Origin: Actinophytocola gossypii | Lineage (GTDB): Bacteria; Actinomycetota; Actinomycetes; Mycobacteriales; Pseudonocardiaceae | Length of the DNA: 64,000 bases | NCBI RefSeq assembly: GCF_025165815.1 | Contig: NZ_JAFFZE010000016.1 | Coordinates: 214,047 to 278,046, forward strand | Direction of reading: 5' to 3' | Shown: positions 1 to 64,000 of the stretch, piece after piece | Layout: every line of letters begins with the position of its first letter | Position numbering within the stretch: the stretch's first letter is position 1 | Made by a program: the position numbers and the translations under genes | Notes under the pieces: model-generated | What the model saw: only the letters and a program-made list of their open reading frames with translations | The model's database searches: none | What the model was told of the DNA's origin: nothing

Positions 1-2
1 GG

Positions 3-1046
3 GTGCTGGCCTCCGGGTGGTACCTGCTCGGCCCCGAGGTCCGCGCGTTCGAGGCGGAGTTCGCCGCGTACTGCGGGGCGGAGCACTGCGTGGCGCTCGG
101 CTCCGGGCTGGACGCGATCACGCTGTCCCTGCGCGGCCTGGACATCGGGCCGGGCGACGAGGTGGTCGTGCCGTCGCACACGTTCATCGCGACCTGGCTC
201 GGGGTGGCCGCGACCGGCGCCACGCCGGTTCCGGTCGAGCCGGATCCCGGCACGCTCAACCTCGACCCGGCCCGACTCGCGGCCGCGATCACCCCGCGCA
301 CCAGGGCCGTGATGCCGGTGCACCTGTACGGGCAGCCGGCCGACCTGGACGCGATCGCCGAGGCCGCCGGGGACGTCCCGGTGATCGAGGACGCCGCGCA
401 GGCGCACGGCGCGCACCACCGGGCGGAGCGGATCGGTTCCCGGTACGCGGCCGCGTTCTCCTTCTACCCCGGGAAGAACCTGGGCGCGCTGGGCGACGGC
501 GGGGCGTTGGTCACCAACGACGCCGAGCTGGCCGAGCGGGTCCGGCTGCTGCGCAACTACGGCTCCCGGGTGAAGTACCAGCACGAGGTCAAGGGCACGA
601 ACTCGCGCCTGGACGAGCTGCAGGCCGCCGTCCTGCGGGTGAAACTGTCCAGGTTGGACGAGTGGAACGCGCGCCGGCGAACGATCGCGGCCCGGTACCT
701 GGCCGAGCTGTCCGACGTGGACGGTCTGGTGCTGCCCGAGGTGCCGGCCTGGGCGGACCCGGTGTGGCACCTGTTCGTGGTCCGCACCCCGCACCGCGAC
801 CGGCTGCGGGACCTGCTCGACACGGCCGGGGTCGGCACGCTCAGCCACTACCCCGTCGCCGCGCACCGCGCACCGGCGTTCGCCGACGCCGGCTGGCCGG
901 CCGGCTCGCTGCCGCTGGCCGAGCGGGCCGCGGCCGAGGTGCTGAGCCTGCCGATGGGCCCGCACCTGACCGACGACCAGGTGACCACGGTGATCGCCGC
1001 GGTGCGGGCCGCCATGGCCGAGATCGGCGGCCGCGCCGCGGCGTGA
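3..1046 (+). CDS. DegT/DnrJ/EryC1/StrS-family PLP-dependent sugar aminotransferase (TylB/DesV-like), 5'-truncated by window edge
   Basis: ORF runs from the window edge. Family-typical similarity (e.g. [37 protein letters not shown]). Adjacent convergently to a TylM1-like dimethyltransferase. Confidence 0.85.
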
Positions 1047-1053
1047 GTCGCGC

Positions 1054-1788
1054 CTACCCGCGCACCCCGACGAACCGGCCCCGGCCGGACGGGCCGTCGA
1101 CCAGGTACTCGACCGTCACACAGCCCGCGTCCCGCAGGGCTGTCTCGTACTGCTCGCGGGTGAACAGCGTGTTGACCACGGTGTTCGTGAAGTGCCGGAT
1201 GCCGTCCTCCTCGGTCGCCACCACGTAGTGCACGGTCATCGTGGTCACCAGGCCGTCGGCGGTGGTGTGCGAGACCCGGGAGATCGTGTAGCCGTCGCGC
1301 CGCACGATGTCGCCGCCGACGTAGTTCGGCAGGAAGTTGTCCGGGAACCACCACGGCTCGACGACCAGCACGCCGCCCGGCTCCAGGTGCGCGACCAGCC
1401 GGTCGGCCGCCGTCCGCAGCTCCTCGACCGTGCGCATGTGGCCGACCGCGGCGAACAGGCAGGTCACCGCGTCGAACGTGCGGCCGAGGTCGAAGTCCCG
1501 CATGTCGCCGACGTGCAGCGGCACGAACGGCAGCCTGCCCTTCGCGATCGTCAGCATGTCCTCGGACAGCTCGACGCCCTCGACGTGCTCGAACCGGTCG
1601 GCGAAGCCGCGCAGGTGCAGGCCGGTGCCGCAGGCGACGTCCACCAGGGAACGGGCGTCCGGGCGCCGCGTGGTGACCAGCTGGGTGAGGTCGGCGGCCT
1701 CGGCGTCGTAGTCCTTGCCCCGGCCCTGGTAGATCAGGTCGTAGATGGTGGCGTAGCGGTCGTCGAACGCGGGACGTGGGTCGTGCAT
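1054..1788 (-). CDS. SAM-dependent dTDP-aminosugar N,N-dimethyltransferase (TylM1/DesVI family)
   Basis: Near full-length similarity to TylM1 (YDLIYQGRGKDY, VACGTGLHLR, VEGVELSEDML, GDMRDF, VVEPWWFPDNF, TLFTREQYE). Pairs with the upstream aminotransferase. Confidence 0.85.
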   Translation of the reverse strand: MHDPRPAFDDRYATIYDLIYQGRGKDYDAEAADLTQLVTTRRPDARSLVDVACGTGLHLRGFADRFEHVEGVELSEDMLTIAKGRLPFVPLHVGDMRDFDLGRTFDAVTCLFAAVGHMRTVEELRTAADRLVAHLEPGGVLVVEPWWFPDNFLPNYVGGDIVRRDGYTISRVSHTTADGLVTTMTVHYVVATEEDGIRHFTNTVVNTLFTREQYETALRDAGCVTVEYLVDGPSGRGRFVGVRG

Positions 1789-1804
1789 CGGTTTCGTTCC
1801 CTCC

Positions 1805-2359
1805 TCAGGCGACCGACCGGCGGGGCTGTTCCTCCGCGCGGTCGACGATCAGTTGCAGCAGCCCGGCGACCGACACCCCGCCGACGATCCGCCTGCTCCG
1901 GATCAGCTCGGGCACGTCGGCGAGCGGGATCCAGTCGATCCGGTCCGACTCGTAGGCGTCCACCGGCGGACCGGTGTAGTGCCCGCGGTCCGCGACGTAG
2001 ATCCACTGCTCGGCGTCGGTGATGCCGGCGACCGGCTGGAGGTACGTCAGCTCACGCAGCCGCGCCGGCCGCCAGCCGGTCTCCTCCTCCGCCTCGCGCG
2101 CCGCGGCCTGCCGGGGCGACTCGCCGGGGTCGACCCAGCCGCCGGGCAGCTCCCAGTTCCAGGTGTCGGTGGTGAACCGGTGCCGCCACACCATGAGCAC
2201 CCGGTCGGCCGGGTCCAGCACGGCGATGCCGACCGACCCGCGCAGCCGGACCACGTGGTGCTCCCAGCGCACGCCGTCCGGCCGCTCTACATCGGACAGT
2301 TCGAGCGACATCCAGGGGCTGCTGTACAACCGCCGCTCCCCGTGCACGGTCCAGCGCAT
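1805..2359 (-). CDS. NUDIX hydrolase
   Basis: Only the C-terminal 184 aa of the long track ORF is plausible. Nudix box GGWVDPGESPRQAAAREAEEETG. ATG lies 5 nt after the upstream MFS stop. Confidence 0.8.
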   Translation of the reverse strand: MRWTVHGERRLYSSPWMSLELSDVERPDGVRWEHHVVRLRGSVGIAVLDPADRVLMVWRHRFTTDTWNWELPGGWVDPGESPRQAAAREAEEETGWRPARLRELTYLQPVAGITDAEQWIYVADRGHYTGPPVDAYESDRIDWIPLADVPELIRSRRIVGGVSVAGLLQLIVDRAEEQPRRSVA

Positions 2360-2364
2360 CGCCG

Positions 2365-3798
2365 CTACCCCTGGACCGCCGCCGGCTCCGGCTCCGGCCC
2401 GGCCGAGGGCGGAACCGGACCCCGGCGGCGCCAGGCGAGCAGCAGCGCGGGCAGCAGGCCGGCGATGGTCAGCACCAGCGGGAGCCAGAACACCACGTCG
2501 AACGCGGCCGCCGGCTCGGGCGCGGTCCGCAGCCTGGCGTCGAGCACCACCACGAACAACGCGACCGCGGTGGACGCACCGAACTCCTGCACGATCGAGA
2601 AGGTGGCGGTCGCGTGCGGGATCTTCATCGGGTTCAGCGCCCGGTAGGCGGCGGTCATCGCCGGCATGATCGTGCAGCCGGCCCCGACGCCGATGATCCA
2701 CAGCGACAGGCCGAGCCGGAGGTAGCCGCCGTCCGCGCCGGCCTGGGTGAAGGAGAAGAAACCCAGCACCAGCAGGGGGATCCCGGCGAGCACCAGCGGC
2801 GCCTGCTTGCCCCGGTCCACCAGCCGGCCGGCGATCGGCATCATCATCGCGACCCCGATCCCCTGCGGCGCCAGCAGCAGCCCGGCGACCAGCGCCGACT
2901 CGCCGTGCACGATCTGGTAGTAGAGCGGGAAGAGCATCATCGAGCCGGACAGCGTGGCGTTCATCAGGAACTGGATGCCGGCCGCGCCGGTGAACACCCG
3001 GTTGCCGAACAACCTGAGGTCCAGCAACGGTTTCGCGGTCCGCAGGGCGTGCCGCACGAACAGCGCGAGCAGCACGATCCCGGCCCCGCCGGGCAGCAGG
3101 AACCCGGTCGAGGCGAGGTCGGCGGCCGAGGAGACGTTGACGATCCCGTAGACCAGCAGCGTCACCCCGGGGCACACCAGCAGGAAACCGCGCAGGTCGA
3201 TACCGTCGCCCGCCTCCCTCGGCGGGTCGCGGTCGAACACGAACCAGGCCAGCGCGACCGCGATGGCGCCGATCGGCAGGTTGATCAGGAAGATCCACCG
3301 CCAGGACACCGTGTCGATCAGCACCCCGCCGAGCACCGGGCCGAGCACCGGGCCGAGCACCAGCGGCACCCCGACCACGCTCATCGCCCGGCCCATCCGC
3401 TCCCGGCCGGCCGTCCTGGCCACGATGGACGTGCCGACCGGCGCGATCAGCCCGGCGCCGATCCCCTGCACGATCCGGAACGCGATCAGGCTGGGCACCG
3501 ACCAGGCCAGCCCGGCGAGCAGCGAGCCGACCGCGAAGATCACCGCCGCCGCCAGCCACAGCCTGCGCGCGCCGAAGAAGTCCGTCGCCCAGCCGGTCAG
3601 CGGCACCACCATGGCCGCGGCCAGGATGTAGGCGGTGGTCACCCACTGGATCGTCGACAGGCCGACGCCGAACTCGTCGGTCAGCGTGTGCAGGGCGACC
3701 CCGATGATCGTCATGTCGATGATCGCGGTCACCGCGCCGAGCGCGACGATCAGGGCGACTCCGAGGACCTTGCGGTCCAGCGGCGGCGCGTCACTCAC
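2365..3798 (-). CDS. MFS transporter, DHA2/EmrB-QacA-like (14 TMS) drug:H+ antiporter
   Basis: Hydrophobic 477-aa protein with MFS signature motifs (e.g. GWATDFFGARR, RIVQGIGAG). GTG start overlaps the stop of the upstream MFS gene. Confidence 0.85.
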   Translation of the reverse strand: MSDAPPLDRKVLGVALIVALGAVTAIIDMTIIGVALHTLTDEFGVGLSTIQWVTTAYILAAAMVVPLTGWATDFFGARRLWLAAAVIFAVGSLLAGLAWSVPSLIAFRIVQGIGAGLIAPVGTSIVARTAGRERMGRAMSVVGVPLVLGPVLGPVLGGVLIDTVSWRWIFLINLPIGAIAVALAWFVFDRDPPREAGDGIDLRGFLLVCPGVTLLVYGIVNVSSAADLASTGFLLPGGAGIVLLALFVRHALRTAKPLLDLRLFGNRVFTGAAGIQFLMNATLSGSMMLFPLYYQIVHGESALVAGLLLAPQGIGVAMMMPIAGRLVDRGKQAPLVLAGIPLLVLGFFSFTQAGADGGYLRLGLSLWIIGVGAGCTIMPAMTAAYRALNPMKIPHATATFSIVQEFGASTAVALFVVVLDARLRTAPEPAAAFDVVFWLPLVLTIAGLLPALLLAWRRRGPVPPSAGPEPEPAAVQG

Positions 3799-5386
3799 CG
3801 GCGCCCACCTTCTCCCGTTCGGGCGCGTCGCCGCCGTGCCCGTGCCCGTGTTCGTCGCGCAGCACGGTGTTGGGCAGGAACCAGGCCAGCAGGAACGCCA
3901 CCACCATCAGCCCGCCGGCCGTCAGGAACACGGTGCGCAGCGAGTCGGTGAACGCCTCGATCACCTGCGGGTACACCTCCGGGTGCGTCGTGGCCAGCTC
4001 CTTGATGGCCGCCGGGTCCTGGTAGACCGCGTTGTCGGTCACGCCGGACGTGCCGGCGGACACGAGCCCGGCGGCCAGCAGCGCGCCGAACACCGCGGCG
4101 CCGATGGCCGAGCCGATCACCCGGATGAAGTTCGCCTGCGCGGTGATCGCGCCGAGCTCGCGGCGGCTCACCAGGTTCTGCACCGCGATGATCAGCTTGG
4201 AGATCACCATACCCATGCCGATGCCGAGCACCGCCTGGAACAGCCACAGCTGCCAGGCCGGGGTCGACGCGTCCAGCAGGGACAGCAGGAACAGGCCGCC
4301 GGCCATGGTCGCCACCCCGGCGACCACCACGACCTTGGTCCGGCCGAGCACCGCGGCGATCAGCCAGCCGGACAGCCCGGAGCCGACCATGACCGCGATC
4401 ATCAGCGGCAGCAGGTTCAGTCCGGCCATCGTCGGGTCGTCCCCGCGCACGACCTGCAGGTAGATCGGGAGGAAGAAGTAGGCGCCGATGGTCGCCACGC
4501 CGATGATGAAGGTGACCACCATGGCCAGCGCGATCTCCGGCACCCGGAAGATGCCCAGCGGCACGATCGGCTCCTTGGCGCGCCGCTCCCAGGCCAGGAA
4601 CGCCGCGATCAGCACCACCGCCGCGGCGATCAGGCCGAGCATCGTCGGCGAGCCCCAGGCGTACTCGGTGCCGCCCCAGATGCTGACCAGCACCAGCACC
4701 GAGATCGTCGCGACCAGCAGCGTGGCGCCGACGTAGTCCACCGACGCGGGCCGGCTGATCCGGGGCAGCTTGAGGTTCCTGGCCAGCACGACCAGCCCGA
4801 TCAAGCCGATCGGCACGTTGATCCAGAAGCACCAGCGCCAGGACACGTACTCGGTGAACGCCCCGCCGACCAGCGGCCCGACCAGCGACGCCAGCGCGTA
4901 CATCGCGCCGACCATGCCCTGCACCCGGCCGAGCTGGCGGGGCGGCACGACGCTCGCGGAGATGGTGAACGCCAGCACCACCAGGCCGCCGGCGCCGAGG
5001 CCCTGGAGGGCGCGGAACAGGACCAGTTGGGTCATGTCCTGGCTGAACCCGACGAGCAGCGAGCCGACGGTGAAGATCGCGATGGACGACATGTAGACGG
5101 GTTTCGGCCCGTACAGGTCGCCCAGCTTCCCGTACAACGCCATCGCGGCGGTGGTGGTCAGCAGGTACGACGTGACGACCAGGGAGAAACTGTCGATCTG
5201 ACCGAACTCGCCCACCATCGTCGGCAGCGCGGTGCCCACGATCGTCTGGTCGAGCGCGGAGAGCAGCTGACCGGTGAGCAGCACGATCAGCACCGTCCGC
5301 AGTTGCCACGGGGCGAGCCCGACCTGCGGAGACGACGCCTCCCCTGTCGCGTCCCCTGCCGCGTCCCTTGGTGTGCCTGCGGCCAT
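3791..5386 (-). CDS. MFS transporter, DHA2 family (second exporter)
   Basis: 14-TMS MFS features (LYGKLGDLYGPKP, RALQGLGAGG). Start placed at the internal ATG (MAAGTPRD), which is preceded by AGGAGGAGG. The longer track ORF has a non-membrane Pro/Gly-rich N-terminus. Confidence 0.8.
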   Translation of the reverse strand: MAAGTPRDAAGDATGEASSPQVGLAPWQLRTVLIVLLTGQLLSALDQTIVGTALPTMVGEFGQIDSFSLVVTSYLLTTTAAMALYGKLGDLYGPKPVYMSSIAIFTVGSLLVGFSQDMTQLVLFRALQGLGAGGLVVLAFTISASVVPPRQLGRVQGMVGAMYALASLVGPLVGGAFTEYVSWRWCFWINVPIGLIGLVVLARNLKLPRISRPASVDYVGATLLVATISVLVLVSIWGGTEYAWGSPTMLGLIAAAVVLIAAFLAWERRAKEPIVPLGIFRVPEIALAMVVTFIIGVATIGAYFFLPIYLQVVRGDDPTMAGLNLLPLMIAVMVGSGLSGWLIAAVLGRTKVVVVAGVATMAGGLFLLSLLDASTPAWQLWLFQAVLGIGMGMVISKLIIAVQNLVSRRELGAITAQANFIRVIGSAIGAAVFGALLAAGLVSAGTSGVTDNAVYQDPAAIKELATTHPEVYPQVIEAFTDSLRTVFLTAGGLMVVAFLLAWFLPNTVLRDEHGHGHGGDAPEREKVGAGE

Positions 5387-5542
5387 CGGGGCCTCCTCCT
5401 GGGCTGGGCGTAGGTCGTTCCAGCGTGACCCGCGCGGCGTCCCAGCGGAGTCTCCCCGAGGTCCCACCGGGGCTGGGAAACCGTCCCGCCGGTCCGTCGA
5501 GTTAGCCTTGAGCACCGTTCGAGTGCCGCCCCGGAAGGTCCC

Positions 5543-6841
5543 TTGCGTCGGGATTCGAGTGGGTCACGAGAACGCGTGGAGCAGCCGGTGGACGACAAGC
5601 GTGCGATCTGGGGCCTGTTCGTGCCCCTCTACATGAGCCAGTTCCTGGCGATCGGGTTCCTCTTCACCGCGCTCACCGCGATCTCCCGCGACCGCGGTGG
5701 GCAGCTCGAGGACATCGGCGCGATCTACGTGCTCGGCATGGTGTGGGCGGTGAAGTTCCTGTGGGCGCCGCTGGTCGACCGGTACGGCTCGGCCACCAGG
5801 GGCCACTACCGCTCGTGGCTGCTGTGGACCCAGCCGATGATGGCCGTGATCCTGCTGGGGATCATCCCGTTCGACGTGGTGGACGACATCTGGGTGATCC
5901 TGGGCATGCTCGCGCTGGTCGCGATCCTGTCGGCCACCCAGGACGTCGCCACCGACGCCATCGCGGTGCGCTCGATCTCCGGCCGCAACCGGGGCGGGAT
6001 CAACGGGGTGCAGATCGGCGCGGGGTTCGTCGGCGACATCATCGGCGGCGGTCTGGTGCTGGTGGTCTACGACCAGTGGGGCTGGACGCCGGCGATCCTC
6101 ACCCTCGCGGTGTGCACCGCGCTGCCGATCCTCAGCGTGCGCCGGTACCGGGAGCCGGCGCTGGTGCGGGTCGACGCGACCGCGCCGCGCCCGTCGATGC
6201 GGTCGCTGTTCCGCCAGCGCGGCGCGGCCCGTTGGGCGTTCGTGCTGACCCCGCTGATGGCGCTCGGCATGCCAGGCGCGTACGGCCTGCTGGTGCCGAT
6301 CATGATCGACGCCGGGGTGTCGGTCGGTTCGGTCGGCCTGCTGACCAACGGCTTCGGCGGCGCGATCGGCTGTGGTGCGGCGATCGTGGCCGGCATGCTG
6401 ATCCACCGGCTCGGCCGCAAGCGGGCGCTGGTGCTCTACGGGCTCGGCCAGGTCGTCGCGATCGCCTCGGTGCTGCCGGTGGTGTGGGCCGGCGGCATGG
6501 CGTGGGTGCTGACCGCGATCGTGCTGCTGAACATCTTCAACACCGCCGGGTACGCGGCGATGTACACGATCAACATGGACTACGCCCGCCCGAACAGCGC
6601 CGGGTCGGACTTCACCGTGCAGACCAGCATCTCCTACGCGGTGCGGTTCGCCGGTGCCGGCGTGATCCTCGGCCTCGCCGGGTCGATGGGCTACGCCTGG
6701 GCGCTGTTCATCTGCCTGGGCCTGGCCGCGCTCGGGGTGCTCGCCACCGTCCTGCTGTTCGTCGAGCGGACCGTCACCCCCGAGCCGGCCGCCGGCGACG
6801 AGGTGGCTCCGCCGTCGAGCACGGTCCCACAGCCGGCCTGA
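5543..6841 (+). CDS. MFS transporter of AmpG/PAT-like family
   Basis: 12-TMS protein with an AmpG-like motif WAPLVDRYGSATRGHYRSWLLWTQ. Start is uncertain; an in-frame ATG at 5633 is possible. Confidence 0.7.
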   Translation: MRRDSSGSRERVEQPVDDKRAIWGLFVPLYMSQFLAIGFLFTALTAISRDRGGQLEDIGAIYVLGMVWAVKFLWAPLVDRYGSATRGHYRSWLLWTQPMMAVILLGIIPFDVVDDIWVILGMLALVAILSATQDVATDAIAVRSISGRNRGGINGVQIGAGFVGDIIGGGLVLVVYDQWGWTPAILTLAVCTALPILSVRRYREPALVRVDATAPRPSMRSLFRQRGAARWAFVLTPLMALGMPGAYGLLVPIMIDAGVSVGSVGLLTNGFGGAIGCGAAIVAGMLIHRLGRKRALVLYGLGQVVAIASVLPVVWAGGMAWVLTAIVLLNIFNTAGYAAMYTINMDYARPNSAGSDFTVQTSISYAVRFAGAGVILGLAGSMGYAWALFICLGLAALGVLATVLLFVERTVTPEPAAGDEVAPPSSTVPQPA

Positions 6842-6958
6842 CGGCACGCGGGCGACGCCGGGTCGGACACGGTTCCGATCCGGCGTTGCGCGGCTCTCGA
6901 GTCACCCTCCGTAGAACGAAAAGCGTTGAGTTCCAACGCGTCGAGGGTAGGTGTGAGC

Positions 6959-7444
6959 ATGTCCGACACCAAACCGTTCCTGTGCGGACCGCAGCAGGGT
7001 CGTGCCATCTGGCACTTCGGCTCGCTGGTCGTGTTCCGCGCGACCGGTGAGGACACCGACGGTCAGTACTGGTTGGCCGAGATGTCGTGCAACCGCGGCT
7101 ACGGTTCGCCGGTGCACGTGCACAGCCGCGAGGACGAGCTGTTCCACATCCTCGAGGGCGAGATGAGCATCGAGGTGGGCGGCCAGCTGTTCAACGCCAC
7201 CGCCGGCTCGTCGGTCTTCCTGCCGAGGAACATCCCGCACTCGTACAAGGCCGAGTCCGACACCGTGCGCACGCTGGTGCTGGGCACCCCGGCCGGCTAC
7301 GAGAACTGGTTCGTCGAGACCGGGACGCCGGCGGAGCGGCTGGAGATCCCGGCGTTCGACCCGTCCACCTTCCCCGACTTCGGCGACGTGATCGCCTCCA
7401 CGCAGAAGTACGGCGGCCAGGTGCTCGGCCCGCCGCGAGACTGA
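6959..7444 (+). CDS. cupin-domain protein
   Basis: Cupin_2-like core GSPVHVHSREDELFHILEGEMSIEVGG. Start set at the internal ATG (MSDTKPF). Confidence 0.7.
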   Translation: MSDTKPFLCGPQQGRAIWHFGSLVVFRATGEDTDGQYWLAEMSCNRGYGSPVHVHSREDELFHILEGEMSIEVGGQLFNATAGSSVFLPRNIPHSYKAESDTVRTLVLGTPAGYENWFVETGTPAERLEIPAFDPSTFPDFGDVIASTQKYGGQVLGPPRD

Positions 7445-7459
7445 CGCGGGACTGAGCAC

Positions 7460-8395
7460 ATGACCATCGATGTGCACGGGCACGTCACGCCGCCCGAGCT
7501 GCTGAAGAAGTTCCCGATGCCGCCGAGTCTCGGTGACATCGACGGCATGGTGGAGCGCAAGGCCGCGCTCGGCATCACCACCACCGTCGTCGGCAGCCCG
7601 GTCGGCGCCGGCACCATGCTGCCGGTGCCGGGGATCGACAACTACGCCCAGCCGGCGGACGCGCTCGCCCGGTTCCACGACTGGGTCGCCGAGACCGTGC
7701 GGGAGAAGGCCGGTGCGCTCGCCGGGTACGTGTACCTGAACCCGCTGGACGGTTCGGCGAGCGTGGCCGCGGCGGCGGAGCTGTTGCGCCGGCCGGAGTT
7801 CGTCGGGCTGATCGTGAACTCGAGCGTGCGTGGGGAGTTCCTGAACGACTCACGCAGCGACGAGTTCTTCGCGATGGCGGCGGAGACCGGGGCGCCGGTG
7901 CTGCTGCACCCGCCGGCGGTCCCGGTCGCCGCGGACGCGATGAAGGCAGTCGGCGCGATCGAGCACGTGGTGCGCCCGTGCGACATCACGATGGGCGTGG
8001 CCGCGATCCTGCTGGCCGGCCGGTTGCGGGCCTTCCCTGGGCTGAAGCTGATCGCGCCCAACGCCGGCGGCGCGCTCGCGCTGCTGGCGGAGAAGCTGGA
8101 CATGGCCCAGCGGCGTGACGGGGTGGACGGTCCGCCGATCTCGGCGCAGCTGCGGTCGCTGTACGTCGACACCGGTACGCCGTCGGTGCCGGCGCTGCGC
8201 GCGGCGGCGGAGGTGTTCGGCCCGGACCGGATGCTGTTCGGCACCGACTCGCCGCCGCTGGCGACCCCGCTGGACGCCGCGCTCGCGTCCGTCGACGCCC
8301 TCGGCCTGTCCGACGAGGACCGGGCGAAGGTGTTGCGGGGCAACGCGACTGCACTGTTCGGGCTGGACGAGGTCGAGTTGAGGAGGGCGTCATGA
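7460..8395 (+). CDS. amidohydrolase-2 family protein (ACMSD-type; likely non-oxidative hydroxybenzoate decarboxylase/hydrolase)
   Basis: HGHVTPPE metal-ligand N-terminus. Overall amidohydrolase_2 (ACMSD/gamma-resorcylate decarboxylase/PatG) pattern, with a conserved downstream His and Asp (FGTDSP). Confidence 0.75.
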   Translation: MTIDVHGHVTPPELLKKFPMPPSLGDIDGMVERKAALGITTTVVGSPVGAGTMLPVPGIDNYAQPADALARFHDWVAETVREKAGALAGYVYLNPLDGSASVAAAAELLRRPEFVGLIVNSSVRGEFLNDSRSDEFFAMAAETGAPVLLHPPAVPVAADAMKAVGAIEHVVRPCDITMGVAAILLAGRLRAFPGLKLIAPNAGGALALLAEKLDMAQRRDGVDGPPISAQLRSLYVDTGTPSVPALRAAAEVFGPDRMLFGTDSPPLATPLDAALASVDALGLSDEDRAKVLRGNATALFGLDEVELRRAS

Positions 8396-9141
8396 GCGAG
8401 CAGCGGGTCCTGGTCGTCGGCGGGTACGGCGGGCTCGGTGCGGTGATCTGCGAGCAGTTCGCCGAGCAGGGCGCGGCGGTGGCGATCGCCGGGCGGTCGC
8501 CGGAGAAGGCGACCGAGCTGGCGGAGAAGCTGACCGCGAACGGGCACACCGCGCTGCCGCTCGCGCTCGACGTGGTCGACCCGGGAAGCATCGACGCCGC
8601 GGTGTCCGAAATGGACAAGGCGTGGGGCGGGATCGATGTGCTGGTGAACTCGGCCAGCAAGCTGGTCACGGTGCCGGCCGAGCACTTCGACCCGGACGAG
8701 TGGACCGAGGTCGTGCGGGCCAACCTGGTCGGCGCGTTCCTGCTGTCGCAACGGGTCGGCCGGCACATGCTGGAGCGCGGGAGCGGCCGGATCATCCACC
8801 TGTCGTCGGTCCGCGGCGACGCGGGCGGGCGGATGGGCTTCTCCGCGTACGGCGCGAGCAAGGCCGGGGTCAACCTGCTGGTCAAGCAGCTCGCCACCGA
8901 GTGGGGCGGGCGCGGGGTCACGGTGAACGCCGTGGCACCCGGGTTCATGCGGACCGACTTCGTGGAGGCCGCGCAGCAGAACCAGCAGTTCGTCGCCCGC
9001 CTGCGACAACGTATCCCGATCGGCCGCTTCGCCGAACCGGACGAGGTGGCGAGCGCGGTGACCTACCTCGCCTCGCCCCTGGCCCGTTTCGTCAACGGCC
9101 AGGTCATCTACGTCGACGGCGGCGTAACAGCCAGCCATTGA
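8392..9141 (+). CDS. SDR family short-chain dehydrogenase/reductase
   Basis: VVGGYGGLG Rossmann motif; YGASK catalytic Tyr-Lys. ATGA start/stop overlap with the upstream gene. Confidence 0.85.
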   Translation: MSEQRVLVVGGYGGLGAVICEQFAEQGAAVAIAGRSPEKATELAEKLTANGHTALPLALDVVDPGSIDAAVSEMDKAWGGIDVLVNSASKLVTVPAEHFDPDEWTEVVRANLVGAFLLSQRVGRHMLERGSGRIIHLSSVRGDAGGRMGFSAYGASKAGVNLLVKQLATEWGGRGVTVNAVAPGFMRTDFVEAAQQNQQFVARLRQRIPIGRFAEPDEVASAVTYLASPLARFVNGQVIYVDGGVTASH

Positions 9142-9170
9142 GAAGGTTCCCGTTCAACGGAGGTCAAGGA

Positions 9171-9551
9171 ATGTCCACCTGGCACGCGCTGCAGTACCCG
9201 ATCAAGCGGGGTAGCGAGGAGGCCGTCAAGGAGCTGTTCCGCAACAGCGGGCGGCCCACGTTCGAGATCACCGGGCCGGACGGCAAGGTCGTCGGGCGGC
9301 TGCTCGCCACCATGGCGTTCGTCGGTGAGGGCCTTGCGATCCGGGCGATCGAGGTCGACGGGCCGCTGCCGCTGGTGGCCGCGCACATGAGCCGCCAGCC
9401 GGAGGTCCGGGAGTTCGAGAAGCAGCTCGAGCAGCACCTGACCGAGCCGCGCGACATGGTCACCCCGGACGGCGCGCGGGCGTTCTTCCAGAAGGCCGGT
9501 ATGGAGAACGTGCTCAACCGGCGCGCTCCCGGGCACGAGGCGGCCGCCTGA
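9171..9551 (+). CDS. small protein, tentatively TcmI-like polyketide cyclase family
   Basis: 126 aa, in frame within track ORF 8622..9551, ATG preceded by GGAGG. Residue-pattern resemblance to TcmI (E.V..F....E......V.RR.L....L..IE.D......P.F.E...YLTP). Assignment from recollection only. Confidence 0.45.
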   Translation: MSTWHALQYPIKRGSEEAVKELFRNSGRPTFEITGPDGKVVGRLLATMAFVGEGLAIRAIEVDGPLPLVAAHMSRQPEVREFEKQLEQHLTEPRDMVTPDGARAFFQKAGMENVLNRRAPGHEAAA

Positions 9552-10408
9552 TGGAGATCGGGGTCGGCCTGCCGGGCGCGATCCGCGGCGCGACCGCGGA
9601 GAACGTGCTCGAGTGGGCCAGGGAGGCCGACCGGGCCGGGTTCTCCAGCCTGGCCACGCTCGACCGGCTGGTGTACGACAACTACGACAGCCTCACCACG
9701 CTCGCGGCCGCCGCGGCGGTCACCGAGCGGGCGCGGCTGACCACGTCGATCCTGATCTCGCCGCTGTACTCGAACACCGCGCTGCTCGCCAAGCAGGCGG
9801 CCACCATCGACCGGCTGTCCGGCGGCCGGCTGGTGCTCGGCGTCGCGGCCGGCTCCCGGCCGGACGACTTCCGCGCCAGCGGGGTCGAGCTGGGCGGGCG
9901 GGGCAAGCGGCTCGAGGCCCAGGTGGCCGAGCTGCGGGCGATCTGGTCGGGTGAGCGGCGCGGGTTCGCCGGCGGCATCGGGCCGTCGGTGACCGCGCCG
10001 CCGATCCTGATGGGCGGCCACTCCCCGGCCGCCCTGTCCCGTACCGCCCGCGTGGCGGACGGCTGGATCTCCGGCGGCGGCGGGGTGGACATGTTCGCCG
10101 GCGGCCTCGCCGCGCTCCGGGCGGCCTGGCAGGAGGCGGGCCGCGAGGGCAAGCCGCGGGTGGTGTCGCTGACGTACTTCGCGCTCGGTTCCCGGGCCGA
10201 GGAGCTGGCCGACCAGTACCTGTCCGACTACTACGGCTTCGCGCCGCCGTACGCGCAGCTCGTCCTCCGCAACGCCGCGGTCGGCGAGGCGAAGCTGACC
10301 GAGACCCTCGCCCGCCTGGAGCAACTCGGCTGCGACGAGGTCCTGCTCGCCCCGTGCGGCGCTGACCTCGACCAGCTGAAGGAACTCCGCGCGGTCACCG
10401 GCAAGTAG
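9551..10408 (+). CDS. LLM-class (luciferase-like) F420-dependent oxidoreductase
   Basis: Typical LLM F420 family sequence (GVGLPG, LATLDRLVYDNYDSLT, VADGWI). Start overlaps the upstream stop (TGATG). Confidence 0.8.
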   Translation: MEIGVGLPGAIRGATAENVLEWAREADRAGFSSLATLDRLVYDNYDSLTTLAAAAAVTERARLTTSILISPLYSNTALLAKQAATIDRLSGGRLVLGVAAGSRPDDFRASGVELGGRGKRLEAQVAELRAIWSGERRGFAGGIGPSVTAPPILMGGHSPAALSRTARVADGWISGGGGVDMFAGGLAALRAAWQEAGREGKPRVVSLTYFALGSRAEELADQYLSDYYGFAPPYAQLVLRNAAVGEAKLTETLARLEQLGCDEVLLAPCGADLDQLKELRAVTGK

Positions 10409-10420
10409 CGGCACAACGGA

Positions 10421-10452
10421 AAAGGGGCCCATCGTCCGCGATGGGCCCCTTC
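10421..10452. terminator. bidirectional intrinsic-terminator-like hairpin between convergent genes
   Basis: aaGGGGCCCATCG-tccg-CGATGGGCCCCtt. A 13-bp perfect stem flanked by A-run and T residues, between the LLM stop (10408) and the ligase stop (10465). Confidence 0.6.
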
Positions 10453-10464
10453 GCCGTGCTCTGG

Positions 10465-12120
10465 TCAGGCCGCCCGGCCCTCGGCTGCGGTGAGGATCTG
10501 CTGGCGCAGCGCCTTCTTGTCCACCTTGCCGACCGGGGTCAGCGGGAAGTCGGCCAGTAGTTCCAGTCGTTCGGGGATCTTGAACTTGGCCACCCCGCGT
10601 GCGGTGAACTCCTCGCGCACCTGGGTCAGGGTGAGCGCCGCGCCGGTGTGCGGGACGACGCAGACGCAGACCGACTCGCCGTACTCCGGGTCCGGCAGGG
10701 CGATCGCGGTGGCCCGGCGGACCTGCGGCAGCGCCTCGACGACCGCCTCGATCTCCGGAGCGGAGATCTTCTCCCCGCCCCGGTTGATCAGGTCCTTCAC
10801 CCGGCCCTCGACCACGAGGTTGCCGGTCTCGTCCCAGCGCACCAGGTCGCCGCTGCGGTACCAGCCGTCCTCGGTGAACGCCCTGGCGTTGTGCTCCGGC
10901 GCGCGGAAGTAGCCGCGCGGGGTGTACGGACCACGGGTGAGCAGCTCACCCGTGCCGCCGGGGGGCACCGGCCGCCCGTCCTCGTCGACGAGCAGCACCT
11001 CGTCCGCGTCGCTGATCGGCCGGCCCTGGGTACGCACGATCGCGTCCACCGGGTCGTCCGGGCGGGTGTAGTTCAGCAGCCCCTCGGCCATGCCGTACAC
11101 CTGCTGCAGGGTCGCGCCGAGCGCGGGGCCGATCCTGGCCGCGAACGCCGGGTCCAGCACCGAGCCGCCGACCTGCACCAACCGCAGGCTGGACAGGTCG
11201 TGCCCGCCGCCCGGCGCCGCCTCCACCCACCGGTACGCGATCGCGGGCACCAGCGAGGTCACCGTGGCGCGCTCCCGCTCGATCACCGGGAACGCGACCT
11301 CCGGCTTGGGCGAGCGGAGCATCACCACCCGTCCACCGTGGATCAGGGTGGCGAGGATGCCGGGCGACCCGAGCGGGAAGTTGTGCCCGACCGGCAGGGT
11401 CACCAGGTACACCGTGTCCGGGCCGAACCCGCACACCTCGCCGCTGCACCGGGCGTTGTACTCGTAGTCGTCGTGCGTCCTGGCGATGATCTTCGGCGTG
11501 CCGGTGGTGCCGCCGGAGAGCAGGAACAGCGCCACCGAGCCGGAGTCCGGCGCGGACGCGTCCAGTCTGGACCGCAGCCGGGCCGGGTCCTGCCACCGCT
11601 CCAGCAGCGAGCGCAGGTCCACCGCCGGGTCGTCGTGCCGCTCGCCGAGGACGAGCACCTCGCACCGCTGCGGCCGGGTGGCCGCCAGGTCGAGGGCCAT
11701 CCGCTGGTGGTCGAAGCCGTGCCACTGGTCCGGCACCACGATCGCCCGGACGTCGGCCAGGTCGGCGAGGTAGCGCAGCTCGTGCTCGCGGTGGGCGAGC
11801 AGGGCCAGCACCGGCGCCACCCCGATCCGCTGGCAGGCCAGGAACAGCGCGAGGAACTCCCAGGTGTTCGGCAGCTGCACGAGGATGTTGTCGCCGTCGT
11901 GCAGGCCAAGGTCGAGCAGGTGGTCGGCCAGCGCGTCGGCGTACTCGGCCAGCTGCCGGTAGGTGATCGACACCTCGCCGTCGACGACCGCCACCCGGTC
12001 GCCGTCCCGCTCGGCCCAGGTCCACATCCAGTGGCCGAGCGGCCGGCCCCGCCAGTAGCCCTCGGCGAGGTACTTCTCGGCCAGCTCCGCCGGCCAGGGG
12101 GTCACTCCGTCCCGATGCAT
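10465..12120 (-). CDS. aryl-acid adenylating enzyme (2,3-dihydroxybenzoate/salicylate-AMP ligase family; DhbE/EntE/NcsB2-like)
   Basis: ANL superfamily motifs (LSGGTTGTPK, GEL, GDLVRW, GRVKDLINRGGEKIS), with typical aryl-acid-ligase length (551 aa) and N-terminus. Confidence 0.85.
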   Translation of the reverse strand: MHRDGVTPWPAELAEKYLAEGYWRGRPLGHWMWTWAERDGDRVAVVDGEVSITYRQLAEYADALADHLLDLGLHDGDNILVQLPNTWEFLALFLACQRIGVAPVLALLAHREHELRYLADLADVRAIVVPDQWHGFDHQRMALDLAATRPQRCEVLVLGERHDDPAVDLRSLLERWQDPARLRSRLDASAPDSGSVALFLLSGGTTGTPKIIARTHDDYEYNARCSGEVCGFGPDTVYLVTLPVGHNFPLGSPGILATLIHGGRVVMLRSPKPEVAFPVIERERATVTSLVPAIAYRWVEAAPGGGHDLSSLRLVQVGGSVLDPAFAARIGPALGATLQQVYGMAEGLLNYTRPDDPVDAIVRTQGRPISDADEVLLVDEDGRPVPPGGTGELLTRGPYTPRGYFRAPEHNARAFTEDGWYRSGDLVRWDETGNLVVEGRVKDLINRGGEKISAPEIEAVVEALPQVRRATAIALPDPEYGESVCVCVVPHTGAALTLTQVREEFTARGVAKFKIPERLELLADFPLTPVGKVDKKALRQQILTAAEGRAA

Positions 12121-12135
12121 CCGAAAGGTCCTCCC

Positions 12136-15100
12136 TCAGGCCGCCACCGCGGGCGGCAGCGGCGTCTCCGGTTCGTCGTCGCCCGGCTCGGTCGCGCTGT
12201 CCGGCGTGAGCAGCTCGGCGAGGAAGTCGCCGATGGCCTGGACCGTCGGGCGGTTCCACAGCAGCGTCGCCGGCAGGCTGACCCGGAACGTCCGCTCCAG
12301 CCGGTTGCGGATGATCTGGGTCATCACCGAGTCGAGGCCCATCTCGATCAGCGGGCGGCGCACGTCGAGCTCGTCGGCGGCGAGCTTGATCTCGCCGGCC
12401 ACCTCGCCCGCGACCTCGCGCACCAGGTACTCGCGCAGGTCGTCGCCGCGCAGCTCCGCCCACGGCGCGGCGGTGCCACCCGGTGCGGCGGCCGGCTCCT
12501 CGGCGGTCAGCTCGCCGAGCAGCGCCGGCCGGGTCATGCCGGGCAGCAGCGGGATCGTGCGCAGCACGGCGACGTGCGCGACGTCGTGCCGGGCCGCGTA
12601 CTCCCAGGAGCGGAACGCCTCGGCAGCGGTGATGTCGGCAGTGCCCCGCGCGGACAGCTCAGCGTCGATGGCCGCCGACGAGGTCGACATGCCCAGGCCG
12701 CGCCAGGACGTCCAGCCGAGGCTGATCGTGTCGGTCCGGCCGCCCGCGCGGCGGTGCGTGGCGAGGCCGTCGAGCACCGCGTTGCCGGCCGCGTAGCTGG
12801 TCTGGCCGGGCAGGCCGAGCAGCAGACCGGCGGAGGAGAACAGGGCAAGGAAGTCCAGGCTCCCCGGCGGGAACAGCTCGTGCAGCACCAGCGCGCCGGC
12901 GACCTTGGGCCGCATCACCGTGACCAGCGACGCCTCGTCGACGTCGGCGGCCATCCGGTTGTCCAGCACACCGGCGGCGTGCACGACCCCGCGGATCGGC
13001 GGCAGACCCAGCTCGTTCGCGGACAGCAGCCGCGCGGCCTGCGCGCGGTCGGCGATGTCCAGCGCCACCACCCGCACGGTCACCCCGGCCGCTTCCAGCG
13101 CCCGCACCGCCTCGATCTGGCTCGCCAGGTTCGGGTCGGTGACGGTGTTCCACGACGACCGGGGCGGCAGCCCTCGGCGGCCGGCGAGCACCAGCCTGCG
13201 GGCGCCGCGGCCGGCGAGCCATTGCGCCACCTCCAGGCCGAGCACGCCGAGGCCACCGGTGATCAGGTAGGTGCCGTCCGGCCGGCAGGACACGCCCGGC
13301 CGGTCGGCGCCACCGTCCACCGGGGACAGCCGGGCGACCTCGATGTCGGTGCCCCGCACGGTGATCACGTCGTCGGCCGGGCGGGCGGCGAGCACCTGCC
13401 GGAGCATGCCGACCGAGCCGAGCGGGTCGGCGCCGTCCAGGTCGACGATGCCGCCCCACAGCCCGGGGTGCTCACCGCCGAGCACCCGCCCGACGCCCCA
13501 CAGCGCGGCGTCGCCGACACCGGCCAGCTCGGTGGCCTCCCGCACGCCGCGGGTCACGCACCACACCGCGGGCTGGGTGTCCCAGGTGGACAGCCGCTGC
13601 ACGGTCCTGGTGAGCAGCCAGGTCGCGGCGAGCGAGGAGTCCCAGGCGTCCTCGGTGCGTCGCGGCAGGACCACGACCGCGGTGGCCGCGGTGACCTCCG
13701 CTCCGTCCAGTTCGGACGGTTCGGTGACCGCCCGACACGGCACGCCGGCCTCGGCGAACGAGGCGCCCAGCTCGCCGCCGAACCCGGTGTCGCCGACGAA
13801 CACGACCTGGTCCAGCTCGTGGGTCCGCTTCGGCAGCTCCAGGGCACGCCAGACGACCTCGTGGACCAGCCGCCGCGGGCTCGCCGGGGCGCCGATGTCG
13901 CCGTCCAGCACGCCGTAGCGCAGGCCGGTGAGGCTGGCGACCACGGAGCCGTCCGGCGCGGCGACCCGCACGTCGACGGTGTCGGTCGAGCCGGGCTGCA
14001 CCCGCACGCTGAGCACCGCCTCCTCCGGCGGGCGGCCGCCGACGACCACCTGCCGGATGTGCGCCGGCATCCGCAGCGTGGCCGGCCCGTCGAACACCAC
14101 CGACGCGGCGGACAGCGCGGCGTCCAGGATCGACGCCCAGGTACGCGGCAACGTGCCGTTCGGGTCGGCGACGACCCGGACGAACAGCTCGCCCGGCCCG
14201 CGCCGGATCCGGTTGATCCGCCACGGGAAGCCCATCGCGGCCACGCCGATCGAGGCGAGCCGGTCCACCACGTAGTCGGGGTCGAGCCGCTCAACGCACC
14301 GGTTGCGCAGCTCCTCCAGCGCGAGCGTGCCGCCCCCGCCGAGGTCGGCCACCGCCGGCACCACCGCGGTGGTGTGCGTCTGCCAGCCGCTGTCCTGCTC
14401 GGCGGCCTCGCCGGGCAACCGGGACGCCAGCCGCAGCGAGCCGTCCATGTGCACGACCTGCAGCTCGCGGGGCGCGGCGACGGACACCGGGACGCGCAGC
14501 GACACGTCGGTCAGCACGTGCCCGCCGGACGCGGCGAGGAACGTGTTCAGCAGCACCGCGGCCGGAATGATCTCGGTGCCCTGCACCGGGTGGTCGCCGG
14601 GGTAGGGCCGGCTGCCGTGGTCCAGCCTGGTCTGCCACAACCGCACGGTCGAGGTCCCGTTCACGGTGAGCGGCGAGCCGAGCAGGGTGTGGCTGTCCTC
14701 GTCGTGCAGTCGCGTGTGGACACCGGCGGCGGGCACCTCGACCCGGAACTCCCGGTGCTGCCAGGCGATCCCCGGCAGCGGCGCCAGCCGCCCGCCGGGG
14801 AACGCGGCCGACCAGTCGACCGGGACGCCGGTGCAGTGCAGGGTGCCGAGGTTGTCCACCAGCGTGGTGCGCTCCGGCCGGTTGCGCCGCAGCGTGTGCG
14901 CGACCACGGCGTCGCCGATCCCCTCGGCGGCGAGCACCTCGTTGATCGAGTACGACACCACCGGGTGCGGGGACACCTCGACGAACGCCCGGTACCCGTC
15001 GGCGAGCGCGGCGCCGACCGCGCCGGCGAACCGGACCGGGTTGCGCAGGTTGCCCGCCCAGTACGAGCCGTCCCGGGGCGCGTCGTCGCGCGGGTCGACC

Positions 15101-17412
15101 AGCGACGTCGAGTACACCGGCAGCGCGGGCTCGCGGACGGTCAGGTCGTGCGCGGCCTCGGCCAGCTCGCCGACCAGGGGGTCCATGTGGTGGCTGTGGA
15201 ACGCGACGTCGGAGTTGACCCGCTGGACGTGCAGCTCCGGGTCGGCGGTCCACTGCTTGACCACCACGTCCAGCACCGCGGTGTCGCCGGCGATCACGGT
15301 CGAGCTCGGCGCCGCGGAGATCGCGGCGACCACGCCGTCGTGCCCGGTCAGGCGGCGCTGTGCCTCCTCGAACGGCAGGTTGACCATGGCCATGCCGCCG
15401 TTGCCGGCGACCCGACGCAGCAGCGCCGAGCGGCGGCAGATGAGCCGGGCGCCGTCGGCGAGGTCGAGGATCCCGGCGACGACCGCGGCCGCGATCTCAC
15501 CGACCGAGTGCCCGATCACCGCGGCCGGCCGGATGCCGTGCTCGTACCAGACCTCGGCCAGCGCCACCTGCATCGCGAAGATCATCATCTGGATGACGTC
15601 GGTGTGCAGCAGGTCGCCCTCGAGCAGCGCGCGGCGCGGCGAGATCCCGGCCTCGTCGAGGAAGACCGGCTCCAGCTCGTCGAGCACCCGCCCGAACGCC
15701 GGCTCGGTGGCCAGCAGCTCCCGGCCCATGCCGATCCACTGCGAGCCGTGCCCGGAGAACACCCACACCGGGCCCTTCGCGGCGCCCTCGAGCGGCTGGC
15801 CCGAGGTGATCCCGTCACCCGGCTCGTCCACCCCCACCTGCCGCAGGCGTGCGATCAGCTCGTCCTGCCCGGTCGCGGTGATCGCGGTGCGGTACGCGAG
15901 GTGGCTGCGCCGGCGGGTGAGCGTGTAGGCAACATCGGCCAGCTCGGCGTCCGCGGCCCGCAGCCCGTCGCCGCCGAGCCACTGCGCCAGCCGGACCGCG
16001 TACTCGCGCACGGCCTCCGGCGAGTTCCCGGACAGCGGGTAGACGCGCTGCGCGGTGCCCTTGTCCAGCGCGGTGACCGGCTGGTCGAGCCGGGGCGCCT
16101 GCTCCAGCACGAGGTGCGCGATCGTGCCGCCGTAGCCGTAGCCGGACACCCCGGCCCGGCGCGCGCCCGCGGTGCTCGGCCACGGGGTGACCTCGGTGAC
16201 CACCCGCAGGCCGGTCTCGGGCCAGGGGATGTCCGGGTTCGGCGTGTCGAAGTTGAGGCTCGGCGGGATGGCCGCGTGCTCGATCGCGAGCACCGCCTTG
16301 ATCACCCCGGCGATTCCGGACGCGGCCTCGAGGTGCCCGATGTTGGTCTTGACCGAGCCGATCAGGCACGGCCGGTCCACCGGACGGCCCGCGCCGTAGA
16401 CCGCGGCCAGCGCGGCGGCCTCGATCGGGTCGCCGGCCCGGGTGCCGGTGCCGTGCGCCTCCACGTAGTCGACCGACTCGGGGGCGACCCCGGCGCGCAC
16501 GCAGGCCTCGCGCAGCATCTCGGTCTGCGCCTCGCCGCTCGGGGCCATGATCCCGTTCGTCCGGCCGTCCTGGTTCACCGCGCTGCCCCGGATGACCGCG
16601 AGCACCCGGTCGCCGTCCCGGCGGGCGTCGGAGAGTCGTTTGAGGACGACGATCCCGCAGCCCTCGCCCCGGCCGTACCCGTTGGCGGAGGCGTCGAAGG
16701 ACTTGGAGCGGCCGTCCGGGGCGAGCGCGCCGGCGGTGTCCATCACCATCGTGAGGCCCGGGGCGACCATCAGCATGATCCCGCCGGCGATCGCCACCGG
16801 GGTCTCGCCCTGGCGCAGGCTCTGGCAGGCCAGGTGCAGCGCCACCAGGGAGGACGAGCACGCGGTGTCCACGACCATGCTCGGCCCGTGCAGGTCGAGC
16901 ACGTAGGACACCCGGTTGGCGACCGCGCACATGGACGACCCGATGCCGGTCCAGGCCTCGATCCTGGGCAGGTCCTCGAGGAGCTTGCGGCCGTGGTCGT
17001 CGGTGTTGACGCCGACGAACACACCGGCGTTGGTGCCGGCGAGGTCGCCCGGCACGATCCCGGCGTGCTCCAGGGCCTCCCAGGTGACCTCCAGGGTCAT
17101 CCGCTGCTGCGGGTCCATCAGGGTGGCCTCGCGCGGGGACACCCCGAAGAAGGCGGCGTCGAACTCGTCCACGTTGGACACGAAGCCGCCCTGTTTGGAC
17201 ACCTTCCGCACCGCGGCCGCGTTCTCCGGCGCGGCCTCGTAGTGTTCCCACCGGTCCGGTGGTACCTCGCCGATCGCGTCGAAGCCGTCCACGAGCGCGT
17301 TCCAGAACGCCTCGGGTGAGTTGATGTCGCCGGGCAGCCGACAGCCCATACCGACGATCGCCACCGGCTCCGGAGCGTCGGGCTGTCGGTCGGCTTCGTT
17401 CGAAGTCACCAT
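12136..17412 (-). CDS. iterative type I polyketide synthase, KS-AT-DH-KR-ACP, no TE (6-MSAS / naphthoate-synthase architecture)
   Basis: KS active site DTACSSSL plus HGTGT. AT GHSVGE. DH HPVQGTEIIP. KR Rossmann GTYLITGGLGVLG. ACP GLDSV. Start set at the internal ATG (MVTSNEADR), which is preceded by GGAGGA; about 1758 aa. Confidence 0.9.
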   Translation of the reverse strand: MVTSNEADRQPDAPEPVAIVGMGCRLPGDINSPEAFWNALVDGFDAIGEVPPDRWEHYEAAPENAAAVRKVSKQGGFVSNVDEFDAAFFGVSPREATLMDPQQRMTLEVTWEALEHAGIVPGDLAGTNAGVFVGVNTDDHGRKLLEDLPRIEAWTGIGSSMCAVANRVSYVLDLHGPSMVVDTACSSSLVALHLACQSLRQGETPVAIAGGIMLMVAPGLTMVMDTAGALAPDGRSKSFDASANGYGRGEGCGIVVLKRLSDARRDGDRVLAVIRGSAVNQDGRTNGIMAPSGEAQTEMLREACVRAGVAPESVDYVEAHGTGTRAGDPIEAAALAAVYGAGRPVDRPCLIGSVKTNIGHLEAASGIAGVIKAVLAIEHAAIPPSLNFDTPNPDIPWPETGLRVVTEVTPWPSTAGARRAGVSGYGYGGTIAHLVLEQAPRLDQPVTALDKGTAQRVYPLSGNSPEAVREYAVRLAQWLGGDGLRAADAELADVAYTLTRRRSHLAYRTAITATGQDELIARLRQVGVDEPGDGITSGQPLEGAAKGPVWVFSGHGSQWIGMGRELLATEPAFGRVLDELEPVFLDEAGISPRRALLEGDLLHTDVIQMMIFAMQVALAEVWYEHGIRPAAVIGHSVGEIAAAVVAGILDLADGARLICRRSALLRRVAGNGGMAMVNLPFEEAQRRLTGHDGVVAAISAAPSSTVIAGDTAVLDVVVKQWTADPELHVQRVNSDVAFHSHHMDPLVGELAEAAHDLTVREPALPVYSTSLVDPRDDAPRDGSYWAGNLRNPVRFAGAVGAALADGYRAFVEVSPHPVVSYSINEVLAAEGIGDAVVAHTLRRNRPERTTLVDNLGTLHCTGVPVDWSAAFPGGRLAPLPGIAWQHREFRVEVPAAGVHTRLHDEDSHTLLGSPLTVNGTSTVRLWQTRLDHGSRPYPGDHPVQGTEIIPAAVLLNTFLAASGGHVLTDVSLRVPVSVAAPRELQVVHMDGSLRLASRLPGEAAEQDSGWQTHTTAVVPAVADLGGGGTLALEELRNRCVERLDPDYVVDRLASIGVAAMGFPWRINRIRRGPGELFVRVVADPNGTLPRTWASILDAALSAASVVFDGPATLRMPAHIRQVVVGGRPPEEAVLSVRVQPGSTDTVDVRVAAPDGSVVASLTGLRYGVLDGDIGAPASPRRLVHEVVWRALELPKRTHELDQVVFVGDTGFGGELGASFAEAGVPCRAVTEPSELDGAEVTAATAVVVLPRRTEDAWDSSLAATWLLTRTVQRLSTWDTQPAVWCVTRGVREATELAGVGDAALWGVGRVLGGEHPGLWGGIVDLDGADPLGSVGMLRQVLAARPADDVITVRGTDIEVARLSPVDGGADRPGVSCRPDGTYLITGGLGVLGLEVAQWLAGRGARRLVLAGRRGLPPRSSWNTVTDPNLASQIEAVRALEAAGVTVRVVALDIADRAQAARLLSANELGLPPIRGVVHAAGVLDNRMAADVDEASLVTVMRPKVAGALVLHELFPPGSLDFLALFSSAGLLLGLPGQTSYAAGNAVLDGLATHRRAGGRTDTISLGWTSWRGLGMSTSSAAIDAELSARGTADITAAEAFRSWEYAARHDVAHVAVLRTIPLLPGMTRPALLGELTAEEPAAAPGGTAAPWAELRGDDLREYLVREVAGEVAGEIKLAADELDVRRPLIEMGLDSVMTQIIRNRLERTFRVSLPATLLWNRPTVQAIGDFLAELLTPDSATEPGDDEPETPLPPAVAA

Positions 17413-17539
17413 GGTTGCTCTCGTCCTCCTCACCACACCAACGGCAAGTCTGCGGTGAGGGACGTCCCGAGAGCATCGGTCGGTGATCACGGACGGGCTG
17501 GGACAGTGACCCGACAGCGACCCGCGCCGAACCGGAAAG

Positions 17540-18217
17540 CTAACGCTCGCGCGCTCTCGCCGGGAGCAGGAAGCCGACCGCGACCAGCCAGAGCAGCGCG
17601 GCGAACCGGCCGACGGGAATGAGCGTCGTCGCCGGCTCGGTGACGAAGGTGAGGCTGGACGCCAACGACAGCCCGGCGATCACCAGACCGGCGGCGGACA
17701 GCCAGCCGGGCAGCAGCGCGGCCCGCCGGGCGACCAGGCTGACCGCGCCCACGAGCAGCGCGCCGGCGGCGACGTGCGCGAACCCGCCGAGACCGAAGTA
17801 CAGGTAGTGCATGGCCCGCCGGACGGCCGGCTCCTCGGTCACGCCCGGGTGCGCGAGGACCCACTGCACCAGGCCGTTCAGCGCGAGGAACGCCGCCGCG
17901 ACCAGGCCACCGGCGGCGGCGACCGCCGTGTGCGCGGGGAGCCCCGGCGCGAGCGAGCGCAGCCGGACGACCAGCGTCGCGGTGAGCACGGCGAGGGCGA
18001 GCCCGGTGCCGAACTGGAGGAAGCCCACCCAGGACACCAGCGTCGGGTGCCCGGCGTAGAACGCGGCGATGCCGGCGTCGTCGCCGAACGGGTTGGTGTA
18101 GACCGCGCCGGCGAACACCAGGCCGGCGAGCAGGCTCACGACGAACAGGCCCGCGGTGACCAGTGCCGGGACGGCGACCGACGCACCGCTGGTGGAACGG
18201 GAAACCGTTGTGGTCAT
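17540..18217 (-). CDS. integral membrane protein (DUF4386-like), 6 predicted TM helices
   Basis: Hydrophobic ORF. Start set at the internal ATG (MTTTVSRS). Confidence 0.55.
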   Translation of the reverse strand: MTTTVSRSTSGASVAVPALVTAGLFVVSLLAGLVFAGAVYTNPFGDDAGIAAFYAGHPTLVSWVGFLQFGTGLALAVLTATLVVRLRSLAPGLPAHTAVAAAGGLVAAAFLALNGLVQWVLAHPGVTEEPAVRRAMHYLYFGLGGFAHVAAGALLVGAVSLVARRAALLPGWLSAAGLVIAGLSLASSLTFVTEPATTLIPVGRFAALLWLVAVGFLLPARARER

Positions 18218-18308
18218 TGACAAATCGTAGAATCGGGATCGATCGGGCACGAGGGTTCCCGGCCCGCCGTCGAGTGGGTCTCGAGACGACCGGGCCTATG
18301 GTCGGGGC

Positions 18309-18698
18309 ATGACTGTTTCCGACACCATCGAGCGGTTCGCCGCCGCCGAGCGCGTTGGCGACGCGGAGGCGCTGGACGTCCTGCTGGCCGCCGACTTCCA
18401 GGGCGTCGGCCCGCTCGGGTTCGTACTCACCAAGGACCAGTGGATCGACCGCTACCGGTCGGGCGCGCTCGTGCCCAAGGCGTTCGAGCTGCGGGACACG
18501 CAGGTGCGCGAGTACGGCGACACCGCGCTGGTGCTGGCCGTGCAGCGGCAGGAGGGCAGCTACCACGGCCACGCGGCCGACGGCGAGTTCCGGGCCACGA
18601 TCGTGCTGACCCGGCGCGACGGGAGCTGGCTGATCGCGCACTGCCACCTGTCCGGGCCGCTCGGGCCGCCGCCGGGACGTCCCCCGCGGGCTCAGTAG
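18309..18698 (+). CDS. SnoaL-like / NTF2-fold protein (DUF4440-like)
   Basis: 129 aa, NTF2-like pattern (FAAAERVGDAEALDVLLAADF ... SWLIAHCHLS). Confidence 0.65.
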   Translation: MTVSDTIERFAAAERVGDAEALDVLLAADFQGVGPLGFVLTKDQWIDRYRSGALVPKAFELRDTQVREYGDTALVLAVQRQEGSYHGHAADGEFRATIVLTRRDGSWLIAHCHLSGPLGPPPGRPPRAQ

Positions 18699-19327
18699 GC
18701 GATCTCCACGGTGGACCGGAAGGTCGACGCGTCGCCGACGTGGGCGAGCAGGTGGTGCGCCACGTCGGCGCGGGAGATCGACCAGCAGCCGCGCAGCTTC
18801 CCGTTCCGCGCGGTGCGGTAGCGACCGGTGACCGGGCCGTTGGTGAGCCGGGCGGCCCGCACCAGGGTCCAGTCGACGTCGCTGGCTCGGACCCGCCGCT
18901 CCATCTCGGCCATGTCCGCGTACGGCTTGGCCAGGATCCGGTGCAGCAGGAACCGCGCCAGGAACCACTCCGCGACGTGCTTCGGCGGCGGGATCTCCAG
19001 CGACGACGTGGACACCACGAGCAGCCGCCGGGTGCCCTCGGCGCGCATCGCGTCGAGGATGTTGCCGGTGCCCTGCGAGTAGACCGTTGTGGCGTGCCGG
19101 TGCATGCCGATGCCGAGCGCGGAGACCACCGCCTCCGAGCCGGCGACCACCCGGCCGACCGCGTCCGGATCGAGCACGTCCCCGCCCACGACCGTGATCC
19201 GGTCGCCGAACTCCGCCAGCGCGCCGGGATCCCTGGCCAGCGCGGTCACCTTGTCGCCGGCCTCCAGGGCCTGCGCGATCGCCGCGCGCCCGGTCCCGCC
19301 GGTCGCACCGAACACCGCCAGCCGCAT
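18692..19327 (-). CDS. NAD(P)H-binding protein (NmrA/atypical SDR, BVR-B-like reductase)
   Basis: N-terminal MRLAVFGATGGTGRA Rossmann motif; 211 aa. Confidence 0.75.
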   Translation of the reverse strand: MRLAVFGATGGTGRAAIAQALEAGDKVTALARDPGALAEFGDRITVVGGDVLDPDAVGRVVAGSEAVVSALGIGMHRHATTVYSQGTGNILDAMRAEGTRRLLVVSTSSLEIPPPKHVAEWFLARFLLHRILAKPYADMAEMERRVRASDVDWTLVRAARLTNGPVTGRYRTARNGKLRGCWSISRADVAHHLLAHVGDASTFRSTVEIAY

Positions 19328-19408
19328 GGCTCCTCCTCGCGGGTGTGTGCCATGAAGGTCACCTTCGGGACGCTCATGGTCTCGAAGGTGACCCTCATGG
19401 CTTTCGGA

Positions 19409-20842
19409 TCAGGCGGCCTGCTGGCCCGCGGTGGCCGCCCGGACGGCGGCGACCAGGTCCGCGCGGCTCGCGCCGGGCAGCTGCGGCGGGGGACCGCCGG
19501 CCAGCGCCCTGCCGACCCGTTCCTTGATCTCGTCGTTGGCGTACAGCTCGGCCGGGGACACCAGCGACATCATCACCTGGGCGACCCGGCGCCAGATCTC
19601 GGCGTCCTTCGTGGACGCTCCGACCACCGCGCCGAAGGTGAGCACGCCGGGCGGCGGCGCCTGCGGGCGCTCGCCGGCGATCGTGGCCGCCCACAGCCCG
19701 CCACGGCCGCGGTCGTTGGCGATCGACTCGCCGAGCCACGGCGCGAGCAGCGCCTTGCTGGCCCCGGCGAACCGCGCGGCCTGCGCGCGGTCCACGGTCG
19801 GGTGCTCGGCGAGCAGGTCGACCAGCTCGAACACGTGCGCCAGCGCCAGCGACACGCCCCGCCCGTACGCCGGGTTGGTCGTGCACACCGAGTCGCCGAG
19901 GCCGTAGAAGCCGACCGGCAGGTCACCGGCCGGATCCGCCAGCCGCGAGCTGTTGTCCAGCCCGCCCATCGCGTACACCGGCGAGGTCGGCTCGGAGTTG
20001 CCCGGCGCGACCCAACCCGCGAGCAGCGGGGTGGCCCGGATCGCCGCGGTGAACGCCTCCTCGGTGCGCAACGCCTTCATCTCCTTGTCGTCCGGCAGCA
20101 CGCCGAGCGAGATGGAGAAGGTGTCGTTGTCCCCGAGGAACAGCACCGCGGTGTAGCTGTCCCACAGCCCGCCCGCGCCGAACCCGCGGTTCAGCGGGCC
20201 GGGCGGCGCCGGGGTGAGCCGGCGGTAGTAGCGGGTGTAGTACGTGATCCGGCAGCTCTCGCTGGTCTGCTCCGGCACCGGCAGACCGGCCGCGTCCAGC
20301 CACTGCGGCGCGGCGGTCTTCCGGCCGCTGGTGTCCAGCACCAGGTCGGCGGTCAGCTCGGTGCCGTCGGCCAGCCGCACGCCGCGGACCGGGCCGCCGT
20401 CGGTGAGCAGGCCGCGGACCGTGGCGCCGGTACGCACCGACACCCCGGGCCGGGACAGCGCCCGCTCCCGCAGCACGAACTCGAACACCGAGCGCCGCGC
20501 GGTGATCATGTTCAGCTCGTCGTCCTCGGGCTTGCGCTCGAAGTCGCCGAGCGTCGGCGGCGGGTAGTCGGCCAGGTTGAGCGTGCCCGCGCCGGCCGCG
20601 AGCAACGCCTCGTACACGTCCGGGAGCCGGTCGCGCAGCAGGTTGGTGCCGCGCGAGCCGAAGGCGTGCGAGTGCGCCGCCTGCGGCACGGTCGGCCGGG
20701 CCCAGCCGTCCGCCGCGTCGTCCAGTGTGGACGGCGGGGCGGCGGATTCTCGTTCGACCAGCAGCACCTCGTGACCGGCGTCGGCCAGCGCGGCCGCGGC
20801 GGCCAGGCCGGTGACGCTCGCTCCGACAGCGATGATCCTCAT
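19409..20842 (-). CDS. FAD-dependent oxidoreductase / monooxygenase
   Basis: Start set at the internal ATG giving MRIIAVGASVTGLAAAAALADAGHEVLLVERE (dinucleotide-binding GxGxxG). The track ORF N-terminal extension is Arg-rich non-coding read-through. Confidence 0.75.
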   Translation of the reverse strand: MRIIAVGASVTGLAAAAALADAGHEVLLVERESAAPPSTLDDAADGWARPTVPQAAHSHAFGSRGTNLLRDRLPDVYEALLAAGAGTLNLADYPPPTLGDFERKPEDDELNMITARRSVFEFVLRERALSRPGVSVRTGATVRGLLTDGGPVRGVRLADGTELTADLVLDTSGRKTAAPQWLDAAGLPVPEQTSESCRITYYTRYYRRLTPAPPGPLNRGFGAGGLWDSYTAVLFLGDNDTFSISLGVLPDDKEMKALRTEEAFTAAIRATPLLAGWVAPGNSEPTSPVYAMGGLDNSSRLADPAGDLPVGFYGLGDSVCTTNPAYGRGVSLALAHVFELVDLLAEHPTVDRAQAARFAGASKALLAPWLGESIANDRGRGGLWAATIAGERPQAPPPGVLTFGAVVGASTKDAEIWRRVAQVMMSLVSPAELYANDEIKERVGRALAGGPPPQLPGASRADLVAAVRAATAGQQAA

Positions 20843-20847
20843 CCGGC

Positions 20848-21249
20848 TCACGCGTTCCAGAACTCGTCGACGGCGTACACGTCGTTCGGGTAGGTCCAGA
20901 ACTCCTTGATCTTCCCGTCGACGATCCGCGCCACGTTGATGAACGGCATCTCCAGCACGCGGCCCTTGCGCTCGTACCGGGTGTGCAGGATGGCGAACGC
21001 GTGGTTGTCGCTGCCGCCGATCTCCAGCACGTCCATCCGCATGTTGCCGTTCGTCAGCTCCCACATCTTGTTGGCGAACGCGGTGGAGTCCTTGATGCCG
21101 ACGTGCTCACCGGACAGCGGGCTGCGCCCCGGGTAGTGGTGCACCGAGTCCTCGTGCCAGTAGGTGGCGGCGGTCTCGACGTCGCCGACACCGAACGAGG
21201 CGTAGACCTTCTCCATCAGCTGGACGTTGGGGTGGTCCGACATTGTCAA
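20848..21249 (-). CDS. SnoaL-like polyketide cyclase / NTF2-like domain protein
   Basis: 133 aa, ketosteroid-isomerase/SnoaL-like pattern (YASFGVGDVETAATYWHEDSVHHYPG ... FINVARIVDGKIKEFW). Confidence 0.7.
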   Translation of the reverse strand: MTMSDHPNVQLMEKVYASFGVGDVETAATYWHEDSVHHYPGRSPLSGEHVGIKDSTAFANKMWELTNGNMRMDVLEIGGSDNHAFAILHTRYERKGRVLEMPFINVARIVDGKIKEFWTYPNDVYAVDEFWNA

Positions 21250-21253
21250 CTCC

Positions 21254-22285
21254 TCAGGATGCCTTGCTGGTTACCGAACTCGGGAGGGTGGAACGAACCG
21301 CGTCGACGATCTTGTCGGCGTTGGGCGGGAACGCGTCCTCCAGCGCCGGGCTGAACGGCACCGGGGCGTGCGGACCGGTGACCGTGCGCACCGCGGCCGA
21401 CAGCGAGGAGAACCGGTTCTCCGCGACCGTGCCGGCGATGTCGGTGGCCACCGAGCAGCGCGGGTTGGACTCGTCGACCACCACGAGCCGGCTGGTCTTC
21501 TCCACGCTCGCGTAGACCGTGTCGAAGTCGAAGGGGGACAGCGTGCGCGGGTCGACGACCTCGGCCCGCACGCCCTCGGCCTCGAGCCGCTCGGCCGCGG
21601 CCAGTGCCTCGTTCACCATCCGCCCGATCGCGACGATGGTGACGTCGTCGCCCTCGCGCACGACCTTCGCCTGGCCGAGCGGGATCGTGTACCGCTCCTC
21701 GGGGACCACCGCGCGGCTGCCGAAGTACAGCAGCTTGTGCTCGAAGAAGATCACCGGGTCGTCGTCCTGGATGGACGCGGCCAGCAGGCCCTTGGCGTCG
21801 ACCGGGTTGGACGGCGCGACCACCTTCAGCCCGGGGATGTGGGTGAACAGCGAGTACAGCGCCTGCGAGTGCTGGGCGCCGCGGCGCATCCCGGTACCCC
21901 ACATGCAGCGCAGCACCATCGGCACGGCCGCCTTGCCGCCGACCATGTACCGCAGCTTGGCGGCCTGGTTGAGGATCTGGTCGAAGCAGACCCCGGCGAA
22001 GTCGACGAACAGCAGGTCGGCCACCGGACGCAGCCCGGTCGCCGCGGCCCCGACCGCGGCGCCGACGAACGCGGACTCGGTGATCGGCGCGTCCAGGATC
22101 CGGTCCGGGAACTGGTTGTGCAGTCCGCGGGTCGGGCCCCAGGCGTGGCCCATGGTGCCGTCGCAGCCGTGCCCACCGACGGCGTCCTCGCCGAACACGA
22201 CCACCGACGGGTCGGCGGCCAGCTCCTGCGCGAGCGCCTCGTTCAGTGCATCCAGGTAGGACAGCACCCGTTGCGGCTGAGTCAT
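21254..22285 (-). CDS. ThDP-dependent 2-oxoacid dehydrogenase E1 component, beta subunit (transketolase-like Pyr and C-terminal domains)
   Basis: Typical E1-beta sequence (LNEALAQEL, VVFGEDAVGGHG, HSQALYSLFTHIPGLKVV). Start at the internal ATG (MTQPQ). Stop is 5 nt after the E1-alpha stop, giving an alpha-then-beta operon. Confidence 0.85.
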   Translation of the reverse strand: MTQPQRVLSYLDALNEALAQELAADPSVVVFGEDAVGGHGCDGTMGHAWGPTRGLHNQFPDRILDAPITESAFVGAAVGAAATGLRPVADLLFVDFAGVCFDQILNQAAKLRYMVGGKAAVPMVLRCMWGTGMRRGAQHSQALYSLFTHIPGLKVVAPSNPVDAKGLLAASIQDDDPVIFFEHKLLYFGSRAVVPEERYTIPLGQAKVVREGDDVTIVAIGRMVNEALAAAERLEAEGVRAEVVDPRTLSPFDFDTVYASVEKTSRLVVVDESNPRCSVATDIAGTVAENRFSSLSAAVRTVTGPHAPVPFSPALEDAFPPNADKIVDAVRSTLPSSVTSKAS

Positions 22286-22309
22286 CTCTTTCCTCTCCCT
22301 CAAGTGCTG

Positions 22310-23284
22310 TCAGTAGGACACGTAGACGTCGGTGAGCAGCTCGGCGGCCTCCGGGGCGGGCGCGGCCTTCGCCTCGGCGACCGCGACCTCGACGGCCGCC
22401 TCGACCGTCACGTCGACCCCGTTGACGTCCTCGGTGGACAGTCCGGCGGCGGCGGTGAACCGGACCAGGCAGTCCTCGGCGCGCAGCCGGTCGACCTCGC
22501 CCTCGCCGCGGTAGCCCTGCTGGTCGAAGCCCTCCATGTGCCCGAAGAACCGGCCGGCCTTGCACTCGATGAACGAGGGTCCGCCGCCCGAGCGGGCACG
22601 CTCCACCGCGGCGTCCGCGGCCGCGCGCACCGCGAGGTAGTCGGTGCCGTCCACGATGGCGGCCGGCATGCCGAACGCCTCCGCGCGGCGGGCGACGTCC
22701 AGCCCACGCAGGTGGTAGCGGGTGCCGGTGGCCTGCGCGTACCCGTTGTCCTCCACGACGAACACGACCGGGAGCTGCCAGACCGTGGCCAGGTTCAGGC
22801 TCTCGGCGAAGGAGCCCTGGTTGGCCGCGCCGTCCCCGACGAAGGCGACCGAGACGTGCCGCTTGCCCAGGATCTTCGCGGTCAGCGCCGACCCGCAGGC
22901 CAGCGGTGCGCCGCCGGCCGCGACCCCGTTCGCGCCGAGCATCCCGCGCTCGAAGTCGGCGATGTGCATCGAGCCGCCCTTGCCGTTGCAGGAGCCGCCG
23001 GCCTTGCCGTACAGCTCGCGCATCATGGCGCCGATGTCGCAGCCCTTGGCGATCGCGTGACCGTGGCCGCGGTGGGTGCTGGCGATGTAGTCGCCCTCGA
23101 CGAGCGCGCCGCACACGCCGGCGGCGACCGCCTCCTGGCCGGCGTAGAGGTGCACCGCCCCGGGCAGCTCACCGGAGCCGAACTCGGCGTGGACCCGCTC
23201 CTCGAACGCCCGAATGGTCCGCATCACCCGGTACGCCTCGATCAGTTCCTCGCGGCCGAGCGTGCCGGCGGATTCTGTGGCCAT
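22310..23284 (-). CDS. ThDP-dependent 2-oxoacid dehydrogenase E1 component, alpha subunit
   Basis: Only the C-terminal 324 aa of track ORF 22310..24277 is coding. ThDP motif GDGAANQG...N; YRxHGH-like region (STHRGHGHAIAKG). Confidence 0.85.
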   Translation of the reverse strand: MATESAGTLGREELIEAYRVMRTIRAFEERVHAEFGSGELPGAVHLYAGQEAVAAGVCGALVEGDYIASTHRGHGHAIAKGCDIGAMMRELYGKAGGSCNGKGGSMHIADFERGMLGANGVAAGGAPLACGSALTAKILGKRHVSVAFVGDGAANQGSFAESLNLATVWQLPVVFVVEDNGYAQATGTRYHLRGLDVARRAEAFGMPAAIVDGTDYLAVRAAADAAVERARSGGGPSFIECKAGRFFGHMEGFDQQGYRGEGEVDRLRAEDCLVRFTAAAGLSTEDVNGVDVTVEAAVEVAVAEAKAAPAPEAAELLTDVYVSY

Positions 23285-23410
23285 GAGACGGTTCCTTTCC
23301 ACATGATTGCCTGCGGTGGAAGCTAGGGCGATTTGCGCAATTACCCCTCGAAGGTCGAGCAACGCACCCCCGTACGCTGGGCTGACGCGACACTGATGAG
23401 GAGGCGCACC

Positions 23411-24565
23411 GTGCGGGATTCCCGGATCGAGACGATGGCCGTGCACGCCGGCGAGCGGTCGCCGGGACCGGACAACTCGGTGGTGTTCCCGATCTACCAG
23501 GGCACGGTGTTCCGCTCCGAGCCCGGCGAGAGCTACCACGACATCCAGTACCTGCGGCTGAACTCGACCCCGTCGCAGGCGTACCTGCACGACAAGCTGG
23601 CCGCGCTGGAGGGAGCGGAGGACGCGGTGGCCACGGCGTCCGGCATGGCCGCGGTGACCACGACCCTGCACGCGCTGCTCAAGGCCGGCGACCACCTGCT
23701 GGTGGGTGACGTGCTGTACGGCGGCACCCACGGGTTCCTCACCGCGCACGCCGAACGACTGGGCTGGACGTACACGTTCGTCGACCCGCACGACCCGGCG
23801 TCCTGGGCGGCCGCTCGCCGGCCGGAGACGAAGGCGTTCCTGGTCGAGACGATCACGAACCCGCTGATGCGGGTGGGGGCGTTGACCGAGGTGGTGTCGT
23901 TCGCGCGGGCGGAGGGCCTGGTCAGCGTGGTCGACAACACGTTCGCGAGCCCGGTCAACTTCCGCCCGCTGGCGGCCGGGTTCGACCTGGTCTTCCACAG
24001 CGCGACGAAGTACCTGAACGGTCACTCCGACCTGGTCGCCGGTGCCGTCGCGGGCTCCGCGGAGCTGGTCGGCCGGATCCGCGAGACCCTGAACATCTAC
24101 GGCGGCAGCCTGGACCCGCACGCCGGGTTCCTGCTGGCCAGGGGTCTGAAGACGCTCGCATTGCGGGTCCGGGCGCAGAACGCGAACGCGATGGCGCTGG
24201 CCGAGTTCCTGGCCGGGCGGGACGAGGTGTCGGTGGTGAACTACCCGGGCCTCGGCGACCACCCCGACCACGCGCACGCGAAGGCCCTGCTGTCCGGCTT
24301 CGGCGGCATGCTGAGCTTCCGCCTGGCCGGCGGCGTGCCGGCCGCGGAGTCGTTCCTGTCGGCGCTGCGCCTGCCGGCGGTGGCCCCTTCCCTGGGTGGG
24401 GTCGAGTCGCTGGTCACCCGCCCGGCGCTGACCTCACACGCGGGCATGACCCCCGAGGCCCGCGCCGCCGCCGGCGTGCACGACGACCTGATCCGACTCA
24501 GCTGCGGCATCGAGCACGCGGACGACCTCATCGAGGACGTGTCCGGGGCGCTGGCGAACCGGTGA
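23411..24565 (+). CDS. Cys/Met-metabolism PLP-dependent enzyme (cystathionine gamma-synthase/gamma-lyase/methionine gamma-lyase family)
   Basis: AVHAGE N-terminus; PLP-lysine motif SATKYLNGHSD. Start chosen at the GTG six nt after GAGGAGG. Alternative ATGs at 23396 and 23435. Confidence 0.8.
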   Translation: MRDSRIETMAVHAGERSPGPDNSVVFPIYQGTVFRSEPGESYHDIQYLRLNSTPSQAYLHDKLAALEGAEDAVATASGMAAVTTTLHALLKAGDHLLVGDVLYGGTHGFLTAHAERLGWTYTFVDPHDPASWAAARRPETKAFLVETITNPLMRVGALTEVVSFARAEGLVSVVDNTFASPVNFRPLAAGFDLVFHSATKYLNGHSDLVAGAVAGSAELVGRIRETLNIYGGSLDPHAGFLLARGLKTLALRVRAQNANAMALAEFLAGRDEVSVVNYPGLGDHPDHAHAKALLSGFGGMLSFRLAGGVPAAESFLSALRLPAVAPSLGGVESLVTRPALTSHAGMTPEARAAAGVHDDLIRLSCGIEHADDLIEDVSGALANR

Positions 24566-24704
24566 GGCGGGGCGGCGAGAGCCGCAGCCACAGGGCGTTG
24601 CGCAGCACCTGCCAACTCGCCCCCCGGTCGAGCACCGTGCGGCGGATGTCGACTCCGAGCCCGTGCAGTGCCTGCGGCGAGTGTGGGACGCGCGGGCCGG
24701 GTGC

Positions 24705-25943
24705 TCACCGCGTCGCCGGTCCGGACGCGGGATCCGGCACCCGTGCGTGTGGGGACGACCGGGGGAGCCACAGCGCCAGCGCGCCCGCGGCGAGCAGCAG
24801 CAGCCCCGCGACGGTCAGGGAGTTCGACTCGAGCTGCCCGCCCAGCGTGGTCGGGGTGTGTCGGACCCACGGTTCGACCCAGGTGTAGGGCGCGACGAAG
24901 GACGCGGCCGCGGCGAGCAGCACCGCGACGCCCCACGTCCGGGACCGGGTGCGCACGACGAGCGCGGTCAGCACCACGAACACCGGCACCAGCCAGACCC
25001 AGTGGTAGGCCCACGAGATCGGGGAGACCAGGAGAGCGACCACCCCGACCAGCACCGCCCCCTCGCGGACGAGCCCGCGCCGGTGCAGCCCGACGCACAC
25101 GGCGAGCCCGCCGACGAGCACGACCAGGGCGACGGCCAGCCAGGACACGAACACGTCTGGGTCGTGCAGCAGCCTGGCCATCATGCCGCGCAGGTTCTGG
25201 TTGAGGGAGATGCCGGGGTCCTGGTGGATCCGGTCGGTGTCCCAGGCGTGGCCGGTCCAGTAGCTCCAAGCCGCCCCCGGCATGACCGCGAACCCGACGG
25301 CGACGGTCACCGCGAACGACGCGACCGCCGTCCACGCCTCCCGGAACCGGTGGGTGAGCAGGAAGTAGAGGATGAACAGGCCGGGCGTGAGCTTGATGCC
25401 GGCCGCGACGCCGATCATGACGCCGCGCCCGCGCGCCCCGTCACGCCGGCACAGGTCCGCGACGATCAGCAGCGCGAGGAACATGTTGACCTGACCGGAC
25501 CACAGCTCCTGCCAGCCCGGGTCGAACACGACGAACGCACCGGCGGCGGCGAGCCCGACCCCGAGCCGCACCCGGACCCGCCGGACACCGACCCACCCGG
25601 TGGTGAGCCAGACGGCACCCTGGAGGGCGAGGAAGATCCCGGTGAACCAGACGATCCGCACGGCCTCCAGGGACAGCAGCGACAGCGGGGCGAGCAGCAA
25701 CCCGGCGAAGGGCGGGTAGACGAGGCTGAGCTCGCGCTGCGGGAGCCAGAACAGGTACGGGTTGTCCCCGTTCCACACGGCGGTACCGCTGGCATGGAAG
25801 ACCTGCAGGTCGAACGTGGTCCATGGCCCGCCCTCCACCAGCCGCCGGGCCAGGAGTGCCAGTGCGACCGACCAGCCGAGCGCGCCGAGCACGATGAGCG
25901 CGGACCGCCAGCCGGCGGGTCTGATGGGAGTCCGAACGTCCAT
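24705..25943 (-). CDS. polytopic membrane glycosyltransferase, GT87/DUF2029 family (mannosyl/arabinosyl-transferase-like)
   Basis: 412 aa with about 10 TM helices. Resembles actinobacterial alpha-(1,2)-mannosyltransferase / DUF2029 proteins. Confidence 0.65.
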   Translation of the reverse strand: MDVRTPIRPAGWRSALIVLGALGWSVALALLARRLVEGGPWTTFDLQVFHASGTAVWNGDNPYLFWLPQRELSLVYPPFAGLLLAPLSLLSLEAVRIVWFTGIFLALQGAVWLTTGWVGVRRVRVRLGVGLAAAGAFVVFDPGWQELWSGQVNMFLALLIVADLCRRDGARGRGVMIGVAAGIKLTPGLFILYFLLTHRFREAWTAVASFAVTVAVGFAVMPGAAWSYWTGHAWDTDRIHQDPGISLNQNLRGMMARLLHDPDVFVSWLAVALVVLVGGLAVCVGLHRRGLVREGAVLVGVVALLVSPISWAYHWVWLVPVFVVLTALVVRTRSRTWGVAVLLAAAASFVAPYTWVEPWVRHTPTTLGGQLESNSLTVAGLLLLAAGALALWLPRSSPHARVPDPASGPATR

Positions 25944-26112
25944 GACGCCGCCCTCGGATGGCTGTCGACCGAACCGGCCGAGCCGAAACTTTTTCGGCTT
26001 TCATCGAGGGTCCGGGAGACAGGTCCCTCGGACATGAGTCCGAGGTCCCGGCGGCGTGGGAATGCCCGTAACGATCCGGACGGGCGGCGTCAGGCCTGGC
26101 GGCGGTCTCGGG

Positions 26113-29100
26113 TCAGGTCGGCTCCCGGTTCACGGCTCGGGTGATCGCGGACTCCACCGCGGCCACCCGGTCGGCGAGCAGGCCGACGGCGCCGATCGCC
26201 CTGGTCATGGGGTCTTCGGCGGTGCCGCCGAGGGCCTTGTCGCGGAGGTAGGCGGCCTTGACGTCGGACCAGCGGGCGGCCTGCTCCTCGGTCAGCCGGC
26301 CGCGGAGTTCGGCGAGCTTGAGCAGGTTGGCCTCCGCGCCGGCGGTGAGGGTCTGGGCCTCGCCGAGGTAGTGATCGTCGATCATCGACTCCAGTTCGGC
26401 GTCGTTCATCACCGGGACGATGCGTTCGGCCAGCTTGTTCATGTTGCGGTACGAGCCCTGCAGCAGGAACGGTGGCTCGGTGCGGGACGCGTCGGCCTGG
26501 GCCGCTGACGCGATGTACGCCTTGTTGTTCGCCAGCACCACCTGTTGGACCCGCAGCAGCTTGCGCAGCACCGACAGCACCTGCTCCAGCTCGACCGACG
26601 AGTACGGGTGCGTCAGCGAATCCGCGCGCACCGACTCGTCGCCGCGGGCGAGGCGGACCAGCAGCTCGATGTCCGAGCGCTCCCGTGTGGACAGTGGCGC
26701 CAGGACCTCGTTGGACGTCAACGAGTTCTCGATGTAGCTCAGCGCGAACAGCTCGTCCTTCCCGGACAGCACGTCACCGAGGTTCCACACGTCGGCGCGG
26801 TTGGCGAGCATGTCCGGGATACGGAACCGCTTGCCCTGCTCGGTGTACGGGTTGCCGGCCATGCACACCGCGAACCGCTTGCCGCGCAGGTCGTAGGTGC
26901 GGGTCCGGCCGCGCCACACGCCCTCCATCCGGCGCTGGGCGTCGCACAGGCTGATGAACTTCTGCAGCAGCTCGGGGTTGGTGTGCTGGATGTCGTCCAG
27001 GTACAGCAGCACGTTGTTCCCCAGCTCCAGCGCGAAGCTGATCTTCTCGACCTCCTGCCGCGCGGTCGCGTTGGGCGCGTCGGCCGGGTCCAGCGAGGTC
27101 ACGTCGTGGCCGAGTGCGGGACCGTTGACCTTGACGAACACCAGGCCGAGGCGGTTCGCCACGTACTCCATCAGCGTGGTCTTGCCGTAGCCGGGCGGGG
27201 AGATCAGCAGCAGCAGGCCCATCTGGTCGGTCCGCTTGCCCTCGCCGGTCGCACCGAGCTGCTTGGCCAGGTTGTCGCCGATCAGCGGCAGGTACACCTC
27301 GTCCAGCAGCCGGTTGCGCACGAACGCGCTCATCACCGTCGGGCGGAACTCGTCCAGGCGCAGCCGGGCGCGCTCGCGGGCGACCAGGTCGTTGCGCCGG
27401 CGCTGGTACGCCCGGTAGGCCGGCACCGTCTCGTCGCGGAACCGGCGGGTGCGGGTGAGCAGCTCGTCGACCCGGACCTCCAGCCCGCGGTCGACGATCC
27501 TCGGGTGCGCGCCGAGCAGGGACTCCACTGTGGACGACAACGGCGCCGACGAGTCGTGTCGGGGCAACGTCGAGCCGCACAGCTCGATCGCCACCGCCTC
27601 GGGAAGGTCGTCGGGTCGACCGTCCACTGTGGGCAGGAAGGCGGCCAGCCAGGCGTGGGCCAGCTGGTGCCGTGCCGCGAGGTCGTCGCCGAGGGCGCGC
27701 AGGTCGTCGTCGAAGTCGGTGCGGTCGCCGAGCGCGCGGCGGAACCGTTCCACCAGGGTGCGGGCGGCGGCGCTGGTGACGAACCCGAGCGGGGTCGACG
27801 CCAGCTCCTCGACCAGGTACTCGGCCGCCAGCGCGGGTGGCTCGCCGAGGCCGGTGGCGCGGTGGAACTCGGCCATCGCCGCCGCCAGTTCGGTGCACAG
27901 GTCGGCGATCGCGGGTACCGGGCCGAACGCCGACCGGGCCCTGGCCAGCGAACCGGCGCGGGTGGACCAGCGCTGCCTTGCCGGCTCGTCGGTGCCGAAC
28001 GCCCAGAACAGCTGGGCCGCGGCCCGCGCGTCCGGCGGGTACCGCAGCAGCCCGGCCCCGGCGGACAGGCGCAGCAACGTCGCCAGGATCGCGGCCGCGT
28101 CGTGGTCGTGCACGCCGCGCTCGTAGCCCTCGTCGTAGCGGGCCTCGGCGGCGGCGCGGACCAGGTCGAGCAGGTCGTCGGGCGGGGTGTCGGGCGGCAC
28201 GTCGGCGAGCATGCTCGCGGCCAGGTACTCCGCCCGGTACACCTCCGCCGACTCCGAGACCAGCGACTGGTCCCAGAACGGGCGGGTGGCGGCGAACTCC
28301 GGGTCGGCCAGCGGCTCGCGGAAGTCCGTGCCGGTGACCGCGAGCGCCATCTCGCCGTCCTTGGGCACCAGCGTGAGGTCGACGGCCTGGGTGTTGACCG
28401 CGAACCGGTGCCGGCCGAACCGGACGGTCTCGCCGCCGTCACCGAACAGGTCCGCGCGGTCGCGCAGGGACCGGCCCGCCTCCTGCCGGGCGGCCTTGAG
28501 CCGGCCGGCCAACTCCTCCGCGCGCACCGAGTCGTCCAGCGTGCGCAACTCGTCGGCCACGGCGCGGACCTTGGCGACCATCGGGTCGGAGGCGAAGTAG
28601 GTGTTCACCTCGTCCACCGAGGACAGCGTGGCGACCCGGCGATTGACGCTGGTGAGCACCCGCTCGGCGGAGTCCACCAGCCGGTCCGCGCGCCGGGCCT
28701 GCTCGTCCACCAGCGACTGCTTGCGTGAGGAGAACGCCTCGTAGACCTCGGTGCGCTTCTCGGCGAGCTCGGCGAGGAAGTCGTCGAACTCGGCGAACCG
28801 GGACTCCAGGTTCTCCAGCCGGAGCAGCAGCGTGCCCAGCCCGTCGTCGCAGCGGCGAGGGGTGTCGGCGACCGCGAGCGCGCCGGTGATCGCCTGCCCG
28901 AGCAGCGCGAACTCGGCGGCGAACGCGGCCCTGCCCTCGGTGGACAGCAGCTCCCGGCGCCGGCCGTCCAGCGTGGCGCGGGCCCGGTTGACGCCGCCGA
29001 GCACCTCGCCGATCCGCTCCAGGATCCCGGTGCGCACGGTCGCGTCGGCGATCTCCAGCCCGCCGACGACCTCGGTGACGATCTCCAGTGCCGCCGCCTG

Positions 29101-31020
29101 CTCGCCCAGCCGCTCGCCGACGGGCCCGGCCTCGGCGACCGTCGCGATCGCCTCGGCGTCGGCGACCAGCGCGGCGACCCGCTCGTGGTAGCCGGTGAAC
29201 GCGTCCGGGCCGCGCAGGAACTCCACCGCGCGCCCGGCGGTCGCGTCCAGCTCGGCCGACAGCAGCTCGGCCAGCTCGTCGATCCGCGTGGTGTCGACAT
29301 ACCGCAGCTCACGCAGGGTGACCAGCCTGCCCTGTGCGCGGCGCAGCTCGGCGAGCTGGGCCACCCACTGGTCGGCGGTCTTCGGCGCCTCGCCGCGCGC
29401 CCGCCGCACCAGCGACCGGATCTCCCCGTCGGCCTCGGCGAGGGCCTTCGCCGACGACGCGGTCAGCTCCTGCACGGTCTCGAACTCGGCCAGCACCTGC
29501 TCGGCGGTGGCACGCACGTCGGCGACCGGGGTGCGCAGGTCGCCCAGCTCCGGCTCGCCGAGCCAGTGGTAGCTGTCGAACGCCCTGGTGCACGCGGCGA
29601 TCAGGCCCTCGAACATCGCCGTCGACGGGGACATCTCGCCGACCATCCTGGCCACCGACAGGCAGTCGGAGACGCCACGCACCAGGTCGGCGTTGCCGAT
29701 CCGTTCCAGCGGGCCGGTGCCGACCGGCTGCGCGGCGGCGTAGCTGTCCGATGTGTACGGTGTCTGCCACACCTGCATCGGGTGCACCCGCGTGGGTTCC
29801 TCCGAATCGGCGCGGAACGCGACCAGCGTGCCGTCGTCGAACAGCGAGTACCCGTGGCAGGGCAGCGGGGTGGCGACCTCCTTGCGGATCACGTTGTACG
29901 GCAACAGGAGCGTGCGGCCCTCCCGCCGGGCGTGGAAGACGTAGAGCACGTCCTCGCCGTTGGGCGACCGGACGACCCCCTCGAACTCCAGGTCGTCGGT
30001 GTCGGTGTCGAAGGTCCTGGACGCGCCGGTGGCCAGGTAGTAGCCGCCGGGGAAGATGAGCCCCTGGTCCTCGGGCAGCCGCTGGCACGCCTGCCCGATG
30101 CCGTCGAGCCGCACCACCGACCTGGTGCGGGTGTTGAAGACCAGGTACCGCCAGACCGTCTCGTTGTAGGGCAGGATCTTCAGCAGGATCAGCGGGCCGA
30201 CCCTGGCGTGGTACACGGCGGCGTCGGCGAGGCTCTGCAGCGGCTCGTCCACCGGCTCGGAGTAGACGCCCTCGCCGGACTCGGTGTTGTTCTCCACCTT
30301 GATGGTGAGGTCGCCGTTCAGCGTCTCGATGAACACCTCGTCGCCGATCGAGATGTGCGGGTGCCGGCCGAGCACGTGGTCGTCCCGCGTGGTCTCGGTC
30401 CACTCGAAGTCGTGCGACGCCGGGAAGACGTGATCGCGCTCGCCCGCGTTGTCCAGATAGGACACCGTGCCGTTCGGGTCGATCCGCCAGCGCAGCACCT
30501 TGATGTCCTCGGTGCGCGGGCCGGTCTGGAACACCGCGAGCAGCTTGCCCTCAACCGGGCGCAGCTGCAGCAGCCTGGTCTCCCGGTAGTAGCGGTACAG
30601 CTCGGTGAAGTCGCGGCGGAACCGCTCGTCCCGCAACAGCTCCGGCCGCTCGTCGGCGCCCGCGTCGGCGAACCGGAACGCGTCGCCGTCCCGGGTGAAC
30701 CGGTGCAGCGAGAACACGTCCTCGATCGTGGTCTCCGGCTTGAGGCCGATGAACACGTTGTAGCCGAACAACATCAGCCCACGGGTACCGTCCTGGATGG
30801 ACAGGATGTCGCGCGGAACGCAGTTGTTGACGGTGCGGATCCGCTCGGCACCGACCAGCCGCAGCTCGGTGCTGCCGAACACCTCGAGCCGCCGCGCGTT
30901 GAGCGCCTCCGCGCGGCGGGCCAGCTCCCCGGCCTGTTCGGCGAGCCGGGCGCGCAGCACCTCGTAGGTGCGCGCGTCCAGCCCGTCCACGGTGGCCGGG
31001 GCCTCCTCGGTCGTCGTCAC
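26113..31020 (-). CDS. giant (1635 aa) flotillin-associated protein with a C-terminal AAA+ ATPase module
   Basis: Walker A SPPGYGKTT, Walker B LLYLDDI, sensor CMAGNP at about residues 1150-1400. Long predicted helical/coiled-coil middle region and a beta-rich N-terminal 400 aa without recognisable motifs. GTG start overlaps the flotillin TGA. Confidence 0.8.
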   Translation of the reverse strand: MTTTEEAPATVDGLDARTYEVLRARLAEQAGELARRAEALNARRLEVFGSTELRLVGAERIRTVNNCVPRDILSIQDGTRGLMLFGYNVFIGLKPETTIEDVFSLHRFTRDGDAFRFADAGADERPELLRDERFRRDFTELYRYYRETRLLQLRPVEGKLLAVFQTGPRTEDIKVLRWRIDPNGTVSYLDNAGERDHVFPASHDFEWTETTRDDHVLGRHPHISIGDEVFIETLNGDLTIKVENNTESGEGVYSEPVDEPLQSLADAAVYHARVGPLILLKILPYNETVWRYLVFNTRTRSVVRLDGIGQACQRLPEDQGLIFPGGYYLATGASRTFDTDTDDLEFEGVVRSPNGEDVLYVFHARREGRTLLLPYNVIRKEVATPLPCHGYSLFDDGTLVAFRADSEEPTRVHPMQVWQTPYTSDSYAAAQPVGTGPLERIGNADLVRGVSDCLSVARMVGEMSPSTAMFEGLIAACTRAFDSYHWLGEPELGDLRTPVADVRATAEQVLAEFETVQELTASSAKALAEADGEIRSLVRRARGEAPKTADQWVAQLAELRRAQGRLVTLRELRYVDTTRIDELAELLSAELDATAGRAVEFLRGPDAFTGYHERVAALVADAEAIATVAEAGPVGERLGEQAAALEIVTEVVGGLEIADATVRTGILERIGEVLGGVNRARATLDGRRRELLSTEGRAAFAAEFALLGQAITGALAVADTPRRCDDGLGTLLLRLENLESRFAEFDDFLAELAEKRTEVYEAFSSRKQSLVDEQARRADRLVDSAERVLTSVNRRVATLSSVDEVNTYFASDPMVAKVRAVADELRTLDDSVRAEELAGRLKAARQEAGRSLRDRADLFGDGGETVRFGRHRFAVNTQAVDLTLVPKDGEMALAVTGTDFREPLADPEFAATRPFWDQSLVSESAEVYRAEYLAASMLADVPPDTPPDDLLDLVRAAAEARYDEGYERGVHDHDAAAILATLLRLSAGAGLLRYPPDARAAAQLFWAFGTDEPARQRWSTRAGSLARARSAFGPVPAIADLCTELAAAMAEFHRATGLGEPPALAAEYLVEELASTPLGFVTSAAARTLVERFRRALGDRTDFDDDLRALGDDLAARHQLAHAWLAAFLPTVDGRPDDLPEAVAIELCGSTLPRHDSSAPLSSTVESLLGAHPRIVDRGLEVRVDELLTRTRRFRDETVPAYRAYQRRRNDLVARERARLRLDEFRPTVMSAFVRNRLLDEVYLPLIGDNLAKQLGATGEGKRTDQMGLLLLISPPGYGKTTLMEYVANRLGLVFVKVNGPALGHDVTSLDPADAPNATARQEVEKISFALELGNNVLLYLDDIQHTNPELLQKFISLCDAQRRMEGVWRGRTRTYDLRGKRFAVCMAGNPYTEQGKRFRIPDMLANRADVWNLGDVLSGKDELFALSYIENSLTSNEVLAPLSTRERSDIELLVRLARGDESVRADSLTHPYSSVELEQVLSVLRKLLRVQQVVLANNKAYIASAAQADASRTEPPFLLQGSYRNMNKLAERIVPVMNDAELESMIDDHYLGEAQTLTAGAEANLLKLAELRGRLTEEQAARWSDVKAAYLRDKALGGTAEDPMTRAIGAVGLLADRVAAVESAITRAVNREPT

Positions 31021-32984
31021 GGCTTGGGCGCGACCGCGGCCGCCGCGTCGTCACCGACGGTCACCGGCAGCGTCTTCAGGTCGACGCCGTCGCGCACCAT
31101 CTTCATCAGCATGGCCGACATCGAGAGGTTCTTGACGTCGTCGGTGCCCATCGAGCCGAGGATCTGCTTGACGTCGTCGGTGAAGTCGGCCGACCCGTTC
31201 AGCCACGGCCCGGCGAGCGTCCGCGCCACGTCGGAGTGCTCGACGAACCCGTCGACGCCCTTGCCGAGCGCGATCGAGCCCATCAGCTTGTCGAAGAACA
31301 CCGAGTCGCCGCCGACGATGTCGATGTCGGCCTGCTCCAGGCCCTTCGCGAGCACGGCGGCTTGGGCCTCGGCGACCTCGCGCTGCGCGGTGATGCCGGC
31401 CATCCGGACGTCCTTCTCGGTCTCCAGGCGGAGCCGGAACTCCTCGTGCGCGCGGGAGGTGTCGTCCAGCGCGGCGAGCGCGGCGGCCTTCTCGGTGAGG
31501 CCCTCGGCCTCGCCCTTGAGCCGCTCGCGCAGCGCGTCCGCGCCGGCCAGCGCCTTCTCCCGGATCACGACGGACTCCGCGCGGCCCTCCTTCTCGATGA
31601 CCTCAGCACCGCGCTCGCGCACCTGCACGTCGGCCAGGCCCTCGGCCGCGGCCTCGGCCTGGACGCCCTCGGCGAGCCGGATCTTCGCCGCGGCCTCCAG
31701 CTCGGCGGCCTGCCGGCCGGCCTCGGCGAGCTCCAGCTGCTCGCGCGCCTTGTGCTTGGCGGCGGCCTCCGCGGCCTCGGCCGCCTTGATGTCCTTGACC
31801 AGGTTCTCCTGGGCCTCGGCCTCCGCGCGGATGACGATGGCCTGGCGCTCCCGCTCGGCCTCCTCGACCGCGCGCAGCCGCTTGATGTTCTCCTCCTGCT
31901 CGGCGACCGTCCGGTCGACCGCGACCCGCTCCCGCACGACCTCGGCGACCGAGCGCTTCTCGACCTCGACCTCCTTGTCCTTGGCGGTGTTGGCCATCGC
32001 GATCTCCCGCTCGCGGGCGACGACCTCGAGCTGCCGGTCCTTCTCGATCCGCTCGGTCTCGATGGCGATGACCCGCTCGCGGTTCTTCTCCGCGACGGCG
32101 ACCTCGCGGGCGCGGTTCTGGTCCTGGATGCCGAGCTGCTCGTCGGTGCGCAGGTTCGCGGTCTGGGCCTTGAGCCGCTCCTCGGCCTGGACCTTGGCGG
32201 TCTCGGCCTCCTCGCGGGCCTTCATGGTCTCGATCTCGCGGCGCTGCCGGTTCTCCGCGTCGGCCTGCCGGCGCTCCAGCTCGAGGATGGCCTCGCGCGC
32301 GTCGACGTTCTGCCGGGTGATCTCCTTCTCCTCGTTGCGGGTGAACTCGTTGGTGCGCACGTGCTCGATCGCGGTCAGCTCGGTGATCTTGCGGATGCCC
32401 TGCGCGTCGAGGATGTTGTTGGTGTCCAGTTGGGACAGCGGGGTCTGCTCGAGGAAGTCGATCGCCGCGTCCTCGAGGCTGTACCCGTTGAGGTCGGTCC
32501 CGATGACCGCGAGGATGCGGTCCCGGAACTCGTCGCGCTTGGTGTAGAGGTCGACGAAGTCGAGGTGCTTGCCGACGGTCTTGAGCGCCTCGGAGAACTT
32601 GGCGTTGAACAGCTCCTGCAGGGTAATCTGGTCCGACGCCCGCTCGGTCCCGATCGCCTGCGCGACCTTGATGACGTCCTCACTGGTCTTGTTGACCCGG
32701 ACGAAGAACGTGATCCGGATGTCCGCCCGGATGTTGTCCTGGCAGATCAGCCCTTCGTGGCCGGTGCGCTCGATCTCGATGGTCTTGACGGAGATGTCCA
32801 TGTACTCCGCCTTGTGCAGCACCGGAAGCACGACGGCCCCGGTGAACGTGACATGCACGTTCCGCACCTTCGAGACGATGAGCGCCTTCCCCTGCTCCAC
32901 CTTGCGGAAGAGCCGGCTGATGGCGATCAGCAGAATGAGCGCGACGGCGAGCACCACGCCGACCGCGATGAAGATAGCCTCCAT
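31017..32984 (-). CDS. flotillin family SPFH/band-7 protein (FloT/YqiK-like)
   Basis: N-terminal TM helix, SPFH domain and a long E/A/R-rich coiled coil (EA repeats). 655 aa, ATG preceded by AAAGG. Confidence 0.9.
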   Translation of the reverse strand: MEAIFIAVGVVLAVALILLIAISRLFRKVEQGKALIVSKVRNVHVTFTGAVVLPVLHKAEYMDISVKTIEIERTGHEGLICQDNIRADIRITFFVRVNKTSEDVIKVAQAIGTERASDQITLQELFNAKFSEALKTVGKHLDFVDLYTKRDEFRDRILAVIGTDLNGYSLEDAAIDFLEQTPLSQLDTNNILDAQGIRKITELTAIEHVRTNEFTRNEEKEITRQNVDAREAILELERRQADAENRQRREIETMKAREEAETAKVQAEERLKAQTANLRTDEQLGIQDQNRAREVAVAEKNRERVIAIETERIEKDRQLEVVAREREIAMANTAKDKEVEVEKRSVAEVVRERVAVDRTVAEQEENIKRLRAVEEAERERQAIVIRAEAEAQENLVKDIKAAEAAEAAAKHKAREQLELAEAGRQAAELEAAAKIRLAEGVQAEAAAEGLADVQVRERGAEVIEKEGRAESVVIREKALAGADALRERLKGEAEGLTEKAAALAALDDTSRAHEEFRLRLETEKDVRMAGITAQREVAEAQAAVLAKGLEQADIDIVGGDSVFFDKLMGSIALGKGVDGFVEHSDVARTLAGPWLNGSADFTDDVKQILGSMGTDDVKNLSMSAMLMKMVRDGVDLKTLPVTVGDDAAAAVAPKP

Positions 32985-32997
32985 AGTGGACCTTTCG

Positions 32998-33573
32998 TCA
33001 AGCCGGCGCGACCCAGAAGAACTCGCCGTCGGTGTCGTAGTCGAAGATCAGCGCCCGGTGCCCGGCGGCGAGCGCGTGCTCCCCGGTCTGCCGAACCTGG
33101 ACGATCGCGGAGGACCCGTCCGCGGCGGTGACCTCGGCCTGCCCGAAGTCCGCCGAGACCCGCCCGGTCCGAATCACGCACTCCCGCCCGACGAAGTCGC
33201 TGCGCGAGGCTTCCGTGGTGGTGGTGTAGAGGCGCCGCAACGGCACCGCGACCACCCGCGCGGCGAGCAGCCCCAGGAACAGGGCCACGAGCAGCACCCC
33301 GATCCCCACCAGCACGTTCCCGCCGAGGAGCACCCCACCCACCAGCGAGACGAACCACGCCACCACGACCAGCACGGACAACGTCACGGTGACCGGAACG
33401 CCGCCGAGCCCCACCCCGTCGAGCAACCCGCCGTCGTCGCCCCCGTCGCCACCGGCCAGCTCGACGTCGAACGTGCCGAGCAGCACGAGCACCCAGTACA
33501 GAACGACGACGACGAGCAGGAAACTGAGCAGGACGGCCGGAAAGGACAACGCGGCATCGACGAACTCGGCCAT
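32998..33573 (-). CDS. NfeD-like membrane protein (short YuaF/YqiJ type) with C-terminal OB-fold
   Basis: TM helices followed by a C-terminal beta domain (ECVIRTGRVSADFGQAEVTAADGSSAIVQVRQ). Sits 13 nt upstream of the flotillin gene in the classic nfeD-flotillin arrangement. Start at the internal ATG (MAEFVDA). Confidence 0.7.
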   Translation of the reverse strand: MAEFVDAALSFPAVLLSFLLVVVVLYWVLVLLGTFDVELAGGDGGDDGGLLDGVGLGGVPVTVTLSVLVVVAWFVSLVGGVLLGGNVLVGIGVLLVALFLGLLAARVVAVPLRRLYTTTTEASRSDFVGRECVIRTGRVSADFGQAEVTAADGSSAIVQVRQTGEHALAAGHRALIFDYDTDGEFFWVAPA

Positions 33574-33867
33574 GGTGCCTCCCCTGAACCCCTGCTGGCC
33601 GGACTCTACCCAGCTCGAACGCCCGCCGACGACGAAACGACAAAACTTCACCAGGCCGAGGGCAGCCTCACATGCGCACGACCACCGGATCGAGGATCGT
33701 CACCAACGCCCCGGGATCGGCCGTGCGCGAACTGTGACGGGAGGCGCGGATGTCGCCGTGGGACGCGTCCGAACCTCGAGTCCTCTGTGGAGCTGCGAAA
33801 CACCTGCTGCTAGTCGTCGTCGAGTTCCACGCCTTCGAGCGCGGATCATACCCAGGTGGCGTGGTCG

Positions 33868-34503
33868 TCACCGGAGTTCGCGTACCGGTGCGCCTCGGGT
33901 GATCACGATGACGTTGTCGATCACCGTGGCGCGGCGGCCGTCGGGGCCGGTGGCCTCGCGGGGGCGGCGTTCCAGGACGGCCGCGTGGCAGTCGGCGGGT
34001 AGGTCGATCCCGGTCGCGACCTCTTCGGGGGTGGGGTAGCGGAAGTCCGGGCTCGGTTCCCAGCCCCACGGGCGGGTCGAGCCGTGGTCGACGATCACCA
34101 GGCGGCCGCCGGGGCGCAGCCGGCCGGCGGCCGTGGCGAACACGGCCGAGCGGGGGAAGTCCAGCGGGGTGTGCAGGTACAGGGCCGCGATCAGGTCGAA
34201 CTCGCCAGTGGGAAAGCTGTGTGCGAGGTCGTGTCGCTGGGCGTCGATCGGCAGGCCGGCGGCCGCGGCTCGTTCGGTCACTCGCTCGACGGCGGTGGCG
34301 GACACGTCGACCGCCGTCACCGTCCAGTCGCGTTCGGCCAGCCAGAGGGAGTCGGTTCCGTTGCCGCAGGCCAGTTCCAGCGCCCGGCCGGGTGACAGGT
34401 CCGCGACGAGGTCGGCGAGCACCGGGTTCGGTGTGCCCGCGGCGGCGCGGCGGCTGTAGTGGTTGTCCCAGAACACTTGTGCGTCGGTCGTCATGACGGA
34501 CAC
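33868..34503 (-). CDS. class I SAM-dependent methyltransferase
   Basis: SAM motif LELACGNGTDSLWLA followed by VTAVDVS. Confidence 0.75.
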   Translation of the reverse strand: MSVMTTDAQVFWDNHYSRRAAAGTPNPVLADLVADLSPGRALELACGNGTDSLWLAERDWTVTAVDVSATAVERVTERAAAAGLPIDAQRHDLAHSFPTGEFDLIAALYLHTPLDFPRSAVFATAAGRLRPGGRLVIVDHGSTRPWGWEPSPDFRYPTPEEVATGIDLPADCHAAVLERRPREATGPDGRRATVIDNVIVITRGAPVRELR

Positions 34504-34562
34504 TCTCCGCGCGGGGTGACCAGGGTTGCAACGTATGTTGCCGGTTCGGCAAGCTGGGGCGT

Positions 34563-35141
34563 ATGGACGAGCTCGCGGACGTGTTGGCGGCGGTCGGGCC
34601 GAGGCTGCGCGCGCTGCGCCGGAAGCGCGGGGTCACCCTCGCCGACCTGGCCGAGAGCACGGGCATCTCGGAGAGCACGCTGTCCCGCCTGGAGAGCGGG
34701 CAGCGACGACCCAACCTGGAGCTGCTGCTGCCGCTGGCCAGCGCCTACGGCGTCCCGCTCGACGAACTGGTCGGCGCCCCGCAGACCGGCGACCCGCGCG
34801 TCCACCTGCGGCCGGTGCGCCGAGGCGACATGACCTACATCCCGTTGAGCAGGCGCGCCGGCGGGCTGCAGGCGTTCAAGATGATCATCCCAGTGCGGCC
34901 GGACAGCGGCGAGCCGGAGCCGCGCAGCCACGAGGGCTACGAGTGGCTCTACGTCATCGACGGCACCCTGCGGCTCATCCTGGGCGACCGCGACCTGCGG
35001 CTCAAGCCGGGCGAGGCGGCGGAGTTCGACACCCACCTGCCGCACTGGCTCGGCTCGGCCGGCCCTGGCCCGGTCGAGCTGCTCATCCTCGCCGGTCCGC
35101 AGGGGGAACGCGCCCACCTGCGCGCCCGCGCCGGCCGCTAG
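34563..35141 (+). CDS. XRE-family HTH transcriptional regulator with C-terminal cupin sensor domain
   Basis: HTH_3 (VTLADLAESTGISESTLSRLESGQRRP) plus cupin_2 (YEWLYVIDGTLRL...GEAAEFDTHLPH). Divergent from the methyltransferase; upstream of the Mo-hydroxylase operon. Confidence 0.8.
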   Translation: MDELADVLAAVGPRLRALRRKRGVTLADLAESTGISESTLSRLESGQRRPNLELLLPLASAYGVPLDELVGAPQTGDPRVHLRPVRRGDMTYIPLSRRAGGLQAFKMIIPVRPDSGEPEPRSHEGYEWLYVIDGTLRLILGDRDLRLKPGEAAEFDTHLPHWLGSAGPGPVELLILAGPQGERAHLRARAGR

Positions 35142-35178
35142 GGCGTGTGGAGCGTCACGGAGTGGGAACCCGACCCGC

Positions 35179-35676
35179 ATGGACTCCGAGATCGGCCTGC
35201 GCGTGGACGGGACGCCACGCCGGCTCACCGTCGACACCCGCACCACACTGCTCGACGCCCTGCGCGAGCGCCTCGGCGTGACCAGCCCGAAGAAGGGCTG
35301 CGACCACGGCCAGTGCGGCGCCTGCACCGTCCTGGTCGACGGCCGCCGCGTGCTCAGCTGCCTGACCCTCGCGGTCGCCAGGGACGGCGCCGAGGTGGTG
35401 ACCGCCGAGGGGCTGGCCCCGGACGGCGAGCTGCACCCCGTGCAGCGGGCGTTCATCGACCGGGACGCGTTCCAGTGCGGGTACTGCACGCCCGGCCAGG
35501 TCGTCTCGGCGGTCGGGATGCTCGACGAGCTCGACCGGGGCTGGCCGAGCGCGGCGACCGGCACCGGCGAACCCGAGCTGGACGACGCCGAGATCGCCGA
35601 GCGGATGAGCGGCAACCTGTGCCGCTGCGCCGCCTACGCCAACATCGTGCCCGCCGTCCGGGAGGCCGGGCGATGA
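35179..35676 (+). CDS. (2Fe-2S)-binding small subunit of xanthine dehydrogenase / CO dehydrogenase family molybdenum hydroxylase (CoxS-like)
   Basis: Two [2Fe-2S] cysteine clusters (CDHGQCGACTV... and QCGYCTPG...CRCAAY). Confidence 0.9.
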   Translation: MDSEIGLRVDGTPRRLTVDTRTTLLDALRERLGVTSPKKGCDHGQCGACTVLVDGRRVLSCLTLAVARDGAEVVTAEGLAPDGELHPVQRAFIDRDAFQCGYCTPGQVVSAVGMLDELDRGWPSAATGTGEPELDDAEIAERMSGNLCRCAAYANIVPAVREAGR

Positions 35677-36674
35677 GGCCGTTCACCTACCAGGCACCCG
35701 CCGACGCGGCGTCCGCCGTGCGGGCCGTCACGCGGGACCCGACCGCGGTGTTCCTCGGCGGCGGCACGAACCTGGTCGACCACCTCAAGCTCGGCATCCT
35801 CGATCCCGGGCTGGTCGTGGACGTCACCGGGCTCGCCTCGGTCGAGATCACCGACCTCGGTGGCGGCGCGCTGCGGGTCGGCGCGGGGGTGCCGAACAGC
35901 GACCTGGCCGCCGACCCCCTGGTCCGCGAGCGGTTCCCGGTGCTGTCCCAGGCGCTGCTCGCCGGCGCCTCCGGGCAGCTGCGCAACATGGCCACCACCG
36001 GCGGCAACCCGTTGCAGCGCACCCGGTGCGTCTACTTCCAGGACGTCACCACGCCGTGCAACAAGCGCGAGCCCGGCTCCGGCTGCTCGGCGATCGGTGG
36101 CTGGACCCGCAACCACGCGATCCTCGGCGCGTCCGCGCACTGCATCGCCACCCACCCGTCCGACCTGGCGGTGGCACTCGCCGCGCTGGACGCCGAGGTG
36201 CGGGTGCTCGGCCAGGACGGCGAGCGCGTGATCCCGTTCACCGACCTGCACCGGCTGCCCGGCGACCACCCTGAGCACGACACCGTGCTCGGCCACGGCG
36301 ACCTGATCACCGCGATCGACCTGCCGGCCAGGCCGATCGCCCGGCGTTCGGCGTACCGGAAGGTGCGCGACCGGGCGTCGTACGCGTTCGCACTGGTCAG
36401 CGTGGCCGCCGCGGTCGAGGTCGACGGCGGGGTGGTGCGGGACGCCCGGATCGCGTTCGGCGGCGTCGCGCACAAGCCGTGGCGGGCGTACCGGGCCGAG
36501 GAGGCGCTGCGCGGGGCCACCGCGGCCGACGACAGCTACCGCGCCGCGGCCGACGCCGAGCTCGCCGACGCCGTCGCCCAGGACGGGCTGGACGGCGGGA
36601 ACGCGTTCAAGATCCCGCTGCTGCGCCGCACCCTCGTCGCCACCCTCCGCGACCTGGCCCGGGAGGACGCCTGA
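35673..36674 (+). CDS. FAD-binding medium subunit of molybdenum hydroxylase (CoxM-like)
   Basis: FAD_binding_5 pattern (LGGGTNLVD, HCIATHPSD), CO-dehydrogenase flavoprotein C-terminal pattern. ATGA overlap with the upstream gene. Confidence 0.85.
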   Translation: MRPFTYQAPADAASAVRAVTRDPTAVFLGGGTNLVDHLKLGILDPGLVVDVTGLASVEITDLGGGALRVGAGVPNSDLAADPLVRERFPVLSQALLAGASGQLRNMATTGGNPLQRTRCVYFQDVTTPCNKREPGSGCSAIGGWTRNHAILGASAHCIATHPSDLAVALAALDAEVRVLGQDGERVIPFTDLHRLPGDHPEHDTVLGHGDLITAIDLPARPIARRSAYRKVRDRASYAFALVSVAAAVEVDGGVVRDARIAFGGVAHKPWRAYRAEEALRGATAADDSYRAAADAELADAVAQDGLDGGNAFKIPLLRRTLVATLRDLAREDA

Positions 36675-38737
36675 TGACCGCCATCGGCACGGATCTCGCC
36701 CGTCGGGACGGCACCGTCAAGGTCACCGGAACCGCGACCTACGCCTACGAGGCCCCGGTGGAGCGCCCGGCGTACGCGCACCCGGTGCAGGCCACCATCG
36801 CCCGCGGCCGGATCCGGGACATCGAGATCGAGGACGCCGAGACGCTGGACGGCGTGCTCACCGTGCTCACCCCGGACAACGCCGAGCGCCTGGCCGACAC
36901 CGACGACAAGGAGCTCGCCGTCCTGCAGAGCGACGAGGTCGCCTTCCGCGGCCAGCTCGTCGGCGTGGTCGTCGCCGAGACCTCCGAGGTGGCCCGTGAG
37001 GCCGCCGGCCTGGTCCGGGTGACCTACGACGAGGCGGAGCACGACGCCGAGCTGGCCACCGAGCGCGGCTCGTACGTGCCGGAGCAGCTCAACGCCGGCT
37101 ACCCGACGGAGAGCGCCCAGGGCGACGTCGACGCCGCGATGGCGTCCGCCGAGACGACGATCGAGCGGACGTACACCACCGCGATGTACCACAACAACCC
37201 GCTGGAACCGCACACCACGACCGCGCTCTGGGACGGCGACTCGCTGACCCTGTGGGACTCCACCCAGGGCGTGCACCCGCTGCGAAGCACGATCGCGCCC
37301 ATCTTCGGCCTGGACGAGGAGCGGGTGCGGGTGATCTGCCCGTACGTCGGCGGCGGGTTCGGATCCAAGGGCACCGCGCACGCCAACGTCACGCTCGCCA
37401 CGCTGGCCGCGCGCGCGGTGCCGGGCCGCCCGGTGCGGCTGGCGCTGACCCGGCAGCAGATGTTCTCCCTCGCCGGCTACCGCACGCCGACGATCCAACG
37501 GATGCGCCTCGCCGCCGACGCAGATGGCCGGCTGAGCGCGATCGCCATCGACGTGGTCGAGCAGACGTCCCGGATCAAGGAGTACGCCGAGCAGACCGGC
37601 ACCCCGACGCGGATCATGTACGCGGCGGAGAACCGGAGCGTCACGCACCGCCTGGTGCCACTCGACGTGCCGGTGCCGTCGTGGATGCGCGCGCCCGGCG
37701 ACTGCCCCGGCATGTTCGGTCCCGAGGTGGCGATGGACGAGCTGGCCGAGCGCCTTGGCGTCGACCCGATCGAGCTGCGGATCCGCAACGAGCCGTCGGT
37801 CGACCCGGACACGGGCAAGCCGTTCTCCAGCCGCAACCTGGTCGCCTGCCTGCTCGCGGGCGCGGACCGCTTCGACTGGGCCGACCGCGACCTCCGCCCC
37901 GGCGTGCGCCGCTCCGGCGACTGGCTCGTCGGCACCGGCGTCGCCGCGTCGACGTACCCGGTGCACCGGATGCCCGCGTCCACGGCCGTGATCCGCCGCG
38001 AGGCCGGCCGGTACGTCGTCGAGATCGGCGCGGCGGACCTGGGCACCGGCACCTGGACCACCCTCCCGCAGATCGCCGCCGACGCACTCGACGTGCCGGT
38101 GTCCGATGTGGAGGTACGCATCGGCGACACGCGCTACCCCATGGCGTCGGTCGCGGGTGGCTCGTCCGGCATGACCACCTGGGGCTCCGCGGTCGTCGAG
38201 GCGGCGAGGGCGTTCCGCGACAAGTTCGGCCAAGATCCAGCGGACGGCGACGAGGCCGACGGCTCGGTCGGCCCGGCGGACGAGGACCACGCCATGCACG
38301 CGTTCGGTGCCCAGTTCGTCGAGGCACACGTGCACGCCGACACCGGCGAGCTCCGGGTGCCGCGCCTGCTCGGGGTGTTCGCCGCCGGCCGGATCATCAA
38401 CCCGCGCACCGCGCGCTCCCAGTTCATCGGCGGCATGACGATGGGGTTGTCGATGGCGCTGCACGAGCACAGCGTGCTGGACCCGCGTACCGGGCACGTG
38501 GTCAACCACGACCTGGCCGAGTACCACGTGTCCGTCAACGCCGACGTCACCGACGTCGAGGCGACGTGGATCGACGAGCACGACCCGTACGTGAACGCGA
38601 TGGGCTCCAAGGGAATCGGGGAGATCGGCATCGTCGGCACCGCCGCCGCGGTGTCCAACGCCGTCTGGCACGCGACCGGTGTCCGGGTGCGGGACCTCCC
38701 GATCACCCTGGACAAGGTCCTGGCCGCACTGCCCTGA
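36674..38737 (+). CDS. molybdopterin-cytosine/guanine-dinucleotide-binding large subunit of xanthine dehydrogenase family enzyme (CoxL-like)
   Basis: 688 aa, aldehyde oxidase/xanthine dehydrogenase a/b hammerhead and MoCo-binding regions (GGGFGSK, GE at the active-site region). Start overlaps the upstream TGA. Confidence 0.9.
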   Translation: MTAIGTDLARRDGTVKVTGTATYAYEAPVERPAYAHPVQATIARGRIRDIEIEDAETLDGVLTVLTPDNAERLADTDDKELAVLQSDEVAFRGQLVGVVVAETSEVAREAAGLVRVTYDEAEHDAELATERGSYVPEQLNAGYPTESAQGDVDAAMASAETTIERTYTTAMYHNNPLEPHTTTALWDGDSLTLWDSTQGVHPLRSTIAPIFGLDEERVRVICPYVGGGFGSKGTAHANVTLATLAARAVPGRPVRLALTRQQMFSLAGYRTPTIQRMRLAADADGRLSAIAIDVVEQTSRIKEYAEQTGTPTRIMYAAENRSVTHRLVPLDVPVPSWMRAPGDCPGMFGPEVAMDELAERLGVDPIELRIRNEPSVDPDTGKPFSSRNLVACLLAGADRFDWADRDLRPGVRRSGDWLVGTGVAASTYPVHRMPASTAVIRREAGRYVVEIGAADLGTGTWTTLPQIAADALDVPVSDVEVRIGDTRYPMASVAGGSSGMTTWGSAVVEAARAFRDKFGQDPADGDEADGSVGPADEDHAMHAFGAQFVEAHVHADTGELRVPRLLGVFAAGRIINPRTARSQFIGGMTMGLSMALHEHSVLDPRTGHVVNHDLAEYHVSVNADVTDVEATWIDEHDPYVNAMGSKGIGEIGIVGTAAAVSNAVWHATGVRVRDLPITLDKVLAALP

Positions 38738-38745
38738 CCGCCCGC

Positions 38746-39276
38746 TCAGCGGCCCTGGAGGATCGGCGTGGCTGGCCGCCCGATCAGCTCCTCGAGCGTG
38801 GGGTCGGTGGTCGCGAACTCGCCACGCCGAGCCGCGCGGAACATGCCGAGCAGCATCGCCGCCCGATCCGCCGGCACGCCCTGCCCGACCAGCCCGGCCG
38901 CCCACTCGTCGTCGTCCACCACGACCCGTTCGATCGTGCGCCCGTGGACCTCACCGAGGATCCCGGCGACGTCCGCGAGGTCGAGCGCGATCGGCGCGGT
39001 CAGTGGTGGGGTCGGCGAGGACGATCGCCGCCGCCTCGGCGAGGTCGTCGTGCGCGGTCCACGAGACCGGGCCGATCGGCCTCGCGTACTACACAGGGTC
39101 AATCGTCGCTCCCGGCAGACGAGATGGTCAGTAGGTACGGCGTCACGCCAACGTCCGGAGCCAGGACGTGAGGTACGCGTGGAGGTCCTCGAACTCGCTG
39201 ACCTCCGAGCCCGCATAGACGACACGGGGTTCAGGCGCTCCGTCGAACACGAGATAGGCGCGGTCGAACGGGGCAT
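38746..39276 (-). pseudogene. gene fragment: only the C-terminal ~85 aa resembles the C-terminus of an NmrA/NAD(P)H-binding family protein; N-terminal part is out-of-family
   Basis: C-terminal segment ALDLADVAGILGEVHGRTIERVVVDDDEW...TLEELIGRP is family-like. The rest of the ORF is Ser/Arg/Thr-rich nonsense. It overlaps another fragmentary ORF (39143..39388). Confidence 0.3.
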
Positions 39277-40019
39277 CGCGGTTGTCGAGTGCGAACAACA
39301 CGCTGTTCGACGGGCTCATCCCCGAGACGGAGATGTTGCCGCGCCTGAAGTCGCCGTCGACCATGTCCTGGACCGGTGATTCGGACATGATCGCGGCGAT
39401 GTCACACCGCGTAGCCGTAGAACTCTCGAACCTGACGGGAAGCCGGTTGCGTGACAACGCCATCCACACACAGCAGATCCGTAACCACGACACCGCGCGG
39501 CCCCATCTCCAACTGGCCGAACTCCACGGCCGAATCCGCGTCTGTTGCATTGATCTTCTCGATACGACCGAGCACGTCGACGACGCCCACGCCTCCATCC
39601 TTTCGTCGAGATCATGACGATCTTCCGCCGATCCCAGGCAGAGTCCACAGTAGACCAACCGTCGCCGTCCCCGCACTCCACGACCTCTGACCCGACCACC
39701 GCACCGGACGATGCGTACCGGCTGGTCGTGAACCAAACGCGTCGGCACGAGACTCTCAGCGGCTCGTGGACCTGACGCGCCAGCACAGGAAACCGTCCGG
39801 TAGCGAACCCAGGTCCGCCGCCCATCCGACCGACCAGCGCGATACCGGTACCCCCAGCCCTCGCGTTGGCGGCCCGGGTCGTTCTCGTCGCCCCACCCGA
39901 GCGCGCAACTGATCGTCGCGCCCTCGTGGTCGGCGGCGGCCGCCACGTACAGACCGAGGCGCCCGTCGCGTTCGGCCAGCCGCTACCGACAACGGAGACC
40001 CGGTTCGCGCACCGGCTGA

Positions 40020-40095
40020 TGGTGGGCCGCCTGGGGCTCGAACCCAGAACCTACGGATTAAAAGTCCGCAGCTCTACCAATTGAGCTAACGGCCC
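40020..40095 (-). tRNA. tRNA-Lys (anticodon TTT), CCA encoded
   Basis: Reverse complement GGGCCGTTAGCTCAATTGGTAGAGCTGCGGACTTTTAATCCGTAGGTTCTGGGTTCGAGCCCCAGGCGGCCCACCA folds as a cloverleaf. D-arm GCTC/GAGC; anticodon stem GCGGA/TCCGT with loop CTTTTAA; T-arm CTGGG-TTCGAGC-CCCAG; 7-bp acceptor stem. Confidence 0.85.
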
Positions 40096-40177
40096 GTGCT
40101 CGGGTCATGCTACCGAGGCGCCGGAGCCGTGTCCGGTATGGGCGTACTCGTGTCACCCGTCGGGGCGGATGGCCTGC

Positions 40178-42670
40178 TCAGCTTGTCATGCGGACCGCGC
40201 CGATGACGGGTTCGTGCTCGTCGACGGCGGTGAAGGCGCAGACGAGGTAGTCGCCGACCCGGACCGTCGCGTCGGCGCCGGGGAGCTTCTTGACCACCTC
40301 GGGGTCCAGGCCGGAGGTCTGGACGGCCTCGTTCGGGCCGGCGACCGTGTACAGGGTGGCCGGGCCGGGCGTGACCACCAGGAGGGTCACGGCGTGGTCG
40401 GCGACGGCCAGCAACCGCACCTCGGTCGCGTCGGGTACGGCGTACTCCCAGGGCTGGCCCTCGGACGTCCGGACCACGCCGTCGGTCTCCCCCTCCTCGC
40501 CCCGGACGACGAACACGCCGTCGCCGTCGGTCAGGAGGTTCGTCGGGGGGTGTCCGGCGGTGCGGTCCTCGACCGAACCGACCCCGGCGCCGGAGATGTC
40601 GACGGGTCTGGCGAAGTGTCCACTTCCCACCAGGTGGAGACGTCGCAGGCCCGCGGCGTCGAAGCAGCCGGCCAGTAGGTGGTGCTTGCCGGCGGGCCGC
40701 AGGAAGCCGCCGCCCATGAAGTTGGAGAACTCACCGCATCCCTCCAGCTCCGTGCCCGGCGCCCAGCCGGGGTCGTCCTTGCTCCACTCGAGCAACCTCG
40801 TCGAATCGGCACACCTCGACACCGCCAGGACGCTGTCGTCCACCGCGTGGGCGAAGCCGGTCAGCCGGCAGGACGGTTCCACCGGCTCGGCACCGACGTC
40901 CGTCGACCCCAGGCGCTCTCCCGTCCTGGTGTCGAACCAGGTCAGGTCCGTGCTGTGCTCGGTCTGGGACGCACCGCCGCCGTAGGACGCGGTCACCAGG
41001 CCGTCGCTGATCGACAGCGACGTCCCGCCGGTCTTGCCCACCGCGCCGGAGAAGCCCTCGTCGACCAGGGAGACCGGCTCGTCCCACTCGGGTTCGCCCG
41101 ACTCCACCGAGATGACCTGCAGGGTGTGGCACCGTTGCCCGCCGTCCCCGCCCCGCGGTCCGTAGGTGACCGCGCCGAGGCCGCTCGCCGTGACGTTCGG
41201 GCTCAGGTTGCACAGGAAGGCGTCCCCGGGGACCTCCCACGACCACAGCTCCGCACCGGTCTCGACGTCGTACGCGGTCAGCCCCTTCCAGTGGCCGAAC
41301 ACCACACCGTCCGGCAGGGGCCACATGCCCTCGTAGAAGCCCGCCTCCTCCCTGGTCATCGCCCAGTGGAACCCGCCGACACCGTTGGGGCCCGGCTGCT
41401 CGGCGGCGATGCCGTCGTCCGACCCGGACGACGGACCGTCCCGCCAGGGCGCCAGGACGACGACCGCGACGACGGCGGCGACGATCAGCACCGACAGCGC
41501 GCCGACCACGGCGGCCCCACCCGTCCGGCGCCCGGACGGGCGGTGCGGCGGCGGGTACGGGGCGGCGGCGGCCGGGACGTCCCAGGTGCGCGCTCCGAGA
41601 CTGCCCAGGCCGATCTGGTGCGCGCCGAGCGCGACCGCGGTCTCGGGCTGGTCCAGGGCCGTCGGGACGACCCCCAGCTGCTCGGCCATGAGCGTCGCCA
41701 CCAGCGGGATCCGGCTCGATCCGCCGACCAGGTACACCCCGGCCAGCCAGCCGACGTCCATGCCGGCGCCTCGGGTCGTGGAGCCAAGCAGCTCGACGCT
41801 GCGCAGCAGGCCCGGCCGGACCGGCGTCTCCAGCTCCGCCCGCGTGACCAGCACCGAACCGAACGGCTCCGGCATCGCCACCTCGGTCTGCGGGTGCTCG
41901 GACAACGCCTCCTTGGCGACCCGGACGTCCTCCCGCAACGCCAGCGACGCCCGGCGGTCCTCGGCCGAGCCCGGGGTGACGAGGCGACGCCAGGCGTCCG
42001 GGTCCCGCCCGCCGACCTGGCGGCCGAGGTGGTCGAGCAGCGCCTGGTCGATGTCCAGGCCGCCCAGGTCGGACAACCCGGACTCGGCCAGCACGGTGAG
42101 GCCGTGCTGGCCGGCGCCGACGACCGCCGCGTCGAACGTGCCGGCGCCGAGGTCGTAGACCGCCAGCGCCTGTCCCGGCGCGAGTACCCGCCCGGTCGCC
42201 GACGCGAAGTGCGCCGCGGCCGCCACCGGCTCGGGCACCAGCTGGACGACCGCGCCGACGCCGGCCTGCCGGGCGGCCTCCAGCAGGACCGCGCAGCGCG
42301 CGGTGCCCCACCGCACGGGGTGGGTGAGCCGAACCTGGTCCGGCAGCACACCCCCGAGCTGCCGGCTCGCCTCCGCGACGACCTTGCCGAGCACCGCGCC
42401 GAGCGCGGACGCCACCGGCACCACGACGTCGCCGAGCAGCAGCGTGCCGTCGTCGACCCGGCGCTTGGGGTTGGGCTCGAACCGGGCGGGCGCGGACCGG
42501 GCCAGCCGGACCGCCTCACGACCGGCCACCAGCCGGCCGTCCTCGGTGGCGAACACCGCCGACGGCATCGCCGACGCTCCGTCCACATCGACCACTCTCG
42601 GCGGCCGGCCGGGCGCGGACAGCACCGCCACCGTGTTGGACGTTCCCAGGTCAACGGTCAGTACGCGCAC
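40178..42670 (-). CDS. Hsp70-family actin-like ATPase domain fused via a TM helix to a C-terminal PQQ-like beta-propeller (predicted extracytoplasmic)
   Basis: N-terminus VDLGTSNTVAV and later DLGAGTFD (Hsp70/actin phosphate-1 and -2 motifs). Hydrophobic segment AAVVGALSVLIVAAVVAVVVLA. C-terminal half rich in repeated W/G/D beta-strand motifs (PQQ/WD-like). Start placed at the GTG (VRVLTVDLG). Confidence 0.75.
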   Translation of the reverse strand: MRVLTVDLGTSNTVAVLSAPGRPPRVVDVDGASAMPSAVFATEDGRLVAGREAVRLARSAPARFEPNPKRRVDDGTLLLGDVVVPVASALGAVLGKVVAEASRQLGGVLPDQVRLTHPVRWGTARCAVLLEAARQAGVGAVVQLVPEPVAAAAHFASATGRVLAPGQALAVYDLGAGTFDAAVVGAGQHGLTVLAESGLSDLGGLDIDQALLDHLGRQVGGRDPDAWRRLVTPGSAEDRRASLALREDVRVAKEALSEHPQTEVAMPEPFGSVLVTRAELETPVRPGLLRSVELLGSTTRGAGMDVGWLAGVYLVGGSSRIPLVATLMAEQLGVVPTALDQPETAVALGAHQIGLGSLGARTWDVPAAAAPYPPPHRPSGRRTGGAAVVGALSVLIVAAVVAVVVLAPWRDGPSSGSDDGIAAEQPGPNGVGGFHWAMTREEAGFYEGMWPLPDGVVFGHWKGLTAYDVETGAELWSWEVPGDAFLCNLSPNVTASGLGAVTYGPRGGDGGQRCHTLQVISVESGEPEWDEPVSLVDEGFSGAVGKTGGTSLSISDGLVTASYGGGASQTEHSTDLTWFDTRTGERLGSTDVGAEPVEPSCRLTGFAHAVDDSVLAVSRCADSTRLLEWSKDDPGWAPGTELEGCGEFSNFMGGGFLRPAGKHHLLAGCFDAAGLRRLHLVGSGHFARPVDISGAGVGSVEDRTAGHPPTNLLTDGDGVFVVRGEEGETDGVVRTSEGQPWEYAVPDATEVRLLAVADHAVTLLVVTPGPATLYTVAGPNEAVQTSGLDPEVVKKLPGADATVRVGDYLVCAFTAVDEHEPVIGAVRMTS

Positions 42671-42785
42671 CAGTTCTCCACCCCTGCCACTCGGCCGTGC
42701 TGGTGCCAGAGGGTCGGGGTCGGTACGCGTCAGCGACAAGGCAAGTGCGGCGGCCACTTCTGGCCGGGTGGGCCTACCAGGGGGT

Positions 42786-44228
42786 CTACTCGAAGATGCC
42801 CTGCCCGGGAGCGAGCACGTGCCGCGGGTCGTAGGTCGCCTTGGCCAGGGCGAACCGCGGGTACCGGTCGCCGTAGTGGGCGCGCCAGTCGGCCGGGGTG
42901 AGCGGGATCGCGCCAACCGGGTAGTGGGTGCCGCCGACCGCGCGGACCTGGTCGTACAGGTCGCGGTTCACGCCGAGCAGGCGCTGCACGTCCGCCTCGT
43001 TCGGCGGGTCCACGGCGCGCAGGATCGCCAGCAGGAAGATCACCTCGCTGTCCGGCACCGTCACGAACGGCAGGGTCAGCAGCTCCCTCGGCACCGGGTA
43101 CAGCAGGACCACGCCGCCCGCGTCGGCCGGGGTCAGGTCGGCCAGGACGTCGGCGACGTAGGCGTCGGTCGCGGCGTCGGGGACGAACACGTTGATCCAC
43201 GGGCCGGGCAGGCGCAGCGGCTTGAGGTCCTCGACCAGGGCGTAGATCCGGTTCAGCCAGTCGAAGTACGGCATGTCCACGATCTCGGTGGACGCCGGGT
43301 CGAGGCCGGCCAGGAGCGCCGCGTCGTCCGGCACCTCCGGCGGGGTGTGGTACTCGACGCCTTCCAGCATGTACCGCCAGCCGCCCTCGGCGGGGATCAG
43401 CTGGCCCTCCAGGTAGCTGAACCGGCGGTCCGCCAACGCCGTGCGCTGGGCGGCGGTCATCGACGCCAGGTCCGGGTAGTACAGGTTGTAGACCCGCGCC
43501 GTCGACTCCGCCGGCACCAGGCGAACGGCGGCGCGGACGATGATCGCGAACTGGCCGAGCCCGCCGAGCACCGATCGGAACAGTGCCGGGCGCACGGTCG
43601 GCGAGCAGCGCAGGTGCCGGCCGGAACCCGTCACGACCTCCAGCTCCAGCACGTTGTCGACCTGCATGCCGTGGTGCGAGCTGGCCCCGCCGATCCCGCC
43701 GACCGACAGCGTGCCGCCGACCGACAGGCCGAGGTAGTCGGTGTTCACCGGCGGCGTCAGGCCCTCGGCCACCGTGGCGCGCACCAGGTCCAACCACTGC
43801 ACGCCGGCGTCGACGACCGCGCGGTCCTGGTCGATCCGGTGGATCGTGGCCAGCGTGCGAGAGTCGATCACCACCCCGCCGCCGGCCTGGGCCTGGCCGA
43901 ACGTCGAGTGGCCCTGGCCGCGCATCGCGACCTTCAGGCCGTGCTCGCCCGCGTACTGGACCATCCGCACCACGTCGCGCACCGACCCGGGCCGCAGCAC
44001 CGCGACCGGGCGGCGGTGCACGAGGTGGCCGTAGTCGTCGGCCGCCTCGGCCAGGGACTCCTCGTCGACGACCAGCTCGCCGTCCAGGTGCGGCACGCCC
44101 ACCGCGCCCGGCTGGGTCGCCGACGCGTCGGCCTCGGTGACCCAGCCCAGCCCGGCGGGGTCGAACGCGACCACGGCCGCGGCGGCCGAGCCGGCCAGGA
44201 AGGTTCGCCGGCCGAGACGGGAGTCCAT
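42786..44228 (-). CDS. Tat-exported FAD-linked oxidase (FAD_binding_4, cytokinin-dehydrogenase/BBE-like fold)
   Basis: Twin-arginine signal MDSRLGRRTFLAGSAAAAVVAF. FAD-binding PCMH domain (VAVLRPGSVRDVVRMVQYAGEHGLKVAMRGQGHS). Start ATG preceded by AAGGAG. Confidence 0.8.
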   Translation of the reverse strand: MDSRLGRRTFLAGSAAAAVVAFDPAGLGWVTEADASATQPGAVGVPHLDGELVVDEESLAEAADDYGHLVHRRPVAVLRPGSVRDVVRMVQYAGEHGLKVAMRGQGHSTFGQAQAGGGVVIDSRTLATIHRIDQDRAVVDAGVQWLDLVRATVAEGLTPPVNTDYLGLSVGGTLSVGGIGGASSHHGMQVDNVLELEVVTGSGRHLRCSPTVRPALFRSVLGGLGQFAIIVRAAVRLVPAESTARVYNLYYPDLASMTAAQRTALADRRFSYLEGQLIPAEGGWRYMLEGVEYHTPPEVPDDAALLAGLDPASTEIVDMPYFDWLNRIYALVEDLKPLRLPGPWINVFVPDAATDAYVADVLADLTPADAGGVVLLYPVPRELLTLPFVTVPDSEVIFLLAILRAVDPPNEADVQRLLGVNRDLYDQVRAVGGTHYPVGAIPLTPADWRAHYGDRYPRFALAKATYDPRHVLAPGQGIFE

Positions 44229-44332
44229 TGGGCACGCTCCTTGCTGTTCGGAGTGGACGCCCGGCGGACGATAGTCCACGATCGACTCGCCCGGTTCCCC
44301 CTTTTGCCGAGCCCGATAAGGCAAACGGCCGC

Positions 44333-45670
44333 TCAGAACGCCGGTGCCAGCGCCGGCTTCGCGACGCTCGGCACCCGCCGGGTCGGCAGCTGGTGACGTC
44401 CGGTCGCACGGTTGCGGTTCGGGGCCCGGCTCGCCATCGCCGCCGCGGGGATCGGCGTCGGCTCGGCCGGCGCGCGCCGCTCGCCGGGCGCCGGGTTGTG
44501 CCGCATCACGGTCTCGGTCCAGGTCAGCACCGCGCCGGGGCTGTCCAGGCCGATCACACCCATCAGGCGGCCGTCGGCGACGTAGCCGACGACGGTGCCG
44601 TTGCCCTCCCTCGGGGTGCCGAGCGAGATCGTCTCCGTGCCCAGCTTCGGCACGCCGGCGGCCTGGATCCGCACGCCGAACTGCTCGGTCCAGAACCGGG
44701 GCATCGGCGTGAACGGCCGGGCGGCGGACCGACCGGCGAGCAGGCTCTCCGCCGCCGCGCGGCCCATCTCGACCGCGTTCAGCCAGTGCTCGATCCGGCG
44801 GGGCTTGTCGTCGAAGCGCAGGTTGGGCCACTGCGCCACGTCACCGGCGGCGACCACGTCCTCCGCGCCGACCACGTGACAGGTCGCCTCGCAGACCACG
44901 CCGTCGTCCAGCGGCAGGCCGGACCCGCGCAGCCAGGTCGTCGCCGGCACGGTGCCCGCGGCCACGATCGCGCACGCGGCCAGCATGAACGTGCCGTCGG
45001 ACAGGTGCAGCTCGATCCCGTCCGGTCGGGGCACCCAGTGCCGCACGGACGTCTCCAGGGCGAGGTCGACGTCGTGGTGGCGGTGCATCGAGGTCATCCA
45101 CTCGCCGAGCTGCGGGCCGAGCACGTTGCCGAGCAGGTTGGGGCCGCGGGCGACGATCGTCACCTCGCGGTTGAGGTGCCGCAGGCTGCACGCGATCTCG
45201 CAGCCGGTGAACCCGCCGCCGACGATCGCCACCGGGCCGCGGCCGGCCGACACCGCCCGCTCGATGCCGAGCGCGTCCTGCATGGTGCGCAGGCCGAGCA
45301 CCCGCGGGTCGTGGTACGGAACGCCGGGGATCCGCCTGGCCTCCATGCCGGTGGCGATGACCAAACCGTCGTAGGTGAGGTCCTCACCGCCGGGCAGGCG
45401 CAGGGTGCGCTTCTGCGGCACGAGGTACTGGACGCTGGTGTCGAGCCGCCACTTCGCGCCGATCTCCCGGTACGCGGGCAGCATCAGGTCGACCGGCTTC
45501 ATCGCGCCGGTGAGCAGCTGCTTGGACAGCGCGGGCCGGTGGTAGGGCGGGGTGGCCTCGTCGCCGATGATCACCAGCTCGCCGTTGAACCCGAGCTCCC
45601 GGAGCCGCTCCGCCGCGCGCAGGCCGGCCAACCCGGCACCCACGACGACCACACGTTCGAGCCGGCTCAT
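44333..45670 (-). CDS. FAD-dependent pyridine-nucleotide-disulfide-oxidoreductase-type ferredoxin reductase
   Basis: Two Rossmann motifs (VVVVGAGLAGLRAAE and VAIVGGGFTGCEIA), with ferredoxin/putidaredoxin-reductase-like length and order. ATGA overlap with the upstream membrane-ferredoxin gene. Confidence 0.85.
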   Translation of the reverse strand: MSRLERVVVVGAGLAGLRAAERLRELGFNGELVIIGDEATPPYHRPALSKQLLTGAMKPVDLMLPAYREIGAKWRLDTSVQYLVPQKRTLRLPGGEDLTYDGLVIATGMEARRIPGVPYHDPRVLGLRTMQDALGIERAVSAGRGPVAIVGGGFTGCEIACSLRHLNREVTIVARGPNLLGNVLGPQLGEWMTSMHRHHDVDLALETSVRHWVPRPDGIELHLSDGTFMLAACAIVAAGTVPATTWLRGSGLPLDDGVVCEATCHVVGAEDVVAAGDVAQWPNLRFDDKPRRIEHWLNAVEMGRAAAESLLAGRSAARPFTPMPRFWTEQFGVRIQAAGVPKLGTETISLGTPREGNGTVVGYVADGRLMGVIGLDSPGAVLTWTETVMRHNPAPGERRAPAEPTPIPAAAMASRAPNRNRATGRHQLPTRRVPSVAKPALAPAF

Positions 45671-46494
45671 TTGCTTCCTACCTCCTGCAACTGGATGGCC
45701 CGCATGGGACAGGCGCGTGCCGCGGCCTGCGCGCCCGCCCGGTTCTCGTCGTCCGGATCGCGGACGTAGCGCAACCGTCCGTCCTCCAGCAGGGTGAACA
45801 GCTCCGGTGACTCCATCTGACAGATGCCGTACCGCTTGCACCGCTGGTTGTCCACGGCCACCCGAACGGTGCGCGCGACCCCGTTCTGCACGCCAGACGG
45901 CTCCTGGATCGGGGAGGCGGCGACCGGTGCCGCGCCGAGCAGGCCCGCGCTGATCAGCAGCCGGGGCGGCAGGAAGCGCAGCACGGTCAGGGTGACCGCC
46001 GGGACCAGCACGGTGAACCCGCCGAGCCACATCGCCGACAGGTGCCCGTTGGCGATCGCGCCGAACCAGGAGTGCACCACGAGCATCGCCACCGCCGGGT
46101 AGGCGAGCTGGTGGAACCGCAGCCAGCGCCGGTAGTTCACGAACCGCTTGAGCCCGACCCCGATGGCGATCGCGATCATCAGCTCCAGACCGAGGATGCC
46201 GAGCGTGTGCCGGAACAGCCCGCTGAACGGGATCGTGATGCCGGTGAGCGACAACCCCTGTTCCCGCAGCAGCAGGAACACGATCGCGTGCGTCATCCCG
46301 GCGGCGATCGTGAACGACGCCAGGATCATGTGCCCGGACCGGATGGCCTGGTACCCGGTGAGCCTGCGGATCCAGCCGGTCGCGGTCAGCACACCCCAGC
46401 ACAGCGTGAAGCACATCAGCACGTAGGCGGCACGGGCGGAGAGCGCGGCGACCTCCCGGACGCCGATGTCGTGGCCGGGCAGGGCGATGATCAT
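45667..46494 (-). CDS. fusion protein: 5-TM membrane domain with paired intramembrane histidines (candidate b-haem, ferric-reductase/MsrQ-like) + C-terminal [3Fe-4S]/[4Fe-4S] ferredoxin
   Basis: His pairs in TM2 (GHMILASFTIAAGMTH; 14 residues apart) and TM4 (VVHSWFGAIANGH). C-terminal ferredoxin VAVDNQRCKRYGICQMESPELF...ARACPMRAI (CxxGxC...CP). ATGA overlaps on both sides. Confidence 0.65.
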   Translation of the reverse strand: MIIALPGHDIGVREVAALSARAAYVLMCFTLCWGVLTATGWIRRLTGYQAIRSGHMILASFTIAAGMTHAIVFLLLREQGLSLTGITIPFSGLFRHTLGILGLELMIAIAIGVGLKRFVNYRRWLRFHQLAYPAVAMLVVHSWFGAIANGHLSAMWLGGFTVLVPAVTLTVLRFLPPRLLISAGLLGAAPVAASPIQEPSGVQNGVARTVRVAVDNQRCKRYGICQMESPELFTLLEDGRLRYVRDPDDENRAGAQAAARACPMRAIQLQEVGSK

Positions 46495-47204
46495 GCCGTC
46501 CCGCCTTTGCTGAAGCCGCGGACGAGCCCGAGGGTCGCGCCGACCACGAAGACGCCGAGGATCCCGGCGAGCGCGAGGTCGCTGCCGCCGAGCGTGTTCT
46601 CCGGGTTGTCGGCGGAGCGGGCGGAGGCCTCGCTGAACAGCCCTTCGGCGGTGACGTGTCCGGTGCCCTCGAGGATCGTCATGTGCTTCATGACCACGGT
46701 GTTGGCCGACGTGGCGAACTCCCGGATGGTGTCGTTGCGGGTGCCGGCGCGGACCTCGGCGATCAGCCCGAACACGGTGCCGTGCGCGGCCCGGAGCCGG
46801 TTGGCGAAGACCCGGTCGAACTCGTCGCCGGTGGCGGCGCTGATCTCGTCCATCCACTGCTGGTGGTTGGCCTTCGGGGCGTCCGGCAGGTCGACGCCGA
46901 ACTGCTGGGCCAGCTCCTCGATCTGGACGTTGAGCTGCTTGTGGTCGGCGTTGATGGTGCGGCCGACCTCGCGCACGTTCTCGGAGTTCCCGCGTTGGGC
47001 GGCCAGGTCGCCCATCGGGATCTCCCAGAGGTTGGCGAACCGGATGGTGAACAGGAACTCCCGGTCCCGGTCGCTGAACTCGTCGCCGTCGGGCTGCTGA
47101 GCCTGCCGCGGCTGCTCGGCGAACGCGAGCCAGGCGGCCGGGAACGCCGACACCAGGAGAGCGAGGAGACCGGCCGCCACCGAGCGGATGACCGCGCGCC
47201 GCAT
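46491..47204 (-). CDS. secreted DUF4142 (ferritin-like four-helix) domain protein
   Basis: Signal peptide MRRAVIRSVAAGLLALLVSAFPAAWLAFA. Repeated DUF4142-like helices (FDRVFANRLRAAHGTVF...). Start at the internal ATG of the track ORF. Confidence 0.65.
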   Translation of the reverse strand: MRRAVIRSVAAGLLALLVSAFPAAWLAFAEQPRQAQQPDGDEFSDRDREFLFTIRFANLWEIPMGDLAAQRGNSENVREVGRTINADHKQLNVQIEELAQQFGVDLPDAPKANHQQWMDEISAATGDEFDRVFANRLRAAHGTVFGLIAEVRAGTRNDTIREFATSANTVVMKHMTILEGTGHVTAEGLFSEASARSADNPENTLGGSDLALAGILGVFVVGATLGLVRGFSKGGTA

Positions 47205-47212
47205 CGTGTGTC

Positions 47213-47338
47213 TCACTTCTGTACGTGGGTGACCGGAGCGCCGTACTCGCTGCTGTCGCCTTCGCGGAAGTTGCAGGCCCCCAGCAAGGCCACGGCCATC
47301 GCCGTGACCACCACCAGCCCTACCACCCGAGACGACAT
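47213..47338 (-). CDS. possible 41-aa lipoprotein (MSSRVVGLVVVTAMAVALLGAC-NFREGDSSEYGAPVTHVQK)
   Basis: Small ORF not in the track, with signal peptide and lipobox LLGAC. Stop is 9 nt upstream of the DUF4142 start. Only weak support. Confidence 0.3.
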   Translation of the reverse strand: MSSRVVGLVVVTAMAVALLGACNFREGDSSEYGAPVTHVQK

Positions 47339-47442
47339 CAGCGACTCCTTCCGGCCCGATCGACGCCCCTATATACGGTGGCCGGCACCCCGTCGTTCAA
47401 CCCGGCGGCCACATTCCGCGCACCGGTTCCCGACCTGCGACG

Positions 47443-47700
47443 ATGGACGCCATGGGCAGCTACCAGGGACAGGCGACCCTCGTCCTCCGCGACGAGACCA
47501 CGATCGAGGGTCAGGCGACGATCCGGACCAGCAAGCGCCTGTGGGAGGGCACGATCGTGCTCGGCGAGGAGGACCGGGACCGCGCCGGGGAGTTGACCCG
47601 CATCGAGCTGCCGACCGGCGAGACCCGCCCGGTCACCGCGACCCGAACGGTGCCGGACGGCGACACCGGCCGTTACGTGGTGACGTTCACCAGCGGCTAG
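47443..47700 (+). CDS. DUF4873-like small protein
   Basis: 85 aa (GQATLVLRDETTIEGQATIRT...GRYVVTFTSG). Family recollection only. Confidence 0.45.
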   Translation: MDAMGSYQGQATLVLRDETTIEGQATIRTSKRLWEGTIVLGEEDRDRAGELTRIELPTGETRPVTATRTVPDGDTGRYVVTFTSG

Positions 47701-48914
47701 CGGCGGAGCCGGCGAGCGACGGCGAGCACCCGGCGCCCGTAGCCGGCCGCCCGGGGGTGCCTGCGGTCCAGCCAGCTCCGGAACGGCTTGTCCAACGCGC
47801 GGCGCAACACCGCCAGCTCGTCCCGTTCCCGCCCGAGCTGCCCGAGCAGCCCGCTGATCGCGACGATCGCCGGTTCGAGCAGTTCGTCGGCGGACACGTC
47901 CTCGGGTTGTGGCGCCGGCGTGGTGGCGGTCGCCGGCATCAGCTCGGCGAGGTCGCCGACGACGTCGTACTCGGCCTTGCGCAGCCCGTCGACCAGATGC
48001 TGGGACCAGTCGGTCACCCACGCCATCCGGCGCTCGGGCAGCGTCGGCTTCGGTGCGCCCGCGCTGTCGCGCACCAGGATGTCCTCGCCGAGCAGCACCC
48101 GCATCAGGTCGTCGGAGTGCCGGGGAGGTACGACGTCGTTGGTGAGCACGGCGTTGACCCGACGCAACAGCTCCGCCTGCGCGACGCCGATCGACGGGTT
48201 GCCGCCCGGGACGTCGGTGTCGTACCGGGCGGCGTCGATGCCGAGCACCCGCGCGAACCGCTGCCACAGCAGGTCCCGGGGAGCCCCCGCCTGCGGCACG
48301 GTCACGACGTGGATGTTCTCCGCCGGCACGACCTCTTCCCAGCGGGCGAGTACCTCGACCGCGTGGTGCAGGCTCCAGAACATCTCCCCGTAGGGCGGCG
48401 GCGCGTCCCGCCCGAGCCGGATGAGGTCGTCGACGAACTTCTCGAACGTGACCGGGAGCCGGTGCTTGAGGTGCTCCTGCCACCCCGAGGCGAGCTGCCG
48501 GGCGAGGTCCCGGGCGGTGAACACGACCTCGACCCGCGCCGGCCGCAGGGTGTCGACGGCCCGGGCGATCTGCTCGACGTCCGCGCCGCCGAGGATCTCG
48601 TTCGAGATGACCGAGGCCGGCCCGGACCACTCGCGTACCCGCCCGGCGAGCCGGTCCCAGGCGCCGGCCCACGCGGGGTCGCGCTTACCGTCCCAGTGCA
48701 TGCCACGCAGGTCCATGGTGGCGTGGAAGTGCTCGAACGGTCGTTGGAGCGGGTAGAGGAGCCCGTCGCCGGCCAGCGCCGTGCGGTTGTGCCAGAGGAC
48801 GTTCTGCAGGTGGGTGGTGCCGGTCTTGGGCGCACCGACATGCAGGAACACGCGGGCCCCGACTCCCACAGGATGCTCCTCGCCTAGGTCCTGGCCTCGG
48901 TTGGAAGCAAGCAT
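47697..48914 (-). CDS. sulfotransferase family protein (PAPS-dependent)
   Basis: N-terminal 5'-phosphosulfate-binding P-loop VFLHVGAPKTGTTHLQN and later RD..ARQLAS segment, typical of bacterial sulfotransferases. Start may be a downstream GTG. Confidence 0.7.
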   Translation of the reverse strand: MLASNRGQDLGEEHPVGVGARVFLHVGAPKTGTTHLQNVLWHNRTALAGDGLLYPLQRPFEHFHATMDLRGMHWDGKRDPAWAGAWDRLAGRVREWSGPASVISNEILGGADVEQIARAVDTLRPARVEVVFTARDLARQLASGWQEHLKHRLPVTFEKFVDDLIRLGRDAPPPYGEMFWSLHHAVEVLARWEEVVPAENIHVVTVPQAGAPRDLLWQRFARVLGIDAARYDTDVPGGNPSIGVAQAELLRRVNAVLTNDVVPPRHSDDLMRVLLGEDILVRDSAGAPKPTLPERRMAWVTDWSQHLVDGLRKAEYDVVGDLAELMPATATTPAPQPEDVSADELLEPAIVAISGLLGQLGRERDELAVLRRALDKPFRSWLDRRHPRAAGYGRRVLAVARRLRR

Positions 48915-48937
48915 GGTTGTTCATCGAGGGCGTTACG

Positions 48938-50035
48938 TCAAGCTGCCCGGCCGGCCAACCAGTCGAACACGTCATCCGCGGCGGCGGCGAGCACCTCGCC
49001 GTGGTCGGCGCCCGGATACACGCGGTGGTCGACGGTGGTGCCCTGCCTCCGCGCCTGCTCGACCAGCGCCGCGGTGTACTCGGGATACACGATCCGGTCC
49101 GCGGAGCCCTGAGCGACCAGGACCGGCGCGGAGACCCGGCGCCGTGCGAGCTCGTTCTCGGCGAACCACCCCCGCAGCCGGTCCGCGGCGGCCGCGTCCT
49201 TCGGCTCGAACTCCGAGCCGGGCAGGTCGGCCTCGGCGTACCGGGCCGCCAGCTCGTCGACGCACGCCTCACGCGCGACCGGCAGGATTTCGAGCGCGCG
49301 GGGTCCGAGGTAGTCGGCGAAGTCCAACTCGGGATGCTGGGTCTTGAGCCCGACGAGCATGAGCGTGTAGTAGGTCTGCTCGGCCAGAACGACCTGACCG
49401 AGCCGGTCCACCTCGTCGGTCATGTTCGGCGCCGGTGCGTAGGAGACCACTCCCACCAGGTCGTGTCCGTCGGCCACCTCCGCCGCCGCGATGGCCGCGT
49501 GCCCACCCTGCGAGTGCCCGATCGCGACCCAGCGGTCACCGAGGTCCGGATGCAGGTCGCGGATCGCCCGCACCGAATCGACAACCGACCGTCCAGCCGA
49601 CTCTGGAATCAGGTACGGGTGGTCCCCCGGCGTCCCCAACCCCGCGTAGTCGGTGGCGGTGACGGCGTACCCGGCCTCGAGAAACGCGGCGAGCTGCTCG
49701 GTGTACCCCGCGAGAGACGGATCCTCGGACGGCGCACAGTCGTCACCGATGCCCGTCGTCCCGTGCGCCCAAGCCAGCACCGGCAGTTCGGGATCGAGTT
49801 CCGCTGGCACGAGCGTGATCCCACTGACCGTGTCCGCTTCGCCCGAAGGGGTCACCGACCGGTACGTGATCCGGTGAACGGAGGTCCCTTCCGGCAACCC
49901 GTTCAGCCCACGCACAACCTCAGAATCGACCAGCGTCCGCGGCTCACTCTCATCCTGTTCGGCAGGTTCCCCCGCCGAACAGCCACTCCCCACCAACGCG
50001 ACACCCACCAACACGGAAACGAACCGGTTGCCCAT
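48938..50035 (-). CDS. secreted lipase / alpha-beta hydrolase lipoprotein (LIP family)
   Basis: Lipoprotein signal MGNRFVSVLVGVALVGSGCS; nucleophile elbow GHSQGG. Confidence 0.75.
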   Translation of the reverse strand: MGNRFVSVLVGVALVGSGCSAGEPAEQDESEPRTLVDSEVVRGLNGLPEGTSVHRITYRSVTPSGEADTVSGITLVPAELDPELPVLAWAHGTTGIGDDCAPSEDPSLAGYTEQLAAFLEAGYAVTATDYAGLGTPGDHPYLIPESAGRSVVDSVRAIRDLHPDLGDRWVAIGHSQGGHAAIAAAEVADGHDLVGVVSYAPAPNMTDEVDRLGQVVLAEQTYYTLMLVGLKTQHPELDFADYLGPRALEILPVAREACVDELAARYAEADLPGSEFEPKDAAAADRLRGWFAENELARRRVSAPVLVAQGSADRIVYPEYTAALVEQARRQGTTVDHRVYPGADHGEVLAAAADDVFDWLAGRAA

Positions 50036-50073
50036 GTAGTCGACCGTCCCATACAGACGTAAGGTAAGCAACC

Positions 50074-50655
50074 GTGGCCACGACGGAAGAAGGAACCCAG
50101 GCGCGCAACCGAGTGATCGAGGCCCTGATCGAGTTGGTCGCCGACGAGGGCATGGACGCCGTCAGCGTGCGCGCGGTGGCCGCGAGAGCGGGCGTAACCG
50201 GCGGGATGGTCCAACACCACTTCGCCACCAAGCACGCGATGCTCCTAGCAGCGGCACGTGCCGTCACGGCCCGGGTAGCCGCGACCCTCACCACGTTCCG
50301 CGACCTCCCACCCGAGCAGGCACTGCACCGCACCGCGCTGCTCGTCGTCCCCGTCGACGACACCCGCACCGCAGAAGCCCGAGTGTGGCTGGCGTTCATG
50401 GCCCGAGCCGCCGTGGACCCCGACCTGGCCGCCGAACACCAACGCACATGGTCCGAGCTGGAGTCCTTCCTGACATCCCTGGTGGCCGCGGCCCACGACC
50501 ACCCCACCCCCACCCGCCCCGACCGCGACGCCGCCGCCCTACTCCTGGCCACCCTCGACGGCCTGGCAACCGGAGGCCTGGTCGAACCAACCCGCCTGAG
50601 CCGCTCCCGGATCCGGGCGCTGGTCAAGCAGGCGGTAGCGACCGCACTCAAGTGA
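50074..50655 (+). CDS. TetR/AcrR-family transcriptional regulator
   Basis: N-terminal HTH (RNRVIEALIELVADEGMDAVSVRAVAARAGVTGGMVQHHF). GTG start; divergent from the lipase. Confidence 0.8.
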   Translation: MATTEEGTQARNRVIEALIELVADEGMDAVSVRAVAARAGVTGGMVQHHFATKHAMLLAAARAVTARVAATLTTFRDLPPEQALHRTALLVVPVDDTRTAEARVWLAFMARAAVDPDLAAEHQRTWSELESFLTSLVAAAHDHPTPTRPDRDAAALLLATLDGLATGGLVEPTRLSRSRIRALVKQAVATALK

Positions 50656-50725
50656 CCGGCGCGGGCCATCGGGTTCGTCGATCAGCACGCGCCCTGAGGC
50701 GCGCCCGGCGTGTTCGCCGCCCAGC

Positions 50726-51610
50726 TCACGTCGTGCCCACGGCGATGTCCAGGATCTGGTGGTGCAGGGCGGGGGCCGAGAACAGGGCGCTCCTGGTGTC
50801 GCCGTGCCGGTCGTCGGACAGGTCGCTGTAGACGCCCCCGGCTTCCTCGACGATCGGAACGAGTGCGGCGATGTCCCACGGTCCTACTCCCTGTAGCAGG
50901 AAGGCATCGAGTTTGCCGGTGGCCACGAGCAGGGCGCCGTGGCATGTCCCGGATCCGGTCGACGGCTTGCGGACGGTGGCTGTCGGCGTGTGGGTGCTGT
51001 GCCAGTCCAGCGCCGGGAGCGTGGTTCGGACGTGCATCGCAAGGTTCGCGGCGCGCCGTCGGTCGCGTGCGTCAAGTCGGGCAGGCGGCGGCCAGATACC
51101 GATCGCGGCGTCGCGGAGGTCGGCGGCCGCGGTGACGGCGAGCCGCGTTGGCGTCGCGGCGGGGCCCATCGGCAGGCTGGCGCACCAGGCTCCCGAGCCG
51201 CGTACGGCCCACCACCGGGTACGACAGGCCGCAGCGGTGACCACACCGAGCGAGACAGCATCGCCTTCAGCCAGGGCGATCAACGTGCCCCACTCGGGTT
51301 CGCCAGCGAGAAAACTGGCGGTGCCGTCGATGGCATCGACGATCCACCGGCGCCGGCCGTGGCCATGAGCGCCGAATTCCTCGCCGAGAAAGGCGTCATC
51401 GACACGTTCCTGATTGATCAAGGTGCGAACCGCACGTTCGATCTCACGGTCGGCGACGGTGACCGGGCTGTCGTCGCTCTTGGCCTGCCAGACGATGTCG
51501 CCGCTCGCGAAATAGCGCGCGGCGATGGCGTCCGCGTGGTCAGCCAGCCGGTGCGCCAGCTCCAGATCAGCTGGTGCGCCGTGGACCTGAGGGACGTCGT
51601 CGCTTGTCAT
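50726..51610 (-). CDS. inositol-monophosphatase-family phosphatase (HisN/histidinol-phosphatase-like)
   Basis: IMPase motifs (WIVDAIDGTASF, WD..A). Start at the internal ATG (MTSDDV). Confidence 0.75.
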   Translation of the reverse strand: MTSDDVPQVHGAPADLELAHRLADHADAIAARYFASGDIVWQAKSDDSPVTVADREIERAVRTLINQERVDDAFLGEEFGAHGHGRRRWIVDAIDGTASFLAGEPEWGTLIALAEGDAVSLGVVTAAACRTRWWAVRGSGAWCASLPMGPAATPTRLAVTAAADLRDAAIGIWPPPARLDARDRRRAANLAMHVRTTLPALDWHSTHTPTATVRKPSTGSGTCHGALLVATGKLDAFLLQGVGPWDIAALVPIVEEAGGVYSDLSDDRHGDTRSALFSAPALHHQILDIAVGTT

Positions 51611-51792
51611 GCCGCACCCGCTGCCATGAACATCTTGGGATCTTATTGACAATCCCTCGTTCAGTGCCGATGAGACCTACTGCGAAGTGAACTTCGGCGC
51701 CGGCCGTGAGTGAGACTGCGACCGAGACCGTTCTGTACGTGGTGGAGTTGACCAGGCGCCAACTCCACCCCCGTTTCCGCTGGTAAAGACCG

Positions 51793-51877
51793 CGGAGGCG
51801 GAGGGATTTGAACCCCCGGACCCGTGAAGGTCTCCTGTTTTCAAGACAGGTGCATTCGGCCGCTCTGCCACGCCTCC
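51793..51877 (-). tRNA. tRNA-Ser (anticodon TGA), long variable arm, CCA not encoded
   Basis: Reverse complement GGAGGCGTGGCAGAGCGGCCGAATGCACCTGTCTTGAAAACAGGAGACCTTCACGGGTCCGGGGGTTCAAATCCCTCCGCCTCCG. Anticodon loop CTTGAAA. T-arm GGGGG-TTCAAAT-CCCTC. Confidence 0.85.
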
Positions 51878-51899
51878 CTACGGGTGCAGGGTAGCGGGC

Positions 51900-52376
51900 T
51901 CAGGTGTCCAGGTCGTCGAGGTGTTCCAGGACTCGTTCGAAGATGGTGGCCAGGGCCTGGTGGTCCTGCTCGGTGAGCAGGTCGATCAGGTGGGTGCGGA
52001 CACCGTCCACGTGGGTGGGGGCGGTGGTGCGGAGGCGGGACATGCCGGCCTCCGTCAACTCCGCGAACACGCCTCGGGCGTCGTCGCCGCATTCCACCCG
52101 TTGGACCAGGCCGGCCGCTTCCAGGCGGCTGATCTGGTGGGACAGGCGGCTCTTGGAGCTGGCTACCTCCCCGGCCAGTTGGGCCATGCGCATGCGGCGA
52201 CCCTCGCGCTCGGACAGGCGGACCAGGACCTCGTAGTCGGCCAGCGCCAGACCATGGCCGTCCTGGAGCTCTCGGTTCAGTTGTTTGCGCAGCAGCTCGC
52301 TGCCGATCACGTACGCACGCCAGGCGCGCATCTCGCTCTGGCTCAGCCATCGCGTTTGTTCCTGGGGCTCGGACAC
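51900..52376 (-). CDS. MarR-family transcriptional regulator
   Basis: wHTH core (LALADYEVLVRLSEREGRRMRMAQLAGEVASSKSRLSHQISRLEAAGLVQR). Start placed at the GTG (VSEPQEQ); the upstream Pro-rich extension of the track ORF is unlikely to be coding. Confidence 0.7.
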   Translation of the reverse strand: MSEPQEQTRWLSQSEMRAWRAYVIGSELLRKQLNRELQDGHGLALADYEVLVRLSEREGRRMRMAQLAGEVASSKSRLSHQISRLEAAGLVQRVECGDDARGVFAELTEAGMSRLRTTAPTHVDGVRTHLIDLLTEQDHQALATIFERVLEHLDDLDT

Positions 52377-52712
52377 TCCACCAGGGTAGATCGCGGGTGG
52401 CTTCGGAACGTGATCGGGCGTTTCACCAGGTCGGGTGGGGTGGGTGGGGTTGTGAGCCCGGGATCGCGGGTGCATGCTGGGGGTACGGCTGGGAACGCTA
52501 GTGCCGGGAGAGGGCAGGTGGTGCGGTGACATTCGCAGGAGACCGACCATCGGTTCGTTGCTGGCGCGTTTCCCCAGCTCTTGGCTGACGGGACACGGGC
52601 GCCGGGGATTGGGTGCAGCGGCACCCCGACGATGTTGAACCTCGTTTCAGGGCCCCGAACTACGCCTGGCGGGGATCCACGCCGACCTGGTTGAGGCAAC
52701 GGACCTCGAGAT

Positions 52713-52760
52713 GCCATGAACGGCGCCTCCCCGGCGGGTCGGGCAAGCGCCGTTCATGGC
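52713..52760. terminator. strong hairpin just downstream of the M28 peptidase gene
   Basis: GCCATGAACGGCGC-N20-GCGCCGTTCATGGC: 14-bp perfect inverted repeat, 12 nt beyond the peptidase stop (52772, minus strand). No T-tract, so factor-dependent or structural. Confidence 0.5.
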
Positions 52761-52771
52761 CTTCGTCTTGA

Positions 52772-54304
52772 CTAGCGCAGTTCGGAGTGGGGGTCGGCTG
52801 CCACCTCAGCCGCCATGGTGCGCTTGTCCGCCACGCGGGTCTTCGCCCTGGCCGCGCGGGGTGGGACGCCGTTGACGTCCTCCGTGGACGTCGCGTAGGA
52901 GCCGATCACCCACGCCACGCCGTCGGACATCCGGTCGAACGCGACGCGGTCGACGTTGCCCAGGTTGTCGCGGGACGTGTGGTAGTTCGGGTCGTAGTTC
53001 TGACCGGCGACGCCACCCCACTTCGCGACCTGCTCCTCGGTCTTCACGCCGTCCCCACCGGTGAACAGGCCACCCGCCGGAATGCCGTTGAGGATGAACT
53101 CGCCGTAGTCCGAGCGGCCGTTGAAGTCCGTGCCCTCGGTCGGCAGGCCGACCTCCTCGAAGTAGTTCGCGAACGCGGCCTCGATCTGGGCCGAGCCGTA
53201 CGGACCCGCACCGGCACCCTCGCCGTCCGAGTCGTCGCCGTCGAAGATGAAGTAGCCGGCGTTCGGCGAGCCGATCATGTCGAAGTTCAGGTACAGCGCG
53301 ATGTCCAGCTGCTCCTCGAACGTCAGGTTCTGCACGTAGTGCGTCGAACCGACCAGGCCGTGCTCCTCAGCACCCCACCAGGCGAACCGCACCGCGTTGT
53401 TCACCTTCGGCGAGCCGCCCATCTGGATGGCCGTCTCCAGGAGCGCGGCGCTGCCGGTGGCGTTGTCGTTGATCCCGGCACCGTCCCCGACGCTGTCGAG
53501 GTGCGCACCGGCCATCACGACGTTGTTGTGCCGGCCGGTCTGGGTCTCGGCGATCACGTTGTACGTCGTGCGGTCCTCGACCAGGCCCTGCAGGTCGATC
53601 GTGACCGACGCGCCCTCCTGGGCGATCAGCGCGGCGCCCTGCTCCTGGGTGACACCCGCCGCGGGGGCACTCGCCGGGTCGACCTCACCGAGCGTGCCGT
53701 TCAGCGCGCCGGGGCCGTTGTTGTAGATGATCACCGCCGCGGCGCCCATCTCGCCCGCGACCAGCGCCTTCTGGCCGAAGGTGCACGATCCGCGGCTGAC
53801 CAGCACGACCGCGCCCTCGGCGGCCACGCCGTCATAATCCGCTGCCTCGCAGCCCGGGGTGTCGTCGGCCGGCACCACCGCGAGCGGGCCGGTCACGCCA
53901 CCCACCGGGGTGTCCTGGCTGTAACCCATCCGGGCGACCGGGAGGTCAGCGCCGTCGACCGTCGCGGTGGCCAGCTCGGTCTCGTCGTAGACGAACGGGA
54001 ACTCCTGCCGGGTGACGACGAAGCCGGCGTTCTCGAGCTTGGTCGCGATGTACTCGGCCGACGCCACGTGCCCGGGAGAGCCGGCGGCACGGTTCCCGCC
54101 GTTGCGGTCGGCTAGGCGCTGGAAGGCGATCAGGTGCCGGTTGAGGTTGGTGATGCTGACCTTCTTGACCAGCTGGCGGGCCAGCTTCGGTCCGTCCGGC
54201 ACGTGCTGCTGTGCGGCGGACGCGGGCGCCGCGGCCAGGCTGAGGCCGGTCGCGGCCGCGAGTAACGCGACCCCGGCGCGGAGTGTCGTCTTGCGGGACG
54301 GCAT
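52772..54304 (-). CDS. secreted M28-family aminopeptidase with PA domain
   Basis: Signal peptide. Zn-ligand regions (HLDSVGDGAGINDNATG, WWGAEEHGLVGS, LNFDMIG). Confidence 0.85.
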   Translation of the reverse strand: MPSRKTTLRAGVALLAAATGLSLAAAPASAAQQHVPDGPKLARQLVKKVSITNLNRHLIAFQRLADRNGGNRAAGSPGHVASAEYIATKLENAGFVVTRQEFPFVYDETELATATVDGADLPVARMGYSQDTPVGGVTGPLAVVPADDTPGCEAADYDGVAAEGAVVLVSRGSCTFGQKALVAGEMGAAAVIIYNNGPGALNGTLGEVDPASAPAAGVTQEQGAALIAQEGASVTIDLQGLVEDRTTYNVIAETQTGRHNNVVMAGAHLDSVGDGAGINDNATGSAALLETAIQMGGSPKVNNAVRFAWWGAEEHGLVGSTHYVQNLTFEEQLDIALYLNFDMIGSPNAGYFIFDGDDSDGEGAGAGPYGSAQIEAAFANYFEEVGLPTEGTDFNGRSDYGEFILNGIPAGGLFTGGDGVKTEEQVAKWGGVAGQNYDPNYHTSRDNLGNVDRVAFDRMSDGVAWVIGSYATSTEDVNGVPPRAARAKTRVADKRTMAAEVAADPHSELR

Positions 54305-54456
54305 GTAGCTTCCTCTCCATCACGGGCGGATGCCGGCGCAGGAGGATCGGCCCCGAACCACGATCGCCGCATCCGGCCAGCACACCCTTGTCGGGATCAC
54401 AGCGGCTGGTCAAGACCCGTTCGCGTTCTGTTATCGGAACCGATTACGGTCATCAC

Positions 54457-55437
54457 ATGCAGGCCATCGTGATCTCTGAGCCAGGCGGTCCGGACGTGTT
54501 GACCTGGACGGAGCAACCCGATCCCCGGCCCGGCCCAGGCGAGGTTCTGCTGGATGTCGCGGCCTCCGCGGTCAACCGGGCCGACCTGTTGCAGCGGCAG
54601 GGCGTGTACCCGCCGCCGCCCGGGGCGAGCGAGGTGCCGGGCCTGGAGTGCTCCGGCGTGGTGGCCGCGCTCGGCGAGGGCGTGGCTGAGTTCCGGGTCG
54701 GCGACGAGGTGTGCGCGCTGCTCGCCGGCGGCGGGTACGGCCAGCGGGTGGCGGTACCCGTCGGGCAGGTGCTGCCGGTGCCGGCGGGGGTGGACCTGGT
54801 GACGGCGGCGTCGCTGCCGGAGGTCGCCTGCACGGTGTGGTCCAACGTGGTGCTGACCGCGGGTCTGGTGGCCGGCGAGGTGCTGCTGGTGCACGGCGGC
54901 GCGGGTGGGATCGGCACGCACGCGATCCAGGTCGGCAAGGCGCTCGGGGCCACGGTGGCGGTGACCGCGGGGTCGCGGGAGCGGCTGGACCGGTGCGCGG
55001 TGCTCGGCGCGGACGTGCTGGTGAACTACGGCGAGCAGGACTTCGTCGAACAGGTGCGCGCGGCCACCGACGGGCACGGGGCGGACGTCGTGCTGGACAA
55101 CATGGGGGCGAAGTACCTGCCGGGCAACGTGTCGGTGCTGGCGCGCAACGGGCGGCTGGTGGTCATCGGCATGCAGGGCGGGGTGAAGGGCGAGCTGAAC
55201 CTGGGCAAGCTGCTCGCGAAGTGCGGCTCGGTCACGGCGACGACGTTGCGGAACCGGCCGCTGGAGGAGAAGGCCGCGATCGTGGACGAGGTCGCCACAC
55301 AGCTGTGGCCACTGGTGGAGGCGGGCACGGTGCAGCCGGTCGTGCACGAGGTGCTGCCGGTGGAGCGGGCGGCGGACGCGCACCGGGCGATGGAGGACGG
55401 CGGGGTCTTCGGGAAGCTGATCCTGCGGATGCCCTGA
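54457..55437 (+). CDS. NAD(P)H:quinone oxidoreductase (Qor; zinc-independent MDR family)
   Basis: MQAIVISEPGGPDVL ... LVHGGAGGIGTHAIQ Rossmann motif. Start at the internal ATG of the track ORF. Confidence 0.85.
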   Translation: MQAIVISEPGGPDVLTWTEQPDPRPGPGEVLLDVAASAVNRADLLQRQGVYPPPPGASEVPGLECSGVVAALGEGVAEFRVGDEVCALLAGGGYGQRVAVPVGQVLPVPAGVDLVTAASLPEVACTVWSNVVLTAGLVAGEVLLVHGGAGGIGTHAIQVGKALGATVAVTAGSRERLDRCAVLGADVLVNYGEQDFVEQVRAATDGHGADVVLDNMGAKYLPGNVSVLARNGRLVVIGMQGGVKGELNLGKLLAKCGSVTATTLRNRPLEEKAAIVDEVATQLWPLVEAGTVQPVVHEVLPVERAADAHRAMEDGGVFGKLILRMP

Positions 55438-55446
55438 CGGACGCCC

Positions 55447-55508
55447 AACGTACGACTCGCGCGACGGGAACGTACGACTCGCGCGACGGGAACGTACGAC
55501 TCGCGGGG
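55447..55508. repeat. tandem array (2 full + 1 partial) of 22-bp unit AACGTACGACTCGCGCGACGGG
   Basis: Direct repeats seen in sequence, between the convergent qor (stop 55437) and aminotransferase (stop 55509) genes. The unit contains palindromes CGTACG and TCGCGCGA. A near-identical array lies at 58646..58706. Confidence 0.8.
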
Positions 55509-56720
55509 TCAGCGGGCGGGGTTGGTCAGGGCGGCTACGGCTTCCACGAGGGCATCTACCTCGGCGGCGGTGGTGTAGTGGGCGAGGCCGACGCGGACGG
55601 CGCCGCCGACTTCGGCTACGCCGAGGGCGGCGAAGACGCCGCTGGGAACGTCGTCGGCGAAGGCGCAGATGCCCCGGTCGGCCAGGTGGACGATGGCCTC
55701 GGCGGCCTTGATGTCGGTGACGGTGAAGGCCAGGGCGGGGATGCGGCGCATGGCGTCGCCGATGACGGTGACGTGGAGGAGACCGCGTAGCTCGGAGATC
55801 AGCTTGCCGAGCATGCCGGCCTGGTACGACTTCGCCGAGCCGATCGAGGTCTGCAGGCGCTCGCGGCGGCTGCCGGTGGCCGCGTCGTCGAGGTTCGCCA
55901 GGTAGTCGATCGACGCGACCAGGCCGGCGAGCAGCGGGTACGCGTGCTGGCCGAGCTCGAGCCGGCCGGGGCCGCTCTGGTTCGGGCCGAGCGCGTACGA
56001 CGGCAGCCGGTCGAGCACCGACGGATCGGCGAACGCGAGCGCGCCGACGGTCGGGCCGCCCCACGCGGTGGCCGACACCGCGACCACGTCGGCACCCATC
56101 GCCTTGATGTCCATCGGCACGAACGGGGCCGACGACGTCGCGTCCACCACCACCAGGGCCTGCGCCTCGGCGGCCAGCTTGGTGATCTTGGCGAGGTCGG
56201 GGCGGGTGCCGACCACCCCGGACGCGGCGGTGACCGCGACCAGCTTGGTGCGGTGCGAGACGAGGCTCTCGTACTGCCACGCGGGCAGTTCGCAGGTCTC
56301 GATGTCGATCTCGGCCCAGCGCACGGACGCCCCGGCGCGCTGCGCCACACCCAGCCACGGAGCGATGTTCTGCTGGTGGTCGAGCCGGGAGACCACGATC
56401 TCGTCGCCGATCACCCAGCCGCTGCCGACCGCCTCGGCGAGGCGTTGCAGCAGCACCGCGGGGTTGGGGCCGAGCACAACGCCCGCCGGGTCGCAGCCGA
56501 CCAGGTCGGCGACGGCACGACGGGCGGCGTCGACGATGGCCTCGGCGCGTTGGGAGGCCGGGAAGACCCCGCCCGGTCCGGACACCGGCGCGCGGAGGGC
56601 CGTGGACACCGCGGTGGCGACCTGCTCCGGTACCTGCATCCCGGCCGGGGCGTCCAGGTGAATCCAGCCATCACCCAACGCGGGAAACTGACCCCGAATC
56701 GCAGCGACGTCGAACGCCAT
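55509..56720 (-). CDS. class V aminotransferase / cysteine-desulfurase-like PLP enzyme
   Basis: Only the C-terminal 403 aa of the track ORF is coding. AT-V pattern (VAVTAASGVVGTRPDLAKITKLAAEAQALVVVDA, SATAWGGPTVGALAF). Confidence 0.8.
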   Translation of the reverse strand: MAFDVAAIRGQFPALGDGWIHLDAPAGMQVPEQVATAVSTALRAPVSGPGGVFPASQRAEAIVDAARRAVADLVGCDPAGVVLGPNPAVLLQRLAEAVGSGWVIGDEIVVSRLDHQQNIAPWLGVAQRAGASVRWAEIDIETCELPAWQYESLVSHRTKLVAVTAASGVVGTRPDLAKITKLAAEAQALVVVDATSSAPFVPMDIKAMGADVVAVSATAWGGPTVGALAFADPSVLDRLPSYALGPNQSGPGRLELGQHAYPLLAGLVASIDYLANLDDAATGSRRERLQTSIGSAKSYQAGMLGKLISELRGLLHVTVIGDAMRRIPALAFTVTDIKAAEAIVHLADRGICAFADDVPSGVFAALGVAEVGGAVRVGLAHYTTAAEVDALVEAVAALTNPAR

Positions 56721-56807
56721 GTACACACCGTACGGAGCCTGGTGAACGCCCTGTTCCCGGGGGCATCCCCCGGTTTCCCGGCGGGCGGCGGCGGTTACCC
56801 TCGGTGG

Positions 56808-57365
56808 GTGACTTCGACAGGCGAGAACGATCCGCAGGGCCGCTCCGAGCAGCCGCAACACGTGGTGGTCATGGGCCCCGACGGCTCGCCGCTGGGCACC
56901 GCGAAGATTCCCGACGGCGAGGACGGTCCGAACCCCGAGTCGGTCGGCGACATGGTCGAGCAGCCGGCGAAGGTCATGCGCATCGGCACGATGATCAAGC
57001 AGCTGCTCGAGGAGGTCCGGGCGGCACCGTTGGACGACGCCTCGCGCAATCGTTTGCGGGAGATCCACAAGCGCTCGATCGCGGAGCTGGAGGACGGGCT
57101 CGCCCCGGAGCTGCGCGAGGAGCTGGAGCGGCTGTCGCTGCCGTTCACCGAGGAGGGCGCCCCGTCGGACGCGGAGCTGCGGATCGCGCAGGCGCAGCTC
57201 GTTGGCTGGCTCGAAGGACTGTTCCACGGGATCCAGACCGCGTTGTTCGCCCAGCAGATGGCGGCGCGGGTGCAGCTGGAGTCGATGCGCCGCGGGCTGC
57301 CGCCGGGAGCGGGCGGCGACGTGCAGGAGGGCCCGTCGATCCGGGGAACCGGCCAGTACCTCTGA
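56808..57365 (+). CDS. bpa: bacterial proteasome activator Bpa (PafE)
   Basis: Near-identical core to mycobacterial Bpa as recalled (VEQPAKVMRIGTMIKQLLEEVRAAPLD, RIAQAQLVGWLEGLFHGIQTALFAQQMAAR). Diagnostic C-terminal GQYL proteasome-gate-opening motif. Start (GTG vs ATG at 56872) is uncertain. Confidence 0.85.
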   Translation: MTSTGENDPQGRSEQPQHVVVMGPDGSPLGTAKIPDGEDGPNPESVGDMVEQPAKVMRIGTMIKQLLEEVRAAPLDDASRNRLREIHKRSIAELEDGLAPELREELERLSLPFTEEGAPSDAELRIAQAQLVGWLEGLFHGIQTALFAQQMAARVQLESMRRGLPPGAGGDVQEGPSIRGTGQYL

Positions 57366-57833
57366 TCACCTGGGCCTGGTCTCCAGGTCCAGGAGGAAGC
57401 GCTTGCGGTCCAGGCCGCCGCCGTAGCCGGTGAGTCCGGTGGTGCCGACCACGCGGTGGCACGGGACCACGATGCTGATCGGGTTGTGGCCGTTGGCATG
57501 CCCGACCGCCCGCGCGGCGGTGGGACGACCGATGCGCTGGGCCAGCTCGCCGTAGGTGATCGTCTCGCCGTAGGGGATCTCCAGCAGGGCCTGCCAGACC
57601 GTGTGCCGGAACGGGGTGCCCTCGGGGCGCAGCGGGACGGTGAACTCGGTGCGGTCGCCGGCGAAGTACTCGTTCAGCTGGGTGACGGCGTCGGCGAACT
57701 GGTCGTCGTCGCGGTCGCCGAACCCGTTGTCGGCCGGGCGGTGGCGCTGGTCGGTCATGTAGAGGCCGGACAACGCGCCCTCGTCGCCGACCAGGGTCAA
57801 CGGTCCGACGGGGCTGTCCATGACGGTGTACAT
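57366..57833 (-). CDS. ogt: methylated-DNA--protein-cysteine methyltransferase (Ogt/MGMT)
   Basis: Active-site PCHRVV; DNA-binding HTH region ETITYGELAQRIGRPTAARAVGHANGHNPISIVVPCHRV. Start at the internal ATG (MYTVMD). Confidence 0.85.
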   Translation of the reverse strand: MYTVMDSPVGPLTLVGDEGALSGLYMTDQRHRPADNGFGDRDDDQFADAVTQLNEYFAGDRTEFTVPLRPEGTPFRHTVWQALLEIPYGETITYGELAQRIGRPTAARAVGHANGHNPISIVVPCHRVVGTTGLTGYGGGLDRKRFLLDLETRPR

Positions 57834-57959
57834 GGCTCCACTGTGCACTGGGCGCGCGACGCCGCGCTGGCGGGAATCGGACTCGACTCTGGCCGGTGGG
57901 AACCGGAGCGGGCGCGCCGGCATCTACTCTCAGCTGGTCCATCTGGAACGGGGGAGAAC

Positions 57960-58631
57960 ATGCCCGACATCGAGTACCGCTTCGGCACGGGCGAGGGTGA
58001 CCCGAACGTGCACACGTCCGAGGCCGATGTGGACGTCGACGGCGACGGCACGGCGGACGCCGTCGCGCTGGACTTCGACGGGGACGGCCGCGTCGACGAC
58101 ATGATGTGGGACTCGGACGGGGACGGCGTCGCCGACACCGCCGTGCTCGACCTCGACGACGACGGTACGGCGGAGGCGGAGTACTCGGACCCGACCGGCA
58201 TGGGCACGTGGAACGAGGACGGCCGAGGCGGTGCCTCGGCGGCGGATCCGGCGGCGGAGGTCACGCCGGCGGACACCTCGCACGGCACGGACGCGGGCGG
58301 CGAGTACGAGCCGGTGCCGGCGGAGGACGGCGCCGACGCCGGTCCCGGGGGATCCGATGACTCCGAGGGCGACTCCGTGGGCGACGGCGAGGGCGACGTC
58401 GGTGCGGAGGCGGACTCCGGCGACGGGGGCGGGTTGCCGGGGATCGGCGGCGGAGCGGAGCCCGGTGCCGAGGAGCCGACCAGCGAGGACCCGGTGGCGG
58501 AGGAGCCGACCGAGTACGAGCCCCGACCGAACGACGACCCGAACGACGAGGCCGACGAGCTGTACACCGACGACGGTTCGGACGTCGACACGGACGCGTT
58601 CGGCGAGTGGTTCGACAGCGATCTGAGCTGA
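57960..58631 (+). CDS. acidic low-complexity protein with four tandem DxDGDG(x)xD calcium-binding-type loops; no signal peptide
   Basis: DVDGDGTADAVALD / DFDGDGRVDDMMWD / DSDGDGVADTAVLD / DLDDDGTAEAEYSD, followed by a D/E/G-rich tail. Clean ATG at 57960. Confidence 0.6.
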   Translation: MPDIEYRFGTGEGDPNVHTSEADVDVDGDGTADAVALDFDGDGRVDDMMWDSDGDGVADTAVLDLDDDGTAEAEYSDPTGMGTWNEDGRGGASAADPAAEVTPADTSHGTDAGGEYEPVPAEDGADAGPGGSDDSEGDSVGDGEGDVGAEADSGDGGGLPGIGGGAEPGAEEPTSEDPVAEEPTEYEPRPNDDPNDEADELYTDDGSDVDTDAFGEWFDSDLS

Positions 58632-58645
58632 CCGGGAGCCACGCG

Positions 58646-58706
58646 AACGTACGACTCGCGCGACGGGAACGTACGACTCGCGCGACGGGAACGTACGACT
58701 CGCGGG
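58646..58706. repeat. second tandem array of the 22-bp unit AACGTACGACTCGCGCGACGGG (2 full + 1 partial)
   Basis: Same unit and same degenerate last copy (…ACGACTCGCGGGTCAG) as at 55447..55508. Again between convergent gene ends (stops 58631 and 58707). Confidence 0.8.
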
Positions 58707-59204
58707 TCAGTCGGAGTTGTTGTCGCCGTTGAGTTGGTAGCGGCGGAGCAGGGGGAGGCCGAACCAGAGGACGCCGAACATCAGGGCGGCGAACGTGGAC
58801 ACGGCGATGGCGAGCCAGTTGCCCAGCACGGCGTCGGTGAGCAGGAGGACGGTGGCGGACATCGCGATCCCCAGGCAGGCCATGCCGGCGACGGCGAAGC
58901 GGTTGGCGATCTCGACGATCTTGGGGCGCTGACCCTGCCGGAACAGCATGCGGTGCCACGCCGCGGGTGCGCTCAGCAGGGCGACGGCGGCGGTCGCGAA
59001 CACCACGGCGACCAGGTGGACTCCATGCTGGAAGGACGTTCCGCGCAAGTACGGCTCGGTGAACGCGACGGCGAGCAGAAAACCGAACAGGAACTGCACG
59101 CCCGCCTGCGCCACGCGCAGTTCCTGGAGTAACTCGTTGACGTTCCGCTTCAGCTTCTCGTGCTCGGGCTCGTCGTGATAGGCGTCGTCGCGGCTCTCCG
59201 GCAT
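58707..59204 (-). CDS. DUF6328-like membrane protein
   Basis: 165 aa, charged N-terminus then 3-4 TM helices. Family common in actinobacteria (recollection). Confidence 0.55.
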   Translation of the reverse strand: MPESRDDAYHDEPEHEKLKRNVNELLQELRVAQAGVQFLFGFLLAVAFTEPYLRGTSFQHGVHLVAVVFATAAVALLSAPAAWHRMLFRQGQRPKIVEIANRFAVAGMACLGIAMSATVLLLTDAVLGNWLAIAVSTFAALMFGVLWFGLPLLRRYQLNGDNNSD

Positions 59205-59213
59205 TCCACCGGA

Positions 59214-59975
59214 TTACCTCCGCGTCACCTGCCGAAAACCTCCCGGTTCTGGCCGGTGCGCCGGCCACGCCAGCGTCCGCCACGGGCTGTCCGCCTCGGT
59301 CAGCAGGGCGCGGTGTGCCTCGCGGAGAGCCTCGTACCGGTCCTCGTCGCCGGCCAGCAGGCGACCGAGTGCGAACGCGGCCGAGAGGTCGGACCACGAC
59401 ATGTAGTGCCGGGCGCACAGCTCCCCCACCCGCAGCACCGCCTCCTCGGCCGCCGCCCGGTCGCAGTACCCGGCGCGCAGTCCGCAGCGCGCCAGGTTGG
59501 CCGCCCGACCCCAGTCGTACGCCCGGACGCCGTGCACGACCCCGTGCGGCGACAGCAGCCCGTCGGCGCGGAACCGGTCCTCGTACCGGGAGATCCGCTC
59601 CGCCGCCTCGATCAGCATCGGCACGGCGTGCCAGCTCAGTTCCCCGTCCTCGGCGGCCTGCCGGACGATCCGGCGCCAGCCGGCCAGGTCCGGCGGCACG
59701 GTCCGCACGACGGTGGCCTGCCAGCGCAGCTCCAGCGCGAGGTCGTTCGGCCGCTCACCGCGCTCGGCGAGCAGGCCGTCCATCATCCGCTGCCACTCGG
59801 TCGCGCCGCGCACGCCCCACCACGACGCCAGCCGCTCGCGCAGCACCAGCTTGCTCAGCCCCGCGCCGGCCGGGTCGTGCCAGTCCTCGCCCTGCTCGAC
59901 GGCCACGTGCGCGCCGCACGCGAGCCCGAACGCCGGCGGGCCGGCGGGTCTGGTCCGCACCCTGGACAGGATCAT
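59214..59975 (-). CDS. DUF1266-domain protein
   Basis: 253 aa soluble protein. Family guess from W/R-rich pattern (SWWGVRGATEWQR...YDWGRAANLARCGLRAGY). Confidence 0.5.
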   Translation of the reverse strand: MILSRVRTRPAGPPAFGLACGAHVAVEQGEDWHDPAGAGLSKLVLRERLASWWGVRGATEWQRMMDGLLAERGERPNDLALELRWQATVVRTVPPDLAGWRRIVRQAAEDGELSWHAVPMLIEAAERISRYEDRFRADGLLSPHGVVHGVRAYDWGRAANLARCGLRAGYCDRAAAEEAVLRVGELCARHYMSWSDLSAAFALGRLLAGDEDRYEALREAHRALLTEADSPWRTLAWPAHRPEPGGFRQVTRR

Positions 59976-60640
59976 GGGCGTCCTCCCAACTCGTCGGGCG
60001 ACTCGGCGCGCAGGCGACCGACCGGGGGTGGGTCGGGGTCCAGCAGGGGTTCGCGCGGCGCCGGCAGGTCGTACATCGCGTAGACGCGGGCGCGGACCCG
60101 TTCCAACGGGTAGCTGTCCGCGTAGATCGCCGCCTTGAAGATCACGCCCTCCATGACGCTGCGGAACATGACCTCCTCCAGCGCCGGGTCGGCGGCCCCG
60201 CGCTCGGCGAACAGGTCGCGCAGGGTGTCCTCGAGCAGCGCGATCTGGGTGTCCTTGACGACCTCGACGCGGGCGAACAGCGGATGCGTCGACGGGTGGG
60301 TCATCAGGCTCAGCGCCAGCCGCTGCACGGGCAGCGTGGCGGCCGCGCCGGCCAGGATCCCGTCGATCATCGCGGCGAGCCGCTCGTCCGGGGTGCCGGT
60401 GACCCCGAGCAGGCCGGTCAGGCCCTCCAGGTACCGGCCGAGGAGTTCCACGACCAGTTCGTGCTTGCCGGGGAAGTAGTAGGTGACCAGCCCTCGGGAG
60501 ACGCCGGCGCGCCCGGTGATGTCGGAGATCGTGGCGTTGTGGAAGCCCTTCTCGGCGAACACCTCGAGCGCGGCGCCCAGGATCCGCTCGCGCGACTGTT
60601 CCCGCAGGTGTTCGTTGGCCTGCGCCGACCGGGGCGACAC
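59972..60640 (-). CDS. TetR/AcrR-family transcriptional regulator
   Basis: HTH (ILGAALEVFAEKGFHNATISDITGRAGVSRGLVTYYFPGKHEL). ATGA overlap with the downstream gene. Confidence 0.8.
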   Translation of the reverse strand: MSPRSAQANEHLREQSRERILGAALEVFAEKGFHNATISDITGRAGVSRGLVTYYFPGKHELVVELLGRYLEGLTGLLGVTGTPDERLAAMIDGILAGAAATLPVQRLALSLMTHPSTHPLFARVEVVKDTQIALLEDTLRDLFAERGAADPALEEVMFRSVMEGVIFKAAIYADSYPLERVRARVYAMYDLPAPREPLLDPDPPPVGRLRAESPDELGGRP

Positions 60641-60729
60641 AAGCGTTGACTGTACATCCGTCCAGTGAACACGGCTACCCGCGGGCGGCCCGGGCGTGGG
60701 TGATCGGGCTCACCGGTGACAATGGAGGG

Positions 60730-61869
60730 ATGACCGCCACTCTGAGCAAGCCGGCGTTGCGGATCGGGCCATACCAGGTGGATCCGCCGGTGGTGCTCGC
60801 GCCGATGGCGGGGATCACGAACGTGGCGTTCCGGCGGCTGTGCCGGGAGTACGGGGCCGGGCTGTACGTCTGCGAGATGATCACCGCGCGGGCGTTGTTG
60901 ATCGGCGACCCGAAGACGATGCACATGATGACCTTCGACGCCAGCGAGTCGCCGAGGTCGGTGCAGTTGTACGGGGTCGACCCGGCGACGATGCGGGAGG
61001 CGGTCAAGGTCATCGTCGGTGAGGGGTTGGCCGACCACGTCGACACGAACTGGGGTTGTCCGGTCACCAAGGTCACCCGGAAGGGTGGCGGGGCCGCTCT
61101 GCCGTACAAGCGGCGGCTGTTCGCGGACATCATCCGGGCCTGTGTGGAGGCGGCGGAACCGGCCGGGGTGCCGGTGACCGCGAAGTTCCGCATCGGGATC
61201 GACGACGAGCACCACACCTATCTCGACGCGGGGCGGATCGCCGAGGGCGAAGGCGCGGTGGCTGTCGCGTTGCACGCGCGGACGGCGGCGCAGCGGTACT
61301 CCGGGCAGGCGGACTGGAGCCACATCGCCCGGCTCAAGGAGGCCGTGACCACGATCCCGGTGCTCGGCAACGGTGACATCTTCACCTCCGGGGACGCGCT
61401 GGCGATGATGGAGCGAACCGGGTGCGACGGCGTCGTCGTGGGGCGCGGCTGTCTCGGGCGGCCGTGGCTGTTCGGGGAGTTGCAGGCGGCGTTCGCCGGT
61501 GAGCCGGTGCCGGAGGGGCCGAACCTGGGCGAGGTCGCGCGGGTGTTGCGCCGGCACGCCGAACTGCTCGTCGAGCACGACGGCGAGGAGAAGGGCGTGC
61601 GGGACCTGCGCAAGCACATGGCCTGGTACCTCATGGGCTTCCCGGTCGGCTCGCCGCTGCGTCGCCGGCTCGCGATGGTGTCGACGCTCGCCGAGTTGGA
61701 CGACCTGCTCGGGGAGCTCGACCACGACGCGCCGTTCCCGTCCGCGGGCGAGGGGCCGCGCGGCCGGCAGGGCTCGCCGGGCCGCGTGACGCTGCCGTAC
61801 GGCTGGCTCGACGACCCGGACGACCCGACCGTGCCGGCCGGCGCGGACATGATGCACTCGGGCGGCTGA
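60730..61869 (+). CDS. dus: tRNA-dihydrouridine synthase (Dus)
   Basis: LAPMAGITN...FRRL N-terminus; catalytic Cys region NWGCPVTKV; K..RIG. ATG preceded by GGAGGG. Confidence 0.85.
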   Translation: MTATLSKPALRIGPYQVDPPVVLAPMAGITNVAFRRLCREYGAGLYVCEMITARALLIGDPKTMHMMTFDASESPRSVQLYGVDPATMREAVKVIVGEGLADHVDTNWGCPVTKVTRKGGGAALPYKRRLFADIIRACVEAAEPAGVPVTAKFRIGIDDEHHTYLDAGRIAEGEGAVAVALHARTAAQRYSGQADWSHIARLKEAVTTIPVLGNGDIFTSGDALAMMERTGCDGVVVGRGCLGRPWLFGELQAAFAGEPVPEGPNLGEVARVLRRHAELLVEHDGEEKGVRDLRKHMAWYLMGFPVGSPLRRRLAMVSTLAELDDLLGELDHDAPFPSAGEGPRGRQGSPGRVTLPYGWLDDPDDPTVPAGADMMHSGG

Positions 61870-62664
61870 TCAACTCAGCCGGGCGGAGACCTGTCGGGTG
61901 ACGCTCAGCAGCAGCGGGGCGATCCGTTCGGCACGGGCCGAGGTGAGGCGGGAGCGTGGCCCACACACGCTGATCGCCGCGATGACCACGCCGCGGACGC
62001 CGAAGACCGGGGCGGCGACCGCGCCGGCGTCCGGGTTCCGTTCGCCGCTCGACATCACGTAGCCACGCTCGCGGGCGTGGTCGAGGTCCCGGTTCAGTGC
62101 CGCGATCGCGTCCTGGTCGAGGTCGTACTGCTCCGACTCCAGGGCGATCGCGCGTTCGCGGAACTCGGGGTCGGCGTGGGCGAGCAGGATCTTGCCGCTC
62201 GCGCCGGCGTGCCACGGGCGGAAGACGCCGAGTTCCACGGTCATCCGCACGTGTCGCGGGCTCTCGAACTGCGCCACGTGCACCCGGCCGCCCGCGACCG
62301 GGCGGGACAGCAGCGTCGTCTCCTCCGTCCGGTCGCGCAGGTCGCGCAGCAGGGGCGCGGCCTCGCTCTCCAGCTTGGACAGGCTCAACGCCCTGGCGCC
62401 CATCGCCACCGCCGCGGAGCCGAGCAGGTAGCCCATCGTGCCGGGGTCCTGCTCGACCAGGTTCCGCGAGGTCAGCGAGCGGAGCACGCGGTGGGCGACC
62501 GACTTGCCCATGCCCAGCTCCGCGGCCACCTCGGTGACCCCGAGCGGTTCGGTCGAGTCCATCAACAGCAACAGGACGTCGGCGACGCGGTCGGCCGATT
62601 CCGTTCCACCGGTGGTTCCGCTGAGAGGAACCGCATGATGTAGCGACACCTGGATATCCCTCAT
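61870..62664 (-). CDS. IclR-family transcriptional regulator
   Basis: N-terminal wHTH (RVADVLLLLMDSTEPLGVTEVAAELGMGKSVAHRVLRSL) plus IclR effector domain. Confidence 0.85.
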   Translation of the reverse strand: MRDIQVSLHHAVPLSGTTGGTESADRVADVLLLLMDSTEPLGVTEVAAELGMGKSVAHRVLRSLTSRNLVEQDPGTMGYLLGSAAVAMGARALSLSKLESEAAPLLRDLRDRTEETTLLSRPVAGGRVHVAQFESPRHVRMTVELGVFRPWHAGASGKILLAHADPEFRERAIALESEQYDLDQDAIAALNRDLDHARERGYVMSSGERNPDAGAVAAPVFGVRGVVIAAISVCGPRSRLTSARAERIAPLLLSVTRQVSARLS

Positions 62665-62768
62665 TTTGAGCCGACGGCTTGACGCTCGATGCGGATAATC
62701 CTAGCGTACGAGCCTGTTGAACACCTCGAAACCGTGTTCCTCCCAAAGGAATTCCGAGGAGATTCGCG

Positions 62769-63983
62769 ATGCTGCAATCGGCCAGGGTTCTCGATCTGAC
62801 CTGGGTGCTCGGCGGCCCGTTCGGCGGCCAGCTCCTGGCTCAGCTCGGCGCCGAGGTGATCAAGGTCGAGCCGGCGGGAGGTGATCCCGCGCGGGAGATT
62901 CCACCGCACTACGTCGGCGATCTCTCGTCGTTCTTCCTGTCGGTCAACCGGGGGAAGAAATCGATCGCGCTCGATCTGAAGACCGAGGCCGGGCTGACCG
63001 CCTTCTACGACCTCGTACGCCGGTCCGACGCGGTGCTCTACGGGTTCGCACCCGATGTTCCCGAGCGGCTCGGCATCGACTACGAACGCCTTCGCGAGAT
63101 CAATCCGGCGATCGTCGTGGGTGAGCTGATCGGGATTCACGACAGCGGCCCGTACAAGCGGGCGCCCGCCTACGACCTGGTGGTGCAGGCGCTCAGCGGC
63201 GTCATGAGCATCACCGGTGCTGAGGACGGCGAGCCGGCGCGCGTCGGGTACCAGATCGCCGACCTGGCCGGCGGGCTGTATCTGGCGCTGGGCGTGTCCG
63301 GGGCGTTGTACTCGGCGGGCAGGACCGGGCGCGGCGAGAAGGTGCAGGTCTCGCTGCTCGACGCGCAGTTGGGCCTGTTGACCTGGCAGGCGCAGAACTA
63401 CTTCATCTCCGGTGAGGAGCCCCGGGCCAAGGGATCGCGCAGCCCGAACATCGCGCCGAGCGAGGCGTTCCGCTGCCGCGACGGTCGCTATCTCGCCGTG
63501 TCGCCGACCGGCGCGAGCTACTGGCGGGCTTTCTGCGCCGCCATGGGTGTGCCGGAGCTGGCCGACGACCCGCGGTTCAGCGACCGGTACAGCCGGCTGA
63601 CGAATGTCGAGCAGCTGGTCGAGATCCTGCGGCCGCTGTTCCTCACCCGGGACGCCGCGACCTGGGGCAAGCACTTCTTCGACCTGCGGATTCCGGCCGC
63701 CCCGGTGCTCACCGTCTCCGAGGCGCTCGACCAGGAGACCGCGCGGTTGCGCGACATGGTCGAGGTCGCCGAGGACCCGAGGTCCGGCGAGCAGGTGAGC
63801 CTGCTCGGCAGCCCGGTCAAGTTCGATGGCGCGCGGCAGCTGCGTTATCCACCGAGACACGGCGCGGACACCGCCGACGTACTGGCGGAGCTGTGTGGCT
63901 ATTCCGCCGAACGCATCGGCGAAGTCCTCGTCACCGATCCGAACCACGAACAGCAGAGGGAGCAGCATGACCAGGCCGAGTGA
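62769..63983 (+). CDS. family III CoA-transferase (CaiB/BaiF/Frc-like)
   Basis: RVLDLTWVLGGPFGGQLLAQLGAEVIKVEP N-terminus and catalytic Asp region, typical of this family. Confidence 0.85.
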   Translation: MLQSARVLDLTWVLGGPFGGQLLAQLGAEVIKVEPAGGDPAREIPPHYVGDLSSFFLSVNRGKKSIALDLKTEAGLTAFYDLVRRSDAVLYGFAPDVPERLGIDYERLREINPAIVVGELIGIHDSGPYKRAPAYDLVVQALSGVMSITGAEDGEPARVGYQIADLAGGLYLALGVSGALYSAGRTGRGEKVQVSLLDAQLGLLTWQAQNYFISGEEPRAKGSRSPNIAPSEAFRCRDGRYLAVSPTGASYWRAFCAAMGVPELADDPRFSDRYSRLTNVEQLVEILRPLFLTRDAATWGKHFFDLRIPAAPVLTVSEALDQETARLRDMVEVAEDPRSGEQVSLLGSPVKFDGARQLRYPPRHGADTADVLAELCGYSAERIGEVLVTDPNHEQQREQHDQAE

Positions 63984-64000
63984 TGTGAAGCCGCGGGAAG

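Follow-up and report, generated by a model that had tools for sequence, protein, structure and literature searches.

Eukaryotic HSPA13/STCH is an Hsp70 that consists of the nucleotide-binding domain (NBD) only and is membrane-associated. Bacteria carry 'DnaK derivates', such as E. coli YegD and many NBD-only paralogues of Myxococcus, in which only the DnaK-like NBD is present, often together with extra domains, and which are uncharacterised; DnaK paralogues devoid of the substrate-binding domain (SBD) are numerous in complex bacteria, where their functions are an acknowledged puzzle (PMC13580251). The protein considered here, encoded in a window of 64 kb (the whole stretch of DNA analyzed), falls in this known class: it has kept the NBD, is missing the SBD and has other domains appended. 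A transmembrane (TM) helix with an extracytoplasmic propeller is not mentioned in the review (PMC13580251), and the NBD-TM-propeller layout is new within the class. We found no description in the literature of an Hsp70 NBD-TM-propeller protein, nor one of receptor-type Hsp70 domains.

The gene starts with GTG and its product of 830 aa matches the NCBI entry 'Hsp70 family protein [Actinophytocola sp. S1-96]' with 100% identity over 100% of the length. A longer ORF with a TTG start (to 42916, 912 aa) was rejected because it would overlap the 3'-end of the upstream gene and because homologues begin with MRVL or MNVL. There is no second copy in the 64-kb window; tblastn matched the gene itself only. 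With an Hsp70-type NBD, a TM helix and a propeller in one chain, the protein is rare: a search of 5.8 billion clusters turned up about a dozen proteins with the fusion. It is kept, with conservation over the full length, in two genera (at least four named species) as well as in metagenomes. In one genome, that of Actinophytocola sp. S1-96, the propeller protein is present as paralogues (the window gene and P0004); Amycolatopsis albispora has a single gene. A scan of GTDB representatives with patterns from the propeller alignment detected one locus, in A. xinjiangensis; this is an undercount, as degenerate patterns are narrow.

Table 1. Coordinates of the gene and of the parts of its product within the window
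Feature	Coordinates	Strand	Basis
Complete gene, 830 codons and stop	40178..42670	minus	translation; NCBI match; GC3 0.92
Shine-Dalgarno-like GGTGGAG	42676..42682	minus	read from sequence, putative role; 5 nt before GTG
Hsp70/DnaK-type NBD, residues 1-355	41606..42670	minus	Pfam, DnaK alignment, AF2, Foldseek, conservation
Pro/Arg-rich cytoplasmic linker, residues 356-384	41519..41605	minus	pLDDT <50 for 356-393; net positive flank PHRPSGRR
Single TM helix, residues 385-408, N-in/C-out signal-anchor	41447..41518	minus	hydropathy, AF2 helix 390-406, flank charge
Ser/Asp/Gly-rich extracytoplasmic linker, residues 409-426	41393..41446	minus	AF2 pLDDT <50 for 406-426, predicted disordered
Eight-bladed PQQ/BamB-like beta-propeller, residues 427-830, seven conserved Cys	40181..41392	minus	

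Judging by both sequence and predicted structure, the NBD is clearly derived from DnaK. The Pfam HSP70 profile matched at E=8.7e-25, with profile positions 115-369 of 599 alone covered, and phmmer against the PDB matched the DnaK NBD at E=6.7e-28. The AF2 model has pLDDT mostly between 85 and 96 across residues 1-355; all the top structural matches returned by Foldseek for this model were Hsp70 NBDs (DnaK, mortalin and BiP; TM-score (target) 0.74-0.83, 25-29% identity). The nucleotide-binding motifs quoted in the preliminary description are indeed present (VDLGTSNT at residue 6, VYDLGAGTFD at 171 and VGGSSRIP at 315), and the ATPase motifs are not degenerate: every catalytic residue is intact, with D7, K69, E147, D173, T178 and D180 corresponding to DnaK D8, K70, E171, D194, T199 and D201. 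The NBD fold and all catalytic and phosphate-binding residues are thus common to the window protein and the DnaK proteins of E. coli and M. tuberculosis. Catalytic residues are kept in 118-120 of 120 relatives. The domain is predicted to be catalytically competent and would be expected to turn over ATP. A fusion orthologue from A. xinjiangensis (P0007) lacks K69, E147, T178 and D180, so ATP hydrolysis is not required in every member.

Relatives carry the JGI label 'actin-like ATPase involved in cell morphogenesis', and the Pfam model MreB_Mbl (cutoff 27 bits) scored 17.4 bits for the window protein and up to 39 bits for relatives. We rejected an assignment to the class of MreB/actin-like cytoskeletal ATPases, since the MreB_Mbl score is under the gathering score and the structural neighbours are Hsp70 NBDs.

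The SBD and the lid are absent, as stated in the preliminary description: after residue ~355 the AF2 model becomes disordered (356-389) and then forms a helix (390-406). The cytoplasmic linker stands in place of the Hsp70 interdomain linker and SBD; a hydrophobic interdomain linker of the VLLL/VLLLD type is absent, the sequence following the NBD being GLGSLGARTWDVPAAAAPYPPPHRPSGRR. DnaK residues R167, N170 and T173, which make J-domain contacts, align to Q, P and V. NCBIfam models of DnaK and HscA gave ~100 bits against cutoffs of 620-1019, and the neighbouring genes, both in the window and at five related loci (of orthologues and paralogues), include no DnaJ/J-domain or GrpE genes. As the linker, the SBD, the lid and the J-protein interface are lost, the protein is not a canonical chaperone. 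It differs from DnaK in being anchored to the membrane with an extracytoplasmic domain, in having no linker, SBD-beta or helical lid, in the replaced J-contact residues and in the lack of DnaJ/GrpE linkage. Orthology to YegD was also considered and rejected: the equivalog model PRK11678 (NCBIfam) gave 29.2 bits, far under its cutoff of 331.

The presence of one TM helix was borne out, the segment ~385-408 being the sole very hydrophobic one (Kyte-Doolittle peak 3.14). Family-wide, the N-side flank of the TM helix has a charge of +2.55 and the C-side flank one of -1.80; conserved Cys residues number 7 in the ectodomain (invariant count) versus 0-3 in the cytoplasmic part. The earlier placement of the propeller outside the cell agrees with these positive-inside flanks, with the Cys bias and with the position of homologous propellers C-terminal to the TM helix of kinases; since the catalytic domain of these kinases is necessarily cytoplasmic, the propeller that follows the TM helix should be extracytoplasmic. 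By these sequence indicators, the protein is bitopic, N-in/C-out.

The C-terminal domain had been likened to PQQ-type propellers, and the confident AF2 model with 8 blades upholds this. The fold is toroidal, built of 4-stranded blades, and belongs to the PQQ_2/BamB-like lineage; many Gly, Trp and Pro residues of the propeller are invariant across the fusion proteins, and the domain is probably disulfide-stabilised. Pfam PQQ_2 (PF13360, cutoff 27.6) gave 14.5-17.5 bits for the query; it was matched in 5 of 12 close homologues (best E 8.6e-07), while distant homologues found by profile pass the threshold (e.g. P0127 at 50.5 bits). The window protein differs from BamB and other non-catalytic PQQ_2 propellers in staying under the PQQ_2 gathering threshold and in being TM-anchored; in addition, the host is a monoderm actinobacterium without the outer-membrane BAM complex. 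A PQQ-dependent dehydrogenase (quinoprotein) was rejected, as the match to PF01011 (E=0.09, 11.9 bits) is under the cutoff of 26.7 and the domain has 404 aa, compared with ~595 positions of the enzyme profile; the propeller has no match to features of PQQ-dehydrogenases.

Outside the fusion clade, the nearest kin of the propeller are ectodomains of Ser/Thr kinases from Streptomyces and Kitasatospora. Among the 146 more distant relatives listed by an exhaustive profile search, none had an Hsp70 NBD, and a kinase domain was present in 22, among them most of the best matches over the full length. The kinase P0133 aligned with the window protein by BLASTP at 36% identity over 377 aa (E=2e-52); the alignment takes in the Cys residues and a matching RR-TM-acidic linker-PNGxxGFHW junction. 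The Streptomyces/Kitasatospora kinases P0131-P0136 (e.g. WP_077060972.1) share with the window protein a homologous RR-TM-acidic linker-propeller module with the same Cys and N-in/C-out topology; however, the cytoplasmic part of the window protein is an Hsp70-type ATPase rather than a kinase, and Pfam found no Pkinase match in it. The N-terminal partner of the propeller is an Hsp70 domain, a kinase, or a multi-TM N-terminus (P0121 and P0123).

The NBD-TM part, to judge from sequence comparison, is derived from a highly conserved family of Pseudonocardiaceae with other ectodomains. In this core family (e.g. P0014, P0022 and P0079) the gene is located between lhr and recA, with synteny kept. The core-family NBD is ~72% identical to the window NBD and is followed by a like linker and a single TM helix; its ectodomain of ~160 aa with four Cys, however, is unrelated to the propeller. 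Core-family NBDs are ~90% identical across genera, whereas the paralogous clade of the window protein evolves faster and lacks synteny. The NBD-TM scaffold carries the core-family ectodomain, a DUF3558 ectodomain or the propeller, and no relationship between the core ectodomain and the DUF3558 ectodomain of P0099 was found by hhalign; the scaffold thus bears at least two other unrelated ectodomains elsewhere. A large protein search with the core ectodomain for kinase-linked copies returned short fragments only and is uninformative. Within the fusion clade, identity is 46-58% for the ectodomain versus 64-83% for the NBD; faster evolution of the ectodomain is as expected for a ligand-facing module.

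That a nucleotide switch in the cytoplasm may be coupled to an interaction platform outside it, as put forward in the preliminary description, is a reasonable supposition. We tentatively take the protein for a receptor-like sensor or anchor in the envelope, with an Hsp70-like nucleotide-dependent cytoplasmic output, and give this reading a probability of about 0.45. It is receptor-like because the TM-propeller module is common to Streptomyces receptor kinases and because the NBD-TM scaffold bears other ectodomains. The ATPase domain would reside in the cytoplasm, its tether to the outer propeller consisting of a flexible linker and the single TM helix; the propeller would bind a ligand or partner that is extracellular or belongs to the cell envelope. 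Occupancy would be passed on most likely by clustering or localisation; clustering could alter nucleotide-dependent self-association of the cytoplasmic NBD or its binding of partners, DnaK itself being a candidate. The disordered juxtamembrane segments on both sides argue against rigid conformational coupling and for clustering or tethering. As modelled, the disordered linkers flanking the TM helix offer no obvious allosteric route, and the protein may be no more than an anchor. Across the window and the five related loci there is no conserved partner gene that would point to a pathway.

Together with the far larger and strongly conserved NBD-TM family from which it comes, the protein is an unusually readable case: its ATPase is held at the membrane, the partner domain faces outward, and the same module serves sensing by receptor Ser/Thr kinases. 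The idea of an Hsp70-like domain as receptor output is thereby made testable, and could show what role NBDs take when freed from chaperoning. One could speculate further that Hsp70-type NBDs constitute an unrecognised class of single-pass receptor outputs, interchangeable with Hanks-type kinase domains on shared sensor ectodomains; binding of an extracellular ligand by the propeller would then control a nucleotide-dependent switch of NBD assembly or partner recruitment. We regard this generalization as doubtful; if it is right, Actinomycetota would use a new logic of signalling across the membrane, and the highly conserved lhr-recA-linked NBD-TM gene would be its housekeeping prototype.

Among other explanations, the protein may be a membrane-localised co-chaperone of DnaK that forms an Hsp110-like NBD-NBD heterodimer with it and works as nucleotide-exchange factor (NEF) or recruiter; the propeller would then select the places in the envelope, e.g. 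close to secretion or cell-wall assembly, at which DnaK activity is concentrated. Exactly such a role was proposed in a 2026 review for NBD-only 'DnaK derivates' with extra domains, though the proposal is speculative even there (PMC13580251). The clear DnaK origin of the NBD is in line with this role, and a conserved protein partner would fit the ~90% identity that the parent NBD-TM family shows across genera; however, there is no linkage to dnaK, grpE or dnaJ at any locus examined, and a NEF role would leave the exchange of ectodomains with kinases unexplained. We consider the co-chaperone unlikely; if the protein does recruit DnaK to the envelope, this would be the first case in bacteria of an Hsp110-like co-chaperone tethered to the membrane. 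In a scaffold similar to actin, MreB or FtsA, the NBD would polymerise or dimerise under the membrane and the propeller would contact peptidoglycan or the cell-wall synthesis machinery, thus linking morphogenesis across the membrane. Membership of the domain in the ASKHA superfamily would fit, as would the JGI label and the weak MreB_Mbl matches given above; still, the window protein itself scores under threshold with that model, Hsp70 NBDs are much nearer to it in sequence and structure than MreB, FtsA or ParM are, and genes of cell division or the cell wall are not consistently found nearby. Such a scaffold is very improbable.

The propeller might instead detect molecules of phages, epibionts or competitors, with the Hsp70-like NTPase giving a thresholded, assembly-based output in conflict or defence. 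SBD-less HSP70s occur in GTPase-centred conflict systems of actinobacteria, where an output of this kind has been proposed for them (Kaur et al. 2020, PMC7159879), and surface beta-propellers as threat sensors have been described in oral Actinobacteria (bioRxiv 10.64898/2026.09.08.750141). A propeller that evolves faster than the NBD, paralogues within one genome and a variable genomic context would be in agreement, and Imm49 and CHAT genes are near in two loci. AAA_16 STAND-like ATPases adjoin one fusion orthologue and one related kinase-propeller gene; yet actinomycete genomes commonly contain AAA_16 genes, and chance may account for the adjacency at 2 of 6 loci. PADLOC defence-system models had no match, and genes of GAP1-N2/DO-type GTPases, tubulin, GrpE and MoxR-vWA are absent from the window and the orthologue loci. 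A conflict sensor is, in our estimate, quite improbable. Hardly credible is a young product of domain shuffling with little or no specific function, heading to decay. The very narrow distribution (about a dozen proteins, and the one GTDB-representative locus of the pattern scan), the degenerate ATPase motifs of one orthologue and the lack of conserved synteny could be taken that way; however, the window copy is an intact ORF with all catalytic residues and coding-type GC3 of 0.92, the fusion with its invariant Cys is kept across the species, genera and metagenomes mentioned above, and both NBD and propeller have high-confidence AF2 models.

The reading as a receptor-like sensor or anchor receives no pathway assignment from genome context. 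In the window, neighbours of the gene are redox enzymes and a tRNA; the tRNA-Lys(TTT) noted earlier is confirmed at 40020..40095, 82 nt downstream of the gene. Membership in a 'redox operon', put forward in the preliminary description, did not hold up as a conserved link: a gap of 115 nt separates the gene from the upstream FAD-oxidase gene, and the neighbours at the five related loci are wholly different (a vanHAX cluster, a GH18 chitinase, an AAA_16 ATPase, AMP-binding and amidohydrolase genes), with none shared among these loci or between them and the window. As the gene neighbourhood is not conserved, the link to redox genes is probably coincidental. The search for promoter or terminator consensus within 39800-43100 gave no match, which carries no information in an actinomycete of high GC content; Rfam detected no RNA element in the 115-nt leader, its match being the tRNA only. 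In the window genome, the gene may be transcribed by read-through from the upstream genes.

The feature under study is a real gene, which confirms the earlier observation made from the sequence. Its GC3 of 0.92, in a window of ∼72% GC, is typical of coding sequence; ‘Hsp70 family protein [Actinophytocola sp. S1-96]’ matches the product from end to end at 100% identity, which assigns the window to an actinomycete of the Pseudonocardiaceae. The GTG at 42670 has a GGTGGAG motif 5 nt ahead and opens a product beginning with MRVLTVDLGTSN, an N-terminus common to all homologues; on both grounds it was preferred to the TTG at 42916, the first start codon of the longer stop-to-stop frame.

Considering the N-terminal half, we saw that Pfam HSP70 matched with E=8.7e-25, covering only profile positions 115–369 of 599, and that NCBIfam DnaK/HscA models scored ∼100 bits against cutoffs of 620–1019. 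DnaK nucleotide-binding domains (NBDs) were the first phmmer matches among PDB sequences (E=6.7e-28); in the AF2 model of the whole protein, residues 1–355 fold with confidence into an NBD, best matched in Foldseek by the NBDs of DnaK, mortalin and BiP (target TM-score 0.74–0.83, identity 25–29%). By DnaK alignment and motif positions, the catalytic and phosphate-binding residues D8, K70, E171, D194, T199 and D201 of DnaK correspond to D7, K69, E147, D173, T178 and D180; GGSSRIP and QPETAVALGA are present as well, and each of these elements is kept in 118–120 of the 120 closest relatives. With residues and motifs intact, the possibility of a pseudo-ATPase does not apply to the window copy. In P0007, the Hsp70-propeller orthologue of Actinophytocola xinjiangensis (L002 8001–10502), the K69, E147, T178 and D180 equivalents are lost (HPLSRV, LVAAPAAV, DLGAGRVE); this protein, which keeps a full-length propeller, is thus probably a pseudo-ATPase.

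The substrate-binding domain (SBD) and lid are absent, as proposed: past residue 355 come a Pro/Arg-rich linker predicted to be disordered (356–389) and a membrane helix, with no VLLL-type interdomain linker, SBD or lid in the protein. R167/N170/T173, with which DnaK contacts the J-domain, align to Q/P/V in the phmmer alignment to PDB sequences. What turns an Hsp70 into a chaperone is lacking here.

The one TM helix is a strongly hydrophobic segment (∼385–408), the only one of its kind and helical in the AF2 model; it is followed by a Ser/Asp/Gly-rich stretch (407–426), again predicted to be disordered. Over 117 relatives, mean net charge is +2.55 in the 15 residues before the helix versus −1.80 after it. 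The ectodomain has exactly seven cysteines in every fusion protein (Hsp70 NBD, TM helix and propeller) and the ∼385-residue N-terminal part 0–3; in kinases with homologous propellers, the propeller is also C-terminal to a TM helix. These three observations argue for an N-in/C-out topology, with the ATPase cytoplasmic and the propeller likely outside, as first predicted.

An AF2 model of residues 427–830, built with 12 homologues, is a propeller (pLDDT 86, pTM 0.87): it is all-beta, its ∼31 strands sort into eight groups of four, and a strand at the N-terminus is available for ‘velcro’ closure. The PQQ-like propeller of the preliminary description is right, with a length of ∼404 rather than ∼450 residues. 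The sole propeller family matched by sequence was PQQ_2, at 14.5–17.5 bits against a threshold of 27.6; it was matched by 5 of 12 close homologues at E ≤ 0.1 (best E 8.6e-07), and more distant relatives exceed the threshold. The protein joins the PQQ/BamB-lineage propellers at Pfam threshold only through homologues. A PQQ-type motif is seen in the first blades (AYDVETGAELWSW, VISVESGEPEWDE, WFDTRTGERLGS). PF01011 reached only 11.9 bits; nothing points to a PQQ-dependent enzyme, and the protein falls outside the quinoprotein dehydrogenases.

Few proteins have this propeller. In 5.8 billion clusters, word-indexed searches turned up roughly a dozen close relatives; when 1.84 billion representatives were searched exhaustively with an HMMER profile, 29 proteins passed E≤1e-30 and 554 passed E≤1e-3. 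Among the 146 relatives listed outside the close clade none had an Hsp70 NBD; 22, among them the majority of the top matches over the full length, had a protein kinase domain, the remainder being short-tail-TM-propeller proteins. The propeller-bearing kinases are Ser/Thr kinases of Streptomyces and Kitasatospora; one of them, P0133, is 36% identical to the window protein over 377 residues (E=2e-52), sharing six of seven cysteines and the same RR-TM-acidic linker-PNGxxGFHW junction. Metagenomic P0121 (723 aa) and P0123 (549 aa) join the same RR-TM-linker-propeller module to a different N-terminal region, with no Pfam match and, in at least one of the two, several hydrophobic segments; the ectodomain thus has a third kind of partner, cytoplasmic or in the membrane.

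The NBD is ∼72% identical to a large Pseudonocardiaceae NBD-TM family, in whose core members an extended Pro-rich linker and a single TM lead to an ectodomain of ∼160 aa with four Cys. Core NBDs are ∼90% identical across genera, which suggests an important housekeeping role, and gene order is kept: lhr helicase, Hsp70-like TM gene, DUF3046, recA, recX (L004 8001–12184, L005 8001–9794). The seven Hsp70-propeller proteins group together in a separate clade (NBD identity 64–83% within versus 56–75% to the core family); their propellers are 46–58% identical, far below their NBDs. Another family member, P0099 (611 aa), has a DUF3558 ectodomain (37.4 bits, cutoff 34.1) with no relationship to that of the core family. 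P0099 and P0046 share a 332-kb metagenomic contig, which has at least two NBD-TM paralogues; in Actinophytocola algeriensis the core gene is tandemly duplicated.

DnaK paralogues that lack an SBD and carry appended domains are already recognised as a class, widespread but functionally uncharacterised (PMC13580251), and the NCBI label is already ‘Hsp70 family protein’. The protein belongs to this ‘DnaK derivative’ class, and not to canonical Hsp70, YegD or the Hanks kinases; its ectodomain is shared with receptor Ser/Thr kinases. We found no literature description of a membrane-anchored SBD-less form with an extracytoplasmic domain, or of ectodomain sharing between an Hsp70-type protein and receptor Ser/Thr kinases. 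The architecture exists, is uncommon and hints at a function that is still putative; through it, what Hsp70 domains do outside chaperoning becomes accessible to study.

By computation, both halves have undergone modular exchange. Given its context in receptor kinases and its fast evolution, the propeller may serve on the envelope side as a sensor module that binds a ligand or a partner. In a receptor-like reading, with a probability of about 0.45, the propeller would bind an envelope-side ligand or partner outside, and the NBD would be the cytoplasmic output; ligand-driven clustering or localisation would alter nucleotide-dependent NBD–NBD or NBD–partner interactions. This model is the most economical; rigid allosteric coupling across the membrane would be unlikely, since the juxtamembrane segments are modelled as disordered. 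The cytoplasmic nucleotide ‘switch’ suggested earlier may operate here.

One could also see a membrane-tethered, Hsp110-like co-chaperone of DnaK, a role proposed generically for ‘DnaK derivates’ (PMC13580251); we consider it unlikely. A sensor in conflict or defence, as in Kaur et al. 2020, is more doubtful still: the defining partners of those systems (PMC7159879) are all missing from the window and the orthologue loci, PADLOC gave no match, and the protein falls outside the published systems. Slightly less probable again is an MreB/FtsA-like scaffold, whose one point of support is sub-threshold MreB_Mbl similarity in a protein that is not an MreB; a decaying shuffling product has very little chance.

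Location and neighbours of the Hsp70-propeller gene and its orthologues
Feature	Position	Strand	Remark
Hsp70-propeller gene	40178..42670	-	GTG start, 830 aa
tRNA-Lys(TTT)	40020..40095	-	82 nt beyond stop of Hsp70-propeller gene
Upstream gene 1	within 42786-46857	-	ferric-reductase-like TM protein fused to 4Fe-4S ferredoxin domain
Upstream gene 2	within 42786-46857	-	Pyr_redox_2 ferredoxin-reductase-type flavoprotein
Upstream gene 3	within 42786-46857	-	FAD_binding_4/cytokinin-dehydrogenase-type FAD-linked oxidase
Amycolatopsis albispora orthologue	L001		vanH-vanA-vanX/VanRS/VanY cluster
A. xinjiangensis orthologue	L002		GH18 chitinase
A. sediminis orthologue	L003		AAA_16 ATPase
Metagenome orthologue	L007		AMP-binding and amidohydrolase genes

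The FAD-linked oxidase gene ends 115 nt before the Hsp70-propeller start. Membership in a ‘redox operon’ with these upstream genes did not hold up: the orthologue loci have other neighbours, and none is shared. The gene therefore stands by itself, and its tie to the redox genes is most likely incidental; read-through transcription from the upstream genes is possible in this genome. A consensus promoter/terminator scan around the gene came back empty. The redox ORFs as listed have long N-terminal extensions overlapping each other, so that their true starts lie further downstream.

At L001 (389–6907) we saw vanH-vanA-vanX-type genes (2-Hacid_dh, D-Ala-D-Ala ligase, Peptidase_M15), VanS/VanR-like genes and VanY, with Imm49 immunity-protein genes nearby. 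Genes for STAND-like AAA_16 ATPases of ∼1100 aa directly adjoin both the A. sediminis gene (L003 4469–7795) and the Streptomyces kinase-propeller gene P0133 (L009 2544–5834, this ATPase with TPR); this could be chance, such genes being common in actinomycetes.

The adjoining tRNA-Lys had been placed correctly. Just 3′ of it, GC drops to 0.66–0.69 at 38740–40020, versus ∼0.72–0.75 around; no ORF there had a Pfam match, and 38746–∼39080 (minus strand) has the look of an NmrA/SDR-like gene of which the C-terminal part is left. The region may be decayed or integrated DNA.
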